In this document: in pieces, positions 1 to 41,313 of the stretch
How positions within the stretch are numbered: the stretch's first letter is position 1
How the letters are laid out: every line of letters starts with the position of its first letter
IMG/VR virus record: IMGVR_UViG_3300025889_000261
Span: 1-41,313 of that record
DNA from: a virus
Lineage: Duplodnaviria; Caudoviricetes
Length of the DNA stretch: 41,313 bases
Direction: 5' to 3' (one strand)
Translations under genes and position numbers: made by a program
Notes under the pieces: generated by a model
What the model was told of the DNA's origin: nothing
The model's database searches: none
What the model saw: the letters and a program-made list of their open reading frames with translations, nothing else

Positions 1-127
1 ATTATTAATGAATTTCCATTATTTTTTAATACTGAGAAATTAAATAATACAAATATTTAATCAATAAATATGAATAATGGATTTAAAAATGGAGGAAAAA
101 AATGGAATCTAAAAAATATATAAATAG
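1..127. repeat. Terminal direct repeat, copy 1 (circular assembly overlap)
   Basis: Identical to 41187-41313; it spans the end of ORF 40368..41246 and the start of ORF 102..425, so the genome closes seamlessly; 127 bp is a common assembler k-mer size. Confidence 0.95.
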
Positions 128-425
128 TATAACTTTATCGGGAGATATAGTTGGTATTACAGACGGATATACAGAAACTAAAAACGATTCGAAATCACTT
201 TATATATTAAAAATAGTAATAAAAAATGATGATTCTCTTATAGAGCTAATATCTTTTGATGATGACGCACTCGAAATCAAAAAAAAGTTAATTAAAGATG
301 ATTTTATTATTGCACATTGTTATGTAAAAGGCCGCATTTTTAGATCCAAAGATAATAAAGAATACTATAACTACTCATTTATCATAAAAAATAAATATTC
401 AATCACGGCTCAAAATATACAGTAA
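102..425 (+). CDS. Putative single-stranded DNA-binding (OB-fold) protein lacking an acidic tail
   Basis: N-terminal 'NSITLSG', SSB-like beta pattern ('KDDFIIAHCYVKGRIF..KD.K.YY'), GGAGG SD, directly upstream of the initiator. Confidence 0.55.
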   Translation: MESKKYINSITLSGDIVGITDGYTETKNDSKSLYILKIVIKNDDSLIELISFDDDALEIKKKLIKDDFIIAHCYVKGRIFRSKDNKEYYNYSFIIKNKYSITAQNIQ

Positions 426-439
426 TTTATGGAATAAAA

Positions 440-1576
440 ATGGCCCGACCACTTAAAACAAACGCTGACTACTTTCCGCATATGGGAGACATGAGAAATG
501 ACCCGAAAATTAAAGCGTTACGCAAGAAATATTCTCATTTAGGATATGCAATCTGGTGTTTTTTAATCGAAACACTGACCGAATCGGATGATTTTAGGGT
601 TGAATGGGATGAATTGATGATTGAATTGCTAGCGGCTGATTTTGATTGTTCAGTAGATGAGCTAACTAGTGTTGCGTCATATTTGGAAAAGCTTAAATTA
701 ATCAAAATATCCGATGATTTTTTGTCATGCCCAAAATTATTAAAATTTTTAGACCCGCTATTATCGAAGCGGGAACGACAAAGAAAGCAGGTTATCGACG
801 ACGATAATAGCAACGAAAAAGAGTTATCGACGTCGATAACTCAAAATAAAGAGGTTATCGACGTCGAAAGTACACAAAGTAAAGTAAAGAAAAGTAAAGT
901 AAAGAAAAGCAGCAGTAGCCCCCCCTTACCCCCCCATGGGGGTGCTTCGGCTGCCTTTTTCGAAAATCGAATTTTGGGAAATTTGGATCGGCTAGATTGC
1001 GATATCGGGCCAATCAGCACTACTCCGCAAAAAATCCCAGAAATAACAGAGCCGGTACTCGTCCCTGATAGTCAGTGTACGTCCGAAAAAACAGGTTCAG
1101 AACCGACGAAAATGTCGACAGAAAAACCCGATTTTGTTTCTTGGATGGCGGATCAAATTACCCTGTTTCGATCTATCGATTACAGGAGCAAAACAGGCGC
1201 ACAAATTCCAAACAGGATTGGGCTGAACAGGCACCTGATTTCAGAAGCAAACCGAAATCCAGACGAGCTGAATAATTGGCTGATAGAGTTCGCGGATAAT
1301 GTCGAGGAACTGGAATCTTTCGAGCTTAAAAATAGTAGAAAAACATCCGAAAAAGAACAGCGAGAACTAGAAAAAATTGAGTTTAAAAAACAGCAGGAGG
1401 AAGAAAGAAAAATCATAGAACTTTTTGAAAAATTATCGACTAATGAAAAATTAGTTTTCACAAAAAAAGCGTCTCAAGAATTAGGACAATCACCGCATCC
1501 GGCAGGGTGGCCCCCGTCTTTTATCAAGAGAATTGCCGCAAGAATTTATTGCGAATCTAATAAAGTTTTTTCTTAA
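440..1576 (+). CDS. Phage replication initiator (DUF4373/Lin1244-like N-terminal domain) with internal origin
   Basis: 'MARP.K...DYFPH..DMRNDPKIKALRKKY...GYAIW..LIE.L' N-terminus; 'STQSKVKKSKVK' linker; iterons within the gene. Confidence 0.8.
   Translation: MARPLKTNADYFPHMGDMRNDPKIKALRKKYSHLGYAIWCFLIETLTESDDFRVEWDELMIELLAADFDCSVDELTSVASYLEKLKLIKISDDFLSCPKLLKFLDPLLSKRERQRKQVIDDDNSNEKELSTSITQNKEVIDVESTQSKVKKSKVKKSSSSPPLPPHGGASAAFFENRILGNLDRLDCDIGPISTTPQKIPEITEPVLVPDSQCTSEKTGSEPTKMSTEKPDFVSWMADQITLFRSIDYRSKTGAQIPNRIGLNRHLISEANRNPDELNNWLIEFADNVEELESFELKNSRKTSEKEQRELEKIEFKKQQEEERKIIELFEKLSTNEKLVFTKKASQELGQSPHPAGWPPSFIKRIAARIYCESNKVFS
760..908. repeat. Putative replication origin: palindromic iterons plus A-rich repeat
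   Basis: GTTATCGACGACGATAAT (791), perfect palindrome GTTATCGACGTCGATAAC (823), GTTATCGACGTCGAAAGT (854), degenerate ATTATCGAAG (760); spacing 31-32 bp; followed by AAAGTAAAGTAAAGA twice. Confidence 0.75.
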
Positions 1577-1600
1577 AATAAAACATTAAAAAATATTCAA

Positions 1601-1948
1601 ATGAAAATTATACAACCTGATCTATCCGATTTATTTTTTTTAACAATCAAAATCATAAACCCGAAAATCCTAGAAGACTGTGAACGAGAATATAGATTTC
1701 ACGAAACAAGACGCTGGCGATTTGATTTTGCATGGAAAGCCCATAAAATCGCCGTAGAATGCGATGGGATCGCAAAGCAAGCCGGTGGGGGGCGTCACAA
1801 CACAGATGCCGACAGAGACAAAATAAACACCGCTACAATGAATGGCTGGAAGGTTTTTAGATTTTCAGGAAAACAAATTCGAAATGAGCCGGATAAGTGT
1901 TTATCTTTTTTTGAAAAGTTTATAAAAGTTAAGAAAATAGATGAATAA
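1601..1948 (+). CDS. Vsr/DUF559-like PD-(D/E)xK endonuclease
   Basis: 'EYRFHETRRWRFDFAW..HKIAVECDG....GGGRH....DRDKIN.A...GWKVFRF' motifs. Confidence 0.8.
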   Translation: MKIIQPDLSDLFFLTIKIINPKILEDCEREYRFHETRRWRFDFAWKAHKIAVECDGIAKQAGGGRHNTDADRDKINTATMNGWKVFRFSGKQIRNEPDKCLSFFEKFIKVKKIDE

Positions 1949-2468
1949 TCTTTATTCATACGGCGTAACTTATGCTTTAGGGTCTCGATATAGGGCTTTA
2001 ATAATATTTTTATCATCAATATTATTAGACATGGGCCTATTTATATTTTTGGGCGATAAAAAGCTTTTTATACATCAAGATTACGCTATTTTTAAGATAC
2101 TCATATCTTTTCAGATATTTTTCTTCACTAGAGAAATTGCGCTATACTTTTCATTCTTAGACGAGGTTAGGCAAAGGTCGGCTTTAGATCAAATATATAA
2201 GTTATCAAAAACAAATAAGTTAATAGATTATACTAAATGCATAAATTACAAAAGACGATCATTGAGGCCAAAAAAAACAAAAGAAGATGTTATGCGACAC
2301 TTAATGGATCTTTATATAAAAGACTCAATTGAATCTTGGAAACCACTTTTAAATGATCTTGAAAATATTGAATCAATAAAAAATTTAGATGATTCAATTG
2401 TAAAGTTTAGAAATAAAGTATTTATAAATAATGATGATGAAATATGTAATAAATTGGGAAATTACTAA
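1941..2468 (+). CDS. Hypothetical membrane protein (two predicted TM segments)
   Basis: Two hydrophobic stretches in the N-half; overlaps the upstream gene by 8 nt. Confidence 0.55.
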   Translation: MNNLYSYGVTYALGSRYRALIIFLSSILLDMGLFIFLGDKKLFIHQDYAIFKILISFQIFFFTREIALYFSFLDEVRQRSALDQIYKLSKTNKLIDYTKCINYKRRSLRPKKTKEDVMRHLMDLYIKDSIESWKPLLNDLENIESIKNLDDSIVKFRNKVFINNDDEICNKLGNY

Positions 2469-2496
2469 CGCGACAGCTCTAAATACTTAATACAAT

Positions 2497-2880
2497 CTAA
2501 CTAGATAATTCAGTAAGTTCTATGTCTTTTTTTAAAATATTGTATTTAAGTTCAACATTATTAATATTTATTTTGAATATATGCTTTGAATAACTAGCAC
2601 TTACAGATTGTATTTTTTTATCTTTTATCATGTTAATAATAGTTACGGCACTATCAATGGCCACCTTGTCTATTGTATTATCAATATAAAAAATAGAGTT
2701 AAACGTGCTTTTAATAAACGACAATATTTTATCATCAATAGTATTAGGGGTTATTTTGGCAAGAACAGACAATAATTCAATCAGCCCATTAGCCAAATAA
2801 AAATTAAACGATAATTTATTTTTGGAAACAAGCCATAATCCAAACGTTTTGAAGATACTTAAAAATTTAACTAAAAACAT
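2497..2880 (-). CDS. Lysis-cassette accessory protein (holin/spanin-like, uncertain)
   Basis: Last gene of the lysis cluster; 'LAKITPNTIDDK' resembles motifs of small phage holin-like proteins. Confidence 0.4.
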   Translation of the reverse strand: MFLVKFLSIFKTFGLWLVSKNKLSFNFYLANGLIELLSVLAKITPNTIDDKILSFIKSTFNSIFYIDNTIDKVAIDSAVTIINMIKDKKIQSVSASYSKHIFKININNVELKYNILKKDIELTELSS

Positions 2881-2881
2881 A

Positions 2882-3193
2882 TTACATAATTCCTTTTTTT
2901 AATAAAATAAGACCAACAGCAATTTGAGATACAAACCCAATGATAATGCCAAGCATCCAAAGTTTATTTTTGTTTGAATCTTTTAATTGATTAGTTACAA
3001 CATCTTTAAGCGACAAAGATAGTTCATGCATATCGTCTTTCATTGCATCAAGCTTATCAAAAACTAATCTCATCATATCCCTATGATTTTGCTTAATATC
3101 TGAAATTTCCCGCTCGTGAATTGCAATAGATTTTTCCAATAAGGCAATCCTAGAATCTGATTTAAAAAAGGACTTTTCATCATTTTCGCTCAT
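2882..3193 (-). CDS. Putative holin (coiled coil plus C-terminal TM, XhlA-like)
   Basis: 'RIALLEK' coiled coil then one TM 'LWMLGIIIGFVSQIAVGLILL'; adjacent to the endolysin. Confidence 0.55.
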   Translation of the reverse strand: MSENDEKSFFKSDSRIALLEKSIAIHEREISDIKQNHRDMMRLVFDKLDAMKDDMHELSLSLKDVVTNQLKDSNKNKLWMLGIIIGFVSQIAVGLILLKKGIM

Positions 3194-3198
3194 GATTA

Positions 3199-3654
3199 TT
3201 ACTCGCCATAATAATTTGAAAATTCAATATATTTACCAGGCCCAGTACAAATTAATGCTTCGTTTTTTAATGGTTTTCGGGGATGATTACATGATATATG
3301 TATAAAATTTTTGTCTGGATAATAAATCACTTGTCTATAGGGGATTTCCGATACTTCAACTACCCAACGAAATACGGCCTCTACATTTTCATCAATAGAT
3401 ATAAAGTCTGCCGCAGAACCATAAAGATGGTCTGACTGCAAAGATCCACCAACCTTTGCGTTTAAAGTTTCATCTCTTAACCAAGATGTTACAATTAATG
3501 TACCAAACATATCCCGGATTGGTTGTAAGCAAGACAAAGCTAAAACCTGTGCTTGTAAAATATGGACAATTGTTGGCTTAATATTATGAGCTAATTCAGG
3601 ATATGAACCCATTACAACAATCTCAGAAATATGAAAGTTTTTAGATAGATCCAA
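3199..3654 (-). CDS. Endolysin, peptidase M15A family
   Basis: 'LQPIRD.FG.L.VTSW.R...LN.KVGGS..S.H..G.AADF' and 'FIHIS' Zn motifs; TTG start immediately after the tailspike stop. Confidence 0.9.
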   Translation of the reverse strand: MDLSKNFHISEIVVMGSYPELAHNIKPTIVHILQAQVLALSCLQPIRDMFGTLIVTSWLRDETLNAKVGGSLQSDHLYGSAADFISIDENVEAVFRWVVEVSEIPYRQVIYYPDKNFIHISCNHPRKPLKNEALICTGPGKYIEFSNYYGE

Positions 3655-5976
3655 TTATAAATTGCCCTCACTTACCCAAGTTCCTGGTGTACCTGATTCA
3701 GTGCAAACCCACGATTTAGGTGATCCAATTACAGGGATAGAATTTATGACCCTGTCTCCCAATAACCATGCCCCAGTTGTAGGCTCGCTACTTAAATAAG
3801 TTACCAAAAAAGAATCTTTAAACTCATAAACTAACCCAGTTGACCAAACTTTAACTTTAATAAGGTCCTGCGTAATATTTAGAGATGATAGTTTTGATCT
3901 TATATCGCCGGGACTAGATTGATTATAGGTATAATAAATACCGTCTTTTAATTCCACATCCGGTTGAGCGTAGCCTGATCCAATTAATGCATAATTACTA
4001 TCCATGGCAAATGATTGGCTATAACAGTTTATAAATGTATTGTCTTTATTTACAATTAAAGTATTATTAGTTATATAACTTAGTGAAAATGGGGTGTTTG
4101 ACGGTGTCGCACCAGAAGTTATGGGAAAATCTGAGTCTCTATAAAAAACATTTCCTATAGAATATAACTTAGAATTTATTCTTAACCCGTTAAAATTATA
4201 AACTAAATTTGAAATAAACTTATTAACAGGATTTCCCCCCTGATCTGATACAGGCTCGGAAACATTATTAAAAGTATTCCCATTTATTATGTTGTACTTA
4301 GAAGTAGCCGCACTTCTAACACCATTCAGTAAATTTATAAATGTGTTTGCCACAACTTGCAATGTTTTATGAGCGGTGTCTGTATATATTCCAGTGTACT
4401 TACGACTATTTATACTCGTATAATCTAAAAAAGAAGGGCTACCAGAGGTATCTTTGTGTATTAGTGTATTTCCAATAACACAAGCGTTTTCACATTTAAA
4501 GTACATCGCATAGGTATAGTCTGCCCTTAAATTATCATCAAATTCAATAACATTATTTGATACAATAACATTCTTCTCAATACCTGATGTGGTTACCCCT
4601 ATTCCTTCCTTACATCCACTTATAGTATTGCCACTTATAATATGAAGTCCATTGGCTGATCCACCAATTTCAATCCCCATTAAAAATCCATATATTGTAT
4701 TGTTAAATGCAACGTTGTTTTCAGATACACCAAAAACAATACCAGAATAATTCCCTTTTAAATTTTTCGCCATTATTGAATTGTTAATTACATGACTATA
4801 CCCAGTCCATAACTCTATTCCCACATCTTCATACGAAACATTATCAATTTCAAATAAATTAGAAATAAAATATAAGTAACATTCTTTTAATCCATCCTTA
4901 CCAATACGGCTTCTTATTCCACAGTCTGAACTTGTTGAAAAAAATTCATTATTTAATATATATATATGATGACAGGTTAAATTATCGCTAGAATCAGTAA
5001 TTCCAAGTGGCCTTTTAGCGGTTTGTACTATGCAATTTTTAACAAAAATAAAATTAGAACCATTCCTAATATCTATAGATTTTCCGTAAGCCGTTCCGGT
5101 TGTAACTATTTTTAGATTTTCTATAGCAACATTTTCCTTATTTGCTATATAAAAGGCTCTAGATAATGATGTGGTTATAACACTTGTATATTTATTAATT
5201 CCTAACAAATAGTTATTTGAATTTATTGTTAAATATGTTGATATTTTATAAGTTCCAGGAGGGAAAACAATTGTGCTACTTCCGTTAAGCGCGTTTTGTA
5301 TTGCCAGGGTATCGTCCGTGATACCATCCCCCTTAGCCCCATAATCCTTAACACTGACATACTCATTTAGTTCAGAATTGGTAAAAAGATTTTCAAAGTT
5401 AGAATAAGCCGTTTCAGCACTAGCCGCCGCACTAGCGGCTAATGTAGCATAACTTTGTGCGCTAGAAATTTCGCTAATAGTAGGTCCTAAAACGAATGCA
5501 TCGGCATCACTATTAATAGCAAGAACCTTATTTGGAGACTCTAAGATATTAGCAGGAATGGTATTACTAAATACACTCGATGAAATTGTTTCAGGAAGTT
5601 TTATAGCCCTATTTATTTCATCCTGCTGCTGTTGGTCAATCATGATCTGACTATCAAATTCATCCTCATGAATTTCAGGGAAAAAAGCCCCTTGTCCGCG
5701 TATGTCCGTTTCTTGCTTTATTTCACGAACACGCCGAATTGTTAGGCTATAGCCAGATGTTAAATTTCCTCCGGTTAGCGTAATAGTCCCAGTTCCGTTC
5801 CCATTTAAAGTAACAGTATAATCTGTCCCTAAAACAAGCGTTGTTTCAATATTATCAGTGTCGCGCTGAGTAATAAAAAGATCATTTGAGCTTAAAACTT
5901 TAAACGTAAAGTCATACGTACTTACACCCCCTGTCCCGATGTAATCTACCCGACTCACAGAGGATAATATAGTCAT
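3655..5976 (-). CDS. Tailspike: T7 gp17-like anchor plus right-handed beta-helix depolymerase
   Basis: N-terminal adaptor 'Y.GTG..STYDFTF..L...DL' and 'FFPEIHEDEFD'; 'VSVKDYGAKGDG.TDDT.AIQ.AL..FPPGTY' pectate-lyase-3 start; Asn-ladder repeats. Confidence 0.9.
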   Translation of the reverse strand: MTILSSVSRVDYIGTGGVSTYDFTFKVLSSNDLFITQRDTDNIETTLVLGTDYTVTLNGNGTGTITLTGGNLTSGYSLTIRRVREIKQETDIRGQGAFFPEIHEDEFDSQIMIDQQQQDEINRAIKLPETISSSVFSNTIPANILESPNKVLAINSDADAFVLGPTISEISSAQSYATLAASAAASAETAYSNFENLFTNSELNEYVSVKDYGAKGDGITDDTLAIQNALNGSSTIVFPPGTYKISTYLTINSNNYLLGINKYTSVITTSLSRAFYIANKENVAIENLKIVTTGTAYGKSIDIRNGSNFIFVKNCIVQTAKRPLGITDSSDNLTCHHIYILNNEFFSTSSDCGIRSRIGKDGLKECYLYFISNLFEIDNVSYEDVGIELWTGYSHVINNSIMAKNLKGNYSGIVFGVSENNVAFNNTIYGFLMGIEIGGSANGLHIISGNTISGCKEGIGVTTSGIEKNVIVSNNVIEFDDNLRADYTYAMYFKCENACVIGNTLIHKDTSGSPSFLDYTSINSRKYTGIYTDTAHKTLQVVANTFINLLNGVRSAATSKYNIINGNTFNNVSEPVSDQGGNPVNKFISNLVYNFNGLRINSKLYSIGNVFYRDSDFPITSGATPSNTPFSLSYITNNTLIVNKDNTFINCYSQSFAMDSNYALIGSGYAQPDVELKDGIYYTYNQSSPGDIRSKLSSLNITQDLIKVKVWSTGLVYEFKDSFLVTYLSSEPTTGAWLLGDRVINSIPVIGSPKSWVCTESGTPGTWVSEGNL

Positions 5977-6026
5977 ATTTTATATACTATACACTTAATG
6001 GCATATATTCATTTGCCAAAAAGTAT
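5977..6026 (-). promoter_or_regulatory. Putative phage late promoter, copy 1
   Basis: ATACTTTTTGGCAAATGAATA-N14-TATAGT-N9-ATG; same motif and geometry as 29339-29388. Confidence 0.7.
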
Positions 6027-6065
6027 TCTGCTTAATCAATAAAAAATTAAATCAAACAATAACGC

Positions 6066-6383
6066 TTATTTTCTTATTCTATAATAAAGATCGTATTCTA
6101 TTTTCCCCATTTTATTTGTTACTTCATCCAGTTTCATTTCCAATAAATATATACGATTTTTAAGTGACTTATTATCTTCTAGTAAATCATTTATTATTTT
6201 GTCTTTAGCCTTTATTTCTAAAAGATATTCTAAACGTCTTTTATCAATAATAGCCTTAATATTATCAAACCTAGCATTATAATGAATTTCTAATTCATCT
6301 ATCCGATGTGAATTGCTATCAGCAAATATCGTTCCATAAAATTGAATTAATATAAAAATTATAAAAAAAATTATTCCATTCAC
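6066..6383 (-). CDS. Hypothetical exported coiled-coil protein (moron-like)
   Basis: GTG start, hydrophobic N-terminus ending 'IFA-DS', heptad-rich remainder, AT-rich. Confidence 0.55.
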   Translation of the reverse strand: MNGIIFFIIFILIQFYGTIFADSNSHRIDELEIHYNARFDNIKAIIDKRRLEYLLEIKAKDKIINDLLEDNKSLKNRIYLLEMKLDEVTNKMGKIEYDLYYRIRK

Positions 6384-6406
6384 TTAAAATAGTTTATCAA
6401 TTATTT

Positions 6407-9400
6407 TCAACGTTTCCCAGTAACTAAACCACGAGTAAAATCAATTGGGCCAGTTGGTTCCGCCTCACCTTCATTAACATCAATCAAATAACCGCTTGAT
6501 TTTCCTATTGCATGAAGTGGTAATCCCGATAATGCGCCAATAAGAGTAAATGAGTTTTTAAGAAGCGATCTTTTATCAACTTCCTCATCTGGCATAAATG
6601 CGTCTGACAATTCTTTAATAGATGTCCCAAGATTATCAGAAAGACTAAATACAGGAGAAAATGAGAGCCTATCATTATAATATTTATCATCATACCTATT
6701 AATAACAGACTGTGTTATTGGCCCAATAATAGGCGCCATTGAAGTTGTTTCCTCTGAAAGACTAAACAAAAATTCTTTTGAAAATTTAGAAAACAAGTCC
6801 TCGTCATCATCATCGCCACCATTGGATGCAAGTTTTATAGCGGCAATCATTGCAACAGGTAATATCATTGTTTTTAAAGCAAGATAAGTTAATTGTGGGC
6901 TTCCATATAAATAGCCCTTATCTCTCCCTATTTTACCGACCTCTGTCTTTAACAAGTTTTTTTTCATAATAAAATAGTTTGAGAACATGGTAAAAATACG
7001 TGAAGCCGCAGAACCTGTTTCATACATTGATAAATCTTCGTGATTAAATGTCCCTTGTGTTAATCTAACGGCTTTGTCCGCATTTAAAACGGCTTGTCTT
7101 TCTGTCATGTTATTGGATATAGCGTCATTATACGCGCCAATCCATACGATATTATTTACATGCCCTTGTGTAATTTTCTGTAAAATATAGGCATTCTTAT
7201 CAGCCAGTTTTTTAATCTCCTGGTATTTACTTGGATTAATCGTAATCTCTCTGATTGCATTAGACGTCTCGATGCTAATTGTGTTTTCAAGATTTTTCAT
7301 AAATAATGATTTTTTACCAATATAGGCATGTAATTTTTCTTGTGAAAACAGATGCCCAGCTTGAACGGCCGCGCCTTTTGCTAATTGTTTCATTGGCACT
7401 TTTGAACCGGCAATAATAACCCCAGAATATTGCATTAACGCGTTTGTCACATTCAAAAACATAAAATTCATTCCAATACTTTTTCGAATAAATCTTAAAA
7501 ACTGAGAGGCTTTATCAGAACCACTTGTATCCGATCTTTGTGATGCGACCCTTTTGATCCAAGGTAAAAGTGAATACTTCATAATTTTATTGTCATAGGC
7601 ATGAATCGATTCTTTAAAATTACGATTTAATAGTATTTTACCAATGGTTTTAACAGTTGGATTTATATATGTAAATCTAGTAACAGAATCAATATGAGCG
7701 GCCACGGTACTCATAGTTAAATCTAATTCTTCGGCATATCCTTCGATCCTGTTTTTAGACCATCCGCTACCGGTATCGGGAAATGATGTAAAATCTCTCG
7801 TATCAAATAAATCGTTTTTATCTTCTCTCAATAATTGTGAAATAGAGTTTTCAGGGTCAATCTTAGCCGGAGCATAGCCGCCTTCATATCGCCCAAAAGG
7901 TGTATCAAATGGCGTGGCTGTTATTTCATTAAAATAATACCCATAAATATTTTTATGCGCCTTTTGAGCCTCCGGTTTCATTTTTTCAAAGAGTTTCCAC
8001 AGGTTTTGAATAAAATCATGATCTTTCTTGATAATGACTCCTTCGGACCACATTCTAGATAAAAAGTTATCCCACTTTGACGTGTCTAAAATTCCATCTT
8101 GATAGCTAGCCCATCCATGGCCCATGAGCATTTTAAACTTATTACTATCATTTCCGATATGTCTAAGCGCGCCAATTAGTTCGGCCCTGTTTCTAAACGT
8201 GTAACCGTCTGGGTATTTCTCGCTAATAAGCTCTTTAGCATGAATTGGCAATTCATCAAAACGATCCTTCATTCCATCCAATAGCGCTTTGTATTCTTCC
8301 AAAAATGCATTGCGCTTGTCTCGGTAAACAGCGGTGGCCTCCATTACGGGCGTAACAATATACTTTGTATACACTCCGTTTAAATCGCCTCCATCCAAGT
8401 AATCCGCAAGACTTTCAACCCTTGTGGTGGCCGCATCTCCTAGATGTAAAAGATCAACTAAGAAATTTTTACTTTTTTTATTAGATATTGGCTTAAGCTC
8501 TTTAAGCCTTGATGCCAATTCGTCTATTACTTCATCACGTTCTAAACGCTCACCATTGATCTCAACTATTTTTTCCTCTCTCGATAAATGCCAAAGGGCT
8601 TCAATTGTATTATTTAAATCTTGAAAATCATCATAATTAAGCCGATCATAATTTTGTGGCTTATCTAGCGCGGAGTTAATAAGCGGGTAGATGCTTTTAT
8701 AGGTTGTGGGATCATACTCCCTTATTTTTTCTACATACGAAAATGCTGACTTGTCTTTTTCGCCAAAACCATATTCTGCAAGTATCGCCTTTGCGGCATT
8801 TACGTAGTTCATTTCACGATATTTAGCGGCTTTTTTATCCGTTTTAACTACCTCATTAAATCGATCCAGTATTTTATCAATATTTTCTTTAGCATTTGTT
8901 GCTTGCTTAAATAATTCGCCGTTAATCATTTCAATTCGTTTTTGTTCAAACGAAGCATCAATGTTACCCTTTGATAACTGGATACCGGCTTCTCTTGCCG
9001 CATTTTTTTCAGCCCTTAAATATACATCCGGCCGTATTTGATTTAATGGTGTTTTGGCTATTTTATCTTTTGCATATTTTTTAGTTTGGATATTGGATGG
9101 GACACGACGCCCAACGTTTTTGATTGCGTCTTTTAAAACGTTGGGAGCTTCGTTTGCCAACCAATTTAACTCAAACTCCAATATGTCTGAACGAGCGTCA
9201 TCATGAATATCCTGTATTATTTCTTGTCTAAATTTCTCTTTATCATTTTCAAGATTCGGGTATTTTTGTTGCATCCGTTCGTCGGCGACTCGGTTTATAT
9301 GAGCTTTTATAGGCTCAATGTTTTGCAGGGCTTCAAACATTTGCTCAATAGATGAATAATCGTATAGGTCAGCAATAATATCTAATGGCTGACCATATGG

Positions 9401-12400
9401 ATCAGTCACACCCCTTGGTAGGGATTTTATTGAGTTTTTCGATTTCTCAATAGCAAAATTAGAGTTTTGAACTCCTTGTCCTTCAATAGATCTTTTAGTT
9501 TTTTCATTATCAATTCGTTTTTTTGCATTTAATATTTCCCCAACGGTTATATCTTCAATGACGATCTCGTCTTTTGGTAATCTAGTAAGTAATTCTAAGT
9601 CACTTTGGCTAAATTTGTTATCAATTAATGTTTTGATTTTATCAATTTGAATTGATTCAAGGTTTTTAAAGTAGGAAATTTCATCATCATTAATGTAGTC
9701 GTAATGAAGCATTTCAATTAATCCTTCTTGCGCCTCAGTTAATTTTTGACCATTTATAAATTTTTCTAAAGCGACAATACTTTCATTCTTTTTATACCCT
9801 TTATTTTTAAACCACTCCGGAAATGTACTTGCAATACCTCCAAATTTTCCTCGCTTACCTGCTTGTCCTTGAGATATTGCATTAAGCATAAATTCAGCGT
9901 CTTGTAATATTTCTGGCTGATAGGTGTCTCTAGCTTGATTAACAAAATACCGCATAGTTTCTAGCTTATTTAACTTTAATTTAACAACACGCCCATCTTG
10001 AATTATTCCATTTTGAAGGCCGCTTAATAGTCTATAATCACGGCTATCGAGCAATTCATTTTCAACATCTTTTTTAATTGAATCTAGCTCATCTTTATAC
10101 CAAGTTTCCGTTTTCTTTTTGTAGTCTTTCATCAAATTAGCAGTTATTTTAGCGTTTATTTTATCTTTGTATTCTTGTCTTAATTTTTGGTACTTATTTT
10201 CATTTTTCCCTAAACCAATTTCTTCCCCAATTGGGATATTAAATTCAGCAATAGTATTTTCAATTTCTTGATCAGTTGCAATAAGTCGATCAAATACGCC
10301 TCTTACATCATCTGTAAGCTCAACATTTAATCCGCTTAGTGTTTTATAAATGTTTGTTAGCCAGACTTTAAAGCGAGTAAATATACTTCTCAACGCGGTA
10401 GATGGGGCTTTGCCCTCCATAAGGTATGCCTCAAAACCACGCGCAAATTGTTCATGATGCTCAGTTGTGATCTGCTCTCTCGACTCAACCCCAAACCAAT
10501 CCAATAGGGTTTGATAGTCGGACTTTATTTGGCTTCCGTCTTTTTCTGTTTCGGATAGAGTCCCTAACACTTCCAAGAAAAAGTGGCCGGTTTCGTGTAA
10601 GAATGTGGATAGGTCAGCATCCGCCAAAAGATCAATGTTAAATTCACCGTTTCCGAACCGGAATGCTCCGATTGGTTTCTCTGGTATTTTAGTATTGTCG
10701 ATTACTTGGCTTCCATCACTAAACTTAATAACCACCGAAGCATCGTCTGATCTCCATAATAGTGCAGGTGAAAATCCACGGCGCTGATCTTCTGTCAAAC
10801 CTTTCCTTTCTTGAGTATCTCTCGCCTCAATTTCCCCTGCCATGTTGTAATAGGTTTCAAACGCTGTTTTACCAAATGAAACGCCTTCTTTTTCTGCCTC
10901 TTGGAGCACATAAATAATATTGGCGTACTGATTCCAAACGTCTTCTGATTGCTGGGAATAGTAATCATCTCTAAATTCCTCAATATTCACATTTGGATTG
11001 TTTTTCTTTTCTTGTTTTAAAGCATTATCAAAACCCGTTTTGTCATGAAGATCGATTAAATTGAATGTAGATTTACTAACAAGATCAACTTTGCTTTCAA
11101 ATTGTGATGGACTACCCCCAGAAGCAAACCCCTCAAACTCTTGTATCAAATGTTGAATTTCATGAATAATGGCTATTTCTTGAGTCTCAGTAGTTTGGAC
11201 TTTGTTTGGATCAACAGAAATAGTAAATCCATTCTCAACTCTTGCCAACGTATCCCCTGGTAATGATTCTGCTGAAACAATGATGTTTTTTAAAAATGGA
11301 TAAAACTCGTATAACGATGGGTGTTCATATACGTCAGCAAGCAACAAAGTATCACCTTCTTCAAGCTCAACCTTCATACTTGCCTTAGAATCGTCTATCT
11401 CATATCGCCATTTATTATCTTGGCCTTTAAACCAGCCTGTTTTCTCTCGAATATCAAACTTATCAGACCCTTGATCTTCTAATTTTCTAGCGTCTTGAAG
11501 TTGTTTTATTGGCGCATTCTGTGAACGCTCGCCGATATACTGGAACAAAATCCTAGGGTCGTTTGGGTCAAACGTGCCTCGGTTGTTTACGGATTTTATT
11601 TGTTGTGGTTCAAAAGTAATATAAAAATTTTTACCAGACTGCATGACATTTCGAACAATAACACCATCATTTTTTGATTTTGCCTTTATTAAATTTACTT
11701 CATCAGGCGTTATCCAAAAGTCAACATACTTTGGTTTTTTCATTCTTAAATATACTGGCTTTACATTGGGAAGACTTTCTTTTCCAGGAGTCAAAACAGT
11801 TGAATATTCTGATGCTTTTTCTGGGCTGTCTGTAAACCATGAGATTCCTTTAAATTCATCAAATACTTGGTCAGTACCATGATAAACAACCAAAGGCTCC
11901 CCATTCTCATCAACTACTTTAGAGTCGCCAAACCAGTTTTTAAATTCTTTTGTCTCAGTGACCTTTTTGCCGGAATCAGCAAATTGGTCTAAAGGTGTCG
12001 AATTCGACACCTTTTGGAATACTTGTTTAATCCCATCCGTTACGTTTTTAATAAATGATTTCGACTGTTCTTTATTTAGCCTATTAATGTTTGGATTAAA
12101 CCGTTCAAATAGTTTTACTGGATCGAATCCGACTCTTTCTCCCAAGCTATTAAATGCACTATCCCAAAGACGAGCATAAGAATCCGCTACTTTATGACTG
12201 TATCCGGCGTCTTTCAGTTTTTGAGTTAGCTCGGATTTAACCGTCTTTTTTTCAACGGATGGTGGTTCTTGAGCTATTGGATCTTGTTCAACTGTCAAGA
12301 AATCCTTGTCAGTTGCTTGCTCAGTTTGATTACCTTCTTCATCGAGTCGCTTAATCTGTTCTTGCCATTCCCTCGCGCTCATTTCCATTGGATCTGTTCT

Positions 12401-13945
12401 GACCTCTTGAGAAAGAAAGGTCTTGTTTTCTCCTGCCCCAAGTTTTTTGGATGTGTAATATTTAGCCGCTGGGATTGCAATATCCTGGCCTTGTTCTAGC
12501 GCATTTTCAAACTCGGTTGTGTCGCCAAAAATTTCAGCCACAATATCTTTTGGATCAATCCCCTTGCTTTGGAAATAGGTATTAAATGATTTGGCATCAA
12601 TATAAAGGTACTGATCTTCCGCTATTGAATCGATTATTTCATTAACTGATTCCGGGCTTGTTTTCGACATGTCCATTGATTCAATAACATTACCAATATT
12701 TTCAACTTGTTTAGCTTGTTCAAAAGATTTTTTTGCAGATGAATATTCTATTGCTGATTGTGGACCGGCGGTAAATAATGCTAACCCACCACCGGCTTGA
12801 GCCCCTGACTTTCCAGCACTTAACATTTGATTTAAATTTTCTTCACTAAATATTTTTGAAAGATTTTCTAAATTAAATTCTTTATTATCTGCACTAATTT
12901 GCAATAATTCTTTACCTGCAACTGAAATTAACTCCTGTGTAAATTCAGTCGCGCCCTCTGTTGCCGCCGATCCAATAACCTTTTTCCCTATATTTCTTAA
13001 AACACTTTTAAGAAATGAATCTTTCGTTTGTTTTTTTATTATCTCTTTTACGGCCTTACGACCAACAATTTTTTTTATAGAATTAAGGCCATTAAAATCC
13101 GTGGCTATTTTGTCAAACCCGACCGCCTCCAATGTGCCATTAATCACCCCTACCGCCAAAGAGGCCCCAACCGCTAGTTCACGGTCAATTTTATTGCCAT
13201 CGGCATCTACAATATTTTCATACTCAAGATAAGCAAGGCTCGCCTCTAAACTTGCGGCCTCAAATCCAACCCCAATACGCCACCCCGTTACGGCCCCAGC
13301 AGCAGTACCTACGCCAGGAAGCATACTTCCAACGGCGGCCCCTGTTGTAAGTCCAACCCCTCCCCCTATTGTTGTTTTTGCAAAAATTGGAACTTGATTA
13401 GATACTGCCCCTGGAATCCCTTCAACAAATCCATCTATTTCATAATTAGGTTGCCTGGATAACTCATCTTCAATAATAGATTGTTTTTTTCGCTGTTCAG
13501 GCGTTACCCTTCCCAATAAAGCGGCCATGCCTATATTTGATAATTCAATATTTCGCTTTCCTTGATTAAATTGATTTTTTATATTACCAATTTGACGGTC
13601 AAGATATGAAAGTTTATTGATATCATTTTGGGCGACTCCAACATTATGAGGACTTTGAGACATCCATTCAGTTAATTTAGGTGATGATTTCTGCAATCCT
13701 TCGAAGTCTATCGATTTAATTTTTGTTTCACGATCTACCATATCGAGGTTACGCTCGATAAGGTTCTCAGATAATCCCGTGTTTTTCTTGTATTTGATTA
13801 TTTTTGCTGAACGTTCCGGCGTTGATTGAATGCCATGTTTGACTGAAAGATTATATTTTTTTTCGCCAGGTACAACAAACGCATCATATTCGCCCATAGA
13901 TTGCGTATTTGAATCTTTAGAGATGTTTTGCCCAACCTGTATCAT
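6407..13945 (-). CDS. Giant internal virion/ejection protein, polyvalent (ART-PolyVal-like, LPD23-like, two HExxH domains)
   Basis: T7 gp16 position; 'FKNWFGDSKVVDENGEPLVVYHGT...QIKSVNNRGTFD'; 'TGWFKGQDNKWRYEIDDS'; 'HEIQH..Q..EGFASGG' with 'AGEIEAR'; 'STFLHETGH' with 'HEQFARGFEAYL'. Confidence 0.85.
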   Translation of the reverse strand: MIQVGQNISKDSNTQSMGEYDAFVVPGEKKYNLSVKHGIQSTPERSAKIIKYKKNTGLSENLIERNLDMVDRETKIKSIDFEGLQKSSPKLTEWMSQSPHNVGVAQNDINKLSYLDRQIGNIKNQFNQGKRNIELSNIGMAALLGRVTPEQRKKQSIIEDELSRQPNYEIDGFVEGIPGAVSNQVPIFAKTTIGGGVGLTTGAAVGSMLPGVGTAAGAVTGWRIGVGFEAASLEASLAYLEYENIVDADGNKIDRELAVGASLAVGVINGTLEAVGFDKIATDFNGLNSIKKIVGRKAVKEIIKKQTKDSFLKSVLRNIGKKVIGSAATEGATEFTQELISVAGKELLQISADNKEFNLENLSKIFSEENLNQMLSAGKSGAQAGGGLALFTAGPQSAIEYSSAKKSFEQAKQVENIGNVIESMDMSKTSPESVNEIIDSIAEDQYLYIDAKSFNTYFQSKGIDPKDIVAEIFGDTTEFENALEQGQDIAIPAAKYYTSKKLGAGENKTFLSQEVRTDPMEMSAREWQEQIKRLDEEGNQTEQATDKDFLTVEQDPIAQEPPSVEKKTVKSELTQKLKDAGYSHKVADSYARLWDSAFNSLGERVGFDPVKLFERFNPNINRLNKEQSKSFIKNVTDGIKQVFQKVSNSTPLDQFADSGKKVTETKEFKNWFGDSKVVDENGEPLVVYHGTDQVFDEFKGISWFTDSPEKASEYSTVLTPGKESLPNVKPVYLRMKKPKYVDFWITPDEVNLIKAKSKNDGVIVRNVMQSGKNFYITFEPQQIKSVNNRGTFDPNDPRILFQYIGERSQNAPIKQLQDARKLEDQGSDKFDIREKTGWFKGQDNKWRYEIDDSKASMKVELEEGDTLLLADVYEHPSLYEFYPFLKNIIVSAESLPGDTLARVENGFTISVDPNKVQTTETQEIAIIHEIQHLIQEFEGFASGGSPSQFESKVDLVSKSTFNLIDLHDKTGFDNALKQEKKNNPNVNIEEFRDDYYSQQSEDVWNQYANIIYVLQEAEKEGVSFGKTAFETYYNMAGEIEARDTQERKGLTEDQRRGFSPALLWRSDDASVVIKFSDGSQVIDNTKIPEKPIGAFRFGNGEFNIDLLADADLSTFLHETGHFFLEVLGTLSETEKDGSQIKSDYQTLLDWFGVESREQITTEHHEQFARGFEAYLMEGKAPSTALRSIFTRFKVWLTNIYKTLSGLNVELTDDVRGVFDRLIATDQEIENTIAEFNIPIGEEIGLGKNENKYQKLRQEYKDKINAKITANLMKDYKKKTETWYKDELDSIKKDVENELLDSRDYRLLSGLQNGIIQDGRVVKLKLNKLETMRYFVNQARDTYQPEILQDAEFMLNAISQGQAGKRGKFGGIASTFPEWFKNKGYKKNESIVALEKFINGQKLTEAQEGLIEMLHYDYINDDEISYFKNLESIQIDKIKTLIDNKFSQSDLELLTRLPKDEIVIEDITVGEILNAKKRIDNEKTKRSIEGQGVQNSNFAIEKSKNSIKSLPRGVTDPYGQPLDIIADLYDYSSIEQMFEALQNIEPIKAHINRVADERMQQKYPNLENDKEKFRQEIIQDIHDDARSDILEFELNWLANEAPNVLKDAIKNVGRRVPSNIQTKKYAKDKIAKTPLNQIRPDVYLRAEKNAAREAGIQLSKGNIDASFEQKRIEMINGELFKQATNAKENIDKILDRFNEVVKTDKKAAKYREMNYVNAAKAILAEYGFGEKDKSAFSYVEKIREYDPTTYKSIYPLINSALDKPQNYDRLNYDDFQDLNNTIEALWHLSREEKIVEINGERLERDEVIDELASRLKELKPISNKKSKNFLVDLLHLGDAATTRVESLADYLDGGDLNGVYTKYIVTPVMEATAVYRDKRNAFLEEYKALLDGMKDRFDELPIHAKELISEKYPDGYTFRNRAELIGALRHIGNDSNKFKMLMGHGWASYQDGILDTSKWDNFLSRMWSEGVIIKKDHDFIQNLWKLFEKMKPEAQKAHKNIYGYYFNEITATPFDTPFGRYEGGYAPAKIDPENSISQLLREDKNDLFDTRDFTSFPDTGSGWSKNRIEGYAEELDLTMSTVAAHIDSVTRFTYINPTVKTIGKILLNRNFKESIHAYDNKIMKYSLLPWIKRVASQRSDTSGSDKASQFLRFIRKSIGMNFMFLNVTNALMQYSGVIIAGSKVPMKQLAKGAAVQAGHLFSQEKLHAYIGKKSLFMKNLENTISIETSNAIREITINPSKYQEIKKLADKNAYILQKITQGHVNNIVWIGAYNDAISNNMTERQAVLNADKAVRLTQGTFNHEDLSMYETGSAASRIFTMFSNYFIMKKNLLKTEVGKIGRDKGYLYGSPQLTYLALKTMILPVAMIAAIKLASNGGDDDDEDLFSKFSKEFLFSLSEETTSMAPIIGPITQSVINRYDDKYYNDRLSFSPVFSLSDNLGTSIKELSDAFMPDEEVDKRSLLKNSFTLIGALSGLPLHAIGKSSGYLIDVNEGEAEPTGPIDFTRGLVTGKR

Positions 13946-15624
13946 TTTATTATTAAATCCTCATAATCCTTATTTCTGCCAGCAAGATAAAGTACATATA
14001 ACTTTTTAAGTTTTTCCTCACTATAAGTGGCGTTTAAAGCTCGTGTTCTATCCGATACTTGTTTAATAAAATCGTCTGGAATATCTTTTAGATCAACGTA
14101 GGCTTTTTTAAGTTCACTCTCTGATAATGTTGAGATAGGTTTTACAGGATCTTTAAATAAACGTCTTACAAATACTTTCTTTATTAGCTCGTCATCAATA
14201 ATTTTTTGCTGCTCAACCGCATCAGGTTTTCGTTTATTAATTCTTTCAAATTCTTGAAAACGTTGATCTATAACAGACTCCATTTTATGTAGATTGTTTT
14301 TTAAATTATCTTTCTTTGTACCATCTTCATAAAGCCCATTATCAATAAGTGTATTTTTAATGCGTTCTTTAATAGTAAAAAATCCATTCACGGGTTCGCT
14401 TGAGCTATCTTGTTTTGCACTATTCCATATATCAACCGCTTGCTTTCTGTGCGCCTCTGTCATTCCAGACCAATAATAAGCATAAAATTCCGACTTATTT
14501 AGCTTTGAAATTTCATCAGGTGACTTATTTATAAAATCAACCCACTGATTTACGTCGTCAGTTCCTGGATCATTAATTCTCTCTAGAACAAGACGTTCCT
14601 GAGTTCCTAATTTTGAGTAAACGGACGGCGGGATAATATCGATTGGACTTGCGCCTTTGTTTTCTTTCATCATTTCAAATGCATTAAAAAACATATTATC
14701 TTTATCTTGTTGCTCAAGATCATTTAATTCTTTAAATCTAGATTCAAGACGTGAAATAATCATATCTTGTAACTCTGGGTTTTCTATTTTTCGCGCCTCT
14801 GAACGCGCTTCTGTTAGTGTTGATACTTTTGCCATTATCTTTTCAGTTTGTCTCTGAGACTCACCGCGCAATGTGCCTGTTTGGAGGCTTTTTTCAACAG
14901 AGGCAATATCCTGTCCGGTTATTTGCTTTTTAATCTGCTCAAAATACTGTTTTGCTAGCATATCTTGATCGTTATTTAGCATTCGATCAATTACGGCCAT
15001 ATGCGTTTGGCTTACCGATGCATTGATTTTTTCTTTTATAACATCCGATGATTCACCATTTCGCTCACCATTAGCTTTAATTAGGGCTGTTTGTATTTGT
15101 ATGTTTTTTTGAATTGTACCTGGATTCGCGTAATTCAGAACGGCATCATTTAAAGATTCATTTAATGCGGTCCGTGTATTCTGATTATCCAATTCGATCG
15201 TTTCGGCGTACACATGCTTTTGAATACTTGAATCAAATTGGGATTCTTGATCCAGGCTCATTTTTTTAAAAATGTATCTTTGCGTGTCATTATGAAGCCC
15301 CGACTCAAGCTCATCAATGCCTTTTTTAAATTTCTCTCTAAAATCATCTTGAGCTTTTAAAGCGTTTTCGCCTTTTTTAGTTTGAAGCCCTGATTCTGGG
15401 TTATAGATAAGATCGTTTTTTAATTGGACAAGCTTACTAAATGCACCGGTTGTAATAACGTCATCAGCCTTTTGGTTTTCATCTTCAAAATAAGAGACCG
15501 CATTATTAACAACTTGTTGAGTTGATCCACCACCAAAAGCCTCTATATCATTTGGCGCACTCATCCTAACCGATGGGGTTGCGAATTCGTTGACTCTTGT
15601 TTGATAACGTGGGACCGTTGGCAT
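13942..15624 (-). CDS. Internal virion/ejection protein (T7 gp15 position)
   Basis: 'MPTVPRY' start, helical composition, synteny. Confidence 0.65.
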   Translation of the reverse strand: MPTVPRYQTRVNEFATPSVRMSAPNDIEAFGGGSTQQVVNNAVSYFEDENQKADDVITTGAFSKLVQLKNDLIYNPESGLQTKKGENALKAQDDFREKFKKGIDELESGLHNDTQRYIFKKMSLDQESQFDSSIQKHVYAETIELDNQNTRTALNESLNDAVLNYANPGTIQKNIQIQTALIKANGERNGESSDVIKEKINASVSQTHMAVIDRMLNNDQDMLAKQYFEQIKKQITGQDIASVEKSLQTGTLRGESQRQTEKIMAKVSTLTEARSEARKIENPELQDMIISRLESRFKELNDLEQQDKDNMFFNAFEMMKENKGASPIDIIPPSVYSKLGTQERLVLERINDPGTDDVNQWVDFINKSPDEISKLNKSEFYAYYWSGMTEAHRKQAVDIWNSAKQDSSSEPVNGFFTIKERIKNTLIDNGLYEDGTKKDNLKNNLHKMESVIDQRFQEFERINKRKPDAVEQQKIIDDELIKKVFVRRLFKDPVKPISTLSESELKKAYVDLKDIPDDFIKQVSDRTRALNATYSEEKLKKLYVLYLAGRNKDYEDLIIK

Positions 15625-16103
15625 TAGGCTGCGCCTCCGGCTAAAAATTTAGATTCTTTATCCATTTGCCTTGCAACTCGAATACCTGCATTAGCCAATG
15701 TATTTCTTGCACGATTTTTCGCCGCTATTGACTCCATATTCCCAGCTGATTTTAAATTCATGGCCTCTGCCTTAAAACCCCATGCCTCACGCCAAGCGTT
15801 ATTTCTAGCGGTCATTGCATCACGAGTAGATAGGTCGGCGGTATCTGATTGAATATCTAATGCCGTACCATTATCCAATTCTATGCCCTGAGCCGCCAAC
15901 GCCGTTCTTTGTGATCCAATTAACTGTCGTCCTTGTCGTTTGATATCGATTGCCGACCGCTCGCCTCTTTTTAAAGCGTCACTTGCCTGTAAATCAGCAA
16001 AACGAGCGTTTGTGTCATATATGGATTTTTGATAGGCTCCAAGCGCCATTTGTGATTGATATTCGGCTACGCCTCCGGCTAAAGTTAACGCTTTTTCTCC
16101 CAT
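15624..16103 (-). CDS. Internal virion protein (T7 gp14-like)
   Basis: 'G.QRTALAAQGI.L..GTALDI..DT' motif; Ala-rich. Confidence 0.75.
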   Translation of the reverse strand: MGEKALTLAGGVAEYQSQMALGAYQKSIYDTNARFADLQASDALKRGERSAIDIKRQGRQLIGSQRTALAAQGIELDNGTALDIQSDTADLSTRDAMTARNNAWREAWGFKAEAMNLKSAGNMESIAAKNRARNTLANAGIRVARQMDKESKFLAGGAA

Positions 16104-16113
16104 TTCAAATCTC

Positions 16114-18921
16114 CTATCTTATTGGATATAAACCAGACGGCGCAATTGCTAATATGCTTATGGGTAGTGGGTCTGTATTGCGAATGCAAATGCTCCCATT
16201 TTTATCCCATCTAGGTTCAATCTTAACTTCAATAACGCCCGTTTGTAATCGTATTGGATCATCGTAAGTTTCATTGTTTCGAATTTTAATTTGCGTTAAT
16301 CCAGTAAGCGAGTTATCAACTTCCGGCAATTCTGAGCCGGCCCACATGTCGCGGGTCGATTCAACTTGGACATTTAACGTTGTGATAAGCTTTGCTTTTC
16401 CCGTCATAGTCTCAGTATTGATTACATCGATATCAAGTGTTTCAAGATCTGAAGTTATGGGTAATCCAGCATGAATGACAGGATACGCGTCATCCAATTG
16501 AGCTGTTCCATTTGTCACTACGACCTGATTGTATGATGGGTTATTTGGATTTGCTAAAACAAATCCGCTCCCTAATATACTTATAGCCTTTCCTTCCAAA
16601 TGCCAGAGTCCAGATATTTGATCTACAGCACGGCTCCAATTTGATATTGCGACATTTTTAAACGAATCAGAAACAGTTTTATGTGGCGTTCCGGTCATTA
16701 CAGTTGCGCTTGTATATCCTGTTAAACTAAATCGTATTACATTTCCATCATCATTATAAAGCCATATTGAATTGCCTACATCATCCGAGCTAAAAAATGA
16801 TTCACTTGATGTGATTGTTAGTAATTCTTCATATGTCCAATCATCACCCCCAGATAGTGTCATTGTGTGATTTGTGTCAGTATTTCGCCCGTCATACGTT
16901 AAAGCGCAATCCATCCCGATATAATCCACAATATCGGCAACACGTCGTTGTGTCATTCGTTCGATATACCGAACTGTTTTTGAATCAATGGTACGTTTAA
17001 TAACCATATAAACAGCATCCTCGTTTCCCTCCGGTACACACACTACATTTTCGACAAAACCGTCAAAATCATGTCGATGCCAAGCCACCATCTCATGCTC
17101 AGGTATATAAGTTAATCCGATCAATTTCCCATCACTTCTAGCCACCCAGATGATTGATTGTGGAGATTGTTGATAATCCATATCAAAAATCGTATACCCA
17201 TCAAATAGATGTGATGAAAAAATAGTTAAATCATTACCCATATATCCATCAATCGTGTTATCAAATTTTAAATCACGAATAATAGAACCTCGTGCTTGAA
17301 CAAATATAACGTTATTTCCAATTATTATAGGGCGTATTGAGCTACTTCCATAAAATGAATATTGCTTTAAATTTATATCAAATGGAGTGATGATTCCGGC
17401 CCCATTGCCTTCTACGGCCCATTCGCCACCAGAAGTTAAGATGATTAGGCGGTTAATATCGATGAGGTGTTGAATTGAATTGACCTGGCGTCCTGCGATT
17501 GTGAATGATATTGCGTCATCGTCTTGTGTTGGCGAACTTTTTGTAAAATTGTTATATTGGCCGGTACGCGACATATCTACTTTTTCAGTATTATTATTTG
17601 TATTTGCAAATACCAAACGCTGCTGTACATACATTCCAACACCCGGATAATCATCACTTGATGAAAATGGATTACGCTCAGAAGGTGGCGTATCTGTTAC
17701 ATCTGGCGAGGTACCAACATCGCTAAATGATGTTTCGCCGGCAATTCCGATAAACCCATACACGCCATTTAATGCACGGTATACATTGTATTCACGGGCG
17801 CCGCTAACGGCTGACCATGTGATTGAATGCGGATTAGAGGTTGAAGGCTCGGCCGCACTGTCTACGCGTATGTATGTTCGTGCCACACTCCCTCCCGATG
17901 TGAATGTGGTATATGCACTGCTATCAACTCCGTTCAATGTAAAATTATCAGAATCAACTTTAGTTATGGAATAGATCCCGTCGGTAATTTCTACCATACC
18001 TCCAACTCCTGATATGTATAACTCGTCATCAGTTGAATACCCATGACTTGTCACGGTTATTTGTGCTGGGTTTGCCTTTGTAATAGCGGTGATAGTTCCT
18101 TCGGCTTCATATCCTGGCAATGACTCCTCAAACGTTTCGTTTGCAATTGCCGTAACACGGTATCTATATGAATTTGAACCAGAAGACCCCGCCGATGCCA
18201 CGCCGCCTGTTGGTCGGCTTGTGTTGGGTGTAAATGAATACAGATCCAACGACCAGCTTGTATGGCCTAATCTACTTAGCTTTATTTGTGCGTATGAATT
18301 ATGGGTAAGTGTAATAACATCGCCAGACTGAACAAATTTAATGTCTCTAACATGTGATGTAATGTAAGGGCTTTCTAACTCATATATTTTCTCACAAGTC
18401 CCACCTGAATCGTATTCGCCAAATTCAGAAGAATCCACATCTGATCCATCCATATATTTGATTTCAAATGTGTTAGTGTCTACATTGGCAACCTTAAAAT
18501 GACGTGTATTGATTTCCGTCATGCCTACTACCCCACTTATGTATACTTCATCGCCGTTTGAATAACCATGACTAGCGGATGTTATGACGGCTGGGTCATC
18601 ATTCGTAATACCGGTAATTGTCTTGGCTGACTCTTTAAGCAAAACACCATTTTGAATCACACGTATATACTGGTTTCCAAATTCCAATACATAGGTTTGA
18701 TCCGAATTGAATATGAAAGGGATAAGCCTAACTTGATTAGATGAGTTGGCCACCTCGCAAACGTAATAAGTACCAGGTCTATTAGATACCCCCCCATGGC
18801 GCATTACCATAAAATTACGGCATTTTTTTAATCCTGTTGAATATTTTACGGTGTCTTTTCTTCCATAAAGTGATGGTGCCAATTCACCGCCTGAAAAACT
18901 TAATTGATTAAGTGTAATCAT
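16114..18921 (-). CDS. Tail tubular protein B / nozzle (T7 gp12-like) with two E1-FCCH-like inserts
   Basis: 'Q.SFSGGELAPSLYGR.D..KY..GL..C.NF.V..HGG...RPGT'; 'VAWHRH'; 'PLPISILAI' C-terminus. Confidence 0.9.
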   Translation of the reverse strand: MITLNQLSFSGGELAPSLYGRKDTVKYSTGLKKCRNFMVMRHGGVSNRPGTYYVCEVANSSNQVRLIPFIFNSDQTYVLEFGNQYIRVIQNGVLLKESAKTITGITNDDPAVITSASHGYSNGDEVYISGVVGMTEINTRHFKVANVDTNTFEIKYMDGSDVDSSEFGEYDSGGTCEKIYELESPYITSHVRDIKFVQSGDVITLTHNSYAQIKLSRLGHTSWSLDLYSFTPNTSRPTGGVASAGSSGSNSYRYRVTAIANETFEESLPGYEAEGTITAITKANPAQITVTSHGYSTDDELYISGVGGMVEITDGIYSITKVDSDNFTLNGVDSSAYTTFTSGGSVARTYIRVDSAAEPSTSNPHSITWSAVSGAREYNVYRALNGVYGFIGIAGETSFSDVGTSPDVTDTPPSERNPFSSSDDYPGVGMYVQQRLVFANTNNNTEKVDMSRTGQYNNFTKSSPTQDDDAISFTIAGRQVNSIQHLIDINRLIILTSGGEWAVEGNGAGIITPFDINLKQYSFYGSSSIRPIIIGNNVIFVQARGSIIRDLKFDNTIDGYMGNDLTIFSSHLFDGYTIFDMDYQQSPQSIIWVARSDGKLIGLTYIPEHEMVAWHRHDFDGFVENVVCVPEGNEDAVYMVIKRTIDSKTVRYIERMTQRRVADIVDYIGMDCALTYDGRNTDTNHTMTLSGGDDWTYEELLTITSSESFFSSDDVGNSIWLYNDDGNVIRFSLTGYTSATVMTGTPHKTVSDSFKNVAISNWSRAVDQISGLWHLEGKAISILGSGFVLANPNNPSYNQVVVTNGTAQLDDAYPVIHAGLPITSDLETLDIDVINTETMTGKAKLITTLNVQVESTRDMWAGSELPEVDNSLTGLTQIKIRNNETYDDPIRLQTGVIEVKIEPRWDKNGSICIRNTDPLPISILAIAPSGLYPIR

Positions 18922-19523
18922 TCTCTAGCCCTAATAAATTCGCTCTCTGGCATTTCATCAGGTTCATTTGCCATAATGCTATTTTTTTTAGCCATTGCAA
19001 TGTGGTACTCGTAAAATTGGATGGCCCTATCTGCTAACTTAAAAGGGTCACCCGTTGCAATTGACGGGGCTATATAAGCCGCGATTCTAAACGATAATGC
19101 AATAGCAAAATCTATTGGAAATAATGACTCATTTTCAACATTGTAAATATATTCAAGCTCCGCGTTTTCTTTATCAGTGTATATTAACGGCCCTGATTCA
19201 TCGTAAGCAGTAACAAATTTAACTCGGCTTTGTTTTGTGTCATTTCTTATACCGCTCAAAATCCGTATTGCTTTTATACAATTATTAGGAAGTCGATACG
19301 AATAAAGCCATTCTGAATTTGGATTTTCTTTTACAAGCCCTAGTGTTGTGATAGTTTTTGCAAATGACCACGGAAATTCAGATAGTACAGACTTTACCGT
19401 ATCGGCATAAAATGATCTGCAAATAGACGCTTCTTGGGATGCCTCGGTAAGTGATGCGATTCGCTTAGATGATCCAACGTGATGCAATGCCATATTGCAT
19501 ATTGATATAGAGGATGTACTCAT
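18918..19523 (-). CDS. Tail tubular protein A / adaptor (T7 gp11-like)
   Basis: 'ICNMAL..VG...IASL.E.S.EA..C..FY....VL.EFPWSFA' and 'Y.YRLP.CI' motifs. Confidence 0.9.
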   Translation of the reverse strand: MSTSSISICNMALHHVGSSKRIASLTEASQEASICRSFYADTVKSVLSEFPWSFAKTITTLGLVKENPNSEWLYSYRLPNNCIKAIRILSGIRNDTKQSRVKFVTAYDESGPLIYTDKENAELEYIYNVENESLFPIDFAIALSFRIAAYIAPSIATGDPFKLADRAIQFYEYHIAMAKKNSIMANEPDEMPESEFIRARE

Positions 19524-20185
19524 TATTCTGCATCATCTTCTGTAAATGATGCGAAGGATATGCCGTACGGGTCCCAATACGCTGTTCCGTCTATTGTCTT
19601 TAAGAACGAATAGCACTGTAGAAGTTCTGAAGCACCTTCAGCTAGCACAAGATTTTGTCTTAAAAACATATCATATAGGGGGAGCATACGCTTAAGTTTA
19701 ACGTTATTTCTCCCCTCAGATGGAGGGGTGTTCAATGTCACAGTATACGTGACAGCATCTTCATTTAAAGTTAGAGTGTAATCTTGCCCTTCTCGAAGCA
19801 CATTACCATCTACATCAACGTGTAAGAATCTGTTTAAAGATAACGATTCTCGTGTTGCGTAAGCATTTGCTAATGTTTTAGTTGATACAAACTCCGTTGT
19901 TGAACCGTCTCCGCTGAAAACATCTTGACCCTGCTGCATTAGAAGTTTGTTGCTTAGTGTATATACTATCGGCCTGCCTCCAACTTCTATTCTTGCCGCA
20001 CCTTTTTTCCAGTCTCTTTTGCTGTTATATGCTGACACATTTATGTTCAAAACTTCGTCTGCGATATTATGATTGGTTGAGTCAATTACACACCAAACGT
20101 TACCCGCTATATCCGTTGGATTACCTGACACGTCCCGTATTGTGATGTCCCCAGCCAAGCCTCTTATACTATATCTACCCATTTC
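19523..20185 (-). CDS. Putative fibre-associated structural protein with Ig-like domain
   Basis: 'FSGDGSTTEF...V.VDG.VL.EG.DYTL...V.LNTPP' motif; true start probably near 20182-20185 (MGRYS, after AAGGAG) rather than 20218. Confidence 0.55.
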   Translation of the reverse strand, partial: EMGRYSIRGLAGDITIRDVSGNPTDIAGNVWCVIDSTNHNIADEVLNINVSAYNSKRDWKKGAARIEVGGRPIVYTLSNKLLMQQGQDVFSGDGSTTEFVSTKTLANAYATRESLSLNRFLHVDVDGNVLREGQDYTLTLNEDAVTYTVTLNTPPSEGRNNVKLKRMLPLYDMFLRQNLVLAEGASELLQCYSFLKTIDGTAYWDPYGISFASFTEDDAE

Positions 20186-20193
20186 TTTCTCCT

Positions 20194-21684
20194 TTAATTT
20201 GACGCATACGAGACCCAATTAGTACCGTCTGATATTAGTAGACAAAACTTTCCAGGCCCCCCAAGCAATAGTGATGCGCCAGGTGTTGCTGTGTATATTG
20301 GTACAACATTGCTTGACGCACTTACGACAGCATGTACAGAAATATTTTTAAAGCGTAAATGCCGGCCAGGGGATGCCGATGCACTTGGAAGCGTAACCGT
20401 TATTTCCGACCCGGCATTACACACAAAAGCGTAATCATCTACACCAACCGTGAAGCTCGCTGTTTTTGTTACGGCAGGTTGAGAGTGGTACGTTTTATCA
20501 GTGTGACTTTTAATTGAAACGTATCTTTGATTCCCCGACGTATCTTTGTAAGAGAATTTTAAACTATTGTTTGATTCGTCTATAAAAGGATAACACGAGG
20601 CGTAAGACGTATTGCTAAGCCCGTTTTTACCGTATGCGGCGGTACCGTATACTAAAGCGGAATCATGTATGTTGTTGGTAGGTAGGGTTAATACTGATTT
20701 ATCCGCGTAAAACTGCTGACCGGCAATATATTTAGACGTACCGCCGTCATATATCCCAATCGACACATCGTTTAGCTTCGATTGAATATCTATTCCGGCA
20801 TAGCCGTCTGTTCCGCTTCCATCCGCTGTAGATGATAATGTTGTGGTTTTACGCGTAGAGTTGTAGCTTAATTCTGTTTTATACATTAACAGATTAGCCG
20901 CTGCATCCGCTGTAGTGTCCCCTATCTGTATGTCCCCTCGAACGACCAGCCCGTTCGTTGGAGCTGTCAAGAATGGACTTCCTATGCCTACTCCCCCGTT
21001 CACATCCAGCTTGTTAGTAGCTGTTGTGACTCCGATGCCGACGTTTCCGGCTGGCGATATATTCATCCGGTCGAGACCTGCAACCCAAAAAAACGCACCT
21101 CTGTCATCAGCATACCCAACGGCTGAATGGTGTGTCTCTCCGGCGGTAAGTCTTGAAAAATATATCTCAGAAGGGGCAGGTCCAGCTAAATACGTGTTTT
21201 CTACTGTTATGTGCTTAACGCCACCCCCTTGTTTTACGTGAAATAATCCAAAGGGGGACGTTGTTCCGATACCCAGCGAGCCCTCTATATATGTATTGCC
21301 TGATGTATTGCTTACAGTAAATTTAGAGTTTATGTTCAGGTCCATAAACATATTCACTTTTCCAGCTGCAAATAACCCCGAACCAAACCCAACGGCGTAA
21401 CCGTCATCAATAAAATTTGTACTTGCTAAATACTCAACCGGTGTCGTTAAGCCGACGGTACCTCCGTCAAATGACAATACACCTCCGGTTGGTGCTGAAA
21501 TAGCTAAACTTGGCGTATTTCCAGATGTTAAACTCAAAAATGTTCGATATGTAGTATCATCAATATCGTATGCGCTTAGTGAATATACATCGTTACTGCT
21601 TAATCCCGAACCTACAACGACTCCGTTGAGCATCGTGATATTCCCTGCCAGTGATTCTGAATATCGTCTTATTTTTTTTGGCAT
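20194..21684 (-). CDS. Tail fibre protein
   Basis: Repeated 'G.LGIGTT.P / GNVGIGVTT' fibre repeats; C-terminal 'ITVTLPSA...GR..FK...L.SDGTNW' domain. Confidence 0.75.
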   Translation of the reverse strand: MPKKIRRYSESLAGNITMLNGVVVGSGLSSNDVYSLSAYDIDDTTYRTFLSLTSGNTPSLAISAPTGGVLSFDGGTVGLTTPVEYLASTNFIDDGYAVGFGSGLFAAGKVNMFMDLNINSKFTVSNTSGNTYIEGSLGIGTTSPFGLFHVKQGGGVKHITVENTYLAGPAPSEIYFSRLTAGETHHSAVGYADDRGAFFWVAGLDRMNISPAGNVGIGVTTATNKLDVNGGVGIGSPFLTAPTNGLVVRGDIQIGDTTADAAANLLMYKTELSYNSTRKTTTLSSTADGSGTDGYAGIDIQSKLNDVSIGIYDGGTSKYIAGQQFYADKSVLTLPTNNIHDSALVYGTAAYGKNGLSNTSYASCYPFIDESNNSLKFSYKDTSGNQRYVSIKSHTDKTYHSQPAVTKTASFTVGVDDYAFVCNAGSEITVTLPSASASPGRHLRFKNISVHAVVSASSNVVPIYTATPGASLLLGGPGKFCLLISDGTNWVSYASN

Positions 21685-21842
21685 TATTTTTTATCTTTTT
21701 CTTTAGATATTTTCTTTGCGGACTCTAATTGAATAAGCGTATTTACAAGCAGTTTTGCCCCTTCAATATTCACTCCATTAAATTGAGCAGAGCTAAGCAC
21801 TGTTAGCGTGTTTTTAAGAAGTTGTTCAGATATCTCGTACAT
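21684..21842 (-). CDS. Small 52-aa protein missing from the ORF track (possible fibre chaperone)
   Basis: AGGAG SD; MYEISEQLLKNTLTVLSSAQFNGVNIEGAKLLVNTLIQLESAKKISKEKDKK; TAATG overlap with the fibre gene. Confidence 0.7.
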   Translation of the reverse strand: MYEISEQLLKNTLTVLSSAQFNGVNIEGAKLLVNTLIQLESAKKISKEKDKK

Positions 21843-21859
21843 TTTTTAATCTCCTATTA

Positions 21860-21883
21860 GGTGGCCTACAGTCATAGGCCACC
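21860..21883 (-). promoter_or_regulatory. GC-rich intergenic hairpin without U-tract
   Basis: GGTGGCCTA-6nt-TAGGCCACC perfect 9-bp stem. Confidence 0.55.
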
Positions 21884-21899
21884 CATTAAATAGATAGTG

Positions 21900-23339
21900 T
21901 TACGCGTTAGGAATTAGTTTGATTCGACCGTTAAATTCTTGCCCAACTGTTACTTCGATTTTTACATCTCCGCTTGATTTAACTTCATAAGCCATAACGT
22001 CGCCAGTTACTGCAATGTAATTAGTTCCGTCATCTTCCTCGACTAATATTGTGAATTTACCAGCCGTTAGCCCGTGAGTTGTTTGTGCCAACGTATAAAC
22101 GCCAGATGAAAAATCACCACTAACAAACGTATCTACATGTGGTTTTGCGGCCGTTGCAATTTGAGTAAATCCAACCCCACCATCTTTAATCTGGGCTGTT
22201 CCAGAGTTATTAGTTAAGGTCGCGTTATCAACCGTAACACCGGCTCCGTTAGCTCCTAACGAAATCGGAACAACAGTTGCCCCGGTTGTAGAGTCTGGGG
22301 CGATTTTTAATCCTGATGAGTTTTCAATCCCACCATTTGATGCAAGTTGAACCGCCGAACCGGCAACTTTGTTAGCGGTAGTAATTTGATTAAGTTTTGA
22401 ATCTGCAATCGATCCGGCAAGCATTGCATTGGTAATACCAAGGGCTTTTACTTGAACTGTATCCGTTGAAATTTCGATTGAGCTATTATCAACGTTTACG
22501 GCAAGTGCAGACCCTGCACCACCAGTTAAACCGGCACCGGCCGCAGCGGCTGAAATTCGTAGGTTGTTAGATCCATCGTCTTCAAGTCCAGAACCAGCGA
22601 AATCTGAAACGTCCGCAACAATAGCTCCACCAGTGATATCTATACCATCTCCGGCGGTGTAATTTCCGAAAGATGAAACCGCAAATGTTAATTCTGTTGT
22701 ATCAAGTGTGATAGCTGAATTTGTAGTCAAAATAGCACGCTGACCTGAATGTGTACCACCAAGTATCCACGTTTTCATTCCATAAGTGACTTTTGCGTTA
22801 GAATTAGCATCTACAGAACGAGATGCGGCACCTGATGCTACAACAACATAAATACCATTTTCCTCTGGATTTGTTTGCCCGTATAGTAATACTCGATCCC
22901 CTGTGCTTACTACATAACCATCGACAGTGTCGCCGTCTTGAAGTTCACTTGAAATATCCACGTTTGTTGAAGACGCAACGATAACAGGGTCTTTTGTATC
23001 TTCATTTAAGAATACGGCGTCAACATATCCCTTGCTTGCAGCGTCACCGCTATCAGAAGGAGAGGCAAGATTTGTAATAGTATTGCTGTTAGCGTCAATA
23101 TTACCGGATAATTGGTTATCAACCGATCTAACATCTTCAAGTGTTAAAGCCGCGACATCCGCAGATGTAGCGACTGTTTTTACACCGGCCCCATCCTGAT
23201 ACTTAATTACATCCCCACTTGTGTTATACCAAATTTCAGCCTCAGACCGGCTACCTTCCGATGTTGATTGTTCTAAAACTAAATTTAGAAGTTGGTTATC
23301 ATTAATATCCTTTTGTATTCTTTGCTTTTTTACTGGCAT
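21900..23339 (-). CDS. Head/tail fibre-like structural protein
   Basis: 'ITNLASP....DAASKGYVD', 'DRVLLYGQTNP.ENGIYVV', Gly-rich 'AGDGI/AGSGL/AGAGL' repeats; AAGGAG SD. Confidence 0.7.
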   Translation of the reverse strand: MPVKKQRIQKDINDNQLLNLVLEQSTSEGSRSEAEIWYNTSGDVIKYQDGAGVKTVATSADVAALTLEDVRSVDNQLSGNIDANSNTITNLASPSDSGDAASKGYVDAVFLNEDTKDPVIVASSTNVDISSELQDGDTVDGYVVSTGDRVLLYGQTNPEENGIYVVVASGAASRSVDANSNAKVTYGMKTWILGGTHSGQRAILTTNSAITLDTTELTFAVSSFGNYTAGDGIDITGGAIVADVSDFAGSGLEDDGSNNLRISAAAAGAGLTGGAGSALAVNVDNSSIEISTDTVQVKALGITNAMLAGSIADSKLNQITTANKVAGSAVQLASNGGIENSSGLKIAPDSTTGATVVPISLGANGAGVTVDNATLTNNSGTAQIKDGGVGFTQIATAAKPHVDTFVSGDFSSGVYTLAQTTHGLTAGKFTILVEEDDGTNYIAVTGDVMAYEVKSSGDVKIEVTVGQEFNGRIKLIPNA

Positions 23340-23398
23340 TTTTTTAGCTCCTTTTTTATGTGAACTAAAAGTGGATCAGGATCTTGCCCTGTCGTGTT

Positions 23399-23731
23399 TT
23401 AGTATATTTCTAATTTTCCGTTAAATTCCTGTCCGGAATCGACGGTAATAGTGATGTTCCCGTCCGCGTCTTTTATGATAGAAACCGTATCTGAATTTTC
23501 TTGAAATGTGTTATCTCCAAGATCTTCATAAGACTGGACAATACAATCAGCTCCTTTGTTGTGGGTTGATTCTGATACAGAAATGCTCCCATCAACGAAA
23601 TCGCCCGTTGTAAATGTATGCGTATAAGGTTCGATGTCGCTGGCAGATATAGAAGGCATGGCTATATATTTGGCCGTTGTGTAAATTGAATTTAACGATG
23701 TAACGACACTATCATTTATTTCTACTGACAA
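23399..23731 (-). CDS. Structural protein paralogous to the C-terminal domain of the 479-aa fibre
   Basis: Shared 'TF..GDF..G...TH...ED...GQEFNG' pattern; TTG start. Confidence 0.6.
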   Translation of the reverse strand: MSVEINDSVVTSLNSIYTTAKYIAMPSISASDIEPYTHTFTTGDFVDGSISVSESTHNKGADCIVQSYEDLGDNTFQENSDTVSIIKDADGNITITVDSGQEFNGKLEIY

Positions 23732-23732
23732 C

Positions 23733-24050
23733 TTAATCTCCCCAAATAAGCGACACCGTAGCGTCTGTTCCTGAAATTGCGGTTACATTTCCTCTAATGT
23801 ATTTCCACAAAGAATCAATAGCAAATCCATCGGTTGCAACCGTTGTTGATAATGTGAGTGTAATAGTGGCTAGATTTACAAAATTCACATTGTCTAAGCT
23901 CCCTTGAACTTTGATAGTTGCACTTCCAGATCCTGAACTTGTTGACCCAATTGCTTGAAATACGCGTGGACCTGGGTTGAGATCTTTTGACTCCCCAGCA
24001 CCGGTAGATGTGACGTCTTCCAATAAATAATTGCTATTTATTTTTCTCAT
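23733..24050 (-). CDS. Small beta-rich virion protein
   Basis: 'ATIKVQGSLD.VNFV.L..W.YIR' jelly-roll-like pattern; follows the capsid cement gene. Confidence 0.6.
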   Translation of the reverse strand: MRKINSNYLLEDVTSTGAGESKDLNPGPRVFQAIGSTSSGSGSATIKVQGSLDNVNFVNLATITLTLSTTVATDGFAIDSLWKYIRGNVTAISGTDATVSLIWGD

Positions 24051-24195
24051 CTTTATCTACTTTTGTTGGTTTTTGAGAGTCCAATTTTCTCATCCATTTA
24101 GAAGAAAAATCGGATTCATTTTTTAAAATAAATTCCTCATTTTCTTTTTTTAGTCTATCTTCGTAATATCCCAATTTAGTTGCTACTACTTTCAT
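24034..24195 (-). CDS. Small 53-aa protein missing from the ORF track
   Basis: AAGGGG SD; MKVVATKLGYYEDRLKKENEEF...FSSKWM, a type of small gene often found after capsid cement genes. Confidence 0.65.
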   Translation of the reverse strand: MKVVATKLGYYEDRLKKENEEFILKNESDFSSKWMRKLDSQKPTKVDKDEKNK

Positions 24196-24205
24196 AATTA
24201 GCCCC

Positions 24206-24640
24206 TTAGTTTCGTGTTACGTTATCAGGCATAGCAACCCAATTTTGAGAGTCGATAAGAAGATACCCGCTAAATTTACCTGTTGTTAAATCACCATTGG
24301 CGACGGTGTATTTTGTACGTAAATATCGCTGCATAACGGACCCAGGTGGAATCACGAATTTGATCTTGGTTCCTGCGGCAGAAACGGCGGCGAATGTTCC
24401 GATCGTTAATGCAGTAGTTGGCGATGAAAACGTCGACTCGGATGCCGTCTCAAGGGTAAGTGTCATTGTTGAGTTTGAGCTACTGTCAGTCATTGCAGTC
24501 GTTACAACATACTCACCGTAAATAGGCTTCCCACTGCCTAAATCTGGAATAACACTCTTTAAATCAATATAACTATCCGATGCTTCGGTAGTAAGATGCT
24601 CAGCGGCATCATCAAAAAAATTCTTATTGTCAACAAACAT
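24206..24640 (-). CDS. Capsid cement/decoration protein (Bbp16-like)
   Basis: 'MFVD...F.D..S..IDL...DLG.G.P' and 'RYLR..YTV..G..T.GKF' motifs; follows MCP. Confidence 0.8.
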   Translation of the reverse strand: MFVDNKNFFDDAAEHLTTEASDSYIDLKSVIPDLGSGKPIYGEYVVTTAMTDSSSNSTMTLTLETASESTFSSPTTALTIGTFAAVSAAGTKIKFVIPPGSVMQRYLRTKYTVANGDLTTGKFSGYLLIDSQNWVAMPDNVTRN

Positions 24641-24654
24641 GTAATTAATCCTCC

Positions 24655-25641
24655 TTATACTACTCTGGCTTCTGTATCTAACAACGCATCAGTAACGTGA
24701 ATTGGTATACCTCGAAAATCCATAACACGCTTACCATCAACCATGTTATATTCAAGTCCACCGCCTGAAATCACATCGTCTCTTCGTTGCTTATCTAGGC
24801 ATCGTGCGACTGTTCTATTCATATAAATAACTGGTCTTCCAGCACTTAGATTTTCAACTTTGTAAGTCAACTCGATTAATGCATCAATAAGATCTGCGGC
24901 AGATGAATTACTAATTAAATTAGATGTATCAATATTGCAGATACGACCAGCAAATCGCCAATCATGAAGCGCAAGACCGTGTTTCCACTGATACCAATCC
25001 ACATAGGCTCTATAAGTATCACCATTTTCATCTAATACTTCTTGCAATCCCAAGTCTTCGTGTTGTAGCCCCATTTTTGAGCCTTTTGGATAAATTCCAG
25101 AGATTGTATTTGGACCCCAAACTGTAAGCCAAATTGAGGTGTTATTAGATCCGGTGCCTGATGCGTCAATAATATTTCGGGCGTTTTGGGCACTTAATGA
25201 CGAATATCGCACTGATAGGCCATCAAAATACTCTGGATTACTTGGGGATGTAGACGAATAAAACATATTAGTTTCATAAGTGTCTCTTGCAGACTGTACA
25301 AAACCTTCAAATTGAATGCGTCGAAATTTTGCAATATCGCCGTTTAGTTCTGCAATATCTTTATCGACTTTTGAGCGCCCTTCCATAATTGCGATTGTCT
25401 CAGTGATTTGGGCGGTTGACGCTTTACTATCAGGAACCCCTTTGTTTGCGCGTCTGTAATAAAGTGGGGGCAATCCTGTTTGCTGAACAATCATGTGGCC
25501 CGTAGCTAGGTTACCTTCAACTATTGGAATATCATTAAATAATGAGTTTTCGCGACTCATCATTTTAATGATTCTGGATTCTACTGAATTGTCAGGCCCA
25601 CAAGCCTTTGCCCAATCCAGCGCAGTGATAAATTCTGACAT
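24655..25641 (-). CDS. Major capsid protein (BPP-1-like)
   Basis: 'L.DIP..EGN..TGH....TGLP...RR.N.GV..SK', 'F.GL..RY', 'TSIWL..WG', 'DWR...RICNID', 'FRGIPI...DALL.TEARV'; start placed at ATG 25641, 9 nt after AAGGAG. Confidence 0.92.
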   Translation of the reverse strand: MSEFITALDWAKACGPDNSVESRIIKMMSRENSLFNDIPIVEGNLATGHMIVQQTGLPPLYYRRANKGVPDSKASTAQITETIAIMEGRSKVDKDIAELNGDIAKFRRIQFEGFVQSARDTYETNMFYSSTSPSNPEYFDGLSVRYSSLSAQNARNIIDASGTGSNNTSIWLTVWGPNTISGIYPKGSKMGLQHEDLGLQEVLDENGDTYRAYVDWYQWKHGLALHDWRFAGRICNIDTSNLISNSSAADLIDALIELTYKVENLSAGRPVIYMNRTVARCLDKQRRDDVISGGGLEYNMVDGKRVMDFRGIPIHVTDALLDTEARVV

Positions 25642-25642
25642 A

Positions 25643-25720
25643 ATAATAATCTCCTTTTGATTCAAGGAGGCTTATTACGGGAGTAGCTAGAGTGCGTGTC
25701 CTCGTGCGTGCTTGATTATT
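25643..25720 (-). promoter_or_regulatory. Capsid leader: heptamer array plus SD-sequestering hairpin
   Basis: AGCACGC, GACACGC, GCTACTC, GCCTCCT at 12/13/16 nt spacing; GTAATAA-GC-CTCCTT pairs with AAGGAG-A-TTATTAT. Confidence 0.65.
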
Positions 25721-25952
25721 ATTTTTTGTTATGATTCAAGGAAGCTAATGAAGAAGTTATTAACGTGTCATAGCGTGCTTGATTATTTTCTTCTTTATTT
25801 TCGGTCCATTCCATCAAAGATTTAGAAATTGCTTTTGCATGTCTAACTAATGCTTCATGAAAACCGATTTTACTATTTTTAATATTTTTTTTTAAAATTC
25901 CTTTCGCGTGTCTAATTAATGAATCATGAAGACGAATGTCTCTATCGTGCAT
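25719..25952 (-). CDS. 77-aa protein with an internal 23-aa duplication, between scaffold and capsid
   Basis: Start MHDRDIRL after GGTGA; IRLHDSLIRHAKGILK versus IGFHEALVRHAKAISK. Confidence 0.6.
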   Translation of the reverse strand: MHDRDIRLHDSLIRHAKGILKKNIKNSKIGFHEALVRHAKAISKSLMEWTENKEENNQARYDTLITSSLASLNHNKK

Positions 25953-26580
25953 ATTTTTCACCATACAAAATTTGCTCGTCTGTTTTTTCAGTCGACGTAT
26001 TTTGCCCAGGCCGGATAAACGTATCATCAGATATTAGCTTTCCAATTTTAGAACAAAATCGGATAACCTCTGGATGATTACCATATCCAGTTTTTTCCAA
26101 GAAATCTTTGAACTCTTCTGAACCAAATTCATTGATAGCCCGTGAGGCCATTTCCGAATTTTTTACAAAATTAGGGCCTCCAATTTCTTTATCGGCTTGC
26201 GCGTCACTTTTCCACTGCTCGGACATTTTTTCGAAATCCGAAATCTGTGTATTAATATAACGCTGAACTGCTGTATTTTCCCGAGTTACCAGCTCTTGAG
26301 CTTGTTCGTTGGACAATCCTTGCTTTTTGGCAAAGCCTGCAATCTCATCCAAAATTTCCTCGCTGATTAGCGGGTTTTCAGGCAGTTTTAAATCATATAA
26401 AACATCCGGTTTTTGATCGGTGTTTTGCTCAGTTTCTTGCGAATCTGTTTGTTTTTCAGGCTTTTGAATAGCCGATTCAGTAGTTGTATTAGCGTCTGAA
26501 TTATGTACATTGCTTTGTTGCTCCGTAGTTGTTGCTGATGTGCTTGTTGTTTCTGCGGATTCAATTATTTCATCTGTCAT
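25942..26580 (-). CDS. Capsid scaffolding/assembly protein
   Basis: Acidic disordered N-terminus; 'YDLKLPE', 'GLSNEQAQELV', 'D.EIGG', 'TGYGNHPEVIRFC.KIGK.ISDD'. Confidence 0.85.
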   Translation of the reverse strand: MTDEIIESAETTSTSATTTEQQSNVHNSDANTTTESAIQKPEKQTDSQETEQNTDQKPDVLYDLKLPENPLISEEILDEIAGFAKKQGLSNEQAQELVTRENTAVQRYINTQISDFEKMSEQWKSDAQADKEIGGPNFVKNSEMASRAINEFGSEEFKDFLEKTGYGNHPEVIRFCSKIGKLISDDTFIRPGQNTSTEKTDEQILYGEKYAR

Positions 26581-26918
26581 TTTTTACCTCGCTTTACTGC
26601 CTCATCCATCATTTTATAGAACAAATCAGGCGAAAAACCCGTTGCTTCTGACATAAGTTTTAAGCCAACGTTTCGCATCCCCTCCTTAAAATAAACATGA
26701 TTCTCCCTATTTTCTTGATAAGAAAGCTCAAATACACCGCAATATGACAACAATTCCCAATAAAATCTTCGACCGCTTTCTGATGATAGAATTTCGACTA
26801 CATCATGGCGGTGGTCTTTTAAACGATCTTCTTGTTTTTGTTTTGCTTTTTTAACTTGCTCCCTATCCGCTGCGTTACCAACTAAAGATTTAGTCATAAA
26901 CACTTTTCGATTATTCAT
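26577..26918 (-). CDS. Bbp19-like protein
   Basis: 'L.SE.GRRF.W.LL..CGVF..S...F.EG.R.VGL' motif; after portal. Confidence 0.75.
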   Translation of the reverse strand: MNNRKVFMTKSLVGNAADREQVKKAKQKQEDRLKDHRHDVVEILSSESGRRFYWELLSYCGVFELSYQENRENHVYFKEGMRNVGLKLMSEATGFSPDLFYKMMDEAVKRGKK

Positions 26919-28612
26919 TAAGCCACTCCTACAATTTGCGATAATACGTTACTGCCTTCTAAACTTGCCGACGATAAATTTCTAGCGGATTCTGTGCCCT
27001 GCTTAATAAGCTCAGCCTGTTGTTGAGCCATTTGCGCTTGAGCGCGTTGATTTCTTATTTCTGCTACAAGTTCATCATCTCGTATAATCCCGGGGGGAAT
27101 ACTTAACATATCCGCATAATCAGACATCATTTTGTCAAAATTGATTTTATCTAAAACCTCAGGATTAATATTTGCAGATTGACCAGCAAAAAGAGCAAAC
27201 CGGTCGACTCCATTTGTCCCAAGAAGCTTTTGAGCTTCGGCCATAACAGAAACATATTCGACCTTTAATTCTTGTCCCTGCAATTCTTCGGGCGGTTCTG
27301 GTATTAAGCCCTGCCGTTCCATAATCATGAACGTGATATCAATCAATGGATCGAGTAAATCTTGATTAATATGTTCCAGAACAGGGCCTAACGCGAGTAA
27401 TTTTTCATCGTGTCGCATTTCAATTTCTGTTGCTGTAATTTGTCTTCGGTCTGACATCGACAGCATTAAAAAAAGATCTTCATAAAAAGCCTTTTTTATT
27501 TTATCTTCACAAATAATAATATCTTCACGTATATCAGCCGTTCCAATCGTCACATCGTGTGCAGATCTAAATGCTTTATTCCCGTCTCGTTCGTCTGCGT
27601 AAGTGACGTCCCCTGGCAAAATTGATGTTCTTGAGTTCATCAAACTTAGCGATGCTACCATTGGAGGATTAACAGATTTTTCTACAACTTGCGCTTTTCG
27701 TTTTTCCATAATTTGAAGTTGTTTTATATACCCAAGTGATGAAATTCCGGGGCTATCAGTTGCGTAAGAATCTTCAACTTGAGATTCCCACTTTGGCGCT
27801 AAAATTTGAAAATAATCAAATCCTGATTCTTTTAGTAAAACACCGTAACTATCGCCATGAGTTCGCTCGTAATAGACCGACTTAAATCGTTTATTTTTCG
27901 AAATTTGTGAATTTGGAACATATGCGTCATTCGGTATGATTGCGTGGCAAACTTCTATCCAGGCCTCTTTTTGGCCTGTATCCCATAACTGTTTTATATG
28001 CGAGCTTATATTTTTAAAGTTGTATTCTTTTTTTCTCAAATCGTATTCGGCAAACATTTCTACAATCTGTCTAACTGTCAGCTTAAAATCTCGAATAAAA
28101 ACACGAGTTCGATCTTTTGAATCGTTGGCCAACATATAACTACCAATTGGATAAACTCGAAAATGAACAACAGATTCGAAATCCTCCTCAACAGACATAC
28201 ATCCAGTTCCAAAAACCCCCATATCGCCGTATAGCACGGGTAATACTTTGTATAAATTTGAACGTATAAAAACATGTGCCATCCGCTGTGTAACATCGTG
28301 TAGCCATGCTTTCACTGATTCTAGTTTGTTTAGTTCTGTGTCTTGTGTTCCCAACTTAAACCAAGGGCGTGCGGGAGAAGTGACGCCCGACATCATTCCA
28401 CTTCTAAGCGTTCTCGCTGCAAGTGTGGCTGTAGAATTGATAATTTTAGAGTTTTTTTTAATCCCATTATTTGTGTCTGAGTGAAGAAACCTAGGCCTAA
28501 CAGGCAAAATATATTCTCCTAGCTCACGCCAGTGACTTATAAATGACGATCTCTCAGTTTCTAGCTGAGTTCTTAATAAATCTATTTTTTTTATTAAAGT
28601 ATCTTTAATCAT
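26918..28612 (-). CDS. Portal / head-to-tail connector
   Basis: 'ERSSF..HW.EL..YILP.R.RF', 'SG.TSPARPWF', 'ITATEI..R..EKL..LGPVLE.I..LL.PLI'. Confidence 0.95.
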   Translation of the reverse strand: MIKDTLIKKIDLLRTQLETERSSFISHWRELGEYILPVRPRFLHSDTNNGIKKNSKIINSTATLAARTLRSGMMSGVTSPARPWFKLGTQDTELNKLESVKAWLHDVTQRMAHVFIRSNLYKVLPVLYGDMGVFGTGCMSVEEDFESVVHFRVYPIGSYMLANDSKDRTRVFIRDFKLTVRQIVEMFAEYDLRKKEYNFKNISSHIKQLWDTGQKEAWIEVCHAIIPNDAYVPNSQISKNKRFKSVYYERTHGDSYGVLLKESGFDYFQILAPKWESQVEDSYATDSPGISSLGYIKQLQIMEKRKAQVVEKSVNPPMVASLSLMNSRTSILPGDVTYADERDGNKAFRSAHDVTIGTADIREDIIICEDKIKKAFYEDLFLMLSMSDRRQITATEIEMRHDEKLLALGPVLEHINQDLLDPLIDITFMIMERQGLIPEPPEELQGQELKVEYVSVMAEAQKLLGTNGVDRFALFAGQSANINPEVLDKINFDKMMSDYADMLSIPPGIIRDDELVAEIRNQRAQAQMAQQQAELIKQGTESARNLSSASLEGSNVLSQIVGVA

Positions 28613-28890
28613 GCGCCCAATAACCTTTTTTTACCTGTAACTGAACCTAATTTCTTAGTCAGAATCGTGTCACTTCGGCCATAATTTCCCATCGCTAGTT
28701 GACGCTGTCTCGCTCTCGCCTGATCTCTTTGAACAGTAGATTCTTGTATTCGTTCTTGATTAATAGCATCAGCTTCTAGTTTTTTAGCGTTAGCTTCTTG
28801 TTTTTTACGCTCATTATTTGCATCTTTACGCGTTTGTTCGCTATTATAAATAGAGTATATTGCAGAAGCTGCGGCTATAGTTTCACCCAT
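28609..28890 (-). CDS. Small virion assembly protein preceding the portal
   Basis: 'GR.DTILT...G....K.LLG' C-terminal motif. Confidence 0.7.
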   Translation of the reverse strand: MGETIAAASAIYSIYNSEQTRKDANNERKKQEANAKKLEADAINQERIQESTVQRDQARARQRQLAMGNYGRSDTILTKKLGSVTGKKRLLGA

Positions 28891-29338
28891 TTTTCAATCT
28901 CTTAACTAGTGTTATTTCAGATTCAACATAACCACATTTTTTTAAAAAACTTGTTATATCTAATCTTGTTGTTGAGTGTGTATAAATAAATTCAACTCCA
29001 TTTTTAATTAGTTGTGATTCACAATATTTTAAAAACTTTTTACCATGATTTTTTTTTCTGTAGTCTGGATGAATAAATAGACTATCTGAGCATGCTTGAA
29101 TGAATTGATAATGAGGATTTTTGCTTGTTATATAGATTGAGTAACCCACAAGATTAAGCTCGTCTCTAATTGTATAAATAGAAGTTATGCCGGCTATATC
29201 CAAATTCTTGTACACATTAAAATCAATATTGAGCGGATAATCTTTAAACTGCGCGACTTCGTTATAATGAATCTCCGCAAGTTTCATCACGTCATTTTCA
29301 ACTGAAATAAATGACTCTTGCTGATAAGTAACCGCCAT
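28883..29338 (-). CDS. GNAT-family acetyltransferase
   Basis: 'LVGY', 'D.LFIHPDYRK...GK.F.K..E..L...GV', 'FLKK.GY' motifs. Confidence 0.85.
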   Translation of the reverse strand: MAVTYQQESFISVENDVMKLAEIHYNEVAQFKDYPLNIDFNVYKNLDIAGITSIYTIRDELNLVGYSIYITSKNPHYQFIQACSDSLFIHPDYRKKNHGKKFLKYCESQLIKNGVEFIYTHSTTRLDITSFLKKCGYVESEITLVKRLKNG

Positions 29339-29388
29339 ATTTTCTATACTATAGATTTAAATGTATTTATTCATTTGCCAAAATGTAT
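29339..29388 (-). promoter_or_regulatory. Putative phage late promoter, copy 2
   Basis: ATACATTTTGGCAAATGAATA-N14-TATAGT-N9-ATG; matches 5977-6026. Confidence 0.7.
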
Positions 29389-29393
29389 CAATT

Positions 29394-30851
29394 CTATTTA
29401 AACGGGTCATAGTCTGATACATGCTGAACCCTGTTTGGGATTGTAATATCGCCAATCTTTGGTTTAGATGTTGGCATCTCTTGAAGATAGAATGTTGTTG
29501 CAAGGGCATCCCCAAAGTCAGGACTAAATTGAAGCCGTTTTTTGATCTGCTCTTTTTCTTCTAGTCTAAATTTGCCATCTTGATAATAAAATTGTGGTGA
29601 CGATAACTCGCGTATTAGAACTGGTACATCCGGTAATACCCCGCCTTTCTTGACCCACTCGGCCATTCTGAACCATATTTCAGCCCGAACGTTGTAAAAT
29701 CTTGGATCTTGCGTTGATTTTGAAGCAAAGTTTACTTCAATCGGGACATGACCTGCTTGTATTAATGAATCAACAACACCGGCCCCCCAACCGCCTGTCC
29801 CGTCGATAAATTCACGCTCAGAACCAAACTCGTTTTTCACGTAAGCAACTTTAGCCGCTACTTCATTTGATCTAGCATTTCGCATTTGTGCCGGATTAAA
29901 TGCACGTAGACCCTGGCGAGGAAATATTACTGTAGAATCGTCACCGAATCGCGCCACATCAACTCCTATTCGTTTTTCTGAAAAATTATACTGAGATTCT
30001 ATAATTGATCTGTTCATAGCTTCTTGAATCTCGGTGGGTGAAAGCAACGTATTCAAAGATGAATTTGGAAACTGTCCAAGTATGTAGGACATTACCCACG
30101 GGTTATCGCGCCCATAAGTTTTTATTTGCTCTTTAGCCCATCCGATATCAATACGCTGTGATCTGTTTGGGTCGTCTGGATCTCCGGTAATGCAAATTAC
30201 ATGCCAAAGATGTCTAAGCGTTGAATAAGCGGCGTACAGCATTCCGTCCATAGAAGTTGGGTTGCCTGCCTGAACTATTTTACCGAATCCTTTAGCTTCA
30301 CCTAGGGCCTGTTCGGCTGCTCTTAGTACAGTAGTTGGAATCTCCCCGGATTCATCGATAATAAAAAATACATACTCGCTATGAATGCCCGACAGTGTCG
30401 CGCCCTGTGTGTCGGGGTCCGCGTCTTTCGGCCAGGATCTAGCAGACATAAACCACGTTTCGGGGTGTTGAGAGTTATATATGCGCTCTTTAGTCCATAC
30501 AAATACGGATTTTAAAAAAGGGGAAACATTCATCCATTTTGCAAGTTCTGGCCACAAATTGTCTTTCAAATTGTCCCTAGTAACCGCAATCGCCACGGCC
30601 TTTGGATGCCTGTCTTTATGCCCAAAACATGCTAAAAACCAAAGGCCAGCCCATGCCAATGCGGCGGTTTTACCAGGACCGGCACAGGCGTTTAGTGATA
30701 TACGTTTTTTGATTGGATCATTTGAAGCTAAGGCTTCTAAAAACTGACACTGCCAAAAATCAGGTTCTACTAGAAAATTATCACGTACAAACGAAACCGG
30801 ATCATTTCTCCATTTTCGTATTTTCTCACTGGCCTCCCTAATTAAATGCAT
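29394..30851 (-). CDS. terL: Terminase large subunit
   Basis: Walker A 'ACAGPGKT', Walker B 'FFIIDESG', 'GNP', nuclease 'GVDVARFGDD' and 'SPDFGDALA'; start either 30851 (after AGGA) or 30875. Confidence 0.95.
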   Translation of the reverse strand: MHLIREASEKIRKWRNDPVSFVRDNFLVEPDFWQCQFLEALASNDPIKKRISLNACAGPGKTAALAWAGLWFLACFGHKDRHPKAVAIAVTRDNLKDNLWPELAKWMNVSPFLKSVFVWTKERIYNSQHPETWFMSARSWPKDADPDTQGATLSGIHSEYVFFIIDESGEIPTTVLRAAEQALGEAKGFGKIVQAGNPTSMDGMLYAAYSTLRHLWHVICITGDPDDPNRSQRIDIGWAKEQIKTYGRDNPWVMSYILGQFPNSSLNTLLSPTEIQEAMNRSIIESQYNFSEKRIGVDVARFGDDSTVIFPRQGLRAFNPAQMRNARSNEVAAKVAYVKNEFGSEREFIDGTGGWGAGVVDSLIQAGHVPIEVNFASKSTQDPRFYNVRAEIWFRMAEWVKKGGVLPDVPVLIRELSSPQFYYQDGKFRLEEKEQIKKRLQFSPDFGDALATTFYLQEMPTSKPKIGDITIPNRVQHVSDYDPFK

Positions 30852-30915
30852 ACCGATCCTGTGAAAGAGAGGCATTCTGCGAGGCTAAATTAGCGTGGCT
30901 TTATGCGTGTCTTTA
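30852..30915 (-). promoter_or_regulatory. TerL leader: heptamer array
   Basis: GACACGC (30905-30911), GCCACGC (30893-30899), GCCTCGC (30879-30885), GCCTCTC (30867-30873); spacing 12/14/12. Confidence 0.65.
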
Positions 30916-30918
30916 TTT

Positions 30919-31134
30919 TTACAATTTATTTCTAAATTTTTCTAAAAACTTATTCAATCTCTTAATTTCATCAATGAAAAAATCTGTTTCAAGTAGATAT
31001 TCAAAATCACCGAATATATCTGACGAAATATTAACAGAATTTTCATTTATAATCGTAATTTTGTGATAATCAAACAGTTTTACAAAAACCTGTCCATTCT
31101 CATCTATATACGCGCGACTAACTATTTCCATCAT
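30919..31134 (-). CDS. Hypothetical protein between terS and terL
   Basis: 71-aa ORF overlapping the terS end, in operon orientation. Confidence 0.55.
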   Translation of the reverse strand: MMEIVSRAYIDENGQVFVKLFDYHKITIINENSVNISSDIFGDFEYLLETDFFIDEIKRLNKFLEKFRNKL

Positions 31135-31639
31135 TTTCCCATGACTTTGTTAGAATCTGTTCTAATGTTAGCCCGCCTTCATGTTTCGTAGTAGTTTTGA
31201 ATCCGCCAAGATGAACGCCGAGTTTGTGTAGTGCCGAAATTTTATCAGAAGATTTAAGTTTTACTGTCGTATTTTCGCCCCATTTTGTTGTTTTTGTCTC
31301 GACAACTATTTCAGATATCGCAGCCGAAGCAATGGGGTTTTTTTTGAGTTTCTGGACATCAACAAGCCCGTTATCGTCAACGTAATCAATAATATTGAAA
31401 AACCCAATTTTTGCCATTTCTTGTATAATTTTATCGATATCAAAATCTATTTTCTCCTGAATTTTTTTTCGTTTATTTTCAATATATTCAATTATGTTGG
31501 TATTTGTTAGCAATTTTGACGCAGTGATTCTTGCTGAATTTTTTGAATATCCGGCTAAAATCGCAGCCTCTGTTCCGTTATTTGTTTTAATATAAAAATC
31601 TGCAAACAATTTATTTTTTGGCTTTAATTTACTGTTCAT
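31118..31639 (-). CDS. terS: Terminase small subunit
   Basis: 'LFAD.Y....NGTEAAI.AGYS..SA...AS.LL....I..YI' and 'KISAL.KLG.HLG.F'. Confidence 0.92.
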   Translation of the reverse strand: MNSKLKPKNKLFADFYIKTNNGTEAAILAGYSKNSARITASKLLTNTNIIEYIENKRKKIQEKIDFDIDKIIQEMAKIGFFNIIDYVDDNGLVDVQKLKKNPIASAAISEIVVETKTTKWGENTTVKLKSSDKISALHKLGVHLGGFKTTTKHEGGLTLEQILTKSWENDGNS

Positions 31640-31859
31640 ATCGTCCTAAAATTAATTCTTCTGCTGTCAAATTTATATTTAGTTCACGCGATTTTATTAA
31701 AGCGATCTCTTGTGCGTTTGTCGGAACGAACCCTTTTCTCGTAACCCATTTTCTAACCGCATCCGGTCGATAGCCTAAAATTTTGGCTGTTCTAGTCAAA
31801 CCGCCGAAAGCGATAATAACGCATTCAGCTGGTCTAACTTTTTTAATGGAAGTTGTCAT
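31629..31859 (-). CDS. Cro-like HTH protein heading the packaging operon
   Basis: 'VI.AFGGLT.TAK.LG....AV.KW...G.VP' pattern; start at 31859 fits a leaderless promoter. Confidence 0.7.
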   Translation of the reverse strand: MTTSIKKVRPAECVIIAFGGLTRTAKILGYRPDAVRKWVTRKGFVPTNAQEIALIKSRELNINLTAEELILGRYEQ

Positions 31860-31896
31860 TAGATATATTTTATACATTTTTATAGATAATATTCAA
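31860..31896 (-). promoter_or_regulatory. Putative sigma70 promoter (leaderless) of the packaging operon
   Basis: TTGAAT-N18-TAAAAT-N7-ATG; AT-rich context lowers certainty. Confidence 0.45.
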
Positions 31897-31941
31897 TATA
31901 CAAGCATATAATAATAAATACACAAAATTAGTTGATTTTAT

Positions 31942-31985
31942 TCTTGATATATTGATTTTAATACAACTGTATTGATATATCAAGA
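31942..31985. repeat. Nested inverted repeat in the divergent intergenic region
   Basis: TCTTGATATAT...ATATATCAAGA (11 bp) enclosing AATACA-AC-TGTATT; includes palindrome TTGATATATCAA. Confidence 0.5.
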
Positions 31986-32054
31986 TATTTCAATTTGTAT
32001 TTATAAAACAATTGATTTATTATGTATTCATCAAAACAAAAAAGGAGAAATAAT

Positions 32055-32255
32055 ATGAGTAAATTAGATAAATTAGCTGAAAGATTCGGATTAGAAGAAT
32101 ATGTTAATTATAAAATAGAACTCGGTAAGATTTACATAATTCAAAAAAACCAATTTGGACAAAGGTTTTGGTTATTTTTTGCTAATAAAATAGCGTATAG
32201 AGGAAACTACGTTGAAATGTTTAATGATATCGCAAATGCATTAGAAGAAGAATGA
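32055..32255 (+). CDS. Hypothetical protein (66 aa)
   Basis: AAGGAG SD before ATG 32055. Confidence 0.65.
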   Translation: MSKLDKLAERFGLEEYVNYKIELGKIYIIQKNQFGQRFWLFFANKIAYRGNYVEMFNDIANALEEE

Positions 32256-32280
32256 AATAAAAAACAAAAGGAGAATAAAA

Positions 32281-32634
32281 ATGATAAAGACATTAGAAAC
32301 AACTAAATACGCGGTAATAGGACAAGGGTATATCTGGGGAGTTGGGGAAAACGAAGAATCAGCAATCAATGAGGCTACAAAATCAGTTGAATTTAATTCC
32401 GGCAATGAGCCAACAATTAAAGATTATGACGAACTTAAGAAATACAAAAACTTTAGTAAATTTGAAAAAATGCAGTGGCAAATTGAAAACGACAAATTTA
32501 ATGGTTGGAAATTAGTTGAGATCAGCAATCAAATGTTAAATGAAGTGAAAAATGGAAACATTGATAATTATTATGAACACCCTGAAAATAGAAATCTTAT
32601 AATTTCGGAAAATGAATATAACGAACTGGATTAA
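32281..32634 (+). CDS. Hypothetical acidic protein
   Basis: AAGGAG SD, 117 aa. Confidence 0.7.
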   Translation: MIKTLETTKYAVIGQGYIWGVGENEESAINEATKSVEFNSGNEPTIKDYDELKKYKNFSKFEKMQWQIENDKFNGWKLVEISNQMLNEVKNGNIDNYYEHPENRNLIISENEYNELD

Positions 32635-32651
32635 TTTTTAAGGTATATAAA

Positions 32652-33608
32652 ATGATGTTTTTAGAAATACCTAAAAATCTTTTTGAAAGAGGCTGGAAAT
32701 ACAATAATTCAATAAAAGTAAAAGGTGACACGAAAATAACAACTTATAAAAAAGGGTTAAATTTAGATAAATCAATTTTTCACAGAAATATAATAATTGG
32801 GCTTTGTAATACGTGTGTAGATATTTATAAAATATTCTGGAATGAATTCGCCGGAGCTGGGGGGAGCGGTTATTTCCCTGGTCCACTTTATAACAAAGTT
32901 CTAATTAAGTCAGATTCAAAAATTATACTTAGTGAAGATATGATGAAAGAAAAAAGGCCGTTTGAACCAATTTTCAACGTAGATAAAGGTGAGTGTTCAG
33001 AGTGCAAAAATATTGGGCCGATAAGTAATGAATTTTTAACAAATAATAGTTGTAATAAAATTAAATATGAAATATTTTCGAGTGATCTGTTTTTTTTAAA
33101 TAAAGACTCGTTACCAGTAAAATTTAACGCGTCAGATACAATAAAATCTATCCCTTTTATAATTAAAAATGAGTCAATAAATAATATAAATAAACGTGAA
33201 TCTATAATGGGGTATTTTTGGAATAGAGGAAAATTAGTTTTTATTTTAAATAAAGACGTAAACTTTGAATCAGTTCTAAATCTTGATATAAGAAAAGTTG
33301 AAAATACACTATTTTATTTTTGCTATCTAGCTAAATACGGGGTTTTATCAAACGATAAAAAAGATATATTAATTAAAAATAATTTAAAGCCACAAGATTT
33401 TAAAGGCCCATATTTTAAAAAAATAACAAACGAGCTATATGGATTTATAGAAGGTGGCCTAACTTTAATTGACTCGTGTATCCGAGTATTTGAAATAAAT
33501 TTAAAAGATCCCCCTAATTTTGATTATATTGCTTTATGTAATGGAAAATTAAAATATATATTAAGATGTAAAATAAATAATATTATAAGGAATATAGATG
33601 AAATATAA
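32652..33608 (+). CDS. Hypothetical protein with two CxxC motifs
   Basis: CNTC and CSEC; 'AGAGGSG' loop; 318-aa open frame in very AT-rich DNA. Confidence 0.65.
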   Translation: MMFLEIPKNLFERGWKYNNSIKVKGDTKITTYKKGLNLDKSIFHRNIIIGLCNTCVDIYKIFWNEFAGAGGSGYFPGPLYNKVLIKSDSKIILSEDMMKEKRPFEPIFNVDKGECSECKNIGPISNEFLTNNSCNKIKYEIFSSDLFFLNKDSLPVKFNASDTIKSIPFIIKNESINNINKRESIMGYFWNRGKLVFILNKDVNFESVLNLDIRKVENTLFYFCYLAKYGVLSNDKKDILIKNNLKPQDFKGPYFKKITNELYGFIEGGLTLIDSCIRVFEINLKDPPNFDYIALCNGKLKYILRCKINNIIRNIDEI

Positions 33609-33834
33609 AAATAATACAATAAATGTTATTTACAAAAAAGTATTGGCAGCAACAAACAATTTTAAAAATACTTTTGAAATATTTAATTCAGTATCAAATA
33701 ATTACTCAAAATCAAATATTTTAGGATTCAGTAAACACGCTGATGATAAAAATTATCGAACAATGAGCGAGGACGATTTATTGTTTTTTTTGGACTCACT
33801 AATAATTTATAACAATAAAAATAATAAAAAATAA
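33598..33834 (+). CDS. Hypothetical protein
   Basis: 78 aa, overlaps the upstream stop. Confidence 0.45.
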   Translation: MKYKNNTINVIYKKVLAATNNFKNTFEIFNSVSNNYSKSNILGFSKHADDKNYRTMSEDDLLFFLDSLIIYNNKNNKK

Positions 33835-33898
33835 AAAAGGTAACAAAATCAATCAAATGATACCGATAGAAATTATTTAAAAAATTAAGGAGTTAAAA

Positions 33899-34105
33899 TT
33901 GAAAAGCAAACGAAAAAATATAGGGAAACCAAGGCAGTATGATTATGACGAAATTTATGCGGAATATTTAAAGCAAAGACACATTTTACTAAGCAAGCCA
34001 GGTGCGACTGCATCTTATAGAGAAGTCGCGGAAAAAATGAACACGCCGATCTCATTTTCACAACTAAGATTAATTGTTTTAAAAAAGTCTAAAAGTCCGC
34101 TTTAA
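33899..34105 (+). CDS. Small basic HTH DNA-binding protein
   Basis: AAGGAG SD, TTG start; 'GKPR' arm and 'SYREVAEKM..PISFSQLRLIV' helix-turn-helix. Confidence 0.65.
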   Translation: MKSKRKNIGKPRQYDYDEIYAEYLKQRHILLSKPGATASYREVAEKMNTPISFSQLRLIVLKKSKSPL

Positions 34106-34129
34106 TAAATTTTATTTTAATCATCGATG

Positions 34130-34156
34130 AAACCGATCAAATTCGATCGGTTTTTT
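34130..34156 (+). terminator. Rho-independent terminator
   Basis: AAACCGATC-AAATTC-GATCGGTTT running into a T-tract. Confidence 0.75.
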
Positions 34157-34418
34157 GTTATATATTCATTTTTATTTTAAATATTTAACGCTTCAATCCT
34201 AAAAATACCCATAATTTTTTTTAAAAAAAAGGTATTTTATTGTGTCGCATAATATTTATTTATTCAATCAATTCTTCACAAATTCTTTTATATCAAAGCA
34301 GATTTTATTTTCAGAAATATTTTAAGAAAAACGATAATATATTGATGGCAATGACATAAAACGTTAGAATACGTAGGGTCATGTAATGCTTTGATTAAAT
34401 TTGAAAAATAAAGGCAGT

Positions 34419-34445
34419 CCGGTTCAAGTCCGGCCCCCGGCACCA
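34419..34445 (+). mobile_element. attP core: 3' part of a tRNA (Leu-like)
   Basis: CCGG-TTCAAGT-CCGGC T-arm, CCCCGGC acceptor strand, A discriminator, CCA; no 5' half; lies just upstream of the integrase. Confidence 0.88.
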
Positions 34446-34578
34446 TTTATCTAAAACCATTATTATTTCAAATTTAGCCTCAAAAAAATATATGACGTGA
34501 AAATAAAATGATGTTTTGCGGAAATTTTGTTTTCAGAATATTTATAGAAGCAATAATTTACTTAAAAAAGGTGACAGC

Positions 34579-35706
34579 ATGAAGAACGGATATATAATAT
34601 CTAGAAAAACTAAAAAGGGTATTAAGCACTATTTCTATAATGACAAAAAAGTAGTTGACGAAAAAACAGGAAAAATTAGATTTACAAAAAAACCTATAAT
34701 TGGAATTGAATCCCCTCCGGTCGGCACATCGTTAAAAGAGGCGAACTATATGCTCATGAAATGGAAAAAATCAAAGCAAACTATAGATCGCGTAAAAATG
34801 ATTGATACTACAGCCGAGTGGATGGAAACTCACTATAAAAGAAAAAGACGTGGTGAAATTTCTTCAACATCAATAAATCACTTTCTTAATTATAATAAAA
34901 TTATTGATAACTTTTTTTCGACTTATTATGTTGATCAAATAACTATTGATGAATTTGACGAGTTCGTTGATGCTCATCTTCACTATTCTGATTCTCACTT
35001 AAATGCGATAGCTTACGAACTTTATTCAAGACTAGAGTATTGTTTTGTGAAAAAATATACTAACGAAAGATTTTTAAGAAAGTCAGTTAATAGACCCATG
35101 GAACGCAATAAAGATTTTTACGTTCCAACAATGGACGAAATACAAATAATCAGAAAATACGGGACTTTAAAGCTCCAACTATATATCGATTTTTTAATTA
35201 CGACAGGTATAAGAACACAAGAGTTTTTCATGATTGATAGAAGACGAGACATTGATTTAGAGGCTGGAATGATGTATATCGGTGAGCGAGACGCTCACGG
35301 AAGAAAGCTAAGAAAAAATAAACAAAATAAGCCATCTAGAGACATCCCGATATTTAATCAAACTATATCTACAATAAAAAAACTACTTGAATTGGTAGAA
35401 GGCCCTGGAATTTGCCCCTATGGATTTTCAAAAACAAAAACACCGACTGACGCGGCGACAAACGAAATCCGGCGAGTTGCTCAACTTGCAAAAAAAAACG
35501 GTGAAAATGTTTTTCATTTTACAGCTAAATCAATAAGAAAAACGTTTGCTAACTATATGATCGAAAAGGGAATAAATAAGGCATTACTAGCTAAATACAT
35601 GGGGCACGCAGAATCAACGCAAGTAAGTCACTATCTATCAATACCTAGCTCAAATTTAAATGACTTTAGCAATATTAAAAATTTAATGCCGAGTTTTATT
35701 CAGTAG
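34579..35706 (+). CDS. int: Tyrosine integrase
   Basis: 'TTGIR..E', 'KSIRKTFA', 'MGHA', 'HY'; start at ATG 34579 after AAGGTGA. Confidence 0.9.
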   Translation: MKNGYIISRKTKKGIKHYFYNDKKVVDEKTGKIRFTKKPIIGIESPPVGTSLKEANYMLMKWKKSKQTIDRVKMIDTTAEWMETHYKRKRRGEISSTSINHFLNYNKIIDNFFSTYYVDQITIDEFDEFVDAHLHYSDSHLNAIAYELYSRLEYCFVKKYTNERFLRKSVNRPMERNKDFYVPTMDEIQIIRKYGTLKLQLYIDFLITTGIRTQEFFMIDRRRDIDLEAGMMYIGERDAHGRKLRKNKQNKPSRDIPIFNQTISTIKKLLELVEGPGICPYGFSKTKTPTDAATNEIRRVAQLAKKNGENVFHFTAKSIRKTFANYMIEKGINKALLAKYMGHAESTQVSHYLSIPSSNLNDFSNIKNLMPSFIQ

Positions 35707-35908
35707 GCAAAAAATCAAGGTCTTTTTTTGGCGTTTCAGGCTCATTATCAGACGGTACATAGTCAATATAAAGCTCATCTGAAGGGAGTTGGTCAGGGAT
35801 TGAATTATTTCTCATGTAAACTTTATTAATATATTCGTAAAATACAGAATAAATCAAAGAAAATGTGATTATATATATAAATAATCTTTTCTTTTCTGAT
35901 TCTGACAT
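35696..35908 (-). CDS. Small single-TM protein with own leaderless promoter (moron-like)
   Basis: TM 'LFIYIITFSLIYSVFY', acidic tail; TGaTATAAT 6 nt before ATG. Confidence 0.6.
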   Translation of the reverse strand: MSESEKKRLFIYIITFSLIYSVFYEYINKVYMRNNSIPDQLPSDELYIDYVPSDNEPETPKKDLDFLPTE

Positions 35909-36046
35909 TTATACATTATATCATGCCTATTTATAAATACTTTTTCATTATTCAAAACAAGTTATTTTAACTTAAAATCAAACAAAATAACTCTAATTTA
36001 TTAATATAATTAGGAATTTATTAATTATTTGATTTTAGGCTTTATT

Positions 36047-36214
36047 TTATTCGTATATTTCTATTTCAAGCGAACTGAAAAAATATCTAAATTGATAATA
36101 AAAATAGTAAGGTAATAATAAGCCTAGCGTAAATACTGAAAGAACTAATAAGCCAATACTTTTAACAAAATAGTCCCCAAAATGTCCTTTATATATAATT
36201 TTCCCCTTTTTCAT
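36047..36214 (-). CDS. 55-aa membrane protein coupled to the repressor (DUF898/DUF6693-like), missing from the ORF track
   Basis: MKKGKIIYKGHFGDYFVKSIGLLVLSVFTLGLLLPYYFYYQFRYFFSSLEIEIYE; TAATAATG junction after the repressor. Confidence 0.7.
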   Translation of the reverse strand: MKKGKIIYKGHFGDYFVKSIGLLVLSVFTLGLLLPYYFYYQFRYFFSSLEIEIYE

Positions 36215-36216
36215 TA

Positions 36217-36657
36217 TTACAAACCTTTTTTAATTTCATTCATAATTATTAAGAATGAATCCAACACAATATCATCTTGATCTATAAGATTATCTAGTAT
36301 AGATTTTATTTTTTCAACACGATCTGGCGTTGTAACTATATCTTTTATACCCAATTCATTTTCAAAATTATTTTTTCCTAGTAGTTTAAAACGAAGTTCA
36401 TCTATTTTTTCGATAAACTCAAGTTCTCCGTCTTTGGCTTTTTCTTCAAAAGCTAACACATACATTTTTAATCTTTCAGTATCATCTAACTTAAGTATGT
36501 CGCAAATTTCAACGACTTTTTCGTAAGATGGGGTTGTAGTTCTGTTATTTTCAACATTAGAAAAATAATTTTGAGTAACATTTAGTTTTTTACATAGATA
36601 ACTTTGAGTAACTCCTAGCTTTATCCTGTTTTTTTTTAGTAAATTACCAAATGTCAT
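36217..36657 (-). CDS. CI-like repressor (XRE HTH)
   Basis: 'FG.LLK..R..LG.TQ..L...L.VTQ.Y.S.VEN.R...PS.E.V..I..IL'; divergent from a cro-like gene; no evident S24 peptidase domain. Confidence 0.85.
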   Translation of the reverse strand: MTFGNLLKKNRIKLGVTQSYLCKKLNVTQNYFSNVENNRTTTPSYEKVVEICDILKLDDTERLKMYVLAFEEKAKDGELEFIEKIDELRFKLLGKNNFENELGIKDIVTTPDRVEKIKSILDNLIDQDDIVLDSFLIIMNEIKKGL

Positions 36658-36721
36658 ATTATCTCTTAATATTAATAATGATTAAAAATAGATCACTATT
36701 ATAAATTTAAATATCAATATA

Positions 36722-36783
36722 GTACAAATTAGTTTGTGCCATTATAGTTGACACTCCTATACTGGAAGTGATATATTTAACGT
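36722..36783 (+). promoter_or_regulatory. Early lytic promoter with adjacent candidate operator
   Basis: TTGACA-N18-(TGa)TATATT-N6-ATG; imperfect palindrome GTACAAA-TTAG-TTTGTGC at 36722-36739. Confidence 0.65.
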
Positions 36784-36996
36784 ATGTTTGCAGATGAATT
36801 TAAAAAATACAAAAAGAAAACAGGCTATTCAGACGAAAAAATAAAAACAATTATCTACGATAGAACAGGGAAGTCTTACAGTTTAAATACTATAAGAAAT
36901 TGGAAAACGAATAGAAGCGTTCCAAATTACAATGAGGGAATAAGGGTTCTTTCGTGTTTAAAAATAATTGATACATCAAAATCTATGAATGTTTAA
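36784..36996 (+). CDS. Cro-like HTH regulator
   Basis: 'YSLNTIRNW...RS.P' recognition helix; divergent from the repressor. Confidence 0.75.
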   Translation: MFADEFKKYKKKTGYSDEKIKTIIYDRTGKSYSLNTIRNWKTNRSVPNYNEGIRVLSCLKIIDTSKSMNV

Positions 36997-37053
36997 ATAC
37001 TCCTACATTAAGGTAGTATATTAAAATAGATAAAAATATAAAGGAGGTAAAAA

Positions 37054-37341
37054 ATGAATCCAAAAAAATTAATAGAAAAGGAGGAGCTAGTAAACGGATA
37101 CATGCAGAAATACGGCCCAACTGGACTATTATTTCTAGCAAAAGACTACATCGGCGAAGCGTCCCCAAACACATTAGTTGCATTTAAACCAATGTCGATG
37201 TCAATTCGCGAATTCATGAAAATTTTTGAAAAACTTGAGCCTATCAAAAAATACGACTTAAAAGGAGGAAACGGAGTTAGAAAACGTGTCTATAGCGTAA
37301 GTAAAATAATCGAAGAACTAAATAAATTTAAGGAGATTTAA
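37054..37341 (+). CDS. Hypothetical protein (possible excisionase-like)
   Basis: GGAGG SD; C-terminal wing-like 'GGNGVRKRVYS..KI'. Confidence 0.4.
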   Translation: MNPKKLIEKEELVNGYMQKYGPTGLLFLAKDYIGEASPNTLVAFKPMSMSIREFMKIFEKLEPIKKYDLKGGNGVRKRVYSVSKIIEELNKFKEI

Positions 37342-37342
37342 A

Positions 37343-37609
37343 ATGGGTAATAAAAATAAAAAAGCCCCAAACCGGCAAGTAAAGGGCTTTAATAAAGAAG
37401 AAAAAATATTAGATGAGAATAGTTTAGCACAAATTGAAAAACTAACAAGTATTCGAGTTTCTAATTCAGCATATACGCCATCAAGTGACGTTGTAAATAT
37501 GATGTATGGAATATTTGAAAATTTACTCACAATACAAAAATTTAAAACTGCAAGTGACGCATTCGATCAAAACAAAAAAATGATTGACGAAAAGAGGGTA
37601 AATAAATGA
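37343..37609 (+). CDS. Hypothetical protein
   Basis: AAGGAG SD; operon context. Confidence 0.65.
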   Translation: MGNKNKKAPNRQVKGFNKEEKILDENSLAQIEKLTSIRVSNSAYTPSSDVVNMMYGIFENLLTIQKFKTASDAFDQNKKMIDEKRVNK

Positions 37610-37857
37610 TGAGCCTCTTAAATCATAAAGTTTTAACAAATGAAAATATCAATGAAATTAAATTAATTCGCGCTGAAATGGAATTGAAATCAAGCGCAAT
37701 TGTAAGCGAAATATCAACTATTGCAAGTGAAACACTATCTATATCAAAACAATTAAAAAAACTACATAACACAACAATTTCACTTCAAAACCGTCTAAAT
37801 ACTTTAAAAACACTAAGAAAAAGATTGATGCTTAGTATTGAGGGGGAAAGAATATGA
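37606..37857 (+). CDS. Hypothetical coiled-coil protein
   Basis: ATGA overlap; heptad pattern. Confidence 0.6.
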   Translation: MMSLLNHKVLTNENINEIKLIRAEMELKSSAIVSEISTIASETLSISKQLKKLHNTTISLQNRLNTLKTLRKRLMLSIEGERI

Positions 37858-38219
37858 TTTTGGAAATATACACGACAAATAGCGCATGGGAAATTGTTTC
37901 TTATTTTAATGAATATTCACGAGAAAAAAGGACAATATATACATTAGAAGAATATATTGAAAATTACTTATACGACTTTTGTTGTGACTTCAAATTTGGC
38001 TTTAAACATTATTTAAATACTCAATTATTTTTGAATATTAATCACGAAGTCTACGACTTTATTTTTAAAATGGCACTTAACAACAATTTACCCCTTAATG
38101 ACGTTTTAGGATTTGGGGTATCTAAACTCTCATCAATTTTAGAAAAAGAAGTTGATTATTTATCAAAAATTGATAGAGATGAAGAAAGAAGTTTTCACGC
38201 GGCTTTACTAAGAATGTAA
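37854..38219 (+). CDS. Hypothetical protein
   Basis: ATGA overlap; GAGGGG SD. Confidence 0.6.
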   Translation: MILEIYTTNSAWEIVSYFNEYSREKRTIYTLEEYIENYLYDFCCDFKFGFKHYLNTQLFLNINHEVYDFIFKMALNNNLPLNDVLGFGVSKLSSILEKEVDYLSKIDRDEERSFHAALLRM

Positions 38220-38233
38220 AAAAGAGGATAAAA

Positions 38234-39136
38234 ATGAACAATAACAAATCAATAACAACTATAGATAGAATCGATGAAATACGAAGCGATTTATCAGTAC
38301 AAATAATGTCGCATTCAGGTTTACCAGAGTCGCTAAATAAAGAACGATTCATCGCGAACTCATACGAAGCCCTTAAAAATATTGAAAACATTGAAAAATA
38401 CAAAAAAGAATCTATAACGCAGGGGTTAGTTAAGGGCGCAATTATGGGTTTGGATTTCTTGAACAAAGAATGTTATTTGGTTCCGCGTGGATCTGAATTG
38501 ATTTTTCAGACTGACTATAAAGGCGAAAAGAAAATAGCACAAATGTATTCAATAAAAAAAATCAAAAACATTTTTGCAAACACTGTAAAAAAAGGCGATC
38601 GATTTGAATACACTGAGCGAGACGGTAAAAAAGAGTATAACTATTTTCCAGATCCATTCAGCAATGGGGAATTGATAGGTGCGTTTGCTGTTGTGAATTA
38701 TCAGGACGGCACAATTGACATAGAGATAATGTCAGCTCAAGAAATCGAGCAAGTTAGACGCGATTATTCAAGCGCACCGGAATCGAAAGCATGGAAGAAA
38801 AGCCCAGGGGAAATGTACAAAAAAACGGTAATACGAAGGCTTTGTAAGCACATCGAAATCCAATTTCAAAATCCAAAAATGATGGGAATTTGGGAGGATG
38901 AATCTGGTTTTGATTTTAAAGAAAAAAAACAGAAAGAATTATTCGAAGGTGACATTACAGACGTTAAATTTCCAAATACTGATAAATGCAAATATCCTGG
39001 TGTTTCTCCGCTTGATATAGACGATATGAATTATCTAAAAATGGTGGTTGATTTTGATAAAACTCCAGAACCATTGCGTCATGCATGTGAATTGAGGATA
39101 GCACAATTGGAGTCTAAAGATGTTATCGACGTCTAA
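38234..39136 (+). CDS. recT: RecT-family single-strand annealing protein
   Basis: 'A.MGLD....CYLVP......FQTDYKG', 'GAFAV', 'MS..EI..VR...S', 'W.....EM.KKTVIRRLCK'. Confidence 0.92.
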   Translation: MNNNKSITTIDRIDEIRSDLSVQIMSHSGLPESLNKERFIANSYEALKNIENIEKYKKESITQGLVKGAIMGLDFLNKECYLVPRGSELIFQTDYKGEKKIAQMYSIKKIKNIFANTVKKGDRFEYTERDGKKEYNYFPDPFSNGELIGAFAVVNYQDGTIDIEIMSAQEIEQVRRDYSSAPESKAWKKSPGEMYKKTVIRRLCKHIEIQFQNPKMMGIWEDESGFDFKEKKQKELFEGDITDVKFPNTDKCKYPGVSPLDIDDMNYLKMVVDFDKTPEPLRHACELRIAQLESKDVIDV

Positions 39137-39881
39137 TCCTTGCTATAGACAATCTCAAATATACAACTATTACGCTTGTCCCTACGCGTTTAATTTAAGT
39201 AGAAAGTTTAGCATTAAAACTACCCCCGCTATGGAATTCGGGTTGTTATTTGAAGGCTATTTATTTGGATTTAAAGATAACGTTGATCAAGCTGGAATTG
39301 AAAAAGGAAAGCTCAAAAAAACAATTGAAAAAATAAAATCACACGCCGATTTTTTAAGGCCTTATTTTATTTCCGGGGAATCACACGTTCGAAATCAATA
39401 TGATGATATCGATTACTCAATATCAGGCGAGTTTGATTATATCGGAGAGGCTATTGTTAATGGGCAAAATATTCGAGGAATATTCGATATAAAATACACG
39501 GCTGATATAAATAAAATATGGGAATCAAAAGAATACAAAAACGATTTCTTGCAAGCGTACGTGTATCCGTACATTCATCTTAAATTAACTGGCGAACTTC
39601 TACCATTTGTTTATTTCGTTTGTGAAAATAAATATGATCAATTGCTTTATAAAACATACGAATTTCATATGAAAATATCAGATATGGAGTGGATAGAAAG
39701 GTATATCAAAATGATTCACGACGACCCAATAAACCATCCGAATATTAACTCATGTCTCAATCAGGGCGATTATAAAAATGAAAGGTGTAAATATATGGAA
39801 TTTTGCGAATTCGGGAGGTCATTGTTGAGCGGAAATAAAATTATGAATACAGAGGATCTTTATCATGGAGTTTTACTATGA
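39120..39881 (+). CDS. PD-(D/E)xK exonuclease, Cas4/AddB-like (possible 4Fe-4S)
   Basis: 'S.I..Y.ACP', 'G.FDY', 'DIKY', 'Q...Y' and three C-terminal Cys (C..C.Y..FC); RecT partner. Confidence 0.8.
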   Translation: MLSTSNPCYRQSQIYNYYACPYAFNLSRKFSIKTTPAMEFGLLFEGYLFGFKDNVDQAGIEKGKLKKTIEKIKSHADFLRPYFISGESHVRNQYDDIDYSISGEFDYIGEAIVNGQNIRGIFDIKYTADINKIWESKEYKNDFLQAYVYPYIHLKLTGELLPFVYFVCENKYDQLLYKTYEFHMKISDMEWIERYIKMIHDDPINHPNINSCLNQGDYKNERCKYMEFCEFGRSLLSGNKIMNTEDLYHGVLL

Positions 39882-39893
39882 TGATAATAAAAA

Positions 39894-40124
39894 ATGACAA
39901 ATAAAAAATTAAATTCAAGGGATGATCTTTATGAAATTGAAAGCGATTTTGCTCAAATGCTAGATGATTTTTATATTAAATATAAACAAAAAATGCAATA
40001 TAAAGGGCCTCATAATTTGGGCGTAATGAAAGAATCCATAAAGACATTTATATCATTAAAATTTGATTTACTTTCTAGATATATAGATATGATTATTAAT
40101 GATGATGAAGGAGAAAAAAAATGA
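39894..40124 (+). CDS. Hypothetical protein
   Basis: 76 aa in the operon. Confidence 0.55.
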   Translation: MTNKKLNSRDDLYEIESDFAQMLDDFYIKYKQKMQYKGPHNLGVMKESIKTFISLKFDLLSRYIDMIINDDEGEKK

Positions 40125-40336
40125 AATTTAATCACAATAAATTAAAAGAAATAAGAACTAATAAAAATATAACAATGACGTCTCTTATGTTTAGTTTAGA
40201 TCAATGTGGTCTCAGATTGTCTCGTCAAACACTAGTTAATTGGGAAAATGGAAAAACAAATCCTGATGCTAATGATCTGGCTGTATTATCCTCATTTTAC
40301 GGCGTGAATATTTTAGAATTTTATTCTGAATATTAA
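40121..40336 (+). CDS. XRE-family HTH protein
   Basis: 'KLKEIR..K.IT', 'SRQTL.NWENGKT.P....L..L..FYGV'. Confidence 0.85.
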   Translation: MKFNHNKLKEIRTNKNITMTSLMFSLDQCGLRLSRQTLVNWENGKTNPDANDLAVLSSFYGVNILEFYSEY

Positions 40337-40367
40337 TAAAATTTATATTTAAAAAAGGTATTTAAAA

Positions 40368-41246
40368 ATGAATAAAGAATTAATCCATGAAAATGTAAAA
40401 ATAGAAATAATGAGAATACATCCAGATATGGCGGCCGAGATACTTGAAAAAAATATAAATAACAGAAATTTAAATTTTAAAAGAGTGAATTTTTTCTATA
40501 ATTTATTTAAAAGTGGTGATTTTATATTTAACGGCGACCCTATAAGAATTTCAGATGATGGAAATTTAATTGATGGGCAACATAGATTAAATGGGCTAAT
40601 CATGGCAAATAAAACGTTTGATTTTTTAGTTATAAAGGGTCTTAAACAAAATGTTATTTTAACAATTGATATGTCAGCAAATAGACATTTTTCAGATATA
40701 TTAAAAATAAAAGGGTATACGTATATATCCGCAATTTCATCATTAACCTCCGCTTTATATAAAATAAAAAATAATGAAGCATTAAATCATAAATATTTTG
40801 TTAGAACTAAATTAAATTTAATTAAATTAGATAGGTTTTTTGAATTGAACTCTGTTTTTATAGAAAAATGTGTAAAAAAATCAGATTCATATAGAAACTA
40901 TATTAAAAAACATAAAGGTTTAAAATATATGCCGTCTGTTTTTATGGTTTTTCATGCATTTAACACTCTTAATGGTAATGATTGTGAAGATTTTTTTCAA
41001 AGATTTTTTTTGGGAATAACAAATGATAATAAAGATCCCGTAATAAATCTTAGAAATATTTTTATTGATTCATTAATAGAAAATAAAAAATATTTTATTA
41101 AATTCGAACCTCAGTTGCATTTACTTTTAAGTGCCTTATTTAATCCTAATAAATATAAACATAATAAATATATAACAATGCAAATGATTATTAATGAATT
41201 TCCATTATTTTTTAATACTGAGAAATTAAATAATACAAATATTTAA
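40368..41246 (+). CDS. ParB/Srx-like N-terminal domain protein
   Basis: 'I.P.MA.E.L..N.NNR', 'NGDPI.I..DG.LIDGQHRL', 'TID....R' motifs. Confidence 0.8.
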   Translation: MNKELIHENVKIEIMRIHPDMAAEILEKNINNRNLNFKRVNFFYNLFKSGDFIFNGDPIRISDDGNLIDGQHRLNGLIMANKTFDFLVIKGLKQNVILTIDMSANRHFSDILKIKGYTYISAISSLTSALYKIKNNEALNHKYFVRTKLNLIKLDRFFELNSVFIEKCVKKSDSYRNYIKKHKGLKYMPSVFMVFHAFNTLNGNDCEDFFQRFFLGITNDNKDPVINLRNIFIDSLIENKKYFIKFEPQLHLLLSALFNPNKYKHNKYITMQMIINEFPLFFNTEKLNNTNI

Positions 41247-41313
41247 TCAATAAATATGAATAATGGATTTAAAAATGGAGGAAAAAAATGGAATCTAAAA
41301 AATATATAAATAG
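41187..41313. repeat. Terminal direct repeat, copy 2
   Basis: Identical to 1-127. Confidence 0.95.

Follow-up and report, generated by a model that had tools for sequence, protein, structure and literature searches.

A micropeptide–RNA cassette upstream of phage capsid and tail genes, a candidate translational switch

The late operon of the window phage and two of its leaders

The DNA analysed here (the window, all 41,313 nucleotides of the IMG/VR record IMGVR_UViG_3300025889_000261) is a complete circular phage contig with a 127-nt terminal repeat, classed under direct terminal repeats. Among public runs, the one that covers it best is a freshwater metagenome, which may be its source. It carries integrase and repressor genes and, on the minus strand, a BPP-1-like morphogenesis operon made of terS, terL, portal, a scaffold-type gene, the capsid gene and Bbp16. 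The major capsid protein (24655..25641, minus strand, 328 aa), product of the candidate regulated gene, is BPP-1-like and matches PF20911 (E 2e-107) and phrog_212. Upstream of it lies the scaffold-type gene (25942..26580, minus strand; phrog_458, annotated as protease), whose scaffold role we infer from its position. The terminase large subunit gene, terL (29394..30851, minus strand; phrog_2), more likely starts at 30851, behind a Shine-Dalgarno sequence (SD) AGGA at 30860-30857, than at 30875, because the SD energy is -4.1 vs +1.3 and because the N-terminal lengths of homologs favour it. Elsewhere in the window, a Cro-like 82-aa ORF (31629-31877; weak match to Pfam P22_Cro), first in the late operon and directly ahead of terS, is a possible transcriptional regulator; three 29-nt direct repeats within the replication initiator gene (779-870) have the look of an iteron-like origin; and a 53-nt AT-rich repeat in two copies, 85% identical (5974-6026 and 29336-29388), which end at the start codons of a tail-fibre-type gene (3655-5976) and of an acetyltransferase gene (28883-29338), may be a promoter or leader common to both.

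Between the scaffold-type and capsid genes lies a micropeptide gene (25719..25952, minus strand), 77 aa long in the window, with profile matches of E 1.4e-8 and 1.2e-5 to the family described below. Its start overlaps the end of the scaffold-type gene, and its tail reads through a first RNA unit. Two copies of the family helix stand in tandem in the protein, a truncated one near residues 7-25 and one without the usual A-W-E near 30-49; both have diverged. AlphaFold places helices at 3-21 and 26-76 (pTM 0.41). Two duplications stand in the window, one of the peptide helix at 69-nt spacing and one of the RNA unit at 67-nt spacing. The window peptide is a divergent duplicate and may be decaying or weakened.

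The leader of the capsid gene (25720-25639, minus strand) reads letter by letter as an earlier note on this DNA had quoted it, with an anti-SD CUCCUU at 25669-25664, the SD AAGGAG at 25656-25651 and the AUG at 25641-25639. The hairpin proposed there to hide the SD (25639..25678, minus strand), in which GUAAUAA pairs with UUAUUAU and the anti-SD with the SD, is borne out by folding, with z of -4.7 for 25685-25639 and -3.5 for 25725-25639 (0/200 shuffles each). An alternative helix between UCAAG and CUUGA, also suggested there, is the predicted fold once the SD is omitted, and it covaries in relatives. It forms helix P1 (UCAAG 25715-25711, CUUGA 25666-25662) of unit 2 of an RNA element, the candidate capsid switch (25661..25716, minus strand; found by folding, and E 8.6e-9 with an independent covariance model). 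In unit 2, P1 encloses CAC (25710-25708) opposite CUC (25669-25667), then two G-C pairs, then a nested second such loop with CAC (25698-25696) opposite UAC (25685-25683). The heptamer array described in this leader is real as sequence; its members are better taken for paired strands of 3x3 internal loops and not for a linear run of repeats. The capsid SD has a predicted unpaired probability of 0.07 unconstrained vs 0.84 with P1 enforced, at a cost of 5.8 kcal/mol. Unit 1 (25735..25783, minus strand; model E 8e-4), absent from the earlier note, is a degenerate copy 67 nt upstream of unit 2 that falls within the 3'-terminal part of the micropeptide ORF and lacks an SD of its own. The portion 25723-25864 is also present on a contig (X3) from another metagenome run, and contigs from the metagenome runs compared show no sequence variants.

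The heptamer array reported before terL is likewise real, and larger than claimed: it is a full double element (30863..30915, minus strand; model E 3e-3), without an adjacent peptide gene, composed of P1 AAAGA/UCUUU, an outer CAC/CUC loop and an inner CAC/CUC hairpin. Enforcing its P1 raises the predicted unpaired probability of the terL SD from 0.33 to 0.89 at a cost of 2.2 kcal/mol. Unit 2, unit 1 and the terL element are the only three matches in the genome at E<=2, with a covariance model of 92 non-window sequences that had been aligned with a first model which did include window sequences. A loose 10-mer motif occurs 19 times in the window vs 19.7 expected, not above chance. Peptide-bearing relatives have such sites in 0/6 terL leaders, one of which offered only 12 nt of leader. 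The suggested coordination of capsid and terminase synthesis looks peculiar to the window phage, the usual targets being tail-tube or capsid genes.

A micropeptide family and an RNA element that occur together

As a single query against viral contigs the capsid protein gave no match, and an alignment was needed to find relatives. The spacer between scaffold and capsid genes is shorter than about 55 nt in 79/80 of the viral loci listed (80 genome loci were also examined). Six viral loci have a long spacer (L021, L023, L035, L039, L041 and L044, of which L039 and L041 are near-identical); it holds an ORF of 29-41 codons related to the window 77-aa ORF, and the RNA fold is visible by eye in five of the six. 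Two RNA searches were rejected: the exact window motif had 20 matches in viral contigs, none near a capsid homolog, which we read as chance in coding sequence, and a first RNA pattern had 39, mostly chance, with those at L207 and L212 unsupported by the covariance model.

The micropeptide family counts 202 profile matches among 50%-identity cluster representatives, mostly of 29-60 aa; several carry tandem helix copies, and two long repetitive matches are noise. A family peptide is modelled by AlphaFold as one helix (pLDDT 95), which is amphipathic. Codon-position entropy of the genes is 0.89/0.58/1.51, and therefore selection acts on the protein; L and H positions that the search did not require are kept in 87/91 and 81/91 peptide loci. 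The 90%-conserved columns are R, K, A, E and W, with no conserved Cys among them. Under a permissive rule the peptide start lies at or overlaps the stop of the upstream gene in 82/91 loci, that gene being typically a tail terminator (two loci checked) or a scaffold gene. There was no Pfam match above cut-off in 16 family members, and for the micropeptide no PHROG family match and no usable match in the ESM Atlas; the best PDB sequence matches had E of only 0.8 and 3.3.

The RNA element folds over ~56 nt, with one 3x3 internal loop nested in another (CAC/CUC between closing G-C and C-G pairs). It is conserved in sequence, with 37-79% GC; the CUCGC/GCCUC strands of the internal loops are conserved and the hairpin loops vary. 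The two loop strands of class B elements are both GCCUCGC, which makes the site two-fold symmetric. Conservation and covariation in relatives, which the earlier note had set as a test of its idea, were found. Among 56 distinct sequences, 80% of cells are paired and 16/17 pairs show two-sided change; the covariation score is 0.534 vs 0.175 (0/500 shuffles), in a test that is inflated by the relatedness of the sequences. Sliding the register by 1-3 columns lowers pairing from 80% to 25-40%. The scanner demanded P1 pairing, so that the 100% of P1 holds by construction; the inner helix, which had no role in selection, shows two-sided change in 9/9 pairs and is 76% paired, and RNAalifold on its own predicts P1 and the G-C pairs. 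In 39/56 sequences the middle position of the loop is unpaired, and the loop is therefore a true 3x3. The Rfam search that had been asked for gave no family match in the window or in 40 loci: Rfam 15 had 0 matches in the whole window, with two chance matches (E 0.5 and 4) in 25560-26000, 0 in 20 small loci at E<=1 and 0 in 20 more.

Peptide and RNA predict each other's presence. A DNA pattern for the peptide alone found at least 120 viral loci (about 220 estimated), and a strict stem-3x3-GC motif lies within 150 nt downstream of the peptide gene in 64/91 non-redundant loci, seed loci included, against 2.5 in shuffles, 1 on the reverse complement and 4/90 upstream. In a held-out metagenome set of 65 loci (120 minus 3 below the profile cut-off, 37 duplicates, 4 too short and 11 redundant), the motif follows 40/65 peptide genes vs 1.8 expected, and a renewed search of the misses added 5 elements among 26 at E<1e-4. 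In the other direction, a pattern for class B RNA alone retrieved 54 loci, and a peptide lies 2-46 nt upstream in 35 of the 36 that are non-redundant; the sole exception is a second site in a genome carrying the peptide elsewhere, and many of these RNA-first contigs overlap the peptide-first set. Not one of 154 peptide-less capsid loci has a leader that matches the RNA model; among 160 capsid loci the model matches only peptide-bearing ones (L021, L023 and, weakly, L044) and misses L039/L041. Peptide genes with no detectable element nearby occur at L035, L232, L234, L260, L317, L431, L451, L462, L488 and others, all of them fragments; five are peptide-only fragments without RNA, for which the scope is that of the fragment DNA.

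Some loci have arrangements of their own. In L234, L431, L451, L462 and L488 the peptide gene is wedged before a gene that looks by eye like a capsid gene, with no spacer and no element in the fragment, and in L317, L412 and L514 it is placed after a different, shared upstream gene. L216 has a strong element (4021-4070, minus strand) before an HK97-type capsid gene and no peptide in this 36%-complete record. In L227, L242, L305 and L477 the peptide is followed by a variant leader with altered loop strands GGGCACCC ... GCGACCCCGG and weak or no model score, possibly a specificity variant.

Cassettes are found in podo-, sipho- and myo-type morphogenesis operons. A tblastn search of the peptide against 50,697 records of cultured phages returned only chance matches in DNA polymerases, and the cultured relatives PSA-2T and Cruim01 have neither the peptide nor the RNA part. 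Among bacterial genomes, 3/401 carry the cassette peptide in a Pseudomonas-centred genus sample (around G047), 0/401 in an order sample (around G048) and 0/5 in a further set. The literature outside subscription journals yielded no description of such a cassette; the main text of Weinberg 2017 (PMC5737381) has nothing on such a motif, and the motif strings and contig ids of the cassette are absent from the readable tables of Fremin 2023. The peptide–RNA cassette is real, widespread, travels as a pair and is apparently undescribed.

The 43 downstream proteins comprise 31 tail-tube or major tail proteins, 9 capsid proteins of unrelated families and 3 without assignment, and at least seven capsid/tail-tube Pfam families are represented (PF20911, PF05065, PF09950, PF16460, PF08813, PF18906 and PF11681). 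Since the downstream proteins are non-homologous, no downstream product can be the ligand that all loci share; among phage components only the peptide is common to them, which makes it the candidate factor. Two genomes have one peptide gene and two elements, one of them before the capsid gene: the other precedes, at a distance of 7 kb, the gene following the sheath (PF11681) in G040 and, at 26 kb, a tail-fibre-type gene in G029. Other ORFs separate peptide and element in L233, L223, L240, L293 and three genomes of the Pseudomonas-centred genus sample. The second elements without an adjacent peptide (window terL, G040, G029), together with the inserted genes, point to action in trans, as their arrangement suggests for the micropeptide. 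Second sites are rare (2/40 records, 5 of these re-searched with a better model); only covariance-model matches were counted as such because a loose hairpin motif showed no enrichment genome-wide in peptide-bearing loci. The prophage order tail terminator, peptide, small inserted ORF, element, tail tube (L346-L348, L233, L235 and L280) is the most tractable natural system.

Predicted states of the leader and competing explanations

Left unconstrained, the predicted ensemble has the SD paired to the motif's 3' strand in 54/59 leaders and in 29/36 held-out leaders, and the unbound state is predicted to be OFF, with the SD paired. The OFF helix is locus-specific beyond generic SD complementarity: native pairings have -12.1 vs -8.9 for crossed ones (33 loci) and -16.3 vs -13.7 (25 loci), with 0/5000 permutations in both classes. 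Enforcing P1, the ON state, costs a median of 9.2 kcal/mol in the first set and 9.9 in the held-out set. The conserved fold thus lies ~9 kcal/mol uphill, and a binder or stabiliser would therefore be needed; as stabilising the P1 fold frees the SD in prediction, its effect should be activation. The predicted SD opening with P1 enforced is modest (median 0.04 to 0.44, with a gain above 0.2 in 38/60 rows) and nil in several class B loci (L229, L236, L269, L273 and L323). Some 9 kcal/mol is much for a 30-mer; nearest-neighbour rules may underrate 3x3 loops, and two sites exist.

The comparison thus establishes a protein-coding gene, a covarying fold, co-occurrence in both directions and a 3' strand complementary to the SD region of its own locus. 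From these sequences and predicted folds, the cassette is probably a peptide-activated translational switch, in which an upstream micropeptide binds the leader fold and uncovers the SD, acting in trans on high-copy virion genes. The factor is likely to be that micropeptide, the 77-aa ORF in the window. In the unbound leader the 3' strand of the motif would pair with the SD and keep translation of the virion gene off. The peptide, presumably a dimer, would bind the conserved 3x3 internal loops, and the bound fold would retain the anti-SD strand inside the P1 fold, leaving the SD free and capsid translation on; in the window phage the peptide would gate terL too. The two-fold symmetric site of class B would suit a dimer of antiparallel helices that display the conserved R, K and G, and the recurring tandem-helix ORFs may be single-chain versions of such a dimer. 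The start of the peptide gene usually overlaps the stop of a low-copy gene (scaffold, tail terminator), so the peptide would be made in step with that gene and accumulate before the bulk synthesis of the high-copy subunit; the whole might serve as a delay or stoichiometry device for the high-copy shell subunit. The factor-dependent, Com-like freeing of the SD envisaged earlier fits the co-occurrence, the covariation and the default-OFF folding, with the correction that the repeats are duplex loops, not single-stranded heptamers.

It is unlikely that the peptide–RNA complex acts instead on transcription, like lambda N on boxB, with read-through of a terminator as its effect and SD pairing secondary. 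A terminator-like GC hairpin with a U tract does follow class B elements in 19/26, PSA-2T and Cruim01, which lack the cassette, carry one ahead of the homologous tail gene, and the window OFF hairpin is itself listed as terminator-like in our scan; yet class A elements, both window leaders included, show by eye no strong terminator, in the examples inspected the class B hairpin is predicted to form whichever state the leader is in, and the OFF helix is specifically complementary to the SD region of each locus. The class B hairpins would leave room for an added transcriptional effect. Quite a low probability goes to the small ORF working in cis, with finishing or stalled ribosomes remodelling the leader and the RNA bound by a host factor or by nothing. 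The peptide stop usually lies within about 50 nt of P1, and the overlap of start and upstream stop in 82/91 loci would suit this too, but the distance from stop to P1 varies from -16 to +58 nt, C-terminal tails vary, inserted genes separate the parts, second sites without a peptide exist, and the peptide residues are conserved with synonymous variation.

The amphipathic single helix and the peptide genes without an element also suit a peptide that acts as a repressor or serves some other purpose (virion part, membrane activity) beside an RNA that senses temperature, pH or ions, and C-C mismatches can be pH sensitive; this is just as improbable as an action in cis, given that peptide and RNA co-occur in both directions, that only the SD-free fold makes use of the conserved 5' loop strand, whose binder should therefore activate, and that the predicted balance between the folds is nearly constant from 10 to 37 C. 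If a late transcription activator bound the repeats as operators in the DNA, with hairpins arising only incidentally, the recurrence of GCCWCGC as direct repeats at roughly regular spacing would be accounted for; the covariation of the flanking stems, the pairing destroyed by a slid register and a promoter scan of the window no better than shuffles (33 sites vs 40) leave this very improbable. As to type I toxin-antitoxin loci, the comparison shows the RNA 3' of the peptide gene, where it is predicted to pair with the SD of the next gene.

Known analogues and meaning for virion genes

Lambda N is an arginine-rich antiterminator on boxB, and Rop a symmetric helical dimer binding kissing loops. 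The micropeptide would resemble both as a short helical protein reading RNA structure, and Pfam, PHROG and PDB sequence searches gave no match of the peptide to either. A closer comparison is Com of phage Mu, described in PMC6483171 as a 62-aa CCCC zinc finger that controls mom, a DNA-modification gene, and recognises CC(N)2-3GAG within a hairpin loop. Like Com, the cassette has a small phage protein whose gene lies just upstream in the operon and which is predicted to bind a structure beside an inhibitory hairpin and expose start signals; the hiding of downstream start signals by the inhibitory structure is here a prediction, for 54/59 and 29/36 leaders. The cassette peptide differs from Com in being one helix of ~30 aa that lacks conserved cysteines and, in 16 members, any Pfam match above cut-off; its putative site differs from that in mom, with two 3x3 internal loops of CUCGC/GCCUC strands in place of a hairpin-loop CC(N)2-3GAG, and 40/43 targets are tail or capsid genes instead of a DNA-modification gene. 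On the best reading, the cassette would work like Mu Com/mom and yet be unrelated to it. Passages of PMC2661086 describe Orf1 of the Lactococcus phage bIL66 as a translation activator that binds a stem-loop near the RBS, in its own operon and other mRNAs, at weak AU-rich hairpins without conserved sequence, with an endonuclease operon as target; the cassette would share with it a phage protein activating translation at an RBS-proximal structure, and differs in its sequence-conserved element. Finally, table rows of Fremin et al. 2023 (PMC10690425) hold two 48-53-nt RNA candidates just upstream of Phage_TTP_11 genes, DNAVirus_5707 and DNAVirus_8644, the latter flagged as terminator, and these rows give no function or peptide partner. 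Phage_TTP_11 is also a target family of the cassette, and, as far as the table rows go, these candidates could overlap with class B.

A wider reading, which we put forward tentatively and at somewhat under an even chance, is a portable, riboswitch-like module whose ligand would be a ~30-residue helix. Produced one-for-one with a low-copy assembly gene, the peptide would dimerise on two symmetric C-rich 3x3 loops and, above a threshold, switch on the capsid or tail-tube gene of high copy number, with terminase, tail tube and tail fibre as a small regulon in some phages. The excess of capsid or tube subunits, in the hundreds, over a few copies of their neighbours on the same mRNA, and their timing, are usually ascribed to SD strength and promoters. 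If the module reading is true, phages would have in the cassette a translation-level device of general use that times virion assembly and counts its stoichiometry, and peptide-RNA recognition would gain a new, minimal code. At less than 250 nt, the pair would also offer synthetic biology an orthogonal ON switch for translation that is very compact. An activator–leader pair before at least seven Pfam families would add to virion genes a regulatory layer that annotation has missed because the gene is about 100 nt.
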